A stretch of 64,000 bases of DNA from Tricharina praecox (taxonomy: Eukaryota), in assembly GCF_024521635.1 (NCBI RefSeq), contig NW_026250408.1, positions 1,116,001-1,180,000 of the forward strand, given 5' to 3'. Of this stretch, positions 1 to 64,000 are shown in pieces (position 1 is the first letter of the stretch; each line of letters starts with the position of its first letter). The notes under the pieces are model-generated. The model was not told the DNA's origin, did not search any database, and saw only the letters and a program-made list of their open reading frames with translations. The position numbers and the translations under genes were made by a program.

Positions 1-523
1 GTGACACCCGGCACGTCGACCGACACGGACTCGACCAGTATCTTATGCAGGCGCTGGTAGGCTTCCTCCAGGTTCTCGGACTGCTTCCTTGTGCCATCGG
101 CCTGGATGACGATCTCGTCCTCGCGGGTGATATGTCTCGAGTTTTCGCGCACCTTCTGGAGCACGAAGTCCGGCAAGAAGGTTGCATTCTTGGTCAGGTC
201 CAGATGCAGCGTTGCTTTCGTCGCCAATCTTTATTTTTTGCTTTCTTTGTCACTACGATTTCTTTCATCGGCGCATGGCACGGTGTACTATACTTGTTGA
301 CATTCTGCCCGCCCGGACCGGACGAGGACGAGAACGAGACCGTACACGACTTCTTGGGGATGTCGGTCACTTTGAAGCTCTCGACCCACTCCCGCGCCCG
401 CTCGATTTCTTCGTCCGACGTCCATTTGGAGGCCGTCTGCGTGCGCCAGTCGTCCGTGTAGGAGCGCGTAAGGAGGCGTCGGCTGGTCGAAGGTAGCAGT
501 GCGCGGAGACGGAAGAGCGACAT
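1..523 (-). CDS. PTH4: Mitochondrial peptidyl-tRNA hydrolase / ribosome rescue factor (ICT1/Pth4, RF-1 domain); 3' end runs off the window
   Basis: ATG at 523 with an Arg/Ser/Leu-rich presequence (MSLFRLRALLPSTSRR). GGQ motif SSSSGPGGQNVNK. Intron 293-229 (GTATAG...AAG) joins to LATKATLHLDL...IVIQADGTRKQSENLEEAYQRL, open to position 1. Confidence 0.85.
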
Positions 524-1598
524 GGTTACAGCAGTTCGAATGGAAACCGGTCGCGGTTCTTCGGTTCGGTTTGTTCGGTTTGTTCGTTTCGTTCGTGATT
601 GATCGATGCAGATCGGCGTCGGCTGGATGTGGAGGTGCGGGTAGTGACGTAGTGGCTGAGCGGAAGGCGGTGGGTGGCTCATGCGCTGCTGCGGGCTCGA
701 CCGCTCTGTGGCTGCTGTGCTGTGGCCAATGTGGCTAGTGCAGCCGCTTCTGCCACCCACCCATCACTTTTCTTTTTCAACGTCCCTTCTTCGCTCCTTC
801 TCTTCCCTTCCCTGCCCGTTCGTTGCCTTTCTCTGCGTGCCTACACACCATCCACATCAACCTCTACATCCACATCCACAGCCATATCCCCGTTCCCGTT
901 CCACAACTCTCCGCCTTCCTGCCTGCTCTCCTCTCGTCTCGAGTCTCTCTCCTCCTCCCCTTCCAACCAACACGTCTTCTCCTTCTCTCCGCCGCCGCAC
1001 TAACACCAATTCTCCCATCATCCATCTTAAGTTAAGTTTTGCTCCAAAACTCTCGCCCGCCACCACCACCACAACAACCACCACCAAGTCAACTCAAATA
1101 CCGCCGCCCGCCCTTCAACCCTCTCCCCTTCCCCCCATTACTTCTTTCAAACCAACCTCCTCTCCCCTCTTTGACCAGTCCATCAACAACCTTCCCACCA
1201 CCACTACCACCGCCTCGCAAACCCACATCTACTCCCCAACAACAACCCACATCACAACTGCCACCACCAAACTTGCCTCGCTCCTCCGACACAGCTACAT
1301 CGTCACGAACAAAAAAAAACTCAAACAAGAAAACTCGCTGAAAATTGCCGTTTCTCTTCTCTGTCATATCCTGTCATCCGCCGCAACCCTTTCTCCCCCC
1401 ATTTCCTCCAAATACTCTACACACCCCCCTCCACCCAACTCCCCACCATCCCATCCAGCACCTCAATTCCTCGCTCGTACAGTTACAGACCGATTTCAAA
1501 GAGAAAAGAGAAAGAAGACACATACTTCAATACTTCATACAAACTCGGGTTGCCCGCTGCTGAATCGCTGCTGTTCATGCGCAAAAGCATAGTTCTGT

Positions 1599-4500
1599 AT
1601 GTCTGAAAACCAGTTACCCCCCCCACCCCAACCAACCCAAACCCCTCCACCCGCAACGACACCTCCACCGCCGCAACAGTTTCCTGCCCTCTCCTCCGCC
1701 GCCGACAACCAACTTCACCAGGAATCCCTCTCCTCTCCAACACCACCATTGCAGCAGCCACCACACTCACAACCACAGTCCCCTCCAACAAACGGGTTCG
1801 AAAGCCGACAGCCACTCTCCCCAGTCTCCCCCCACCCAGTACACGTCGCTGAACCCGCGGTTCTAAAGAACCAGATGGAACTCGCTTTTAACTTCACTGA
1901 TGCTCATCCCCCCCAACCGTTCGCGACTCCCAACGACAATTCTGCCGTGAGCCCGGTGTCAAACTCCCTAGAGTCGTTGATGCTTCAGCACCAGCAACAG
2001 CAACAGCAACAGCTGCACGCGCAGCAGCAGCACCAGCAACATAACCAACACGATCCATCACCGCCCTCGACGTCACAGCGCCAGCAACAGCAGCAGCAAC
2101 AGCCACCGCAGCAGGGAGAGTCATCTTCGCACGCGACTTCAGTCGCTCCTGTTCCTGCCATGGATAATCCTTCCTCCACTTCCCTCCCCTTCACGCAGAA
2201 CGGTGATTTGCATGCTGGTAATGGGCTAGTCGCATCGTCTCCGGCCCCTACCAATGGAACCGCTCCTCCAAACCTTGCAAACATTGCTACCACAGGATTT
2301 CCATTGCCCACCGCGATCCCAAATGATTTCTCTAGCAGTGTGGACCTCCAAGCTCTGTTGACCAAGCTGTCCCCTGCTACTCCCACCGTACCGCACCAGC
2401 TGTATTCGGCACCGCCCTCCGAGTCTCCACAACCAAACGGACCCCCCGTCATTGCGCCCCCAAGCAGTGCTCCTCCCACCATAAAGGCAGCTCTGCCGCA
2501 TTCCCCCGTCCAAAAGTCGCACACTCCATCGAACCCACTCGCGCTTCCGACAAACCATCCTCTGCCACCCGTGCCAGTCGTGTCTTCGTCGTTGCCGGGC
2601 CAGCCTCCTGCCGGATATCCATCGTCGCTGCCGCCACCCCCAAACTTCAACCACAATAAGCAGCCGCAGTCGCAGTCGCAATCGCAGCAACCCCAACAGG
2701 GCCACCAGCCGCAGCAGCCGCTGAGCTCGGACGCCGCTGCCGAGGAGGAAGAGGACGAGGAGGACAGGCTGCCATTCACGGTCGACGAAGAAGAAGAGTT
2801 TTCGAGGTTCCTCGCGGATGAGCGTGATTACGTGACTCAAGGTCAATGGGACCGCTTCCCTGCTGGCTCCCGCTTGTTCATTGGTGCGCATCCACCCAAC
2901 CCACTCGTTTTACCACCCTTACCCCTTTGCAGTTGATTTATATCCGATGCTTGCCTGATGCTCTACCACCGTACTCCTAAGTGTGTGTGTGTGTGTGTGC
3001 CTGTGTGTGCGAGTGAACAGAAGAACTTACTTGTAGCCTCGTGCCCACCGCCTTATAGGAAACCTGCCCACCGAAAAAGTTACCAAACGTGACCTGTTCC
3101 GCACTTTCCACAAGCATGGCCGCCTCGCACAGATATCCATCAAGCAGGCCTATGGGTTTGTTCAGTTCCTCGATCAGTCGTCGTGTGCTTCGGCACTACG
3201 CCACGAGCAGGGGTCCTCAGTGAGGGGCCGTAAAATGCGTAAGACAGCCCAATCCGATCTCAGACACCCATGGTTGCGTGAACGATAAATCGAAGTGCGA
3301 TCCTAACTGTCGATGCCCCGGAATATAGACCTCGAGATCTCGAAACCACAGAGAAATACCCGGCCCGTGCCCATAGATTCTGCCCGGCCACGTCGGTCAC
3401 GCTCTCCCGATTACCCTCGCGGCGGTGCCTCCCCGCGCCGAGCCCCTCCGCCTGTAGCCGCCGGACGCCGAGAGGTTGACCGCTACCGAGCGCCGCCACC
3501 CACCGACAGGGACCTGCGTGATCGTCGCGACAGAGATGAGTACGGCACCCGCCGGAGATCACCACCGCCGCCCATGCGGGGTGCGCGCGACGACTACCGA
3601 CCCGGAAGGAGATCAAGATCGAGATCGCCCCCGGCTAGGTACCGACCGAGAAGCAGGACCCGAAGCAGGAGTCCCGATTTCGACGATGTTCCTCTTCCGA
3701 GAAGAGCACCCGATCAAGTGCCGGAGGTGCAGATTCTCGTCAGCGATGAACTGGATAGGTGAGTGCCCGCTGCCGCCGATCGTTGTGGGCTCGAGTTGCT
3801 GACAGTCGGATAGAAATTTCATCTGGTGGGTAGAACAGGCATTCCGACAACGCGGCTTAACGTGCGACATGTTATTCCTGAATCCCCGGCTTCAACTGTC
3901 CGCTGTCGTCAAGCGCCAGGTTCTCGAGGGAGTCCAGGCTGTGGTTTTCCTGAACAGGAGTATGCAGCTCGCCAGCAAGATTTCGATACAGGTCTTTGAC
4001 CGGCGCGGCGAAGGAGAGGCGTCGTTTGACCGTAGGTACCTGCGCCATTCCCGTCTATGCAGATACTAACATCGTGGATATCTAGAATACGATAACCTTG
4101 ATCCCCCCATTGCGGCAGAACTTGTTGTCCGCTCGAAACAATCGCACCAGCAGCATAACGCAGCTCCGCTTGCTCAGTACGGAAGAGGCTACGGCGTTCC
4201 CCAGGTACAGCAGCAACAACCACCACCACAGCAGCAGCAGCAGCAACAGCCTCTTCAGCAGCAGCTCGGAGCGCTCGCTGGCGTTCCAGGTCTTGCCAAC
4301 CTATTGACCTCACTGGACCCAAGCAGCCTCCAGAAGCTCTTGGCCGGACTACAGCAACCACAGCAGCCAGCCCCACAAGCCACCTACCAACAACACCAGC
4401 AACAGCAGCAAGCTCCCCAGATTAGCGCCGACCTGGCAAGTCTCATCGCTGGTGCCGTCAGACCTCAACAGCAACAGCCGCAACAGCAACAGCAACCACC

Positions 4501-4729
4501 GCAGCAGCAGCAGCAGCAGTACGGCGGCCAGTCGGCTCTCAGCGCCTACGGCGGCAGCGCAGGACTAGCAGCTCTGCTCGGCCAAGCGCAGCAGAAAGTC
4601 GCAGCTCAGCAGCAACAGCAACAGCAGCAGCAACAGCAACAGCAACACCAGCAGCAACAGCAACCACAAACTAGTGCTGGCCAGATCGGTAACATCATGG
4701 AGACACTAGCGAAGTGGAAACAGGCGTAA
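1599..4729 (+). CDS. NAB3: Nab3-like RRM RNA-binding protein with Q/P-rich low-complexity termini
   Basis: Exons 1599-2883, 3059-3238, 3329-3758, 3814-4031, 4086-4729 splice in frame. RRM: SRLFIGNLPTEKVTKRDLFRTFHKHGRLAQISIKQAYGFVQF. RS-rich middle region and poly-Q C-terminus ending IGNIMETLAKWKQA. Confidence 0.8.
2981..3010. repeat. (GT)n microsatellite in intron 1 of the NAB3-like gene
   Basis: gtgtgtgtgtgtgtgtgtgcctgtgtgtgc seen directly. Confidence 0.9.
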
Positions 4730-5447
4730 TTCTTGATTTTTTCTCGTTTTCTTGAGGGGAAAAAGTTTCCTTGCTTTCTTTTTTTTCTTCGATAGGCGTT
4801 GCTTTTCAGTTTTTTTCAGTTTCCTTTTGCTGGCTGTGGTTGCGGTTTTGGTTTCCCTTTGATGGATGTGTTTTTCGTGGAGGGGGAGGGGGAGGATGGA
4901 TACATACTCGGGATATGTACGTTTCCCGAATATATGAAACGACAGGCTGTTACCGTACCTACTTTTGTTGCTATTTTATATATGCGTTACAGAAACTAAA
5001 TTAAACTAAACTTCTACTTGAAAATATTTGGTTCCAAATTGCGGTTGGTTACCATTTTTCGGGTTCGTCGATATTGGTATTGGGTGTGGGGTAGGTATGG
5101 GGTATGGGGTATGGGGTAGTTATGGGGGTATATGTGTATTGTACTCTACCGCTGGGGGGGTTTTGGAAATGCTTTTAAATGCTGTTAATGGGTGCGGCGA
5201 GAAGGTGTACACTGTGGGGCAAATAGATGCTGGATGAAGATATGCAGCTGGATGAAGCTGGACGAAGCTGAACGTCTGTCTGAATTGAAGATGTCATTGA
5301 CACATGATCTATTCCGCCCTGTTCTGTTCTGTTCTACATCGCTCCTCCATCGTCCGTCTATGTATGTCTGTATGCGTTTCTCCTCCACCTCTTCTTCCTC
5401 CTCCTCCGTATATCTTACACCGTCCCCCTCCCTCCTCAACCCACCAT

Positions 5448-6434
5448 CTATTTCGCCACAACCCCCCACGTCTCCGGCTTCAGCAACCACACGCCCGCCC
5501 TAACCCCTCCCACAGCTTTCGTAACCTTCTCCCACCCCGCCAGCGCATCCCTAATATCGCGCTCCTGTCTGCCGAACGTATCGATCCCGCGCTCCTGCGC
5601 GGCCATGACCAGCTCCTCGCCCGCATCCAGCGCCTCGACGCCGCCGCCGCGCTGCAACAGCGCATCGTCGAGCGCCAAGTGCTCCACCCTTTTCGCGACG
5701 CGGTGTCTTCGCAGGCCCTCGAGCGGGAGTAGGAGCGAGTCCACGCCCAAGACGCGGGCTACATGGCGCAGCTCCTCACTGTTCAGCTGTCCCAGCTCCC
5801 GTTTTGCGATCTCCGCGGTCGGCTCCGCGGCTAGTGAAGCGAACGCCTTTGTGCGCGCCTCGGCGGCCAGTCGCCGCTGCCGGTTCAGCTGCTGCGGGAT
5901 ACGGCAGGGGTACGGGACGAGGTGCGGGACGAACGGGAGGATGAACGGGCTAGTCTCGCCGAACACGATAAAGATCAGGCCGAAGGCGGGGACGCGGAGG
6001 ATATCGTGGCGGGCGCGGACGAGGTGCTGGTACTGGGTGCGGGTGATGCGGGCGGAGGAGACGAGCGTGGGGAGGCCGTGCTTGTCCGCTAGGTCTTGCA
6101 GCGACCGGGTCGATTTGTAGTTCGAAAGGATAGCCGAAAAGCCGGATTTGAAAAAGGTCAAGTACGCTTTGCCGACGCGGAAGAGGTGCATAAATGTACT
6201 CGTGTCGGGCGTGCGTGAGGGGAGGGAAATCGGCGCGGGGATGCTGCTGGCGGGGGAGTTGACGGTGTCCACGGTCGACGGCTTCGAGGGCGGTGGTGGC
6301 GGCGTCCGCGGGATCACAGAGGTCGTGGCGTACGATTTCAGCAGGGAGTGGGCATGTACGTGCGGTGCCCGCGGCGGGGTGTACCGGAACAGTAGCAGCG
6401 CGCCGGAGCGGAGATGGTGGGTTGAGGCGTTCAT
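5448..6434 (-). CDS. LETM1-domain mitochondrial inner-membrane protein
   Basis: Intronless ORF from ATG 6434. LETM1-type segment YQHLVRARHDILRVPAFGLIFIVFGETSPFILPFVPHLVPYPCRIP and LALDDALLQRGGGVEALDAGEELVMAAQERGI. Confidence 0.75.
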   Translation of the reverse strand: MNASTHHLRSGALLLFRYTPPRAPHVHAHSLLKSYATTSVIPRTPPPPPSKPSTVDTVNSPASSIPAPISLPSRTPDTSTFMHLFRVGKAYLTFFKSGFSAILSNYKSTRSLQDLADKHGLPTLVSSARITRTQYQHLVRARHDILRVPAFGLIFIVFGETSPFILPFVPHLVPYPCRIPQQLNRQRRLAAEARTKAFASLAAEPTAEIAKRELGQLNSEELRHVARVLGVDSLLLPLEGLRRHRVAKRVEHLALDDALLQRGGGVEALDAGEELVMAAQERGIDTFGRQERDIRDALAGWEKVTKAVGGVRAGVWLLKPETWGVVAK

Positions 6435-6752
6435 CGTCGTCGTGAGTCGTGGGAGTTGCGGTGGTGGTGGAGGAGGGAGGTGAGGTGGATGTTGATGTCG
6501 CAATTGAGGTCAAGCTTGGTTCGAAAATCAAAAGTTATGTAGCCAAAAAGGAAGCAGGCAGGGATGGATGGCGGCATTGACTTGGCGTGGCCCGGGCCCG
6601 CGCCTGCGCCTGCCCCACGTTTTCCCCTCCATCAGCATCATCAGCAATCGTAACACCAAGTATCGATCGAGCTCAGCTACTCCCACCTACCACCTCATCT
6701 CCAACCACGACCACATCATTGTTTGACTGCTACCTTCGCACATACACACACA

Positions 6753-7486
6753 ATGGCGGAAGTCGGGTATCTCTCCCTTCACCCCTCCTCCGGCTACAGT
6801 TCCAAAGGGGAAACTAGGTAGCTGACGATATACCTACTTGCTTGTGGACAGCGATGCCAACCCCCGCGGGATCCCCGTTGCGCCGTTCGTCGAGGACGTC
6901 GAATCATTCGTCAACAGCCGGGCAGAGATCGAGCCCAACCTCAAAAAATTTCAGGAGATGATCGCGTGCGGCTCTCCCCCACCTATCCCCCTGCTCCCTC
7001 GCTCCCTCGCTCGCTCCCTCTCGCTAACATCCCATTCCGGCAGCCAGTAAATACCAATTCATGGAGATGAACACGCAGCGCCGGGCGGCGGGGCTGAACG
7101 ACAAGATCCCGGACATCCGCAAGACGCTGGAGACGGTGCAGTTCCTGCAGGCGCGCAAGGGGTCGAAGGCGTTCGAGACGACGTTCGAGCTCAATGACAC
7201 GCTGTTCGCGAAGGCGCAGATCCCCACGGGCACCGACGAGGTGTACCTCTGGCTGGGCGCCAATGTCATGCTGGCATATCCGATCGATGAGGCGATGGAG
7301 CTGCTCGAGGGGAAGCTGACTGCCGCCGAGGAGAGTCTGAGTAATTGCGAGGAGGACATGGACTTTCTTAGGCAGCAGATCACCACGCTCGAGGTCAATA
7401 CCGCCAGGCTGTACAATTATGAGGTCACACTCAAGAGGAGGGATAGGGCCGAGGCTGAGGAGGAGCAGAGGAAGGAGAAAAATTAG
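6753..7486 (+). CDS. PAC10: Prefoldin subunit 3 (Pac10/Gim2/VBP1)
   Basis: Exons 6753-6766, 6852-6965, 7048-7486. NPRGIPVAPFVEDV, FQEMIAKYQFME, VYLWLGANVMLAYP, DMDFLRQQITTLEVNTARLYN. Confidence 0.93.
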
Positions 7487-7578
7487 CGGGTAATGGGTGC
7501 ATATGTTGCGAGATTATTCCATTTTCTTCTGCCTGGACGCCGTGTAATACCATCTACTAGAAACCGCTGCTGCTGCTG

Positions 7579-8832
7579 CTAAAACCTGGGATCATCATCC
7601 TCTTCATCCGCCATCTGTATCTCAAGGGGAGACTCGCTCCTACTTTTGGACAGCTCGAGATCCTCCACGACAGCTGGCGCATACTCGCCAGTCTCCTCCT
7701 CTTCCTCCAACCCCTCATCCTGTATCTCGACCATATCCCCCTCCTCGGTTTGTACCATTCCCTTCCTCAGCACCTCCCGCGTATCAAGCACCCAATCCAT
7801 CTTCCTGCTCGCCCAGCCCGCCAGCTTCAAGAACTCCTCACGGACCTTCCTCCCTCTCTTGTCGTCCTCTTCCTCCTCCTCCCTCAGGACCTTGCCAAAC
7901 CCTCTCAGCAACTTAAGCACCTCAGCCATGACCTCGTCGCCCAAGAACCCCCCACCGTCTCCAGCGCCTTTCAAAACCTCCAGCATCCTCCTGAGCCCCT
8001 GCAGGAACTCAACAAACCAGCCCTCGCTCCCCCCAAAAACCGCCTCGCGACACGTCAACACCAGCCTCACGACCTTCTGCCACTGCTCCCCCGCCGCAAA
8101 GTTTCCTAAAAACAAGCACACCACGAACGTCACCTCCCACTCGCCCAGCAGCTCCTGCTGGCGCCCCAGCACCTCCGACAGCGCCCACGACCGGTCGCGC
8201 GCCTTCTCCGTGCGCTCCCGCCCCACAGCCCCAGCCGGCCACGTCGTCTTCAGATTGATCGCCGTGAACGCGATCCGCACTTCACTGTCCGCCTCGAACG
8301 CCTTTCCGGCGGCGAGGTCGGCTGCGTCGTCCTCGTCGTCGCCGGAGGTGCTGGTCGACGAGGACGTCGTCTCAGCCGCCCAGCCCGGGCCCAGTAGGCA
8401 CGTCAGCACGCCCGGCGTAACGTGTGCCACTAACGCCCGCCACGCGGAATCGCTGTGCCCCTCCGAGCCGCTGCCAGGGTGCCGCTGTCGGTAGCTTATC
8501 AGCCCTTCTTCCCCCTCCGCCTCCTCCGCCTCCGACTCCGACTCTGAGGCTCCCGACCGCACCACAGTCCCCTCCACGTCTTCGCGGACTAATCCCTCGC
8601 TGCCGGCATCGTAGCGGAAGTAGTGCGTGTCGTTGTCACTGTCGCCGGCGCAGAGGACCCACCGCCCGTGCCGCAGCGTCAGTGACGGCGCGGGCGAGAT
8701 CCAGATGTGGTGCAGCCCTGGGGGTAAAGAGGAGATTCCTGTGAACGTGCTGGGTGTCGTGAGAGAGCTCAGGTCCAGCCCTAGGTGCGAAGACGGCGGG
8801 AGGGTATGGATGTGGATCGTACTTGTCGACAT
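7579..8832 (-). CDS. AAR2: AAR2 U5 snRNP assembly factor
   Basis: N-terminal LGLDLSSLT...FTGISSLPPGLHHIW...LRHGRW; TWPAGAVGRERTEKARDRSWAL; LLGEWEVTFVVCLFLGN; C-terminal EEEETGEYAPAVV. Confidence 0.85.
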   Translation of the reverse strand: MSTSTIHIHTLPPSSHLGLDLSSLTTPSTFTGISSLPPGLHHIWISPAPSLTLRHGRWVLCAGDSDNDTHYFRYDAGSEGLVREDVEGTVVRSGASESESEAEEAEGEEGLISYRQRHPGSGSEGHSDSAWRALVAHVTPGVLTCLLGPGWAAETTSSSTSTSGDDEDDAADLAAGKAFEADSEVRIAFTAINLKTTWPAGAVGRERTEKARDRSWALSEVLGRQQELLGEWEVTFVVCLFLGNFAAGEQWQKVVRLVLTCREAVFGGSEGWFVEFLQGLRRMLEVLKGAGDGGGFLGDEVMAEVLKLLRGFGKVLREEEEEDDKRGRKVREEFLKLAGWASRKMDWVLDTREVLRKGMVQTEEGDMVEIQDEGLEEEEETGEYAPAVVEDLELSKSRSESPLEIQMADEEDDDPRF

Positions 8833-9273
8833 GGTCGTTTTGGTGGGGTGGTGGGGGACGGGACGGCGGACGGGACGGGGGTGCAGGATGCACGGTGGGG
8901 AGCCGCTTGCGTCATGGGTGGTGAACCGGGTTGCATGGGCTTGGGCTTGGGCTTGGGCATGGAGTGTCACTCGTGTTTGGGTTTCGTGAGCGGTATTGCA
9001 TTAAATTCATCCATAAGTTACAACACCCAGAGACCGACAGCTCTCCACCCCCAGCTCCCAGCCCTCAACCCCCATGTAAGATGCAGAAAGAAAAAAACGT
9101 CGGCGCAAGTTACAATTCCCATTATCCAGCCAGTCCACCAGTCCATCGAAATCAAACAAACAAGCTCTCAAGCCCACAAACTCCCCATCGTAAACAGAAC
9201 TCCCCAGAGATGAGATACCAACCCAGCATTAGCAGCAGCATCGATCCTCTATGCATCCGGTCCGCCTACCTAC

Positions 9274-9690
9274 CTACCAATTAAGAACGGGGACCCTAAC
9301 CTGGACGGAGACGACGTCGCCCTCCTGCAGAGCCACGACCTGTTCGATGACGTCGAACTCCGATCCGTCCTCCATCCTGATTGTTCCGGTGGGGACGCCG
9401 TCTCCGAGGAGGAGGAAGAGCAGCATGCCAACGGTTACCCGCTGCATCTGCACCGGGAACGTGATGTTCTCCCAGACGATGCGGAAGCGAGGAGGCTCGG
9501 ACTCGGGCTCAGGCTCGGGCTCGGAGCGGGCCACGCGAAGTCGCGCCCGCGGCGCGTTCAGAACAAAGTACTGGTCCCAGCTGGTGTATGGTGGGGGTGG
9601 AACCTCGAGAAAGGTGTGCATCGGCTCGGTTGGAACGGCCGAGTCGAAAAATGCCTTGAAGGACCCCGGGATGGTGGTCATTATCAACAT
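9274..9690 (-). CDS. Hypothetical protein (138 aa) with PPPPY motif and possible ubiquitin/ThiS-like C-terminal beta-grasp
   Basis: GC-rich ORF with protein-like composition between non-coding flanks; ends ...EQVVALQEGDVVSVQVRVPVLNW. No family recognised with confidence. Confidence 0.55.
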   Translation of the reverse strand: MLIMTTIPGSFKAFFDSAVPTEPMHTFLEVPPPPYTSWDQYFVLNAPRARLRVARSEPEPEPESEPPRFRIVWENITFPVQMQRVTVGMLLFLLLGDGVPTGTIRMEDGSEFDVIEQVVALQEGDVVSVQVRVPVLNW

Positions 9691-11250
9691 TGCGAGGTGT
9701 CGTGGGGTGTTTTGTGGTGCTTGGTTGCGGTGGTGGTGGGAGGGGAGTGGGTGAGCTCGAGCTCTTACAGATTTGTGTGGTTGGATTGAGATGAGGGTGG
9801 ATAGGGATGAGGGGGATGGAGGGAGGAGGATGGAGTGTGGATGGTAGAGGGTGAATGGAGTGTATCTGAATCAGTATCCCACCACCCGTTTCGGGGAGGA
9901 CAGACAGAACCTGCCAGAATCGGGTATGAACTCACCCTCCTACCCTCCTCCCGCCTTCCCCGATTGCTCTATGCCTACATACAAACAAAGCTGCAGGTAA
10001 CCATTCAGTTAATCCACCCTGAAAGCCTTCCGTGGAGACTGAGTGTGCCTGAGTGCTGGAATCACTAGGTGATGGGAATCTGTCGCCCAACTGTACGTTC
10101 AGCGGACTCGGTCAAATCATCATGAATACCGTAGCAAACTACCATTAATTACTTAGGTACTTTACATGGTATTCACTTCAGCTGGTCACCCCACCCTCCT
10201 TCACTGGTTTACGTGATCGCTGCAGGTTCGATCTTATGTACGCATAAAATTCACCACCAAACATCTCTCGCTCCCCCACTATGTCTTCCGTTCTGTTCCA
10301 CAGACCTACTCTTCCCGCTATAAAACCGTTCGCACCATAGATTCTGTTCTCAGGAACAGACGCCATATGGGACTTCCACGCTCTAGGGTTCTGCCTACGT
10401 CCACCAGCTTCACTGATTCTATCTATACAGCCCACAGATACCGAAGGCGAGCCTGGTTACTCGGTCCTTCAAATATGTATGTACCAATACCAATCAAGGT
10501 CTTTGAGGATCCCGACCGACCACGAGAATTTCCGAGTGCCCGCTACCTATCTCAGATCTGCCAAGCCTGTCCGGCCGTCCGTCTACTCTACCGTGAGAAG
10601 CAGACAGATGGTTGATCCACTCGCTCACTGACTACAGGAGATCTAATCAAGGAAGCCAAAGATAAGCCATGGACGTAGCCACGAGAAGGCGGAAAAGCGG
10701 GAGACAGTCATGCCAGTTTGACACAATACCTAAATGGACCCATGGGGAACAGTGCAGAGCGAGATTCGGATAAACTTGAACCTGCCAGCAAGGAGGAGGT
10801 GAGGGTCAAGGTGTGGAATCAGTAGAAATAATCTAGGTATTCAATCGAGGTCCTCTGTGCTCTCTAGACGCAGGAATCTCACTTTCGAGCGCTTTATATC
10901 CGAGTGATATACAGTGAAACCGAGTTCTCGGTCCCCTTTCGGTGGTAGGTACGATCCTGTTTGCGGCATGATTGGATCACTTGAACGGAGGTACTTGTTC
11001 TTTGACTGAGCCGCTGAAGAAATTGTTTCTCACGCCAGTTACAGTTCTCTGGTCATGCTTGAGGATTGACGTCTGTACCAGTATGTTGGGAAGAATGAGG
11101 GTTTGAAGTTCGCATTTCTGAGATATGTAGGAGAACTAAGAGTGCCATTTCCATTTCCCTATGTAGCAGAATTCTAGTTATCGGGGGCCTAGACCACCGC
11201 ACCAACCTGCCTCCCATCCAGCCCCAGGGCCGCACTGCCTGGCCGCCTAG

Positions 11251-11922
11251 CTATCCCCAGCGGAAAGCGTTAACATCGACCCAATATCCCTCCTGCGTAT
11301 ACCTAACCCTTCCCTCCAACTTCCACTTCCCGCCGGATTGTTTCGCACAGTACTCTGCGATATTGATCTGGGCGTTGCCGACGATCCAGCAGGGCACACA
11401 GAGCATCTTGTCGAGCTGCTGGGCGCACACGGTTGCAATGGCGTTTATCGAGTGCGCCAGCAACGTGCACCCCGAAGGACTCGTGTTACAGCACCAGCTC
11501 TCCTTCAGCTTCAGCAGAGTCCAGCCATTCTCGCGCACTCCCTGCTGCAGCGGCGTGGAGTACGAGCTGCAGTACCGTGTGCCAGAGGGCGTCGTCAGGT
11601 ACAGCCTATTGGACCTGACGGGGCCAACGAGGTCGGCTGGCGGCTGCGGCGGAGATGGGACCCCCGCGGGCAGCTGGAGAAGGGTTAGTCGAGGTTCGGA
11701 GGAAAGGAACAGGGGATCATACAGGAACGAGAGGGAGGCCGGCTTGCAACAGTTCAAGCTGGGAAGTTATATTGAACGCCGGGTGGTGGATATGTCGAAG
11801 GACGGGAGCTCCAGGACCTCGAATCCAGGGGCGCGGTGGACATTGGCGCCGACGACATCTGGCGTGGGTCCGGCGAGGACACCCGCAACTAGGAGGGTGA
11901 GCGTTGCGAAGAGGGAGTACAT
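11251..11922 (-). pseudogene. Small secreted cysteine-rich protein gene with a 1-nt frameshift in exon 1
   Basis: ATG 11922 gives signal peptide MYSLFATLTLLVAGVLA. A 49-nt intron 11722-11674 (GTATGA...CTAAC...CAG) precedes exon 2, which has 8 Cys (YCSSYS..WCCNTSPSGCT..TVC..LCVPC..EYC..GG). Exon 1 is 200 nt, one base short of frame; adding one C near 11788 restores a continuous ORF. Confidence 0.65.
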
Positions 11923-12156
11923 GACGGATGGCGGACGGTGGACGGTGGTTGCTGGTGGTTGGGTAAAGACAGGGGAAAACCTGATGCGTGAATGTTGGGG
12001 CGCACATTTATACCGCCCGCCGACAGGCTAGTTTCTTTCTTTGTTTTTGTGGGAGTTGCTTCAGCTTGCGCAGCTTACATTACATTTATACATACGGCAA
12101 AGTCGAATTTCTCACTTTGACCGTCACATCGGGGTTGCAGCTACCGGCATCCCCAG

Positions 12157-12560
12157 TAGATTGTTTGTTTTTTGTTTCATCATCGTAGCATTCGACCTTA
12201 GCAGATCATGGCTGTATACACACAGAAAGAAAGAAGAACAATGAGATGACATCCGCGCACAAAAAGGAAGAACAGAATGAAAGAAAGACAATGAGATGAA
12301 AAACGAAAAGCGTCAGTCTTTCTCCAAACCCCACATCAACGCTCCATTCCCCCAGCCAACTCCTCCAACCAATATAACGCCTCATTTCTTCCTGCGTATG
12401 CCGGAATCTCCGGCCGACTAGTCCGTACTCTTTCCTCCGCTCTTGCTCTCACCGCGTCCTAGGGCATTCCCAGTAGGCGGGTATCGCGGTAACGTGTATG
12501 TTTGGGGAAGGATACTAGGCGAGTGCGTAACTGTGCAAGTTTGAAGCAACGGGATACCAG
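12157..12560 (-). mobile_element. Possible degenerate 3' end of a non-LTR (LINE-like) retroelement
   Basis: Minus-strand fragments LAQLRT.. and YWECPR resemble the C-terminal zinc-knuckle region of LINE ORF2. They are followed by a T-rich tract and an A-rich tail (gaaacaaaaaacaaacaa). Confidence 0.25.
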
Positions 12561-12823
12561 GCATTTTCTGGCTGGAGACATGTAGATATCGGCGTCTAGA
12601 AGATGTCCGGTATGGAAAGCTACGGTGGCTATTCGGACGGCCGGTTCTAACGGGGGAGGGAAGAAGGAATCATGAGAATTATATAGCCGTTCATTCATTA
12701 TACAAATACCAACACGAGCTATCTATACGCCGATTCATTGCCGCGTACCCAATGCCATAGAAAAATACCATACCATCCAACTCTCCTCCCTTCCTCCACT
12801 AACTATTACATCCGCCTCCCCAC

Positions 12824-13234
12824 CTAATGACCAGCCACCTTCGCTTTAACAGCCTCAGGATAACTCGGCGGCACCGCCTCTGCATCCTCCAGCTCTTTCC
12901 CGTCCCCCTCCGCCCTTCCCTCCACCGCCCTCGCCCCCACAGAAGCCTTCTTCTTCTTCTCCCTGCGCATCCATCTTCTCAAGTGTCCGCGCGGCAAGCA
13001 CAATCCCACCATAGCCAGGCTCAAGACCACCGCAAGAACCACGCCGAGGACGATCCTGCCGGTTTGGAAGAGGCCGCCACCACCGCCTTGGGATTTTCGT
13101 TTCGAAGGGGTGGCAGTGGCGGTGGCCCGTGAGACGGGGTCGGAGGATGGGGTTGCATCTTTCGGCGCTGGGTGAGCATCAACTGCGGCGAGGAAGGCGA
13201 GGAGGAGTGCGAGGGTATGTTTTGCGACTTCCAT
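12824..13234 (-). CDS. Hypothetical small single-pass membrane protein (signal peptide, S/T-rich ectodomain, TM helix, PPSY motif)
   Basis: MEVAKHTLALLLAFLAAVDAHP signal; TM IVLGVVLAVVLSLAMVGLCL; basic stop-transfer RRWMRREKKKK; cytosolic PPSY. Confidence 0.7.
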   Translation of the reverse strand: MEVAKHTLALLLAFLAAVDAHPAPKDATPSSDPVSRATATATPSKRKSQGGGGGLFQTGRIVLGVVLAVVLSLAMVGLCLPRGHLRRWMRREKKKKASVGARAVEGRAEGDGKELEDAEAVPPSYPEAVKAKVAGH

Positions 13235-14551
13235 GTGTACTGTATGTTGTTCGGATTCGTGATTTGAAGAAGGGGTTAGGTTACTGTAGTAATCCGATTG
13301 ATATATGATGCTTCGTGACGCTGCAACTGACTCGAACCATCCCACAGCGAAAGCAGCGAGTTCGAGTCTTATACGCAGGCGCACAGCAGAGTACTCGTAT
13401 CTACCCAGCGCTTAGCGCATCCTCTTGGCGGCATCCCCGCATCCAACACCAAGCTGGCGGCCTGAACATGAAAACATACATTCCGGGCACTTAGCCGTAG
13501 ATCTTGAGGCTGTGAACGATAGGCCTTCATCACGAGCGCATATTCGTGCCTCGAATCGCAGAAAGCTGGAAGCTCACTCCCTCCCTCGGCAGATGCTCCG
13601 TGGTCTCGAGGGACGACCCGGGTATGGATGAGACTGTAATTTCTCGGGCTAACTTACCTGCTTCACTGTTATTGGTACTTGGCCTGCGAGACGGAGAATG
13701 GGAATTGCACTGCCTGGCTGGGTATAATGTATGGATCATACGATATCACCCGCCTAGGCAAGTCATGCCGCACAATGACGACTTTGTCCAGCAGAAGAGG
13801 GTCGCCGTGGTCTGTAAAGGCTGTATGCAAAGATAAAATGATTTCCTGTCTCTCTCCAGAAGAAGAGTAGAGCAGGTAAATTCAATAAGGTGTGGGGCTC
13901 AGTCACAGTCCACTTAACCATGCATGTGGCAGACCATCACCTTAGTATCACATCCCACGGGCTTGTGACCTCATTTTCAAGCATTTGGTTGGAAGCTCAA
14001 CTTTTCTGTAGCAGTAACAGTGGAGATAAATACATCAGTACCAATGACGGTGTCCAGCAAGTCGAAAGATGAACCTAAGAAAACCCATCCGGCCCACCAA
14101 AAAAACCAAAAAAAGAACACATCCCGACAACCCTCAAAAATGCAACTTCACCACCCAGCGATGACTGGTATACACCCATTCCTTTCCACTACCAGGATCA
14201 GTCACTGCCTGTGGTTGATTATGCATATCCTGGGACAAGCTATCTGCTGGTGGAGTCTGGATGGCGGCTGTGACCGCTATATACATTTAACTTCAGAGTG
14301 AAAATTAGTCACTACTCGTGAGAGTTTGGTGCACTGGAGCTTGACTTCCATACAAAACCCAGTGTTTCCTCTTGCCAAAGATCTTCACACCAACATTGGA
14401 CCAGGAATCTAAGGTTGGCGGGGGGTACATAACCTGTGCCTTTTCTACTCCCCATCATTCATATCTACTGCTGGCTACTAGGTAGCTGGCTTGAAAATAG
14501 AACCGCAAACATATGGCCCTTCAAAAGCGCAGGCACCATATGCTCTTCGTA

Positions 14552-14990
14552 TGTAACGTAACGTCACGTTACGCTGACTGAGTACGTACAAGCAGCCTCC
14601 TCCCGTGCTCCTTCATCCCTCATTACGTGTCAATTATCCTGCTCAGCTCGCTCCCCATTACCGGTACACACTAGGTCAGTAGGGCAAGCAAATAGTAAGT
14701 TGCGTCGAGTACGTAGAGCAACAGGAAAAGGAGATTCGAGACTGGGAGGTGCCTTTTAGTTTGTGAGGTTCACGTCACAAGTTATCACTCACATTGCGAG
14801 TGGCCGCACGTGAGTTGACTCAAGTAGAGTACAACCTCACAGTGATCATTCAGCTGCAGAAGACGATGAATCCGAGCGAGCAGAGTGCAAGGGAGGGTAA
14901 GAGAGGGCAGGGGGAGTGTGTGAGGGTTGATGCCGGTAGGGGCGAGGGAGCAAGTAGGAAACTTGTGAACGAAGAACAATGGGTATAACA
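14552..14990 (-). mobile_element. LTR-like repeat copy A (putative solo LTR, TG...CA bounded)
   Basis: Minus strand starts TGTTATACCC and ends CGTTACGTTACA. Segment 14736-14956 aligns in inverted orientation with 18937-19190. No matching target-site duplication found. Confidence 0.45.
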
Positions 14991-15979
14991 AGGTCAATAG
15001 AGTGCTAGGCCTTAACTATATCCCACAGAAAGCCGACAAAAGTCTTATAATCCTTTTGCAACATCCGCAGAGACTATATAAGGATTATGTAAGAAAAATG
15101 GACGAAAAGATACCAATTCAAGGCTTAGTACTTTTGATGATCCTTATGGTATGTAGAGTACCGTACCTATGTCAAATCATGTTCCCGTGGGGGTCATACA
15201 ACAGAATAGGTAATCTAAATTCAGATCCTTAGGTGCATGCATCAACTCGGAAGCCACGGCACTCGCTCCTGCCCACTGCCCAGAAACACATACGAACCAC
15301 CCCTGTACTATGTAAAACCGTGTGACCAGCACGGTTTCTTTGACCTGACCACACAAGCGACATTCCTTCCAAACATTTCTCTACGACCAGAAGGAATATC
15401 AAGATTTCAAGACTGCCAGGCATCACAGCGAGTGGAATGGAGGCGACTAACACAATTTTCTTTCGGGGAAATGGGGTTTTTGGTCGAGAGTGAGCGTATC
15501 AAAGTTGGAGGGACAGCTCCACTCCGGACTCAGCATTCAACCTTCAACCTTCAGGTGTACCCAACCATGCCCCCCTACAACCACCCAATCGCTAATGATA
15601 TCGTCTAGAAGCACATTTGTGAGCTGAGGAGCGGGGCGGGGCGGGGAAACCATTCTGGGGTAAATTTCTGCTCGTTGATTCCCCCGGCCACTGCAATCGC
15701 GATAAGTTGGGTTACTCGCACCGTATCGAAGCTCAAAGGGTGCCGAATCCTCGTCAGCCAACCGGAAATCGTGAAAACTCATCGTGCTTTCTAGGCAACG
15801 CTCATACCGAACGGGTGGGCTGAAAGGTATAGACGTCTACTTAAGCCTTTCCTCATTCTTCGCCGCCCTAAGTGAATGCGTAACACCCCTCCGCACCGGC
15901 CTCTCCCAACTAAACCGAATACCTATCTGATATTGTCCCATTAACCCAGCGGAGTTGAATTCATAATGACCCATCACCG

Positions 15980-18625
15980 ATGGAAGGTAAGCGTACAATG
16001 ACACCGGGGATCACTCGTTTGTAACAAAAACCTTTACAGGACATTATCTAATCTTCAGGCACACCTGCAAGACTAGGGATTCTCCGTCGAGCGGTGGGAA
16101 AGTGCCCTGGGTGTGCAACGAATTTCCGCCTTATGGCTGGGTAATTCCGGGGCAGATCTCTGTGGTGGACTGGCTGGAAGGTGCCTACCTAATTCCCCAA
16201 TACTGCCTTCTCGAAGCTCTCTGCTAACATTAATAGATCCGAAAGCCAAAAACCTGGTATTCGGGCTCAGAGCACCACCGCAAAGAATTCTCGATGGACG
16301 CCATATTGAGCCGTGCAGATATCTGGATGGATACGGAAGGATAATGCCTTACGAACAATCATACCATACGATACTGCGTCCAGTCTGGGCAACGGGCCCC
16401 TCGGTCTGTCCGAATGCGAACATCATGAGCCACCTGTTGGGCAGAGTGAAATCAACCGCGCAACTGAAGGACCCGCAACTTGTGAACGAGATAAACGCAG
16501 AGCTGGCTATCTCCAGCTATGACAGAGATGCCGGCGATTGTTTAGGCTTGGTGCACACGATCTTCTGCATCACTCGGGCATCCCTGATTCAAGCGTGCAA
16601 TTCATGCAAGCAGAGGACGTCCGAGTCTCTTCGCTTCATGCCAAAGTGTCCGACGTGGAAAGGCTTCGAGACGTGGGTAGTCCAAATGGCGGCCTGTGGG
16701 TCCCATCACTACCGGGTCGACCCAGACACTCCGGAGGACATCGACTACTTTTCGCATGTGCTATACCACCTGGCCGCCGAAATCCACCAAACGCAAACGC
16801 AAACCCTACACCCAGGCACAACGGGGGGCCATCCTAAATTTGTCGTTGACGAAAAATATCAGCGTTGAGTGCAGTCAGTCAACCTCCCTGAAGTCCTTGA
16901 GCTCATCTCATGGCTCATCGCACTGCTTGGAATCCCGCTGGCACTCCCCGACTCGGCACACTACTCAAGCCAGTATGCCGCGCTGGTGAGCCAGGCCATG
17001 CAGCGAGCGGAACGACTAAACATTTGCGCGCAGCGTGTGTGGGCTCTCGGCTCGGTGGCGCCTGGGCGCGAGCTGAGTCTCTTGTCACTGGTGCCTCCTA
17101 CAGACCTGGGGTATTCCGTTCGGGGCCATACCGGCCACGATATGTGCACCTCCGACTTCTGTCAGCAATCCACCATTAGCTTCACCTCGGTGGCGCAACT
17201 CCATTTGTGCTCTGTCCCTGGGCACTGCCTGCCTACCGAAGGCATGTTCTCTCAAGCGTTACTGAGCAGCGCCCTCAACCGCTCGGGTCTGGGCTCCGAA
17301 ACATTCGTGCCGACCGCCTAGACTTTAGATGGAAAGTCGCTCGTCGAGAAGGAGCAGCCTTTCATGGCCATTTCGCACGTCTGGTCCGACGGAACCGGGA
17401 AAGGGGCCTGAAAACCGGCCAAGTGAACCAGTGCCTGTGGCGACACTTTTGTGAGATGGCGCGGGAACTGGGATGCGAAGGGATCTGGTGGGATACCGTC
17501 TGCCTCCCTGAAGATAAGCGTGCACGCATCGAGGCTATCAATCGAATGCAGGATAATTACACGCACGCCACGGCCACGCTTGTCCATGACCGCTACTTAA
17601 GCTGCCTCCGGTGGACGGACGCTGCCTCAGCTTGTTTCGCCGTTGCCATGTCGACGTGGCTCACAAGAGGCTGGACCGCGTTGGAATTGCAACAGTCTCC
17701 AAAGGATGGGGTGTACGTGCAATTCGAGGACGATGACGGTAATCCGGTGCTCAAGAATCTTGAGGGCGACATCCTGTTACGGCTAGGACAACCGTCCCAT
17801 CGCCATCACCAGATAGCGAGCGCTCTGATCCGCAAGCTGCGAGCACCAGTACGGTTCCTTAACGACCTCCTCACGGTTATTGGACCGCGATACACATCCT
17901 AGACGCGGGACATGGCGATCATTTCGGGGCTCTTTGTGGGCGTCAAGAACCCAGCATCCATGACCCAGGAGGAAATCTACCAAGAAGTCCTGCGTACGAT
18001 TCAAGGCCGGGCCCGGCACGGAACCGTGTCGGTCAGCAATCTCTTCCACGGCACGACAACCATGATCAAGGGCGGATTCGGCTGGTGTCCACCAGATCTT
18101 TTCCGCATGCCAGTAGGAGACGGGCACAGCGAGCTTCATGTCCAGGATAACGGAGACCTCCTCGGAAGGTGGCAGATGCGGTGCCTCCTACGCCACGCGC
18201 GATGTGTGCGCGTCCCGGAAGGGACGCATCCCCTGATCCGCTCCAAGCTATACGTAGCCATGTCGGAGCCGCGGAGACACGTTCTGCTGCTCGAAGGGTT
18301 GGCGCAGCTGGAGCGCGCGCTCGTCGTGCGAGTGCGTACCACGCGCGCCGAAATCGCCGCCGGAACCTACGCCAAGGACGAAGCACTCCAGTGCGAATAC
18401 GTGGGTATCGTGCACTACGAACCTTCCGCGATAACCGAGCCCGAGTATCACCTTTCGGTGTTTTGTCGCATCGCCGACCCCAAAGACCTGCCCGACCTCC
18501 CGCCCACGAACATGGCTTGCGTTGTGGGCACGTTCAAGGGCGCAGGTGGCGGCCCGAAAGGCACCGGGCCGCTAGGCTGCGTCTGCTGGCAAGCTAACAT
18601 TTATCGCTTCACTCCGGGCGTATAG
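15980..18625 (+). pseudogene. HET (heterokaryon incompatibility)-domain protein gene interrupted by three in-frame stops and one 1-nt frameshift (pseudogene or editing-dependent gene)
   Basis: Exons 15980-15986, 16040-16180 and 16237 onward (MEGHYLIF...VPWVCNEFPPY...DWLEDPKAK). HET motifs FMAISHVWSDGTG, GIWWDTVCLP, AINRMQDNYTHA..TLVHD, WLTRGWTALEL. Stops: TGA 16866, TAG 17319, TAG 17900; frameshift at about 17409-17414. The 3' end is uncertain (possible last intron 18546-18625). Confidence 0.85.
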
Positions 18626-18900
18626 AGCGACGTCTATCTGGATATATCACGGGCCGGACCGGCAGCGTTGTGTGTGGAACACAGCAGTGAAGAGGACGAG
18701 GTTGTCCGGAAGAAACCCGGGTCGTGGGGAGAAAACTGTGGCACTTCATGAGGGCGTGCACGACCGCACTCTACGTATTTTCCTTGAGAATTAGTGTGGA
18801 CGTTGGGGAACTCTGGATTGCGCGAAGGGTGGGCTTGGGAAATTAGCTTATGGGGGTCAACTATTGTCATGTAAACAATTGAACTTCCCGGGTGCAGAGC

Positions 18901-19210
18901 TGAATACCACTGTGACTTTCTAGACTGCTGGAACCATACTTACTTCCCCGTCCCTACCAGCATCAACCCTCACACACCCATTTCACCGGTCATAGTAATC
19001 GACTCTCTGCCCTCCCTACTCTCTATTACTCTCTATTACCCTCTGCTCTCTCAGAGTCATCGTCTTCTGTAGCTGAATGACCACTGTGAGGTTGTACTCT
19101 GCTTGAGTCAACTCACGTGCAGTCACTCGTGAAGTGAGTGATAGCCCGTGATGTGAATCTCACCAACTAAAGGGCACCTCTGAGTCTCGATGATCTTTGT
19201 TACAACTTAC
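18901..19210 (+). repeat. LTR-like repeat copy B (partial, inverted relative to copy A)
   Basis: An ungapped core of about 150 nt (ctctgctc...atcgtcttctgYagctgaatgaYcactgtgaggttgtactct...gtctcga) matches the reverse complement of 14736-14885 with about 20 mismatches by manual count. Confidence 0.8.
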
Positions 19211-19891
19211 AAGTGTCATCCGGGGGGCATCGCCAGAGTCAATCAACCCACACAGTTAGAGTCATTGAAGGAATGACTTCAGTCAATGAGCAGAAATGGC
19301 TGAGTAAATCCGCAAGACTTGCTCCCCCTTCTGCTCCTCCTCCCCCGATCCACCTAGCAACCCACTCGCCATTCCATCTGGGTCCTCAACTACTCGAGAG
19401 TCTATACAAATGGACTCACGCAACCCATTCTATTTCTCCATTCCATTCAAATTGGATGAAAGGATGATAAGTGCTACTGTTAAAGAAAAGGGGGATCGTA
19501 GTAAACAAAGCAAGAGCTGTACAAACACCCCAAGCAACCCACGTGATAATCTAATCAGACAAAGAACGAGCAAAAGGCCCGAGTGAGATTATGTATAGCA
19601 TTGGGTCTCGACACAAGACGATCTCTGGCGGCCATGTGAGTGTATATAGTCCACCCCGATCCGTTATTTCCACAGAAGCATGTGATGCTACTCATTCTGG
19701 CTGACACTGCACGCAACGATGTGTGTTTCTTCAACAGCTAAGCACAGGTCCAACCCACACCCAGCGCCAACCGTGCAAACCAGCTTCAGTCACATGCTAT
19801 CATCCACCGCATGGACACACAGCGCCACACACCGCCACACTATCTACCTCCAGCCAAAAAACAAAGTCCAAGCAACCAGTCCACCGAGCGC

Positions 19892-21750
19892 TCATACCCG
19901 CTCCACCTCCGCCTTCCTTCCACCCGCCCAAGCCCCCACAGCGACCACAACCGTAACCCAACACATGCACAGCGCAGTGACACCCACCGTCAGCGTAAGA
20001 GAGAACATGGCGTCGACACCTATTCGCTCCAGGTAATTGACTGTGTCCCTATTGCTGCACATAAACACCACTCCACCAGCGATGAGACAGAACGCGGTGA
20101 GCACTTCTGTCGGGGGACGCGTGGGCTGCGTGCTCCTTGGCGGAACTCTGAAGAATAGCAAGTACGTGAGCGACCTGCACACCGCCGCGGCGGCGAGGAG
20201 CGCGCCCCACTGTGTGTGTATCGTTGAGGAGAAGTGCGAGTGCTGGTGGTGCTGCGACATCAATGTTCCCAGCAGGAAGATGACGAGCGCGGGCAGGGGG
20301 TTGGGGGTGAACCCCGCGTTGTGCGCGGGGTGATCCGAGTGGTCCTGTCCCCCCAAGACCAGCCAGATCCAAGTGCTTTCTAGCAACAGACCCAGAAGTC
20401 CCCCACCGAGAAACATGAATGCGATCGACACGTGCTGGAGATCGCCGTGCGACCAGGCGCCGCCCCAGCTCGCTAGATGCTCGAGGAAGACGTTGGCGCA
20501 CCCGTAGAGGAAGATTCCGCCGCTTTCGACGGTTTCGCAGGTGAAGGCTCGGCTTGTCGTCGGCTTGAGGTTCCATGACTGCGGGTATCAGCAGGTGGGT
20601 AGGAGGAGAAAGGCCAGGGGGAAGGTACCCAGCCGAGCTCAGAAAAGGCACCGAGCCACCGGCTGAGCGTCAAGATTCCGTAGAGGAAGAAGACCCCGCC
20701 CTTGATGAAGTGCGCGAGCCCATTGAGCACACTGCTGCCCATCTGCTCTCGTCATCAGCCACCATCCATGCATCCATCTCTCGGAACATACGAGCGGAGC
20801 AACTCACAAAGATCCCGGCCCCCGTAACAATGCCCAAACAAATCTGCGTAAACCCCAGCGGAATAAGGAACCTCGCAATGACCGAGTAAACAAGATTACA
20901 GATCTTCACTACCCGTTCATTAAAAATCCCCGGCACGCTCGCCGACAGCGCATTTTCCAGGGTGGCTAAATCCACCCACCATCGTCCACGCGCCGATTTC
21001 TCCCCTACCCATTCCAGCCCGTGGTCCTCGTCGCCGTATCCCGACGACTCCTGATCCACCGACCCGCCATGCCCACTATCGGCGGAGCGCCGATCACTAT
21101 AAAGCCGCGAATACGCCTCGTCTTCATACGCAGGCACCGCCCTGAACCCGCCGCCGCCTCCGTGTTCGTGTCCCGAGTTTCTGACGACTCTTGCAAGCAT
21201 GCCGACGGCCGCCTGCACACCCAAGATTACCAGCAGCGCCCATCCCAGCTTCCGGTGGGAAGCCGCCGGATACAGGTCCTCCGTCAACCCGGCATGTACC
21301 GCCGCGAAAACGATTCCGGCAACGTTGGTGGTCAGGAACGAGATCTGCGCGGGAACGTGGTGGCGCGAACTAGCGAGTGAGAGCGTTGTTGCTGCGAGAG
21401 GTTGTCAGAGTGTCAGAGGTGACACCAATAAGGAGGCGGGCCAGCGATTAGGTGTGTAGTAGGTACTAACCGACAGGCATGATTATCACCCAGCTCAATA
21501 GCATGGTCAGGATGTGAAGGTATAGCCAGCCGCGATGGGGTGCGAGGGCGAAGTAGTATGCATTGCTTGCATCAGCTCCGGCGTTTGTGCTGATGCTGGT
21601 GTTGTGCGATGGCAGCGGATGCGAGTGGGCTTTGTCTGTGTGCATGTCCATGTTCATGTCGCCGTGCTCGTCTCCATGGTCGTGGGCGAGGGCCAGCGAC
21701 GCCAGGATCAGCAGCAGGGCCGCAGGCAAAAGTGTGGATCCAGTCTTCAT
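19892..21750 (-). CDS. Ytp1/DUF2427-family integral membrane protein
   Basis: Signal peptide then His/Met-rich N-terminus. WLYLHILTMLLSWVIIMPV, LYPAASHRKLGW, VLNGLAHFIKGGVFFLYG, NVFLEHL..WGGAWSHGDLQHVSIAFMFLGGGLLG, NPLPALVIFLLGTLMSQHHQ. Three introns. Confidence 0.85.
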
Positions 21751-22996
21751 CGAGGGTGCAGAATTGCAAAAAAAAAATACCGTCCGCACGAAGTATCGAA
21801 CAACAGGAAAGGATGTGCGCAGAGGGGCTGTCTTTGTTCTCCGGGCACCCATTCAATTATATGTAGGCACCCGGGCTCCTTATACATTCCACGGGGCCTG
21901 GAATGTCGGTGTCGGTATCGTAGTTGCACATGCATCGCGAGGTGCAACAACGCGAAAGAAACTTTGCAGCGGCCGCCGCCCAGGCCAGGGCCCAGGCTAA
22001 CCACCTATCTCATGATGCGGTTCCGCTCGAGGTGGGCACATAATCACCGATTTGATATCGCCATGCCTCCCTCTGGACTCGGATATGTTATGCCGAGCAG
22101 TCACAGCTACATACATACATACATACCCCGCCAAGGCCCCACCACCACATGATCACTCCGATGGCAGACTTCGACAACGTCCGATGTGGAGCTGGAGTAC
22201 ATACATGCGTATACTGACTTCGGAGTGAGTCTCTGCGGATACAGATTGTGAAGCTATCGTCTTCGTGCCCATGGTTCCCACGATCTTTCGAGGCGAATAG
22301 AGTACTCGACGGACGGACGAGTGAGCCCGCATTGCGATCCCCAGATGTCGTCGAGACATGCTCATCAAGGGTTAGGTAACTGATGTGCCAGCTGCCATCC
22401 CGCAACCTGCATATGCCAAGTGTAGGTCGGTCGGTTATCACCACTTCCGAGAGCCCGTCTCGGAATAGCGAGAGAGTTTTGTTCTCCATAAACCGTTGGA
22501 TATAGACGCTAAGCAAGTGGGGGAGGGGATCGGCCAAATCCGATTCCGAGTTCCGCACCGGTCTGAAAGGCCCTACACGGTGCACGCCGCACGGTGGATT
22601 GTGTATGTATGGCGAGATGGTGATTCATAATTGGTGAAGGACCAGGAGCTTTCCACTCCCCTCACTTCGTCAGTTTCGATACCTCCGACCCCACTCGCAC
22701 ATAGCCGAATAGTAATCTCCAAGTTAAAAAAAGCTTACAAAAGGATCATAGCAGTAGCAATAGCAGCAAACACACCGATGACAACAGCCATCATCATCTT
22801 CCTAGTCGTATTATTAATATTGACGTACTTCGACTCGTATCTATTGAATTCTCTAAAGCACACATCACGCGAAGTCAGACAAACGACCGGGCACCCATGG
22901 ACCCTCCAACAGCAGCAGCTAGCCCGTGCAGCCAACGGGGCACGCAAAGTGAAAACCGCTGCAGAAGTTGTCCCGGTCCACATCACCAGCGCCGTC

Positions 22997-24104
22997 TCAA
23001 GCTTCCTCCTCGAGGAGCTTAAAGTGCGCGCTAGGTAGATTGCTGTAGCACCAGAACACGTTGCTGAGGCCCTTACGATGACGGACATCTAGATCCGTCG
23101 GCTTGACGCCCGCTTGACGGTACAGCTTCGCCAGAAGATCGCACATCCTCTCGCCGGTGCACATCATGATGCGGAGGGAGTCTTTGTCGGGGATAGACGG
23201 AGGTGGTGTCCAGGGTTTGGTTAACCACCGCACCGTTAACGCCGCTACAATATTTGTCAGTCATAGTCTCGGACAACCCTCGTCGACAGCACACTCTCCC
23301 ATTCCTCGGTCGACCTCACCCCGACTCACTTTTCGTTTGGCAATCGTCGCTTAAGAACGGCGGGTCAACCATGACCCTGTCGAACTTTCCCCGGAGATCC
23401 TTCGGGAGTCCTCGCAGCGGGTACTCGAAGTCATAATAGACGAAGTCCTCCTTGAAGACGTCAAACCTGACATCATATTCGAGCAGTTTGATAGTCATGT
23501 TCCTCGGTATCCTGCCTGTCGTCTGCAATAGTGTCAACATCCGTCTCGTCTGCGCTTATCCGACCGACCGATCGCTCGACCCTATCTCGGAGTGAGATTC
23601 CGCCGCTTAGACGATGCCTGACTGACCTTCCACTCCCTCAACTTGACATAGACGGTCGGGGCCGAGACCAAGGCGATAGCCGTATCCTCCGTGGCGCCCT
23701 CGAGAAGCGACTCCGCCAGGATCGTAGCGGTTTCATCGTCGTACCAAAACTTTTCCGCAAGTCACTAGCATCAGTATCTCCCTCTCCCTCTGCCGCCAAC
23801 CATCCCCCCGCGCCTACCACACCCCCCATCTCCCCCTCTGCCCCTCCCCCCCCTTCTCCCTACATACCTGACTCTGATTCCAGTCCTCCTGAAAATCCGC
23901 CATGGTGACTATGCGGTCCTCGTGGTCGCGCTCGGCCTGCAGCCGCAGCTCCTCGAACCGCCGGTCCTGCTCATCCTTCTCGCGCATGAACTCGGCCAGC
24001 GCCTGCATCGCGTCCGGGGCTAACCTGCTCGTCTCTGTTAGTAGCGTGTGTGGCGTGTTTGGCGTGCGCACTGACTGCAGCTCTTCGTCGTCCGTAACGA
24101 GCAT
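22997..24104 (-). CDS. EFM5: Protein-lysine N-methyltransferase Efm5 (N6AMT2/EEF1AKMT1)
   Basis: FQEDWNQSQ|FWYDDETA, IALVSAPTVY, LLEYDVRF, FVYYDF, VMVDPPFLSDDCQTK, IMMCTGERM, GLSNVFWCYSN across 5 exons. Confidence 0.9.
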
Positions 24105-24730
24105 TTTGAGTTGATACTTGTGATGTGATACTTGTGGTAGTTGAGGTGTGGTGTTTGCTTGGTTGGTTGGTTGGCCAGAGAGGTGGCGGGGTGTGCGGTG
24201 CTGTGCTGTAAAAGATGTGTATCGAAAAGAGAAGAGAGAAGAAACGAACTGTGGGGGAAGGGACAGAATTTGCTTAGTGGCACCAATGCATGCATGTATG
24301 AATGACTGGCATTGGACCAGCCGCTGTGGCTAGAGCAACTCATGTAGGGCTCGCAGATCACTTCAGCCTCAACATCTTCCTTTAATTCTGGCCATGGCCA
24401 CGTGGTGCCGGAAATGTACAGAGCGAGCCGGACATCAAACAAGTTAAATACAACCCAAGAAAGAAAGAACAGTAACAAGCACAATGTAGGTAGATTGAAA
24501 AACTCAGCCATAAAAAAAACGCCTTTCACGCCCCCGCCCCCTTCTGCTTCAAAATATAAGATGCAACATTTGCGCAATGCAACACAAACTTCCATCACCA
24601 CCACCACCACTGTGATATACCTGCACCACTTTGTTCTGTTCTGTTCTCGTCACACACAAATTTATGCCCCAAACCTTGAAAAAAAGCCTACCTACCAGAA
24701 TTCGAACCCGTCGTTGGTTTCCTCTAGTGA

Positions 24731-26733
24731 TTAATTGAACGTGCGGATGATATAAACCAGCAGATATGCCTGCGCTGCAAGTACCTGTTTCTCCGTTGCT
24801 AGGGTGACCATGCTATCATCGAATTGAAACCACTTGACCGAGTGATATCGTCAGCATTGGAAGGATGTAAGCGGCAATGATGGTACCAACCTGTCCATTT
24901 TCTCGACAATAGCTGATGTAATGTCCGGAATTGATCTCCCCTTTGTGCACCACAACGCTGAGAAGATCGTAGACATATGGTTTGAAGCTCCGTGATTCCT
25001 GGCCGGATTTCCGCTTGGCCCGAGTCGTGTACGGTGTCATGTCGAGCTCAAGGGGATACCGAATATCCGCATCGATCTTGGAAGATACTCCGTTCGCACT
25101 GTGCTCGAACCTCTGGAGGTGCGGGTGTGAGTAACAGAGTGCCTGGTACGTACGAGTGCAAACAGTAAATACCTTCAGTTGGATGCATAGGACGGGCGGC
25201 AGGCGCTTAACGGTCAGCTGCTTGGTTGCTTCCCGCGGACCTGCGCATTTACTACAGTTGTACTCATTCACCCCCAGTTTCTCGGTCGCGGTAAACCTGG
25301 CTAGGCATTGCTGTACTGTCTGGACGATGCCCTGGGGTTGCTTGTTCTTTTTATCTTTAATCCTCAGGTCCAAGCTCAAGTCCATCACCGGATCGTGAGC
25401 TGTGGTCACGTTCCTGCAGCTCTCACAGGTAACATCGCTTTGCAGCTTCCCATAGAATGAACGGTGAATTATGCACGAGCAGTCCTCTGACTTTTGGTCT
25501 GTCCCCTTGTTGGTATTATGCAGCTGGTTGAGCAGAAACTGCAAATACTCATGGGCGTCCTGTTGCTGGTAGCCTGCGAGCGCCTATAACATCCCATCGA
25601 GAAATTGTAAATCGAAAGTTCTCTCAAAGTGGGGAACATCTGAAAGCAGCGGAATGTTTCTATACCTGCTCGCATTTCCACGAAGTCGTAAGGAGGTTGA
25701 TGGGTCCGTACCCGTCCTGCTTGTCGGAGGTGAAGAACTCTGAAAACACCTCATCCATGGCGCAGCTCATGCAGTTTGTCTGGCTGCATTCCTTCTGTTT
25801 ATGACCGTCTGACAGATAAAAGTTCCGTACCAGTGGATTGTGGATCAAACTCTGTAGGATCACACTCATGAAGCAGGTTGATCCCATATTGAGAAACCCT
25901 CGTAGGCCGGTAGCGCGACACGGGGCGAAGGTGGTATGCGACTCGATGTACTTGAGATCGTCGGCGGAGGGCTTCGAGTCTTCGAGTCGACGCTTTTTGC
26001 GAGCTATCGCGGGGGTGTCAATATCCTGCCATCACTCGCTCGGAGCGCAACAACTCACCGCCGCCGTCTATCGACGTCTCCTGTTCTATCCGTATATCTT
26101 CCAGCGCCGGATCATAGATGTAGTCCTGGCACTGGAAGCAAAACACATGGCCACTCCGCGAATCAACTCCTGTCAAACGCAATGGGCGCAGTTAGAGGCA
26201 AGGTTCCCTCTCCAATCAACCAAATTTCTCCCGCGTTGTGCAGAGCAGAAGGCAGCTTTTCCAGGTTCCGCACCAAACGAGTGTCCCTCCTCCCTGTAAT
26301 GTTGTTCCGCATCTCGCGGACAATGAACCGTGGCGCATTGCATGCAGAGGAATGTCTGGACGAGCATGTAGCTGCAGTACACGCATTTCTGCGCCGTGAG
26401 TCGGTCCGAGTCGAGGGCTACACGCGTCGCGCCCGAGTACAAAGTCTTGCTCGTCGTCGAGCCGCCTTGGAACGCCGACCCGATGTGTTCTGCGCACGAC
26501 CAGCCGCGGTGTCAGTGATTCTCTTCATATTCTGAGCCTGCCAGCCAGCCCATCTCCCCGACTCTCCGACTCTCGCGCGCTCTCCCGAGGCCCGACAACG
26601 TACCACAACCATAGAACACCGGCGGCTGGATGATGGGCAGCTTGTTTTTCGAAACCTTCGGCGAAGCTGTAGCCTGCGAAGACATGGAGACCGACGGCCG
26701 TTTGAGAACGATAGTTGTCGCCGTTGCGCTCAT
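24731..26733 (-). CDS. UBP8: SAGA deubiquitinase Ubp8/USP22 (ZnF-UBP plus USP domain)
   Basis: Cys box GLRGFLNMGSTCFMSVILQSLIHNP; QQQDAHEYLQF; His box VVHKGEINSGHYISY; N-terminal Cys/His zinc finger; stop TAA at 24731-24733. Confidence 0.92.
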
Positions 26734-27114
26734 GGTTGCGGCCGGGGGCAAATGTTGGACGGGTTCCGAGAGTTGTGTGGAGAGCTGGCGTGTGTTGTGT
26801 GTGTTTAACGTAGCATCTGCAGGGAACTACCGGAGACTAAAGTAATGAAGCAAGGCTACTGATGTGAGCTAGAGGCTTATGGTATGCAGCCAGATTTGGA
26901 GGCTGAAAGTGCAACCATGCAGACTGGAGGCGAGCATGCTCACTCAGGCTATGCGGGAAGGGGCACCTCATGGCAGCACATCATAGCAGGAAATAGGAAT
27001 GTGTACCACAAGCCATACAAACAAATAGTCTATCATAGCCAATAATAATCAGCGCTCAATAAACAACATTCTCAGCCAACAGCTAACTGCTGAGACATCT
27101 AGGTAACAAATATG

Positions 27115-28153
27115 CTACAAACTACTACTACTGGGACTACTCGGCTTCTCGACCAACGTGTACTTCGTCATGCCATTCTTCACCACGATCGCGACCCTTC
27201 CCTCCTTCTCCAGCTTGTCTAGAACCTGCACAACCCCTCCTTCCGCCGCAAGATGCAGCCCTGGATCGACATCGACATAGATGCGCTTGACCAGCTCCAT
27301 GCTCGTAACCGGCGTTGGCGGCTGATCCGCCTCAATCTCCGCGCGCACCGCCTGCAACTGCCTCACGATCTGTGCCTCCCTCCTCTGGCGATGCACAATA
27401 TACTCCTGCAGCTTCTTCTGCCCCTCCTCGATGAGCTGTCCGTGTGCAGGGTACGCGCGCGCCGGCTTCAGATCCAACATCTTCTGCAGCGAGTCCATGT
27501 ACTCTTTCAAGTCCGTAAACACGGTGGTTCCATGTCCGAGGACATTATCACCCGTGAAGATAGCGTTCTCCTCCGCGAGGAGGAAGCACATGTGATCGTT
27601 TGCATGGCCGGGGGTGTAGACAGCCTTCAGCGTCGCGCCCTCAACCGAGAACACCTCGCCGTCATTGATCCCCTCGTCCTGCGTGTCGTCCGGCGAGTTC
27701 TTGTGGATAACCGTGTCCGGCGAGAGTTTTCGTAGATCGGCGATGCCGCCGACGTGGTCGTGGTGGAAGTGCGTGATCAGCGCCCTCTTGACGACGGCGT
27801 TTTCCTTCTCGAGGACGGACTTGAGCGACTCGATCCAGACGGGGACGCCCTGCGCCGTGTCGACGAGGAGTCGCTCGCGCCCCGTGCCGAGGAGATACGT
27901 GTTAGTCCCCTGAAGTTGGAACTGTGCGGGTGCAAAGAAAGAAACACACGCGAATGAGCTTAATGTGATGTGATGGATGACGCATCTCGTGCGGGCACGA
28001 TAGCGGGGTGGGGGGTCGTAGCCGCGAGACTCATACCTTGCCCGGATTTCCACCCAAAATTCGCCAAACAGATTCGCTGAGCTTTTCAATCGCCGGCAGT
28101 GGGGGAAGACTCGCGAACTGGGCCTTCAGAAACTCGTTGTGTGCAGTGGCCAT
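27115..28153 (-). CDS. Metallo-beta-lactamase fold protein, LACTB2-like
   Basis: Intron 28036-27922 joins RILGGNPGK to FQLQGTNTYLLGTG. Motifs THFHHDHVGG, TPGHANDH, FTGDNVLGHGT, YPAHG. Confidence 0.9.
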
Positions 28154-28392
28154 GATTCTTGTAGAGGTCATTGGGGTTCGAGCAACATAACATGCCTCCA
28201 TGTAACTATGAGGCGCGGAGTTCGGGTCAACTACCCCAGCTAAAGCTGCGATTATTTTAACTACAGCCGAGGCACACGAAGAAGTGACAGCGGCGACCAC
28301 AACAGCCCATGCGCATACAGCAATGGCGAAAAACTAATGTGAAGAGGTATATACATCTATGAGGGTTTGGCAAGAGTATTTGTAAAGCAGAT

Positions 28393-29987
28393 TTACATGT
28401 CCTCGGTAATGTGCATGTACTTCCTCTCTTCCCTCTTCTCTTTCGCCGTCATGGCCGGCATGTCATAGTACGCGTTGGAGCTGTGGACACCGTCAGTCGA
28501 CAGTTATTTGGAACGTGGAATCGTTGGAAAACTCACCGGTAGTCTCTGACGTACTGGTACGCCATGTCGTCCAATTCGCTCGCCGTGATTCCGAGATCAG
28601 CGAAAGTCTTAGCAGTCCTATCGATTTTCTGGTCGATGAACTCCCTCTCAATCTCATCGGGGTCGTATGTAGGCCACCAGATTTTGTTCAATACTGTGGC
28701 TGCGGCCTTCGCGACGGGCTTGGGAAGGTTAATGCGCCTTCGCTCCTTCAAAATCATGCGGTAGATGAGATGGGCAATCTGGTGCTTGGCATACTCACGA
28801 GATCCGAAGAGCTCGAACGTTTGACCAGCGGTGGAGTCATCGTAAGCCATGATCTCGAGAGCACGACCAACATCAATCACATGCACGGGTCTGGACTTTT
28901 GCTTCCACGAGTTGGCACTGATGAAGTCAGTGCCCCGGGCAATGGGGTGGAGGAGTCTGTCCTCGTGACCGAACATCGGGGAGGGCCGGACGATGGTGGT
29001 CTCGGGGAAGATATTGCGGGCCTCGATCTCTCCTTGTCCCTAGCAGTCGCGGATCAGCTCTGTTGGAATCTAGACGAAAGCTATATTCTTACCTTGGTAG
29101 CGAAGTACTTCGAGGGCGAGTTGACATCGGCGTTGTAGGAGGAGACATGGATGTACCTGTCAACGTCGTATTTGGCAACGGCCTCGGCGATTCTCTGGGT
29201 TCCCTCAATGTGGACATCTTCGTAGGAGAAGTTCCTACCGGAGGGAGTCAGTCAAAAATAGATAACCCGAGGATCGCAGAAGAACCTACTTAGTGGTGTA
29301 ATCGCGTCCAACGAGGTTGAACACGATATCCGAGTGCCGCACGCTCTCTTCGATAGAGTTTGTGTTTCGCAGATCGTACTCCTACTGGGTATTAGGTGCT
29401 GCTCGGAGTCCTGCAGTGTGTATGGGCCGCTCACAATCATGATGACTTTGCCCAAGTCACCAGCGACCTTGAGATGCCGCTTGGTGATTTCCTCGCGGTA
29501 AGGTATGACAACGGTACATCCGACTCGAGCTTAACGGAGGACCCTATGACGTTAACATTCTGTTGCCCTGCATGTTCCTCGAGTCTCCGACAGCACATAC
29601 CAAGTCTGTTGACAATGTATCTGCCCAAGAAACCGGTGGCGCCAAAGACGGTGACGGTGTGCCCTATGATTCCGCTCAGCACTCATTCCTCCCCTCTGCC
29701 CGCCGCAGTCGGTCCGGGTCTCCGCATTGTATTGGCACATACCTCCAAGCGATGACCTACACGTCGGAACCCGTCAGTCGTCTTCGCCAACCTCGTGCTT
29801 GCTAGAGATAGTATCCAATTCCTCACCTTCCACCTCCGGGAACCCTGATGATAGGTTTTCCTGTCCGGGTGATAGCGATATCGTGTATGAACCTGCGCGC
29901 GGGGGCGGGGGCGGCGCCGGCGGCGGTGGCAGCAGCTTTCGCGGGTGCTGCCAATCGCGGCAGAACAGACGAACAGCACCTCTGCAT
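28393..29987 (-). CDS. NDUFA9: Complex I 40 kDa accessory subunit (NDUFA9 / nuo-40, SDR fold)
   Basis: Mitochondrial presequence; GHTVTVFGATGFLGRYIVNRL; RHLKVAGDLG; TIVRPSPMFGHEDRLL; multiple short introns including a 14-nt exon. Confidence 0.92.
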
Positions 29988-31239
29988 TTTGGCGACGTGA
30001 GGCACTGAGGGCGTACGGAGACGTGGGGTGTGTATGGACGTTGAGGAAAGAGTGGAGAGCTGGAGGGCCTTTGACTGGGATGGTGAACGGACGGTTTGGT
30101 CCCACTTCTCGTGAGGCGGCTCGGTCAAAGTAGCGCCATTAGTCAGGCATCTAAATATGTCACAAAAAATGATTCGGCAGGTTTTTTCTGGTAGCAAAGG
30201 TTTTCACCGTGAACCTTCAACCGACAGCGCAGTGGGCACTGGGCACAGCGATAAATCAATGAATAGCATTGTTATTGGTGTAGCTGCCATACATTTGTCG
30301 AGCAAGTGTCCCAAACTACGACCGAGCGGCCAAGCAGATAACTGATTCAAAGGTGCGGCAAACGCGACAGCTCCACATGTGCACTATCCTGTAGCTAGAA
30401 ACAGCCATGACTTATTGCATCTCGAGTTACTCAGGCAAGAGTGTTGAAAGTTGCTCTCTAACGCCTTTTGCAACACCTTTCCCGAGTGATCATGAGTGGA
30501 TTAAATGCACGCCAAAGAAAGGTGGCTGATTTCAAATTGGGGCCTAAAGGGCAGAACGGCCGGGGATCCTCCGCGACTCCGAATGGCGGCTACACGCGCA
30601 GATAGTTTTTACACGAGAACATCACGAGACAGTGAATCATAATCAGCAATGGAGAGGCGAAGAAGAGCATTAATGCGGCTTTTCGATGCCTTGCAATTCG
30701 ATCCGTTTCGGGGATTCGGTATGCCACCGGCGGAGTGCAGGCATAGATTTGTTTTGTCGCGGGATGGGCAAGAGAGAACAGGTCCGTGAGACCGGATCGA
30801 ACCGGTCCTGGCTCTGGCTCGAGAAGCCGAGATAGAACCGTGAAGCGGGCCGGGGAGGCGGGAGGCAAATCTGACAAAGTTTTTGGAGCGAGGCAAAGAG
30901 AAAATGGCAATTCTTCCAAACGGACAAATATCTTCCTTCTGAATGACAAGCCCTCGCCGCAAGACGGCAATGATTAGAGTGGCGGAGTTGAGATTTTGAA
31001 GCGCCGGAGAGACCTGGTGATTATAACGAAGCTGGCGGCGGAGGGGTTCGAAGTGTTGTAACCAGTGGCTGCCAAGACGGCGAGAATCCGGTCAGTAGAT
31101 TTCACTTGTCGTCACCAATTTCTTTCCCAACAACAACCCGCATAAAATACCTCACCTCACCAGCTTTCAACTCCGTAGGTTATACACCTTCGTCTCCGCC
31201 TCCTCCGACGAAATTCTCCATTCCCAACTATAATTCGCC

Positions 31240-33105
<1,866 letters not shown>

Positions 33106-33587
33106 ACGAGCGAAGTGTGCCATGTCCTTTGCATTTCTGACTTTTCCTTTCTCTCTTGCTGGTGTTACGAATGATATCTATGGCTTCTGTGTGTTATTTC
33201 AGGATGGAAAATGCGGTGGCGCCTACATGGGAGTCTCGATGTAGGGCAACATATTCGTAGTTTGCGACAGGGGACGCTTGTTGTCGAAAGCGTTTTGTCG
33301 TGTCATCGTGTGGTGCTGGAACGATTGGAAAATAGTGTTTTTCATCACTTTTTAAACCATTCCCCACCACACGAAGAGAAAGAGAGATGATACGATTCCT
33401 GTTTGTGATTTGTAATATACTGTTTAGTGCGACGCGCTGTAGATGGCTGTTCAATGGAATGCTTGTCAAGGAGATGACTTGAAGCCCGAACTAATGACAT
33501 TTCGCACATTTTTCCCTCGAAAACAAAACCCCCCCAGAACGCCAGTAAGCATAAGGACAAGAACATAGATGCAATGCACTTCCTCAA

Positions 33588-34694
33588 TCAAGAGCCAATT
33601 CCCCTCTTCGGAGCCGAAATCTCGCGCCTCGAGATCATGAACGATATCGTCTCTCCCGTCGGGTCCCTCATGAACGGCTGGATGATGGAAGGTCCGGCGT
33701 CTTCGTGCACCGGCGTAGCATCGACAATCCCATCATCCGAATCGTGATCATTGTCACTTCCATAATCCGGATCCGAATCTCCGTGCTCCTCCGCGCCCTC
33801 CACAGCAACCGGCTTCTTCTTCTCCACCGGCTCCGGATTCGCAAACGCCTTCGAGTTGAGCACCTTCTGTCTCAGATACTCCTGGTAGCCATCATCGTCG
33901 TCGTCATCACTCGGCGGCAAATCGCCACTGCGGACCTCATGCTCCACGCCCTCCTCCTCTTCCCTCTCCCGCGGCCCCTCCGCGCGCGACTCCGCATACT
34001 CCTCCTCGAGCTTCACCATCCACGCGGCCTCCGCCTCCTTGACGCCGACCGCATCCTCACACGCCGCATAGCGCTCCAAGATCTCCCTATTAATCTCCAG
34101 GAACGCCTCGCCGTAGGTAAACGGCTCAAGAATAATCTCCGCCCACTCCCACATGCCACAAATTGCAAAGCACGCGGCCAGCGCCTCAACACAATTGAGC
34201 CTCCAGGGCTTGCCATAATTCACCGAGTTCGCCGCGACCAGGTACGGCAGCAGCCGCTCATTCTTCCCGCCGATCTTGGCGAACGGCACCTCGTCCAGCC
34301 GCGCCCACGAGCACTCCACGACCGCCGCGCCGTGCAATACGAGGAGCTCCGTATCCGCAGGCGAAACTACCGATTTGCCGTTCGGCGTGATCACGATCCC
34401 ACCGTGCTTCCGTCCGATTGCCAAAGGCTTCAAGAGGCCGAGACGAAATAGCTTCTTCCCTGAGCACCGCTTGGGGTCGCAGTGGCCGAGGTCCCAGGCC
34501 GCCGCTGGGAGGGGGGTTAGTTAGGAACGAACTGCAGCGCGAACAGCGGCCGAGGGCTGGGGAGGGGGCGAACCTTTAAACGGCGGCCGCACAACGGGAT
34601 GCTCCGGGTCGTCGGATTGAACGGCCGTGTTGCGCCCCGCGGACTTGTACCGGTCCTTGCCTTTGGTGTGGTTGTTGGCGTTTTTGCGCACCAT
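33588..34694 (-). CDS. TSR3: 18S rRNA aminocarboxypropyltransferase Tsr3
   Basis: Intron 34573-34505. WDLGHCDPKRCSGKKL, VVECSWARL, ERLLPYLVAANSVNYGKPWRLNCVEALAA. Confidence 0.95.
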
Positions 34695-35601
34695 TGTTGC
34701 TGTACTGTGCTGTGGTGTCTGGTGGTGGTGGGGTTGGTGGGGTTGGTGAGGTTTGGGAAACTTTTTACATTGATATCACCGCTGCTATGTAGAGTACGCT
34801 AAAGACTCATTATGACGAAATGGTGGGATGTACACCCGTGTAACCCCCACGGAGAGATCACGGGAATGGGGCTTTGGGACGAAATCTGCTGAAGATATGT
34901 ACTTTGTGACGATTCGAAGCAGAGTAGGCAGATGGTATCTAGGGTACACCGTCGGCCATGGGAAGTTGGACGTGTATAGGTGCTCTACCATGGACCTGCC
35001 CACCCCGCATCTGCCCCGCCCTAAGCCGAGTGACCATGGTTATCGCCACCATGCTATGTTCTCTGCACACAGCAGTACATATCGGTACTCCGCCTGCGCA
35101 GAGAGCCGATATGCTTAGAATGCCTGTGTTGAGATGCGGGTCTCCGCCAAATCTGGCCTCTCGTTCCTGCCTCCATTTTGACTGGCCAATGTTTTTTTTC
35201 TTCTGCTTGTTGGAAAAAGAGTTGTCAGCTAGTGCCGGATCCCTGTCCTGCGTCGCCGTGTCCCTGGCGACGTGGTTTTGGTGGTGGTGGTGGGTTTGGT
35301 GGTGGTGGTGGTGGTGGTGGATGAGGAGGTGGTGCTACCCATTCGCGTCGACCCAAAACAACACAAACCCGCGAAAGTCCTTTCGCTCTGCCGCCATCCG
35401 TCTTCCTCCTCCTCCTCCTTCCATCCCCAGTTCATCCTCTCATCCTACCTTCATCTCGCCCTTATTACCTCCACCTTCCTGCTCCCTCCCCCACCACTCC
35501 TCTCCACTGCACGCCGTTATACGCCCTTAATCATACCCCACTTCCACCCCTCATACCCCTCCGAAAAGCCACTCAACAAATACATTCATCAAGTCGCAAG
35601 C

Positions 35602-36684
35602 ATGTCCGTCGTTTCTCTGCTCGGTGTTCAGGTCATCAGCAACCCCGCCAAGTTCCTGGACAAGTACCAGCTCGAGATCACCTTTGAGTGTCTCGAGAGC
35701 CTGAGCAAAGGTAAACTTAATGCAAACACTTTACGCGAAAACCCCAAACGCAATACACGCTTCACCACCCACGCTCCACACACACACACATCCTGTGCAT
35801 CGGCCTCCACATTTCCGTGCTGACCACTTTGCTTCTAGATCTTGAGTGGAAGCTCACCTACGTCGGTTCTGCCAACAGGTATGTTTGAGATCCTGCGATG
35901 ATAACACGTCGTCGAGTCCGAATTCACACGGAACAAACAGCTCCGACTACGACCAGGAATTGGGCGAACTGCTTGTTGGCCCCATCCCGGTTGGAGTGAA
36001 CAAGTTCATCTTCGAGGCCGAGCCGCCGACCGTCTCCAAGCTCCCGACCACCGAGATCTTGGGTGTCACCGTCGTCTTGCTCACCGGTTCATACGATGGC
36101 CGTGAGTTTGTCCGCGTTGGCTACTATGTCAGCAACGAATACGACACCCCCGAACTCCAGAACGAGCCGCCCAGCAAGCCCATCTTCGACAGGATTGTCC
36201 GCAACATGTTGACCGAGAAGCCTAGAGTCACTAGGTTCGCCATCAAGTGGTGGGTTTCCCTCTATCCGCTTGTCGATTGCTCGTGCAGGGAACTGATTTC
36301 GGCTGTAGGGATTCTGAAGACTCTGCGCCCGCCGAGTTCCCTCCGGAGCAGCCTGAGGCCGATGAGGCCCCCGACGATGCGGACCAGTACGGAGCCGATG
36401 AGGCCGCGTACGAGGAAGCCATCGAGCAGGGCGACAATGTCGAGGTTGAGGTCACTGAGGACGTCGAGATGGATGTAGACATGGGCGGCGCTCCTGCTGT
36501 CCCCGCTGACAAGATCGACGAGGGCGCCGAATCGGAGGATCTCGAGGCTGAGTCCAGCGGCGAGTCTGACGAGGAGGACGAGGCCGAAGGTGACGACGAC
36601 GCTGAGATGGGCGATGGCGACGCCGAGATGGGCGATGCATCTGGTTCGGCCAGTGCCCCCCAACATCCCCCCGCTCACGCTTAA
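35602..36684 (+). CDS. ASF1: Histone chaperone Asf1
   Basis: Exons 35602-35710, 35839-35878, 35941-36247, 36309-36684. [41 protein letters not shown], acidic tail. Confidence 0.97.
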
Positions 36685-37425
36685 GCCGTGCGCTCCACTA
36701 AGCAGTTGCCGTTTTGGAAGGATTGTTGAGAATTTTTGATTCCTGCTTGTTCTTTCGACTCCAGTTATTGCCTTTTTAGAGACATGTTGCGGTATACGGT
36801 ATACGATAGCGAAGGGATCATGGTTTAATGAGCGATGAAGACCAACAACGGAAGAGTTGATAACTTGACTTTTTCTTTAGTTACGATGGGGGGGAGGGGG
36901 CGCAAAATACCAAAAAGGCTTTGATTGTTCCCGTTTTGTGTTGCTTTCTTTTCACCTTTTTTGTCTTGGTTTTTGATATCTTTTTTTGGGTCTGGTGTCT
37001 TGTGTTTTTGGCTTGCTTTGTGTGGGGAGGTCTCGTACTTGGTATTCTTACACTGCGATTTATACCTAATAGACACGTGTTAGTGGTCCTCAGTCAAGCT
37101 ATAGTTACGGCAACCGCTACAGTTGAGGACTGAGATGTGATGATTTCGAGGCGAGTGATGCGTGCACGAGCAACGACCACTGTCCCCATGATAGGTACAT
37201 GGCGGTATTCGAGTAGAATTGCGTGGAGTGGGGCACTAGGGCTATCCACGACCCTGCATAGCTCTAGCGGCAGTCTTGTAAAACATCAGCTCAGACCCCG
37301 GCGCTCGGCACCAAGGCGACGTCATGTCCCGCCAAGTGAACAGCTGATGGAAGGGAAGACAAAGATGCAAGCTCCCCCCATCTCCTCCTACCACGGTATC
37401 CTCCTACTACATACCATAGCCAGTC

Positions 37426-40400
37426 ATGGATTTCCTCCGCTCAAAACAGTCCGGCATCCAGCGCGATTTCTCGGGCAGTCTGGCTGCCGCGCCTGATGTG
37501 TTTACTCTCGACCAGGTACCTATTGTCACCAGCGGGAATGGATAGCTATTGACACCTGGCTCCTCATAGGTCGCGAAGCTCGGCCTCTCCTCGACGATCT
37601 CCACTTTGGCCTACGACCCAGTGCAATCCCTCCTCGCGGTGGGCACATTCCAGAGCTCTTCCACCTCCGGCTGCGTGCACATATTCGGGCAGAAGCGCGT
37701 GCACGTCGTATTCCGACTCGCACGGAAAGCGTCCGTCAAGGCGGTGCAGCTATGCGATTCCCGCGCGGTCGTGCTGGACTCATCCAACGACATCAGCATA
37801 TTCGATCTTGCGTCGCCATTGGCAGCGGGCGTGGAGTACTCCCCGCCCGGAACGGTGACGACGATGCGCACGGAGCCGGGATTGGACTGGATCCTACTCG
37901 GAATGCAGACGGGAGAGGTCCTGGCGTACGATATCGACCGCCGCGTGGTCGCGCCGCTGAGGATTCCGAATCTGTGGAGGGAGCGCGCGCCGAAAGCGAG
38001 GCTGTCCCCCGTCGTGTCGCTTGCCCTGCATCCTAAGGATGTGGGCACCCTGCTGATTGCATACTCTGAGGGCGCGGTCATCTACTCGTTCAAGCAGGCG
38101 GCCGTGATGAGGTTCCTGGAGTTCGTGTTGCCGCCTGGCGCGCCCGGCGCGGATACGGAGCTGGCGACGATACGCACGCAAAGGAGGCCCGCGGTCACGC
38201 AGGCCCTCTGGCATCCTACCGGAACGTTCGTGTGCACGGCGCATGAGGACTCGGTGATGGCCGTGTGGAATCCGAAGGACGGGGCGCTGGTGCAGAGTCG
38301 GACGCTGGAGGACGCAGGCGTGCATCTGCCCGGAAGCCTACCGGGGGCGAGCGACGGTAGCGGGATGTCGGTGCGACAGCCGATCTACAAGATTGCGTGG
38401 TGCGCGACGAGTAATCCCGACGATACGTCGCTGCTGATTGCGGGCGGGAATCCGATGACTACCAGGTCGAAGGGCCTGGCGTTGATGGATCTTGGCCCGA
38501 CGCCGAATATGCTCACCTCGTCGGTACAGGTGCTCGCCGATCACTTTGCGAAACCTAGACGGCAGAGGATTCTGCCCATGCCTACGGAACATGACGTCGT
38601 CGACTTCTGTGTGATACCCAGGACGAGCCCGCATTATGGCGGGGGCTACGATCCGCTGGCGGTCATTGCGCTGTTGGCGTCGGGCGAACTAGTGACGTTG
38701 CGATTCCCGGACGGGCAACCGCTGTCGCCGGCGGCATTACTGCATCCCTCGCTTATCCTGACGCACCCGTTCTCGACGCGCGTCGACGTTTCCGCGGTGC
38801 AGCGGCAGCGCTGGCTAGGAATGGCGCGGCTACCGTCGCAACTGTCCCAGCCGCCACCGGAAATGATCGTGGGCGGGATTGAACACCCCAAGCCGCTGCG
38901 GCGCTACGAGAACCGCACCGTCATCCAGAGCTCGCATCCTAACGGCACAGTGCGCATCTGGGACTTGGGACACGGCGATGAAATTGAGAATGGCGATGTC
39001 TTGGAGATCGATGTGGCCCGCGTGCTGCTGCGCGCCGTAGACCTCAACGTCGAGTGCGTCTCGTTGGCGGGCATCTCCGGTGAGACCGCGGTCGGAATGG
39101 AAACGGGCGAGGTCGTGGTGTTTCGCTGGGCTAAGAATACGGCTATGGGCCGCCACCAGGAGGAGAAGAAGCCTGAGGGTGACCAAGTGATTACAGATGT
39201 TCGTATGAGAGCGGATCCGGATGTGAAGGAGGGGTTGATGCCCGCTTGCATTCTCGATCAGAAGTGCGGGGCTGTTATCGCGCTGAAGATGAGTGATGTT
39301 GGCTTCTGCGCCGTGGGGTATCAGACTGGGCATCTGTGTGTGCTGGACATGAGGGTGAGTACTGACAGACACTCTTGAAGCTGGAGGTTTTGCAAAGGCT
39401 CATGATGCATTCAGGGACCGGCGGTAATTTTCCATCAGAGCTTAGGCTCGCTCAGCAAGGACAAGCGAACGGGCTTCAGGAGATCTCACAATCCAGCCGC
39501 GGCAACGGAGAAGGCTACGTGTCTCGAATTTGGCGTGATGACGCTCGAGGGCGACGGTATGATTTATGAAGAGTACAAGGTGGATCACGGCTGACCTCGA
39601 CGCAGAATTCTCGTCGATCGCTCTCTTCGTGGGCACAAACCTGGGCAGAGTCCTGACCTTCAAGCTCCTACCGCAGCAGGGCGGCGGCTTCACCTGCACC
39701 TATGAGGGCGTGAACCACCTTGACGATAACGCACCCATCCTTTCCATAACCCCCATAAACTCCGACTCCGGCAAAAGGACATGGGCCACCCCGCAAGCCA
39801 CCGCAAACCTTCGAGAGGGCATCAAAACCCCCGGTGTGATCGTCTGTGCCTCGCAGAACGACGCACGGATCTTCAAGCCATCGCAGGCGCGCGGCGCGCA
39901 CAAGACCTGGGGCGATGAGTTCACCGTGCACGCCGCGAGCGTGTGCGAGCTCGAGGCGTACGGGATCTGCCTCACGACCGTGACCTCCCTAGGCCTGATC
40001 ATAAACTACACCGTCCCGGGGCTAAAACCGATCGGCGCGCCCCTCTCCGTCAAGAGCGTACTGGAGGCCGAGCGGCTGCACCTAACAACGGTGCTGGAGA
40101 GCGGCCACATCCTTGGCTGGAGCGGCGAGCACGAGCTCACACTGCTCTACCAGTGGGGACTGGATAAGACCCCCGCCGCCCTCCCGCTCGACACGCTGTA
40201 CAACCCCGCCACGCCCCCGCCGTCCCGCCCCACCATCAGCAACCTCCAATGGCTCGCCGGGACGCAGTACATAACCACCGCAGACCTGGACCTACTAATC
40301 GGCGGCCCAGACCGTCCCATGTCCTTCGCGCAGCAGCAGCAGTTGCGCGATTCGGCGGCCGCCGAGCGCGAGGCCGCTAGAAGACTGCAGGACCCCGCCT

Positions 40401-40618
40401 CCGCCGCCCAGGCTGGTCCCGCGGGTCAGGCAGGCGAGGGCGTCTTCGCGGGCATGGCTAGGAATATGCGCGAGCGCACAGAGAAGCTGAGTTTTACTAC
40501 CGACACGATGGATCGGCTTGAAGAGAGTAGCGCGAGCTTTGCGGAGGATGTTAGTAAGTATGTCAGTTCGCAGAAGAAGAAGGCGATCCTTGGGGGGATT
40601 ACGGGGAAGTGGTTTTAG
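37426..40618 (+). CDS. SRO7: Sro7/Sro77 lethal-giant-larvae (tomosyn) family WD40 protein
   Basis: LAYDPVQSLLAVGT, LALHPKDVGTLLIAY, VIALKMSDVGFCAVGY..LDMRGPAVI, PPSRPTISNLQWLAGTQY, C-terminal SNARE-like helix. Three introns. Confidence 0.92.
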
Positions 40619-40975
40619 ACTGGAGATGGGGAGGAGATGGATGGAATGGATGGAATGGGCGGTGTTGGTTTCGTTGACTTGATACCCCTGAGAAGCTGTT
40701 ATTCAATGATTAGAATGTACCAAGTGATCGTAATACATCTCGATCTACATAACTCTGGCAACGGTGACTTCGAAGTAGAACTGCCACCACCGCCACCACC
40801 GATTTCATGGCACTCTCATCTACGGGCTGTATTATATAGCAACATCACACTATATAGCAACATCACTCACCCTTGCCAGGTGCTCGTGATACCTATCAAC
40901 AATTGCACCCCCCACATCTACCACGCCCACCACGCCCTCCCTCCCTCCAGACTCCACAGCCTACACCATCTAAGT

Positions 40976-41891
40976 CTAAGTCTGAGTCTGAGTCTTCATC
41001 TGCTCCACAACCCACGCCACCACCTCCCCCAAGCCCCTCACGCTCACACTCGGCGTCCCCAGCCCATCACTCCACCCGCTCCCCTCGCGGTCGACCCAAA
41101 CCGCAAGCATGCCCACACTCCTTGCGCCCACGATGTCAAACGGATTCGCACTGACGAGGACCGCGCTGCTCGCCCCACCAGCACCAGTACCAGCGGGCAC
41201 TCCCAGCTCCCTAAGCAGATGCGTATACGCCGCGGGATGGGGTTTGAAGCACTTCCCTGTCCCCCCACCCACACCGTCACCAGCGCTGTCAACGCTGATA
41301 CAGCGCAACTCCCACAGCTCACCCAGCCCACCCAGCCCCTCACCGTTCTTACTTGCAGCAGCAGTGGCAGCAGCAGTGGCAGCGCGAAACTGCGCCTCAG
41401 TCCCGTTCGTGAACACTACCGCATCAACCACAGCTTCCTCCCCGCCCCCGCTCTTGCGCACTGCGGCTAGCGTAGCCAGCGCATCCAGCAGTGCTGCTAC
41501 GTCGTCGAACGGAGCCAGTTGATCGTACGCGGCCAGCACGTCTTCCACCGCTGCGGGGGAGAGGGTCACGTTTGCGCTGTGCAGTGCGTCGAGGAGCGAG
41601 AGGCGGGTGACGGTTGAGAAGGGGATGTATTTCTCTGTCCTCAATACGAACACTAGTCAGCCGGGGGGGCGGGGGGTGAGAGGGGGAGCGGGGGAAAGGA
41701 CCCATAGAGTTCAGCCGCCAGGTGTACTCCAGCTGGAGTTTGCGCCAGTCTGTGGTAATCGTGTCTGCGAGCGTGGAGCGGTGCGGGGTGTCGGGGAGGT
41801 GCGAGGCGAGTTTTGGTGCTATCGAGGAGGTGGACAGGAGCGTGCCGTAGAGGTCGATTGCGAGGATTTTCTTGGGGGTTAGGAGCGACAT
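40976..41891 (-). CDS. Haloacid dehalogenase type II-like hydrolase
   Basis: ILAIDLYGTLL, WRKLQLEYTWRLNSM, intron 41701-41635, VVFTNGT, FKPHPAAY, LVSANPFDIVGARSVGM. Confidence 0.9.
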
Positions 41892-42104
41892 TGTTGTGGA
41901 TCATGTGTTGGGGAATTGGGGGTGGGTTAGGAGGTGGGTTTTTATATATGTGCAGAGCGCTCGGGGGAATGGATGGCGTTCACATCGAGATGAGGTAGGT
42001 ACAACTAGCTGCTACATAGCTGCAATGGGAAATGTGGGGTATGATTAACTATAGCGGGGTGATCTGCGGCAGACCAAGATCTACATAGATGAGCTACATG
42101 CGGA

Positions 42105-44897
42105 CTAAATGCTGCCCTCCCTGCTCATAGCCCTACTACTCCTCTTGCCATCACCGTCATCATCATCACCAAACGCCAGCAGTCCATCGCCCACATCAAA
42201 CACTCCCTCCGCCCAGCGACAAAACATCTCTCCGTCCCAGGGGACCTCCGGATTCCTCGGTCGGCGGCCCTTACTGATAAACACCTCCTCATAGTACTCA
42301 TTATAGCTCTCGATGACGCCCTCCATCACGGCGCCCACCAGCGTCTCGCCCGTGCGGCGGTCGTCAATGTACTCCAGCACCTTGCGCCGCATGACCGGCA
42401 CCTCCCTTTCGACAGCAGTCTTGACACGTGCCGCCGGGTCGGGAGAGTCTGCGGCAGCGAGCCGATTGGACGCGCCCTTGATCCCCTCGGTCATGCGGCT
42501 GCGCCAGTGCGAGACGAAGGACTCGATCGCTGTGCGGAGTCGCAGGTCGAGCTCCGTCTTCGCGTCGAGCATGGACGCAATGACTTTCGGCATGGCGGCA
42601 GTTTTGACGAGAGTGAATAGGCCGCCGGGCGAGAACAGGGAGCCGGCGGTGCGCAGCGACGAGAAAGTCCCCGTGATGGTCGAGAAATCGATGTTGACAT
42701 CGGGCTGGTGCGAGAACTCGATATCGAAGGCGACCAGCTGCTCTTTTAGCAGGAGCAGATGGCGGATAAGGAAGAGCTGGCTGTCGGCGAGATCGCTTTT
42801 GGATTTGGCGAGGGATTGTGAGGCGAGGACGAGGGAAATGGTCGTCGAGTGGACGATTTGGTGTGCGAGGTCGTCGAAAACTACGCTGTTCACTAGTCGG
42901 TAGATCTTGGAGAGCAACCATATGCATTTCCGGAGAGTCGGGTACCAGCCCGTGAACATTGTCTCCGTGTCGAAAGAACCCTCGACGATGCTAGGATCGT
43001 TCGGTAGTGGCGAGTTCCCGCCAGATGCTGCGCTCGACCTCCGTCGAAGCTGATTGCATTTGGCGGGGTAGTCCAAGTCTTCCGGTTTCGGGGTGAAGTA
43101 TTCGATTTCGTCACGTATAATGCTGGAAGTGCGGAACACAATGCGGGTTTGGGTATCTTGTAGGGTCTCTTTGATTAGCTGGCCAAAGTCCAGCTGGGAG
43201 CGGTCGAATGGATCGATATCAGCTATCATGAGTCCGTCAGTGAACTGGTTACCAGGATAGCGGGGCAATGGGACATACGGTCTTCGAGGTCACGCATGTA
43301 TCGCGTCTGTAGCAGGGTGCACAGCTCACAAAGCTTCACCAGATTATTCTCATGAATTATTTTTGGTCGTATGTAATCGTAAAGGGGCTCGCAAATTGTC
43401 TCCAGAAAGTTGCTGCGAGAGTTAGCATCGGCCACTTGAGACGAACGACTTCCACTTACTAAACCTCCTCATCTCCCCGCTCACCTGCAAAGTATGCGTA
43501 AAAGAGCTCAAACTCATCCAGACAGATGCTCCGGGTAAAACTTATCGCGCTCCGTGCGAAAGCGAGAAGATCTTTGCTGGTGGACGTTCCGGCAGCGGAA
43601 AGCTCTTGCATCCGCTTCGTGATTACGGGCAGTATCAGTTTCTGCCGGACTGAAGCGTAGCATGAGTAACACTCATTGAGCAAAGACACATATCTATTCC
43701 GAATAAGCACGCCAACCCAGCCAACGTTACGAGTAGATGAGGGCGGTACTCTTCATGTCCACACCGCTTCTCAATCTCATACACGATGTCCCTCAACTGC
43801 GGTGCATTGATTCGGAACTTAGCATTTTGCGCTGAATCATTCATCTGGCGCTGCTTCATCTTCTCCATGACCTCATTCGCCACCTCTTTCATGCTCGACA
43901 CAAAGTAGTTGCGGATCAACGTCAACGCCCTGGTCATGCACTGTCTGAATCTCGGTGCATACGACTCTACGTCCTTGAATGATCGGTGCGCGGGATCATT
44001 CATCCAGTCGAGACAATGGTCTAGCCGTACCAGCATCTCGCGGAACGACTGCGTCTTGACAAAGTCGGAGCCGGGGCGAGCAAGCACCCGCGTTATCGGT
44101 TCCAGCTCTGTAAAGGGTTGAAGATTGGTTGCCACGGAATCGGCGAGCATTTGCAGTCGGCTCTGGTCGGCGAGGAGTGATGAGCATGACGCCTGGAAGG
44201 CGGATGTCTGGGCATCAACGGTGATGAAGGAGCTCTTCAAGTCGTTCAGGATAGCGAGCGCGTCGTCGGTCGAGGAAACAAGGTTATTGCAGGTAGTCAG
44301 ATGCGATTCGAGCACCGAATGGAATAGCCTGTATCGCGTGTGTCAATTCCCATCGCCCTCGTCGCGAGTAGCAGCAACGCCATACCGGTACTCCTCATTG
44401 GACGCATCCTCAAGCTGTTCCTCAAGCTCCCCATACCAGTCGGCAAAGTCTAGCTCATCCTGAATGTGGGACACATCCACTGTTGCTTTCCCATTACCCT
44501 TCCTACGCCCGTACCGCGACGCTTTCAGTTCATACACATCATTCCTCGACTTGGGTCTCGGCGGGGGCGCGTCCTCAGTAGCAGCGACACCCCCGTCACG
44601 CGGTACCACAAACTCAGTGTGTCGGAGGTTGCTGAGCGATTTCGGTCTTCGGGGGACATCGGCGACGGGAAGAGCGGGCATAGGTTTCCGAGCTTGCGGT
44701 TTCTTATGAGCATTCGACGACGTTCTTTCCTACACTAGCACGATTAGGTGTGTGTGGCTCCAAGCAACGAATGACGGACGCACCAGCGACGGCCGAGGCG
44801 AGTGTGTCCTCAATTCATCTTTGCGGAGCTTGGAGGCTGCTGCCGGTTCGGGAGTGGGAGCGGAGCTCGGTGTGTGGTACCAATGGTCGTCGAACAT
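42105..44897 (-). CDS. COG3: Conserved oligomeric Golgi complex subunit 3 (Sec34)
   Basis: FADWYGELEEQL, YAPRFRQCMTRALTLIRNYF, FLETICEPLYDYIRPKIIHE, LQDTQTRIVFR, WYPTLRKCIWLLSKIYRLV, LFLIRHLLLLKEQL across about 6 exons. Confidence 0.92.
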
Positions 44898-45191
44898 CGT
44901 GGTGGTGCTGGTGGCAGTTCTGGAGCTCTGAGGATAATCACCAGGGTACCTTTCTCGCTCGCTCTCGTGTGGTGGGGTTGGAGACGAACCGAACACGGGA
45001 TTCACCGGGTAATAACGCTAATATCAACCCATGTCCTCATTGTTGAGGTCATTACTCGCCTTTTTAAGCGTCTCCAATCTTTCCACAGCACCAATTCTCC
45101 GGACTTCGAAGACAAGAAAGAAGCCCTGTGAGTCGTTTCAATTGCACTGGTCAAAAACTCAGGCCTAATTCCTCCTTTAGGAGCAATCAAA

Positions 45192-47026
45192 ATGTTTAAG
45201 CCCAACCCGTCCGCCATCCGGACACTGGCACTGTCCTCCCGATCCCTCCTCCGTCCACAGGCCTCTAGCGCTCGACGATGGCTGCATGCTCAGGCACAGA
45301 ATACGACTCGGACGAACACAAAATTTCTGGTTGCAGCTGCTGCCGGAACGCTCGCGGGCTTCGTAGCATACCAGGGACTCGAGATCGGCGGTGATGTCCA
45401 TGCAGAAGCACGTACTGCTCCTGGGGAGCAGACGATGAATCTCAGTTTGCAGCATCTGCAAGTTGAGAGTGCGCTCGCGAATCCTGGAGTCTATGCTTGG
45501 GGCGATAATAGGTGAGAGGCCAATTGTGGCTCTTGAGTTCGACCTCTGACGGTGTCCAGTGGTAAGGTGATTGCATCGGATTCGAAGGAGAAGGTTATCA
45601 AGACTCCTCGACGACTGCCGTTCTTTGATGGTATCCTCTTGAGAGATCTTCAGTTGGGTCAAGATGCTGGTGGTATGTATCCTCGTTCTGCTGTAGGACC
45701 TAATTGCAGACACTAAGCCGAGCAGTGGCCGTCAACGACAAGGGAGATGTCCTGCAGTGGGGCAATGGCTACTCCACTGGAATCCAAACACCAGAGCCCA
45801 CCCTCAAAGGCAAAAACATCGAGCGGGTTGTTCTGACCAAAGACAAAGTCATCGCCCTGTCTAAAGACAAGACAATCTACACCTTCCCCATTGCCAAAGC
45901 GCTCCAGCACGACGGCACGAAGGTCACCGAATCGTCCTGGATACCTGGAATGAGCTCCACTTCCGACATCGCCTACCGCGTTCTGAAGCCCGAGCTCGGC
46001 TACTTCGAGACTATCAAGGACATTGCTGCTGGCCGCGAGCACCTTCTAGTCCTTACCTCCAACGGCCGCGTCTTTTCCTCGGCCGCTGCATTCATCTACC
46101 CTTCGCGCGGCCAAATGGGAATTCCCGGGCTCCGTTGGGAAACCCGGCCAGCCGGCAAGCCCGCCGACACCCTCCAGGAGATCACCTCCCTGGGCTTGCA
46201 TAAGATCTCCCAGATCGCCGCTGGCGACTACCACTCCGCCGCTCTCTCCACCACCGGCGAGGTCTTCACCTTCGGTGACAACGTCCACGGCCAGCTCGGC
46301 TTTGAATACAACCCCGAGACCAACATCTACGACGTCCCCACACAGCTCACCCTTACGCCCCTCTACCCCGCCAAATCCACCACCGCAAAGATCACCTCCA
46401 TCACCGCCGGCGGCCTGAACACCTATCTGCAGGTTGACGTCACCGCCGCCAACAACCGTACCTCGAGCGAAGTCCTCTCCTGCGGCACCGGTATCTACGG
46501 AAACCTCGGCAATGGCCGCTGGACGCACATGCAGGGCACGCCCACGAAGATCAAGGCGCTCAGCAACCTTTACGAGTTCAACGAGACCACGCAATCCACC
46601 GAACCGATCCGCCTCAGCGCGCTCCTTGCAGGCGCCACCCACGCCGCAGCAATCATGTCGACCTCCGCTACTTCAGATTTCGGTGCCGACGTCCTGCTGT
46701 GGGGCAATAACGAGTTCTACCAGCTCGGCACAGGCAAGAGGAATAACTCCAGTGTCCCCGTGTATATCCAGCCGCTGGACGGTGTTCCCGCTACGATACT
46801 CGCGGATACTAAGGCGTTCACGGGTAGCAGCAGTCGTGGTGAGAGCGCAAGACAGAGTGGTATCATTGGCGGTGCGGGAGATACGGAGAGTGCGAGGATT
46901 ACCGGCGGCGAACAGGTACACAGATTCCAGATCGCGAGCCATGGGAAGACGAAGGATGGAAAGAAAACGGCGCAGACGGTCGTTTGTGGACGTGGGAACT
47001 CGGCAGTGTTTATGAAGGCCTTGTAG
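45192..47026 (+). CDS. FMP25: Mitochondrial RCC1-repeat protein Fmp25
   Basis: Exons 45192-45511, 45560-45672, 45726-47026. Presequence plus TM; QHLQV..NPGVYAWGDN; RCC1 repeats (IAAGREHLLVLTSNGRVF, IAAGDYHS..GEVFTFGDNVHGQLG, WGNNEFYQLGTGKRNN). Confidence 0.85.
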
Positions 47027-47271
47027 AAAGAGGAAAAGGCAACTTTCCGTTAAGTGTATCATAGCTTGTAAAACGTAGTGTATTATATGAATCGATTTTA
47101 CTTCTAGCATCAAGGTGACAATATCGGGCCATCCCGAGTTCTGCATGACTCACTGGGAACCTCAGCTTTTCTCGTGAATTTCTGTTTCGATAGCACTTAA
47201 CTGTGAATGCCCTCCAATTCTCCCATCCCCACTCATCCGCAATCCAACCCAAAACCGCCCCCTACCCCCTC

Positions 47272-48048
47272 CTAACCCCTCCTAACCCCCCACTTCTGCC
47301 TCCCCACCCAAGTAGCCCACTTCTTCACATCCTCCCTCTCAACCAACAACTCGACAGTATGAAAGCTCCTCGCGAGCTCCTCATTCGTCGCGATCCTATG
47401 CACCATACTATGGCAAGGCCTACACAGCCAGGCGACGGAGCCGAGCATATCCTCGTTATGCCAGCCGCGCTTGATGACCTTCTTATGCACCTCCCTCGGG
47501 ATGAGGTGATGGTAGGTCAGCGGCACGTCGCGCTCACAGATCTCGCACTCCGTGGCGCGTGTGTGGCTCCATACCGGTGGTGGTGCTTGCGCCGCCGCCA
47601 CGTACTCGTCGAGTATGCTCTGCAGCAGCGTGGTGCCCGATGATGCGCTGCCGACGAGCGAGTATGACTCCAGCGTGTCCAGCAGCGTCGGCGGGAAGTT
47701 GGGCGTTGGCAAAGACGCGGGCGAGGAGTGGCTCATGGTCTGTAGCGGCGGAGGCAGCGAGCTGAATAGCTCCGTGCTTAGGTACTAAGACTTCGTCAGT
47801 GTCTCTCAGACGTCGTCGATGGGGAGGAAGGCGGGGGGGAAGCGTACGTCGATAAACTCCGCGAGCTCCTCCGCGTCATCCCCGTTGCCGACGCTGATGG
47901 GGTCGGAGACGGGCTTGTGTTTGGTCCGCTTCTTGCCGGCGCCGCCGCTGGACGCGTCGGGCGGCGCGGCACGAAGGATTATCGGCGCGGACATGCATTC
48001 GCGTAGAATTGCGAAGTTGCTATTGGCGGTGGTGGCATCGGTGGACAT
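47272..48048 (-). CDS. Conserved protein with HNH-like zinc-binding domain (YisB-like)
   Basis: Intron 47847-47785 joins ELAEFID to YLSTELF. Motif CEICERDVPLTYHHLIPREVH...AWLCRPCHSMVH. Confidence 0.8.
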
Positions 48049-48488
48049 TATGCGTGGTTTGCCGCATGCGGTGCTGGACTATCTACATTGCGGGGTGGTG
48101 GGGGACTTAAAGCTCTCACCCGTGGGCTGTGATGGCTGAGGTGGTGATATCATCACGATGAGTCTTGTAGCATCACCGTCACCATTCTGAGACATCGAAT
48201 ACAACCTATCCCTCCGCGCAAGCACAGCCTCACGAACGAATACGAGATTGAGTAAATCCTCCATTCCTTTTTTTCCAGCCCAGTAAAAAGTATGTAAAGA
48301 ACTCCCCAACTCCAACAAAGAAGCCCTTTTTTGTCTGTGGATATCGAGCCCGTCCCCTACTTCGCACGTGCGCAATGGCTGTTGCTTTTCCCGCCCAAGG
48401 AAACTAAGAAGTACTATGTACAATGCCTGATATCGACGACCCCAATTCCAACACAAAACATCGCTCGCGTGTCGCTGTGACGATAGTT

Positions 48489-49517
48489 TTAAACCGCCTG
48501 TTCGAAGCCGCGCCTGATGACATTCTGGAACTCTGCACACCAGTTCTATCAGCTCAATCCGCGCAAGACGAAGGGGACAACCTACGGTTAAAAGCAACGT
48601 TCTCGCGGAACACAGTCGTCTTCGCCTCGTTCTCCTTATTAAGTGGGACCTTGACGACGTCGTCCTCGAGGGTCCAGCCGTATTGGCCGACAACCTCCGC
48701 CAGATTGTCCTCGTTGACGTTAAGCCAACCCTGGGCAATATCCTTCTTGACTTCGCGGGCGATCATGCTTGTCTGCAGGGCGATTCCATCACGCATGATG
48801 TCCTCGAAGCCGGCGCAGTCGACGATGAGATCGGCAAACAGGTCCTCGTTTTCGAAGGCGGTCCAGAACTCGCGGTAGGCGCCGGACTCGATCAGCTCGT
48901 TCAGCTGGGCGAGCTTACGGACGGCCTCGGAGAGCGCATCGGTCGCCGTCTTGGGGTCGAGGATGTTTGGCGGCAGAAGGTGGAGGCACAGGCTGAAGTC
49001 CGGTGACGGGAAGATGGTAAGCGCTTTTACGAGGATGTTGGTGATGGTCTCTTCTTTGGTGAGGTGGGGGTTGAACTGGTAGCTGTAGGTTTTGCGCGGC
49101 AATCCATGGTCAGCATGAGATCCTTCGCTTTCCAACGAACAGCTCATAGAAGATGAATTTTGACATATCAAAGCTCCCAATCAGAGAAAACAGTTCGCTT
49201 CATGTTGCAAGGGGCGTTACTCCCTCGTTCAGGTAATAGGAAACGTTGACGTGATGCTCATCATTTGACCCCGCACTCCCGGATCCACCCCTCCGTCTCC
49301 CATATCTTCAAATCTACACAACGGAAAAGAGAGCGTCCAAAACTCACAGCTTCAACAGCGCCAGATTCGCCAACGCATCGTACGTCCGGTTCTCGCACTG
49401 GAACTGCACGTAGTCCTGGAACGTTGAGACCGTCTCGGGGTTGTATCTATCGAGACCGGCAAGAATGCCATCGATGTGCTCTGGTCTCGATTCGGCGGGT
49501 ATGGGCTGGGTCGTCAT
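48489..49517 (-). CDS. eIF3k: Translation initiation factor 3 subunit K
   Basis: [72 protein letters not shown]; stop TAA 48489-48491. Intron 1 (49347-49083) is unusually long at 265 nt. Confidence 0.93.
49177..49268 (-). ncRNA. Intronic box C/D snoRNA
   Basis: Minus strand: C box ATGATGA (49264-49258), D' box CTGA (49232-49229), internal hairpin, C'-like ATGAAG, D box CTGA (49184-49181), short terminal stem TCAA/TTGG. Located in eIF3k intron 1. Confidence 0.8.
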
Positions 49518-49913
49518 CTCGTCTTTTGAGCGTGCGTGTTTGCGATCAAGGTGGGCGGGTTCTTGATACTGGCGGGGCTGCTCGTTTGGTGGTTGAAGAC
49601 TGTCGCGGTTGTTGGTGAAGGTGCGGTTTCACTAACACCAAATCTTCATTTATCGGCGAGGGCTTAGCCCTTAGTTGGGTTGATTGCCACCATAGAAGGA
49701 AAGGTTCGTTTTCTGCCGCCCGGCCCACCCCGCATTTTGAGCCTCACCCGCCCTGCTCGGCCTCGGAGGAATTAGGTGATCATTCAATGCGCGTCTCGGC
49801 ATGGGGGGGCCCTCTAGGCCCCGACTTACGATCGCATTTATAAGGACCACAGAAGAGCTCATATACGATAGTCTGTTTCCCCCGCGTCAACACCTACCAC
49901 CACACAGAAAACC

Positions 49914-50468
49914 ATGACCGTCCGCGCCCCCCGCCCCACCGTCGCCGGCCCCGAATTCGGCCCCGAGTCTCCCTTCCCGCTGCGCCTCTCCGGGCCCGTA
50001 ATCAAAGGCTTCGGCCGAGGCTCCAAGGAGCTGCAGATCCCGACCGCCAACATTCCCATCTCCGGCCTGTCGGTCGGCGGGTGCTCCGAAATCGAGTCGG
50101 GCGTGTACTTCGGCCTCGCATCGCTCAATCTTCCCGCCACCGATACGCGGCCGAAGGTATTTCCAATGGTCATGTCGATCGGTTGGAATCCATTCTACAG
50201 GAACGCCGTCCGCAGCGTCGAGGTGCATATCATCCACGACTTTGCGGAGGACTTCTACGGCGTTGAGATGCGGCTACTGGTGCTTGGGTGGATTAGACCC
50301 GAGCTGGACTACGTCTCTAAGGATGCGCTTATTGAGGACATCAAAACGGACATCCGTGTTGGGCTGGAGAGCCTCAAGAGGGAGACGTATAAGAAGTTCG
50401 AGAGTGATCCGTATCTTTTTGAGTTCGGGGATGCGGGGGTGAAGGAGGAGAACGGTGAGAAGTTGTGA
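49914..50468 (+). CDS. FMN1: Riboflavin kinase
   Basis: GPVIKGFGRGSKELQIPTANI, GVYFG, MVMSIGWNPFY, EVHIIHDFAEDFYG, IRPELDY. Confidence 0.96.
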   Translation: MTVRAPRPTVAGPEFGPESPFPLRLSGPVIKGFGRGSKELQIPTANIPISGLSVGGCSEIESGVYFGLASLNLPATDTRPKVFPMVMSIGWNPFYRNAVRSVEVHIIHDFAEDFYGVEMRLLVLGWIRPELDYVSKDALIEDIKTDIRVGLESLKRETYKKFESDPYLFEFGDAGVKEENGEKL

Positions 50469-50722
50469 GATGGGGGGATGAGGGATCCATGGTGTAGGAT
50501 ATGCTTCATTTTCTTGCGTTTACACTTAGAAATTTGGTATTTGTTTTTGGGTTTCTCGCTGCTTCGATACTGTGTCCGCGGGTTTTAGGCTATGGGATTG
50601 GCGTATAGTTTTGGAATCTCATGTAAATTCACTTGATCTCATTGAAGCAATTTCGTGACGACGGATTGGTGCAATCGACAGATGACGAAACACGCTCCTT
50701 GTTTATTTTCCCACGCCCGTCT

Positions 50723-50768
50723 ACCAAAACAATACATGTCTAACCACCAAAACAATACATGTCTAACC
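50723..50768. repeat. Perfect 23-bp tandem duplication just downstream of the iPGM stop codon
   Basis: accaaaacaatacatgtctaacc occurs twice (50723-50745, 50746-50768). Confidence 0.9.
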
Positions 50769-50770
50769 GT

Positions 50771-52533
50771 CTAAGCCTTAACCAGCAAGCTCCTTCCAGT
50801 CATAGCCTCCGGCTGGGTCAATCCCATAACTGCCAGCAGGGTTGGCGCAACATCACCGAGGACACCGCCCTTCTTATCCAGACTCCAGCCCTCGGGAGCA
50901 TTCGCCATCACGAACGGAACCTTGTTGACTGTGTGTGCAGTCTTCGGCTTGCCCTCCTCGTTCAGCATCTCCTCGGCGTTGCCGTGGTCAGCTGTGATGA
51001 AGAGGACGTAGCCGTGCTGCTTGCAAGCCTCGAGGACGGTTCCAATCGCCTTGTCGGTAGCAGCGACGGCGATGACAGCAGCGTCGTAGACTCCAGTGTG
51101 ACCAACCATGTCCTGAGTTTGTTAGTTGGTAGGAATAAAGTGACGGGGAAGGTGGGCTTACAGGAGGAGCAAAGTTGTTCATGACGAGGTCGAACGAATT
51201 CTCGCCAATACGCTCAGCCATCTTGTCAGCGACCTTCTGGGCGCTCATCTCCGGCTGCAGATCGTAGGTAGCGACACGAGGAGACGAGATCATATCTCTG
51301 ATCTCGTTCTCGAACTGCTTCTCGACACCACCGTTGAAGAAGAACGTGACATGCGCGTACTTCTCGGTCTCGGCGATGTGGCACTGGCTTGCACCCTGCT
51401 TGGCCAGACATTCGGCGAGAACATCATCCATACGCTGGGGAGGGAAGGCAACACTGAATGGGTAGTCGGCTTTGTACTGCGTCATGGTCGTGATGTGCAG
51501 ATTCTTGGGAAGGGTGAACTCGCTGTCGGGGAGGTAGGAACTATCGACGCCGAGAAGGAGGGTGATCTCGCGGACACGGTCAGCGCGGTAGTTGAAGAAG
51601 AAGCAGGTGTCGTTGTCTATATGGCTTCGTCAGTATGGTGATAACAGTTAAGGGTACTTCAGACAAACCCTTGAGTCTTCCATCATCACCGTTGACGATG
51701 ATGGGCTTGAAGAACTCATCGTTCTCGCCCTGTTCGTATTTCTCCTTGATCGTTGCCAGGGGATCCTCAGAGGCTACTCCCTCCCCGGAGACGAGACCCT
51801 TCAGAGCGATCTGAACGCGGTCCCACCGCTTATCTCTGTCCATAGCATAGTACCTATATAAAACGAATCAGTATCAAAGGGCCTCCCATCCACAAACGGG
51901 ACACTCACCTTCCAACAACAGTCGCGATTTTCGCAACACCCTCCATCTCCAATTCCTTGATCTTATCCAAAAGCTCCTGCATATATCTCGCCGAGCTCTT
52001 GGGGTCGGTATCACGACCATCACCAAAGAAGTGAATGTACACGCTCGGAATCTCCATCTTCTTCGCCGTCCTAAGCAGCTCGTAAAGATGAGCATTGTGG
52101 GAGTGGACACCGCCGTCAGAGATCAGTCCGAGGAGGTGGAGGCGTCCATTCCCGTCCTTCGCGTGCTGGAACGACGCGCGCAGGTTCTCGGTGTTGATGA
52201 AGTCTCCCTGCTTCATGGTCTGATCGATGCGCACAACATCTTGCCAAACGACACGTCCGGCGCCGATGTTCAAGTGGCCGACTTCGCTGTTGCCCATGAG
52301 GCCCTCCGGGAGACCGACAGCGAGGGAGGATGCCTCGAGCTCGGAGTAGCCGGACGTCGTACGGAAGGAATCCATCACGGGGGTCTCGGCGGCAGAGATA
52401 GCATCGCCGGGCTGGTTGGGCGTGGATGCAACGCCCCAGCCGTCGATGACAACTACGATGGATTAGCACTCCTGTCGTCTGTGAGGGTCAGTAAAATGAG
52501 GGGCATACTCAGAGCAGCCTTGTGGTCAACCAT
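50771..52533 (-). CDS. gpmI: 2,3-bisphosphoglycerate-independent phosphoglycerate mutase (iPGM)
   Basis: VVIDGWG, GLMGNSEVGHLNIGAGR, SDGGVHSH, DGRDTDP, YAMDRDKRW, FFNYRADR, AETEKYAHVTFFFNGG, DMVGHTG, ITADHGNAE, GDVAPT. Confidence 0.96.
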
Positions 52534-53457
52534 TTTATGCGCGGAATGGAAAGAAGAATTCGAAATCTAATCGCTGAAGAAGAAGAGTCGAAGAATGGGA
52601 GGCACGGGCTAGGTTTTAAAGGCGCAGAAAGGAGGCAATCTATCGGTCTATCCTTTATCTCACTATGCAGACAGTAGTTCTGCGGAAGCGGCGGGTGGCA
52701 GTGGTGGGAGGTTTGCAATGTGGGATGATGGATGGCGGGGTTGTTTCAACTCAACAATAATCCATGACATCGTTTGGTGGGGCCCTGGCCAAATCGATGA
52801 TGTGAGGGAGATTGCTATCGCGCTACGTAATAGACGGTTCGATTTCTTCTCGGCGAGGGCTTTTACTATGATTCGCCGTCTTCTCCTGCTTCTTCTGAAG
52901 AGGACTCGCCGGGAAATCTACGACGAACGAAATTCTGGCTCCCGTCCTGATCTGATCAGAGATACCCGAGGGGAGCCAAAATAAGGAAGGGCGGTAATAT
53001 CTCGGGACGAGACCAATGACATCTCTCCTCGGTTGGGCGTGCGTCAATCGCGCGCACCGGTGCCGGGAATTCACCGCGCGTTCCGAATCTTCCGACATCT
53101 GTACCACTTTGTAGAGCGATAGATTAGATTCTCCTCACCAAGGCTGAGATGCCTCACTTGCCCTGGCGATTCGACTTGGTGGGGTGGTGGGGGTGAGGGC
53201 GGCCAAGAAAGCACGCTAGCGCTAGTGGAGCTCACAACGACCCGCCGAGCTTCATCCCACTCTTCTTCTTCTTCTTTACCAAACCTTTTGAGATACAACC
53301 ACTTTCGAGAAACGTACAACCTTCGCGAATAAAACACGATCTACAACTACGCCTCTTTACACTCGATCCTCTTCGGCAATCCTCTACAACCACGACCCTC
53401 AACACGACCTCATCTACCGGCCACACCACAATTCCCACGACGATCACATCGCACACA

Positions 53458-53814
53458 ATGTCCAATCCCAAGCCTACCGGTAATTCTGACAGCCTCGGGG
53501 GTGTCCAGATCCCACCCAACGCGTTCGACTTTATCCCCGACATGGCCGCGTTGATCAACCGAGTCTTCAGCGACGAACTGGACCCGAAGGACATCATCCG
53601 CGAGTCGAACCACATCCTTCTCAACCTGAACAAGGCGCGCGAGCTGATCGCCAACCTACCGTCGGTCGAAAAGACCCTCGAGGAACAGTACGAAGCTGAG
53701 AAGGCGCTTGAAGAGCGCATAGCTTTGCAGCGCAAGATGCTCAAGGAGGTTGCCGAGATGGCGGAGGTGAAGGATGTGTTGCAAGGGTCCGTAGAAATGG
53801 AAGTTGATCGCTAG
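53458..53814 (+). CDS. MED9: Mediator subunit 9 (Med9/Cse2)-like
   Basis: FDFIPDM..LINR..LDPKDI..ESNHILLNLNKARELIANLPSVEKTLEEQ..E.KALEERIALQRKML fits the Med9 pattern. Confidence 0.8.
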   Translation: MSNPKPTGNSDSLGGVQIPPNAFDFIPDMAALINRVFSDELDPKDIIRESNHILLNLNKARELIANLPSVEKTLEEQYEAEKALEERIALQRKMLKEVAEMAEVKDVLQGSVEMEVDR

Positions 53815-53906
53815 GCGCGAAAATTAAAAAATTCTCGGACTGTTGAAAGGGTGAAGGAGGTCATGAATTTTATGATGCCTATAAAGAAGGAGAGGAAGAT
53901 AAGCAG

Positions 53907-55275
53907 ATGAGAGCTATAAAGGAGAAGGTTATGAATGTTGTTTTTCCTTTCAAGGAGAAGGAGAAGGAGAAGCAGATGGGGGCTGTAAAGGAGGAGGAGA
54001 ATGGTTTTCAGTATACTAATCAGGAAGAAAAGGAGATGGCTGCGGAAATAGAGAAGATGCAAAAGGAGCTGGCTGCTGCTCGGGAGAAGTTGGAGGCGGC
54101 GAACCTAAAGAGGAGGATGGTACCTACCATGAAGGAAACGGCTACCACTGGAGACAGAGCGATCGAGAGCTACGCCTCTATCATGGACAACGTGTCTGGC
54201 ACTGTCAGGAACGATATAATCGAAGGCCCGCTGTCCATTAAGGACATCAACAAGACTGCCAATTCCGAGATGAGCAATTCCGAGATGGCCAATTCCGAGA
54301 CCAAGTCTGTCAGAACCGAGGCAACCACCATGAAGGAAACGGCCACCACTGGAGGCAGAGCGATCGAGAGCTATGCCTCTATCGTGGACAACGTGTTTGA
54401 CACTGTCGGGAACGATATGATTGAAGGCCTGTCGTCCATCAAGGACAGCATCAATACAGGTATCCACCGTCGGGGCCGATTCAAATGAAGGCGGTTCAAC
54501 TGACGATCTAATCATAGGCAGTACCAACGTCAACGTCCTTTCTGCCTTGCGGAAGCGGAAACGGAGTCAGTCACCCGGGGCGGAATCCCCGGCGAAATAC
54601 AACAAGACTTCCGCCGTCGCGAAGATGCCTACGCTCGCCGATTCTGCCCCGATCCTTGCCGGCACTCCTGCGGTGGGAGCCGATGCTACTGTGGAGGCCG
54701 ATTCCCTTGCGACAAAGCCGAATACTCCCAAAGCACCTATTGTGCAGTCCGAGTCTGTTGCGAAGGGTTCGCCTATTGTGGTGAACCCGGATCCTCCTAG
54801 CACTCGTGTTGTGGAGGTGGGCGCATCCGCAGAAGCCGGCGTTGCCGGGGATGCCGGTGCTGGTTCCTCTCGCCCTCCTACTGCTGCAGAGGCTATAAAG
54901 CCTAAGCGCAAGTATACGAAGAGGAAGACCGCCGAGGCGGGTCTCGAGGGGGCGGAGGAGCCGAAGCCCAAGCGCGTTTACAAGAGGAAGACTGCTGCTC
55001 CTGAAGCCGAACCTGCTCCTGAGGTCGGGCTTGCTCCTATCGCCGAGGAGCAAAAGCCCAAACCCAAGCGCAAGTATACGAAGAGGAAGACCGCCGAGGC
55101 GGGTCTCGAGGGGGCGGAGGAGCCGAAGCCTAAGCGCGTCTACAAGCGGAAGACACCTGCTGTTGATGCAGCAGGTGCTTCTGTCGCTGAGGGTTCAAAG
55201 CCCAAGCGTACGTACAAGAGGAAGACTCCGGCCGCGAAGGGTGTACCCGCCCCCGCCCCTGCCCTCAAGGAGTGA
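53907..55275 (+). CDS. Hypothetical protein with internal duplications and basic KPKR(K/V/T)Y..RK repeats; true 5' end uncertain
   Basis: ORF 53907-54459 is spliced via a 58-nt intron (54460-54517, GTATCC...CTAAT..TAG) to 54518-55275. Duplicated 96-nt units differ only at synonymous sites. Confidence 0.7.
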
Positions 55276-55906
55276 GTTTGTTGTTTGTTGTTTGTTGTGG
55301 TTCGGTTTGGCGCAGAAATGGGTTGTTGTGCACACTAGTTAGTGGGCGTGGAGCTTATCTCCCGTCCTAGCTAGTTCCCTTGATAGAATGCAACGATGGC
55401 CCATTATCTCTTCACTCCTTCATGTTATGTACCTCTCAAATCCTTGCTCTCTTTGTATGGTCTGGTGAAGAACGTCCGTGCGAATCCTCGGCCATGGAGG
55501 ATGGAACTGAGCGGAGACGACATAAAAACGTGTCGGTAAGGAAAACGTTGACTGCTACGGCATTGCAGATACCTACCCCGGATGGAGGGAGGGTTTTGAG
55601 GAAGAAGAAGTGATGGTATTTGTGCCTCTATGTAATAGTGAGGATCGAATGGGAAGAGTGATAGTGAGTGTACTAAGAGAGAGAGAACATCAATTTATTG
55701 TCGCATGCAGCCTATCTGGACTATGGCGAACATCAAGGGTCAAGTTGGTATTGGCCCTTGGATGTTTTTATACATGAGTGATAAGCAGTGACGCGCCATG
55801 AGAGTCGAGGAAAAACAACTCATGGCCCGAGGCCGTGTGGAGTAGGTAGGATTCCGGCAGCATGCTGGACATAGGATAAGCCATGGAGATTAGATCGGTG
55901 TATAAG

Positions 55907-57445
55907 CCGCCTACACCAGCACAGGTGAACTTGTCACCATTGTCGACGCCTCCACCCAGGTATGTCTAAGAGCTCGTTGACTTGGTCCACGTCTGCTGGG
56001 TAGCCGGTCAACGCCCCGTAGAAAACATTCCATGGAAGTCAGTATAGTTCACGGACGAAAATATTAGAGGGAAGCATACTGGGGAGATATGCGATGAACG
56101 GTTTCTCCTCCTCAGAGGAGCCGCTGGGCGACCATCTGGGGGCGGTCATCAATTTTATTTCGCATCTATGAGCCTTTGTAGACTACGGCGAACACCAACT
56201 ACACAACCAACCCTACTCCGTCCGCGAGTCTAGCTATGCGGCTCTCCCTATTGCCCTACTGGCCCGATCGATGGTTATCAACTTATCACTCATCCCCACC
56301 ATCCTCCTCAACTCCTCCACCTCCTCCTCCCAGTTTTTAGATTCGTCTTCCTCCACAGAAGGAGACTCATATCCTCCTTCCCATTTTTTCTCCCTAGCCC
56401 TTCTTCCCATTTTTTCTCCCTAGCCCTTCTTCCCACGCGCTTCGTCTTCCGCGCCCGCGCGGAAGTGCCGGTCCCGTAGGACCTCCGGTTGCGCAGCAAC
56501 CGGCACTCCAGCCCAGCTGGAATGGCGAGACTTCTGGAGATTTCCAGGTTCCTCCGACCCACCGCGTCTCACTGGCTCCGCCACCACCGCCGGCCACGCA
56601 GCGCTGGGCCGATTCGTTGGCGTAGCTGTGAATTCCACCGGTTATGTAGTTGGTCAACTCGTACATAAGCTCTTAGTAGAATGCTGTGCGGCAACCGGAA
56701 CACCAGCCCAGCTGCATCGATCGGCTCGTGACGGTATCCGCGCGGTGGGCTTGGGATTCTCGCCGTTCTAGTTCTATGGCTCCTTGACTTTAGAATCCAG
56801 CCGCCCCAATGGGTGTCCTATCACCGTTCCGCAAGCTCCAGCGCAGAGACCCGCACCAGTGGTAGTGGTCATAGATCGCCGTCCTAGACGTTTCTCACAC
56901 CAAATCAGCACCTGCACTGTAATCCATAGCAACATCACCACGGTCGGTTCAAATCTTTGCCTGCCACTTACGCTTCCTGGTTCCTACTCTGCCGGGCAGT
57001 CCGTAGGTTCTTCCGTTTCAAATCCCGGCCGCCCGCACCAGCACAGGTGAACCAGTGTCACCATCATCGACGCCTCTACCTGGGTAGGAGGACTCGTCGA
57101 CTACCAGGGCACCCGGCAGACCCCCCGAAGACGATCAACGTCTTCGGGGGTATCTACCCAGCAGACCCCCGCCGCCGGTGGACCAGTTTTGATACCACCG
57201 GGATAACCAGCAGACGGTCCACGTCTGCTGGGAAGCCGGCGACCCCCACCCTACATCCTATAGAAGTCAGCACAGTTCGCAGACACAAACAATGGAGGGA
57301 AGCATACTGCGGAGGTACCTGACGATCGACTTCTCCTCCGAAGAGGAGCTATCGGGCGACCATCTGGTCGCCCCGCTTCATCTTCCGCTCCCGCGCGCCA
57401 GCCCAGCTCGCGCGAGGAGACTGCTGGAGATTTCCAGGTTCCTCG
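55907..57445 (+). repeat. Degenerate direct duplication (about 55907-56555 vs 57028-57445)
   Basis: Shared blocks in the same order: caccagcacaggtgaac, ggtccacgtctgctggg, gagggaagcatactg, gggcgaccatctgg, ctggagatttccaggttcctc. Confidence 0.75.
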
Positions 57446-58565
57446 CTGTTTGTCTTTTCTTCTCCCTTCTTCCCTCGGCGGAGGGGTACGAAGAACACCA
57501 TGGTGGGTTGTGGCCACAGCCCACTCCCACCGCGTATCGTTCGCACCGGCGGGAAACGCCGGTGTTCATCGGCAACATCGCCTTGGTGGAATAGGTTCCA
57601 GCGAGTGCAGGATCGGGTAGGTTGTTTTCGAGGTGGTAGTGGTCGTATTGGGTTGTATCGCGGTTGTATTATGGTTGTGTTGTGAAGATGAGAAGAAGCT
57701 GATGAGAAGATGAGAAGATGACAAGATGAGAAGAGAAGAAGTTGTATCGATGTGTCGTTGGGGTTTTGTGTTGCATTGTGGGGGCGTGAAGCCAGAGATC
57801 GTGCAGGCAAGAAATCGCAACCCTAACGCTTGGAAGGGAGCCCATAGAAGGTCGTCGAAGGGCACGGACCAGTTGGTCGTTGTCGTGCCCTACCTACCCA
57901 AACACTTTCCCGCTGCTGTGTGCTCGTTTACTACTCGAGTACTGGAACCACGTGCATCGTGAATTACCGCATTCGGATTCAGATTCTAAGAGGGTTTCAT
58001 CGAAAACTCGAGAATGGGAAGTGGGAGGAATGACTGAGAGGGCTCGAAGGATTGTGTTGACTACCTACTGGATTCTTTTACCTACTCTTTGCTTTTTATG
58101 GGCGTAACTAGCGCTTGGATAGGGTTTGTTATACTCTACATACTCTTCCTTGTGTTGTGTGTGTGGGTCCGTCGAATGCCTCGTCCATCGTCCGTGAAGC
58201 CAGTTGACGGATGTCTGGTCACTGGATGTGCAATATACCCGTGGTGCAGTAGGTATTGCAAGTAGCATGCCTTATATATCACTCGATCATCGAACTCCAT
58301 GCAGAGTAATATCCTGTTTTATTGGTTAACTAATCACCGCTGCATTCCACCTTCCGTAGATCACGGCAGTCAATCTACAAAGCCGGTTGCCATGTAGAGT
58401 AGGTAATGACATTCAGGCTAAGGATACAACATCAGTATGTTACAGTGAATCTTGATTCTTGTGGCAGGTGCTATTGCAAAGCGTCGCCTACTATAAAGGG
58501 CAACGTTCCCATTCCCTCGCTGGGCCATCAGAGCCGTCTACTGGTAACGACAACCAACCCCCAGC

Positions 58566-59756
58566 CTACAAGTGTTTCCACCCATTACTCCTCAGCACCT
58601 GCATCTCATCGATCAGACAATCCGCACCGACCTCGGTACCGCCCCAGCTCTGCAGCCTCCTCGCGATCCTCCCGTCCCTCCACGGCAGTCCCAGCACGCC
58701 GGTCACCAGCGCCGTCACCCACCCCCACGCCCTCTCGCGCCACGTCGGCCAGTTCCTGGTGCCTTCATACGCCTCTACGGTGTACCCGACCCTCACTTGC
58801 GTATTGACCCACACGCCCCTGCCCTTCTCCCTCGTCAACGGGTTATCGTAGTGCACAAGACAGCACTCACTCCCCTCGACGTGCAACTCCGCCAGCGCGT
58901 CGTCCACCCCGCGAAACCTGAGCCCCCCGGCCCCCAAGAACGGCCGGGCATCGAAGGCGACCATGCCGTTCCAGCACGAGCTGACGGGCACCTCTGGTGC
59001 CCCCGCGGCGAGCAGACGGCGCGACAGTCCCGCGCCGAAGTACGGCCAACGCTGGGAGACAGCGGGGCGGCCCTTGCTATCGCGCAGCGCAAAGGTATCG
59101 TAGAACTCTCTAGCGTAGCGGAAGTCGAGCGCGCAAGCGGCGGCGTAGTTGCCGTCGCGGGTGTTCAGGAGGGTGAGGGCGTCAGCGGCGGTGAATACCA
59201 CGTCGTTGAGGAAGAGGATCCGGCTGAAGCTGTGGGTGGCGTTGGTGATCGCCGGGTCCTGCAGCGGCGAGAGCACCAGGTTGCGCAGGCGCGCGAGGTA
59301 CGGGATCCGTCGCAGCTCCCAGCGAGCTGAGGCGCGGTTGAAGAGCCAGCCTGGCTCGTTGAGGCCACGCGGACGCGATATCTCCTCCGCGTGGGTGACC
59401 TCGTCGAGGATGATGGACCGTGGCACACCGAGCTGGCCGAGCGAGTGGTCGAGCGCCCGCAGCTGCGACTTGGTGTTGTCCCATGACCCTGACTCGTACA
59501 GGCTGAAGTAGACATTCTCGGCGCCGAGGTGCTCGATGAGCGAGAGGACCGCGGCGGACCACACGGGTAGGATCTTTGCGGAGTTCCAGTGATTGGAAGC
59601 TATGAGGATGCGGCCCTGGGGGAGGGGCAGCGGTGGTGGTGGTGGTGGTGGTGGTGGTGGTGCTGGGGTAGTGTGTGAATGGAAGTAGAAGACGAGGAGG
59701 AGAGTCACGGTGCAGAGGACGAGGAGGCGGTGGTGTCGATCGCGGATGCGGGCCAT
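58566..59756 (-). CDS. GT69 / CAP59-like alpha-1,3-mannosyltransferase (CMT1-like)
   Basis: Type II membrane anchor, poly-Pro stem, FSLYESGSWDNT, RRIPYLARLRNLVL, ILFLNDVVF, AAACALDF..FYDTFALRD, VSSCWNGMVAF, EGSECCLVH. Confidence 0.92.
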   Translation of the reverse strand: MARIRDRHHRLLVLCTVTLLLVFYFHSHTTPAPPPPPPPPPPLPLPQGRILIASNHWNSAKILPVWSAAVLSLIEHLGAENVYFSLYESGSWDNTKSQLRALDHSLGQLGVPRSIILDEVTHAEEISRPRGLNEPGWLFNRASARWELRRIPYLARLRNLVLSPLQDPAITNATHSFSRILFLNDVVFTAADALTLLNTRDGNYAAACALDFRYAREFYDTFALRDSKGRPAVSQRWPYFGAGLSRRLLAAGAPEVPVSSCWNGMVAFDARPFLGAGGLRFRGVDDALAELHVEGSECCLVHYDNPLTREKGRGVWVNTQVRVGYTVEAYEGTRNWPTWRERAWGWVTALVTGVLGLPWRDGRIARRLQSWGGTEVGADCLIDEMQVLRSNGWKHL

Positions 59757-61416
59757 GGTTTCGGTGGTGGAGGCATGGGCGGGGGAGATAGTGTGTAGGT
59801 ATTTCTAGGTGTGCGGCGGGACGGGAGCTTGGACGAAGGACGGGTCCAGTTTAACGTTTAATAGGGGTCGGTCCGGTACAGACTAACCAACTGGCGGTAA
59901 TTTCCCGTGGGTTCGAGTGTCTCACATGTTGACCACAGAGTCCGCGGGTTATACGAAAGCTTCAAAGCTTCCGGCTTGTGCTCCAAAGCACCACCGGAAC
60001 AGGGCAGCGTGGTGAGTAACAGAAACCGGGCAATTGATGCCACTCTTCAGCAAGAGGGCGTGTATTGGGGACCCACTTGAAGACTTACAAGAGGGGAGAG
60101 CACCAGAGCTGTATGGTTCACTATATATAGTACATTGGTAGCTACCGGTACCTAGCCTACCCATTGCCTTACCTAGTGGATCTCAAGGCATTCCCCGTTT
60201 TCGAAACAGCCGACTCACCGGGGAGAAACACGGTGAGCATGGCTTCCTCAGGTTTAAGTACTCATTGATGATTGCGTGCCTCTCTCCGCAGATGTGGTAG
60301 TCTGGCGTTGGTATTCATTGTCGACACTGCAAGTCTGCAACCTACATAGATCAAGCTACTACATAACTACTACTAGTAGCAACGGGCCATCTTCTCCTAC
60401 ATACTAGCCTCATCCACATGGCGAAGCAAATCCACTCGCGGACCGATGCCACACATTCATAGACTCCCGCTTCATCGGAGCGGCCCACGAGTTGATATTG
60501 AAGTGGGTTGCCAGCTACACAGCAGCTGGCAGACCTAGGGTGGGTATGTAGAAGAAGAGTCTGCTCGGTTGGAGAGACGGTGGATTACGCGGCCGCTACA
60601 TACACCCCAGATTGTACCTAGTGCTGCGGTGAGTATGAGGTATGCATAGGAGCCTGACTGACTGGTGATGAGTACATATGAATGGTGGGTGCTGGGGAGA
60701 GGTTTTGTACATGTACTATGCATAGTATATAGGGCGGAGAATGCTATGTAAAGAATTGCGGAATCACCGGCCATCATTCTGCCGTGATACTTTCGCTTCC
60801 ATATTCTTTCGTCATCTACCATACTTCCAGTAATAATCTACGTGCTATGAAACGCAGATACCACGCGGTGAACCTACAGCATATATCTAGATTCTACATT
60901 AGACCCCTTACGTGTACTCTAATTGAACGCCAGCTCGGTAGGGCCGCAGGGGTCACGTAACACAGCTCGTAGCTTTATGGTTTTTGTTTGTTTGTTTACT
61001 CATTGATTGCATTTCACAGCTGGTATGTAAGATTTTGCACGATGAGCTCCGCAGTCTACCGTCGAGTGACAAAAGAACTCCGCACTTGCACGCGTTGGAA
61101 ACTCAAAATCAGATGGGGGCGGGGCCAGGGCCAACAGGCGCCTCCGCAGCTTTCTTCATTCTTCGCAGTCCAATCACAAACACACCCTCGACATACAATT
61201 GAGATGGTCCTGGATCCTCTGCTCCTTTGCTCCTCTGCCCATGTCGCAAGGAAACACACCACCACCACACACCCTGCAAAGAATGAAAACACACAACAGA
61301 GAATGGAGAAGAACAGAATACCTTCCCTAAGCAAGCAAAGTAAACGCCATGGCACCAAAGTACGTACTTAATTACCCAGCTCGACCCGCATATCGCCATA
61401 TCGCCTTCGTACCGCC

Positions 61417-64000
61417 TTAACACAGTCCCGCTTTCGACATCTTCATGATAGCGATAACGGGCTCGCTGATGCCGCGGCCCTCGACCGCTCCCAGCGTCAT
61501 TCCCGAGCGGTAGCCCATCTTCTCGAGCATGAGACGGCCACGGTTGTCCGCGCTGAGCGCGGGCGCCTCGGCTCCGACCTTCATGCCCTCGCGCAAGCCG
61601 CCGCTTCTTGCACCGCCGCCGCCACCGCCGCCACCGCCTCCAGGCGCTTTCCGTCCGCCGCGGGATCCAACGTCCATGCGCTTTGCGAACCGGCCGGTGC
61701 GGAGGACCGAGTCGATGCCTTCCTCGTCGAACTCGAAGACCCCAGAGCGACTGGTCTTGATAAGGGTGGTGAAGCGGCCGGTACCCTTGCCGACGCTCTT
61801 GCTCTTGAGGTTCAGCTTGTTCGCGAGGTTGTGCACAACCTTACGGTCGAATTTCGACATGGGAGGCAGAGCAAGACTGCGAATGGTAAGTCGAGATCCA
61901 TTGGGAAAGATTGGGCCACATACCTGTCGTTCCCGCGAAGCATGAACGTGCGGATCTCCTCGTACACCTGTGTCATGGTCATGCCCACTTTGTACTTCTC
62001 GACGAGCAGCGGCTGGCCAGTCTTGCGGGCCTTCGAGTTAAGCATTCCCTGGGCGCGCAGCTCCTCCCGTTGGATCTTGCGTAGCTTCTTCTTCTCTCTG
62101 TCGCGCTGCCAGGAAGTCGCCATCTGCGCCTCCATATCTGAGTCTGATAGGTTGAGATCTGGCATAATCTTTCCCTTACCCTTCTTCTTGCTGACGATCG
62201 ATGGCCTTTCCCAATCCATGACGAAGCCGTCGTACTCTTCAGCCATCTTGGATGCGGAGGGGTAATGACCTGACCTGGGATCGGGCGTGATGTCAGGCAG
62301 TCCTTGACGTGATTTACGTTTCTTATTCTGTTTGCGACGCTGGCCAATAGGGAAGAAGTCGTCATCCAGATCCATAATCTCAGGGAAGCCATCGTCAACA
62401 ATACCCAGCATTTTCCGCTCCTCGTGACGCTGCAGCATACGGGCAAGTTTGAGATCCAGATCTTCATCGTTCTCGTCATCATCCTCGTCTTCTTCGTCAT
62501 CTTCCTCATCGGAGCTGTCTGAACCGCTGCTTTCTGACATCTGTGCCGCCTGCTTAGCTACGAAGGTTTCGAACTTCTTGATATGAGCCGCAGCCGACGA
62601 ATCAAGAATATCAGCAAGAGTCCAAGTGGCGTCGTCGGTCTCGTAGCCGTCCCACTTTATTAGGTACTGCAAACCGCTGGGACGAGAACGTTTCCGGAGA
62701 ACCGATGAGATCACACCCTTAGGGCCTTCGTCGTCGGTGCTCACGGCATCAAAGTCCTCGAGCCGATCTTCCGTCCAGCCAATCTTGTACCGGCGAACAG
62801 CATCAGAGTCCGAAGCTTCCTCATCCTCGTCGGTCGATGAGTCGTCGACCCATGCGGAATCGTCGACATCGAGGTCGCGAAGATTAACTGTCATGGTAGG
62901 CTGATTGCCGCCACTCGCCAACGCTTCTTCCCGCATCTGAGCCGCGATATTCTCGATGTAGTCCTCGGCTGCTTCATCAAGGCCGCGACCGCGCTTGGGC
63001 GGCTTGCGGCGTTTGTTCCCTTGCGTGGCTCGCTTGTTAAATTTGCCTTTGGATTCGAGTCGGACAAAGTCTTCCTCCGGCTCTGGTGTCTTGGCTTCTA
63101 TAAGCTGCGGTAGGGCTATAGATGTGGATGATACAACAATCGTGGAGGCAGTAGTAGTCACAACAACTGGTTCAGTGCGGATGAACGGTTCGGGACTGAC
63201 GAAGGTGGTGGTAGCAGGCTTGGTAGTCTTCTTCTGTGACTTAGGCGGCGGGGCACCACGTCGACCCTTGGGTACAAAGACAATCTTCTCACTGGTATTG
63301 GATGAGATGGAAGGAGTTGGCGATGGGGCTCGCACGACGGGAGCCTCAAACTTCGGTACGACATTGGTATCGCCAGTAAGGTCCATGACGAATTCTAAGT
63401 TCTCCTCCGATTCCTTCTCCACCGGTTCAGCCATCTCGTTACCACCCAGATCGAGCTTACCGACGTCGAGCCCTTCCATCTTGTCCTCGTCGAGTCCGGC
63501 TATCTTGTCCTCGTCGCTTGACTGCTTCTCGGCTGATAGAGGCGTTGAAATCTCTGCCGGGGTGGTGGTTGGTGACGAATCAATTCCCTCCGCGGGTCCA
63601 TCCCTACCCATCGTCTCGTCGCGAACTTCCTCACCAGGCTCCGCATTGAGGGGTTTCAACAGGTCGGCAGGGTCGAGTGCGCCGGCTGGGATGAAGCTGA
63701 TTGGACCCAATGTTCGAAGTTGCGAGCTCCAACTGTGTCGTTCCGTATTCCGCGCCTCTTCCCGCATCGAAAACGCTGTCGAAACATCAGCAGCTATATC
63801 TACGGGGAGCAAGACAAGACAAACCATGGCTACCCGGCGAGCCCGGATATTCCTCAGATTGGAATTGACTGTCCCTGCCACCGAAATCTGTACCTCCGCG
63901 TCCACGACCACGCCCGCCTCCGCCTCTACCTCTGTAGCCTCCTCGTGCGCCGCCACCACGCGAACTCCCTTCTCCAGCGTTGCCACCTCCTCTTCCTCTA
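61417..64000 (-). CDS. SQS1: Sqs1/Pfa1-like R3H and G-patch domain protein; 5' end beyond the window
   Basis: WQRDREKKKLRKIQREELRAQG; intron 61923-61877; R3H domain LPPMSKFDRKVVHNLA..LKSKSVGKG..RFTTL; G-patch NRGRLMLEKMGYRSGMTLG. Confidence 0.88.

Follow-up and report, generated by a model that had tools for sequence, protein, structure and literature searches.

A transcribed HET-domain gene of Tricharina praecox with lesions at tryptophan codons, probably an expressed pseudogene

A spliced HET-domain reading frame of Tricharina praecox is broken at four points, each at or beside a Trp position. The question raised by this locus is whether it is a dead gene or, as the first-pass annotation had proposed, a cell-death gene locked by premature stops and unlocked by A-to-I editing of its mRNA. 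The locus was analysed within a stretch of 64,000 nucleotides (the window), to which all positions refer.

Reading frame, transcript and surroundings

The frame comprises 845 codons, from the ATG at 15980 to the stop at 18623-18625, and the four breaks previously noted in one spliced frame of about 840 codons were all found at their places. The gene and its transcript are composed as follows.

15454..18856, + strand, approximate extent of the transcript (3294-nt spliced contig, run X2)
15980..15986, + strand, exon 1, coding part (ATG GAA G)
15987..16039, + strand, intron 1, 53 nt, GT..AG, spliced out in the X2, X3 and X4 contigs and kept in X1
16040..16180, + strand, exon 2
16181..16236, + strand, intron 2, 56 nt, GT..AG, spliced out in the X2, X3 and X4 contigs and kept in X1
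16237..18625, + strand, exon 3, the remaining broken frame to the natural stop TAG at 18623-18625
17849..17902, + strand, 54-nt GT..AG stretch, an intron in the public 371-aa model, with no contig joint there

Contigs from four of the nine listed sequencing runs were compared, X1 being an independent assembly of the likely source run and X2, X3 and X4 coming from three other studies. Over 16235-18700 the contigs of X2, X3 and X4 were identical to the window (0 other letters, 0 gaps), and those of X1 retained both introns and had the same letters as the window. Because the X2-X4 contigs skip the two GT..AG introns, the gene is transcribed and spliced. The transcript ends were placed from the X2 contig, which runs 446 nt past 15900 and 156 nt past 18700, on the assumption of no extra introns outside 15900-18700. 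The start codon is uncertain, with an out-of-frame ATG lying upstream at 15966, and most homologues have no counterpart of the first approximately 65 residues.

From the first ATG, the longest product stops at codon 260. The public gene model (XP_051341742.1, 371 aa, reading ...LRAP-TRDMAI... across the joint) drops the TAG at 17900 by means of the 54-nt intron, and no splice joint at 17849-17902 was present in the contigs of the four runs; the model probably represents a mis-modelled pseudogene, patched with an unsupported intron. A variant genetic code was rejected by inference, the gene itself ending in TAG and its neighbours reading normally in the standard code.

The gene is bracketed by an inverted repeat:

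14736..14956, unstranded, left arm of the inverted repeat
18937..19190, unstranded, right arm, 84-88% complementary to the left arm

Further copies of the arms were not found in the 64-kb window, and no target-site duplications were recognised at the repeat ends. Look-ups of the flanking regions returned ascomycete clusters only, in one of which 42% of the proteins carry DUF8212. The window also encodes an AAR2 protein, for which the best named match was Geopyxis carbonaria at 46%. Three other places in the window were considered as stop-broken genes and rejected. At 660-1592 and 1593-2936, a C-rich leader precedes a Pro/Gln-rich protein whose Met start lies immediately behind the TAG; the TAG at 39563-41470 looks like the natural end of an Lgl-like gene; and at 20049-21404 the real frame continues in another phase.

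HET domain, relatives and lesions

The piece 17411-17899 matched the Pfam HET profile (PF06985) with 27.9 bits (E 3.3e-6, cut-off 22.5), its residues 12-58 aligning to profile positions 37-84. Homologues match the profile too, which bears out the earlier assignment to the HET family: among the six close homologues, five scored 23.0-34.2 bits and P0002 scored 18.4, below the cut-off. Only positions 1-85 of the 146-position profile were matched. Intact relatives are approximately 720-820 aa long and consist of an unannotated N-terminal region, the HET (TIR-like) domain and a conserved C-terminal region of approximately 240 aa. The Tricharina gene resembles known HET proteins in that its HET match exceeds the Pfam cut-off but differs from them in having no NACHT or WD40 and in being broken; the ankyrin repeats of many more distant matches are also absent. 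Cell-death activity or a function in heterokaryon incompatibility is known for other HET proteins, according to the accessible text of PMC12881547. Judged by its sequence, the present gene would be a HET-domain gene of this cell-death type.

The closest relatives were 54-62% identical. The searches recovered neither an orthologue nor an intact allele, nothing among the homologues being closer than 62% identity. The 38 family loci in metagenomes were all 31-50% identical; among proteins of similar length, a fragment of the gene's own locus matched at 100% and every other match was at most 54%. Clusters at 90% identity or above held as members only fragments or models of the same locus, one of them a 237-aa fragment.

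The reading frame was aligned with six homologues, the best of a set of 90. The features of this part of the gene are the following.

16866..16868, + strand, lesion 1, in-frame TGA (CGT-TGA-GTG), Trp in 6/6 homologues
17121..17123, + strand, CGG (Arg), a fifth altered Trp codon, the column being Trp in 6/6 homologues
17319..17321, + strand, lesion 2, in-frame TAG (GCC-TAG-ACT, context CCUAGAC), Trp in 6/6 homologues
17349..17584, + strand, HET domain core (PF06985, profile approximately 1-85 of 146), mapped via the homologue alignment
17409..17410, + strand, lesion 3, leftover TG of a codon (GCC-TG-AAAA-CC), Trp in 4/6 and Gly in 2/6 homologues
17900..17902, + strand, lesion 4, in-frame TAG (TCC-TAG-ACG, context CCUAGAC), Trp in 5/6 and Leu in 1/6 homologues (WWLWWW)

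The alignment thus agrees with the earlier proposal that the broken codons stand at Trp positions (6/6, 6/6, 4/6 and 5/6 for the four lesions in order), and the sequence CCTAGAC that had been seen around both TAGs is present at 17317-17323 and 17898-17904. Intact codons in the frame included 18 TGG, 19 CAA, 19 CAG and 8 CGA; none of the Gln and Arg codons has thus become a stop, again as had been noted for Gln.

At lesion 3, the codon is one base short, and at 17409-17410 the frame leaves phase 0 and continues in phase 2, a -1 shift. This frameshift splits the HET domain, as the downstream piece begins at profile position 37, where homologues cover 1-85. The first-pass annotation had allowed for an assembly error in the A-run. 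This was ruled out: the X1 assembly and the spliced contigs from the three other studies all carried the same four A's (0 gaps, 0 other letters), and the deletion is therefore real. Along with the deletion, the RNA contigs of X2-X4 retained the TGA at 16866 and the TAGs at 17319 and 17900.

With the deletion in the mRNA, no base-for-base editing can restore the full-length protein. Such a protein might instead be made by recoding, with a -1 slip at GCC UGA A (giving ...GKGA-L-KTGQ...) combined with bypass of the stops by read-through or editing. A -1 shift at 17406-17411 does enter the correct frame, and the sequence downstream is conserved. However, as read from the sequence, the site has no slippery heptamer of the form X XXY YYZ, the local fold was no stabler than shuffles (z +1.06), and three further stops would also have to be passed. 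Recoding is considered extremely unlikely.

Decay, chance and the state of the gene

We regard the locus as probably a HET-domain gene that lost its function recently and whose transcript is still made and spliced, i.e., an expressed unitary pseudogene. Three G-to-A transitions would have changed Trp codons to TGA, TAG and TAG, and a one-base deletion in or beside a fourth Trp codon would have shifted the frame within the HET domain. That the inactivation was recent is our best reading of the locus. We attribute the clustering of lesions at Trp mainly to chance, TGG having more transition routes to a stop than any other codon, and to the locus having been picked for this very pattern.

Trp codons account for 22-36% of the nonsense opportunity under realistic mutation spectra, and for 49% if transitions are the only changes. 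The probability of three nonsense changes all landing on Trp codons was 0.011-0.046 (transition/transversion weights 2-5, GC>AT weighted twofold or not) and 0.117 under transitions only, and that of a random frameshift inside a Trp codon was 22/845 = 0.026; all these values are post hoc, the locus having been chosen for the pattern. At columns invariant among the homologues, 3 of the 14 Trp columns were hit, versus 4 of the 144 others (Fisher 0.016). In the 38 more distant family loci, none of nine residue-aligned in-frame stops stood at a Trp. The all-Trp probability at realistic spectra, the hits at invariant Trp columns and the lack of Trp stops in the distant loci count against the pseudogene reading.

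Repeat-induced point mutation (RIP) was rejected as the source of the changes. The two indices, TpA/ApT and (CpA+TpG)/(ApC+GpT), were 0.63 and 1.20, neither of them outside the spread seen across the 24 tiles of the window, the GC content of the gene (0.557) was similar to that of its neighbours, and no paralogue that might serve as a RIP template was found within the 64-kb window. The earlier reading of the locus as free of a RIP-type signature is upheld by these values.

Several disabling lesions, transcription and a patched public gene model are features that the gene has in common with ordinary transcribed unitary pseudogenes. These, however, show the usual missense decay, and at the Tricharina locus none was detectable. 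At 158 columns invariant in the six homologues, the gene had 5 missense differences, as compared with 7, 6 and 13 in the intact proteins P0002, P0003 and P0004, respectively. Beside three neutral nonsense changes, approximately 10 extra missense changes would be expected at these columns; with a normal baseline, the probability of 5 or fewer was 0.007-0.025, and the likelihood ratio disfavoured a neutral phase by a factor of 12-20. With 110 homologues, the conservation of the window gene again lay within the range of intact proteins, and identity 3' of each stop was not below that among intact relatives. The terminal branch of the window gene was somewhat longer (0.456 versus 0.336-0.383), which fits some relaxation, but the extra changes lie outside the constrained columns. 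The disabling lesions are too numerous for the amount of other decay, and this counts against a plain pseudogene.

An excess of disabling changes over missense is what would be expected from selected multi-hit silencing, in which a HET protein does harm (owing to auto-activity or to an incompatible partner, for example), one leaky stop silences it incompletely, and further disabling mutations are favoured and accumulate at a rate above that of neutral decay. Continued transcription of the gene also agrees with this explanation. It leaves unexplained, however, a Trp-only pattern in a frame that offers 38 Gln and 8 CGA codons, and we hold it to be very unlikely.

Possible restorative editing and what the locus would mean

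The same paucity of decay (P 0.007-0.025 for the coding sequence beyond the lesions), together with the transcription and splicing of the gene, would suit a former target of restorative editing. The TAGs would have been tolerated through sexual-stage UAG-to-UGG conversion, with the gene inactive in mycelium and active in fruiting bodies, until it died very recently by the deletion; the TGA may also be part of that recent death. T. praecox belongs to the Pyronemataceae, the family of Pyronema, for which sexual-stage A-to-I editing is reported in the accessible text of PMC5381528 and PMC11087585, the former giving 149 stop-loss sites in Pyronema confluens. In Fusarium graminearum, premature TAG stops arose mainly from TGG by G-to-A, according to the accessible text of PMC10776026. 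In both TAGs of the present gene, the target A is preceded by C (-2) and U (-1) and followed by G (+1), the letters that the accessible text of PMC9600606 gives as preferred in F. graminearum.

Other letters disagree. By the same text, the two letters that come next at the TAG sites, A (+2) and C (+3), are depleted in F. graminearum, and the G at -1 of the TGA at 16866 is the most disfavoured context; these preferences are those of F. graminearum and not of Pezizomycetes. In folds of ±30 nt, only one of the three target A's lay in a hairpin loop, and no fold was better than shuffles. Consensus RNA of X2-X4, in which minority variants are lost and for which the developmental stage is not given, was unedited at 16868, 17320 and 17901; since it keeps TGA, TAG and TAG, any editing there would be below the consensus level. 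No stop was found to be shared with an orthologue, none having been found. Lastly, the deletion being real, nothing is restorable now, and the proposal of a gene locked by stops and unlocked by A-to-I editing is not supported for the present sequence. As an account of the past, a former editing target is possible but unlikely.

The gene resembles the premature-stop-correction (PSC) pseudogenes of F. graminearum, as described in the accessible text of PMC10776026, in having TAG at ancestral TGG codons, transcription, otherwise good conservation, and an A flanked by U (-1) and G (+1). UAG stands at a Trp codon at 17319 (6/6 homologues) and 17900 (5/6). It differs from them in that the third stop is a TGA with G at -1, in that the frame would not be intact after editing owing to the real 1-nt deletion at 17409-17410, in the number of lesions (four, where the same text gives at most two editing sites, in 6/71 PSC pseudogenes), in the absence of editing from its consensus RNA, and in belonging to a Pezizomycete rather than a Sordariomycete. 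No HET genes were found in tables S1-S6 of PMC10776026, the words 'HET', 'Heterokaryon' and 'incompatibility' being absent from them. The same idea is found in the Neurospora Sk-2 spore killer, where the killer protein of rfk-1 reaches its long form only if an early UAG is edited (accessible text of bioRxiv 10.1101/2020.12.30.424869). However, rfk-1 has a single stop and an intact frame, is a meiotic-drive gene and has no HET domain, whereas the Tricharina frame is broken. Our search found no literature that combines A-to-I editing, premature stops and heterokaryon incompatibility; a paper that mentions both A-to-I RNA editing and the HET domain draws no link between them.

The more specific proposal, that before a very recent deletion this HET gene with two or three stops at Trp codons was silent in mycelium and edited on in fruiting bodies, and that alleles without the deletion might still work in this way, is unlikely in our judgement. 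If true, the gene would extend premature-stop correction beyond Sordariomycetes for the first time and would be the first HET or immune-type executioner gated by editing.

As it stands, and with an expressed unitary pseudogene as the preferred reading, the locus is one more dead member of a gene family with fast turnover and a correction to a public gene model. Should strains without the deletion and editing in apothecia not be found, it would serve as a worked example of a misleading all-Trp stop pattern. Follow-up is nevertheless merited, as Trp-only lesions occur here in an otherwise undecayed, expressed gene of the only non-Sordariomycete family with reported sexual-stage A-to-I editing. 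Were other strains found to lack the deletion and to edit the TAGs in apothecia, this would show an independent origin of restorative editing in Pezizomycetes, and its use there to gate a cell-death domain.

Gene structure and surroundings

The HET-domain gene lies among housekeeping-type genes and not in an obvious repeat-rich island. The features discussed are as follows.

Features of the window (window positions)
660–2936 (+): two long same-phase frames divided by one TAG (1590–1592)
5451–59804: housekeeping-type neighbours (LETM1-like, AAR2, DUF2427, UCH, metallo-beta-lactamase, Lgl/Sro7-like, COG3, RCC1 and CAP59-type mannosyltransferase)
14736–14956 and 18937–19190: arms of an inverted repeat
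15980–18625 (+): HET-domain gene, ATG 15980 to natural stop TAG 18623–18625
15987–16039 and 16181–16236: GT..AG introns of 53 and 56 nt
16866–16868: lesion 1, TGA
17319–17321: lesion 2, TAG
17409–17410: lesion 3, 1-nt deletion
17900–17902: lesion 4, TAG
61812–63998 (−): 728-aa open frame running past the window end

In the stop-to-stop frame listing of the window, frame 16077–16868 is terminated by the TGA and goes on in the same phase over 16869–17321, where the first TAG closes it. The homologous reading shifts from phase 0 to phase 2 at the deletion (GCC TG AAA ACC, 1 base short), and the phase-2 frame stops at the second TAG and picks up again over 17903–18625. Both TAGs stand in the context CCTAGAC. 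All four lesions reported in the first-pass annotation were present, by reading of the sequence and by the frame listing. The joined exons comprise 845 codons, among which 18 TGG, 19 CAA, 19 CAG, and 8 CGA are intact. The true start is uncertain because most homologues lack a counterpart of the first ~65 residues in the alignment. An out-of-frame ATG at 15966, upstream of ATG 15980, would end after 10 codons once the transcript is spliced.

The piece 17411–17899 scored 27.9 bits on Pfam HET (PF06985), above the cut-off of 22.5 and in agreement with the earlier naming of the gene; the ~400 residues at the N-terminus and the ~240 at the C-terminus had no Pfam match. When the C-terminal 404 residues, with X at the stop, were used as query against longer proteins, 90 matches were obtained. 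The top three were 718, 719, and 757 aa at 62, 60, and 54% identity, the next three had 43–46%, and more distant matches were mostly HET-plus-ankyrin proteins (Penicillium, Aspergillus, Fusarium). The six best homologues match HET profile positions 1–85, and the frameshift therefore falls inside the HET domain. Protein-cluster look-ups for the flanking regions returned unnamed ascomycete clusters only.

An inverted repeat of ~220–250 nt, with arms 84–88% complementary and ~4 kb apart, flanks the whole HET transcription unit. Only two copies occur within the window, no target-site duplication was recognised at the ends, and the arms could represent a short repeat inserted twice or the termini of an element that carries the gene. 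In 660–2936, the upstream part is C-rich and non-coding-like, and the downstream part encodes a Pro/Gln/Thr-rich low-complexity protein; TAG 1590–1592 was rejected as a premature stop, since this protein begins at a Met directly after it. The frame 61812–63998 contains a chromo domain (PF00385, E = 2.1e-8) and could encode a chromodomain protein or a piece of a retroelement. The closest named relative of the AAR2 protein was from Geopyxis carbonaria (46%).

Transcription, splicing and the deletion

Stretch 15900–18700 was found in 8 of 9 listed public sequencing runs, four of which were compared here: X1, a soil metagenome from which this DNA may derive, and X2, X3, and X4, each from a different study. 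Contigs of X2–X4 skip both introns that X1 contigs retain, indicating that X2–X4 represent spliced RNA and that the gene is transcribed. The X4 contig on 15900–16391 skips both introns and is thus spliced RNA or cDNA, despite the run label "DNA?". The X2 RNA contig reaches ~530 nt upstream of ATG 15980, to ~15454.

Over 16235–18700, the X2 (3294 nt) and X3 (3005 nt) contigs showed 0 other letters and 0 gaps, and the same held for X4 over the four lesion sites. Assembly error as the source of the deletion was thus ruled out by matching spliced contigs of three studies. The first-pass annotation had held the allele dead unless the deletion was such an error; the deletion is real, is present in mRNA and splits the HET domain, and by that criterion the allele is dead. 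The consensus mRNA of X2–X4, samples of unspecified developmental stage, retains TGA, TAG, and TAG; contigs are blind to minority editing.

The 90% protein cluster of the 237-aa fragment encoded by 17903–18625 includes an NCBI Tricharina praecox protein. The NCBI model of the locus, P0154 (XP_051341742.1, hypothetical protein, 371 aa), begins at an internal Met; its sequence ...LRAP|TRDMAI... shows that 17849–17902 is excised as a 54-nt GT..AG intron, which removes the second TAG and the conserved GPRYTSW motif. As no X1–X4 contig showed this splice, the 371-aa model is an annotation patch.

Tryptophan positions, RIP and editing

Of the 90 homologues, the top six alone were aligned, and they bore out the proposal that the lesions hit Trp codons: the four columns were Trp in 6/6, 6/6, 4/6, and 5/6, the last reading WWLWWW. 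At the 19 columns with Trp in at least 3 of 6 homologues, the window had 14 TGG, 3 stops, 1 broken codon, and 1 CGG. This CGG (Arg, 17121–17123; Trp in 6/6) brings the altered Trp codons to five, through a T-to-C change and not G-to-A. Invariant Trp columns were altered at 3/14, compared with 4/144 other invariant columns (Fisher, 0.016).

The Trp share of nonsense opportunity was 22–36% (transition/transversion 2–5, ± twofold GC>AT), or 49% with transitions only. From these shares, the chance of three stops at Trp was 0.011–0.046 (0.117 with transitions only). For a random frameshift landing in a Trp codon, the chance was 0.026. Both values are post hoc, as the locus was picked for its Trp pattern. 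Lesion 3 may plausibly have begun as TGG to TGA, which would make a run of five A's from which one A was then lost, since only 3 homopolymers of at least 5 bases occur in the coding sequence; four G-to-A events at Trp would then have P = 0.002–0.012 (0.057 with transitions only), likewise post hoc. In 38 distant metagenome family loci, tblastn alignments to P0002, an intact close homologue, contained 17 in-frame stops, 8 opposite gaps (probably introns) and 9 opposite residues C, P, R, S, T, R, R, F, and N. With Trp at 0/9 of the latter, the pattern is not a family habit.

RIP was ruled out as the cause, as the indices (0.63 and 1.20) and GC (0.557) are in line with those of the rest of the window and no paralogue of the gene occurs within the 64 kb.

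Tricharina praecox belongs to the Pezizomycetes, family Pyronemataceae, and the taxon is favourable to editing: the same family contains Pyronema confluens, for which editing has been reported, 149 of the sites being stop-loss (PMC5381528), probably independent in origin of that in Sordariomycetes (PMC11087585). F. graminearum and N. crassa are described as restoring UAG stops by editing, with 71 pseudogenes whose premature stops are so restored, 6 with two sites, and TAGs mainly derived from TGG via G-to-A (PMC10776026). Tables S1–S6 of that paper do not contain the words "HET", "Heterokaryon" or "incompatibility", and no link between A-to-I editing and HET genes was found in the literature searched; rfk-1 is a reported precedent for a killer unlocked by editing (bioRxiv 10.1101/2020.12.30.424869). 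Measured against the preferences reported for F. graminearum (C/U at −2; strong U at −1; A/G at +1, +3, and +4; G at +2; PMC9600606), the TAG sites (CCUAGAC) fit at −2, −1, and +1 and fail at +2 and +3, and the TGA site has G at −1, which is strongly depleted. The ±30-nt folds place A16868 in a stem, A17320 within an interior loop, and A17901 within a hairpin loop of 14 nt; none of the three folds was more stable than shuffles.

Missing decay and status of the locus

Of 158 columns without variation among the six homologues, 7 are changed in the window (two stops, W345R, A597V, K609M, A613S, and A726S). The same count, taken over the equivalent columns of each, is 7 for P0002, 6 for P0003, and 13 for P0004, which are intact close homologues. 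Neutral expectation by the time of three nonsense changes is ~10 missense changes at such columns, and with a normal baseline of 6–8.3 the probability of the 5 or fewer observed was 0.007–0.025 (likelihood ratio of 12–20 against a neutral phase). By rough estimate, the deficit would be less striking if a generous indel rate were assumed and the frameshift added to the disabling events. Against 110 homologues over residues 396–845, the non-stop mismatches of the window numbered 2, 4, and 7 for columns with conservation of at least 95, 90, and 80%, within the range of intact proteins (close six, 0–4, 4–9, and 9–15). Identity to close relatives did not fall off beyond the stops. At columns on which the other three close sequences are unanimous, the window has a different residue in 60/330 cases, and the corresponding figures for the others are 50/320, 29/299, and 45/315; the terminal branch of the window was 0.456 versus 0.336–0.383 (640 gap-free columns, LG+G4), in a tree whose nodes among the four close sequences had weak support (44).

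Disabling lesions without accompanying decay are a real but modest anomaly that does not sit well with a plain pseudogene. The anomaly leaves room for a history, considered unlikely, in which the TAGs were tolerated through editing before the deletion arose. It would also suit a harmful gene in which selection favoured one silencing lesion on top of another, which seems very improbable. What stood of the first-pass annotation was its sequence facts and Trp inference; the editing switch it proposed does not apply to this allele, which is dead through the deletion in the mRNA. The gene is probably a recent, still expressed pseudogene, in which the all-Trp pattern would be largely due to chance plus selection of the locus.
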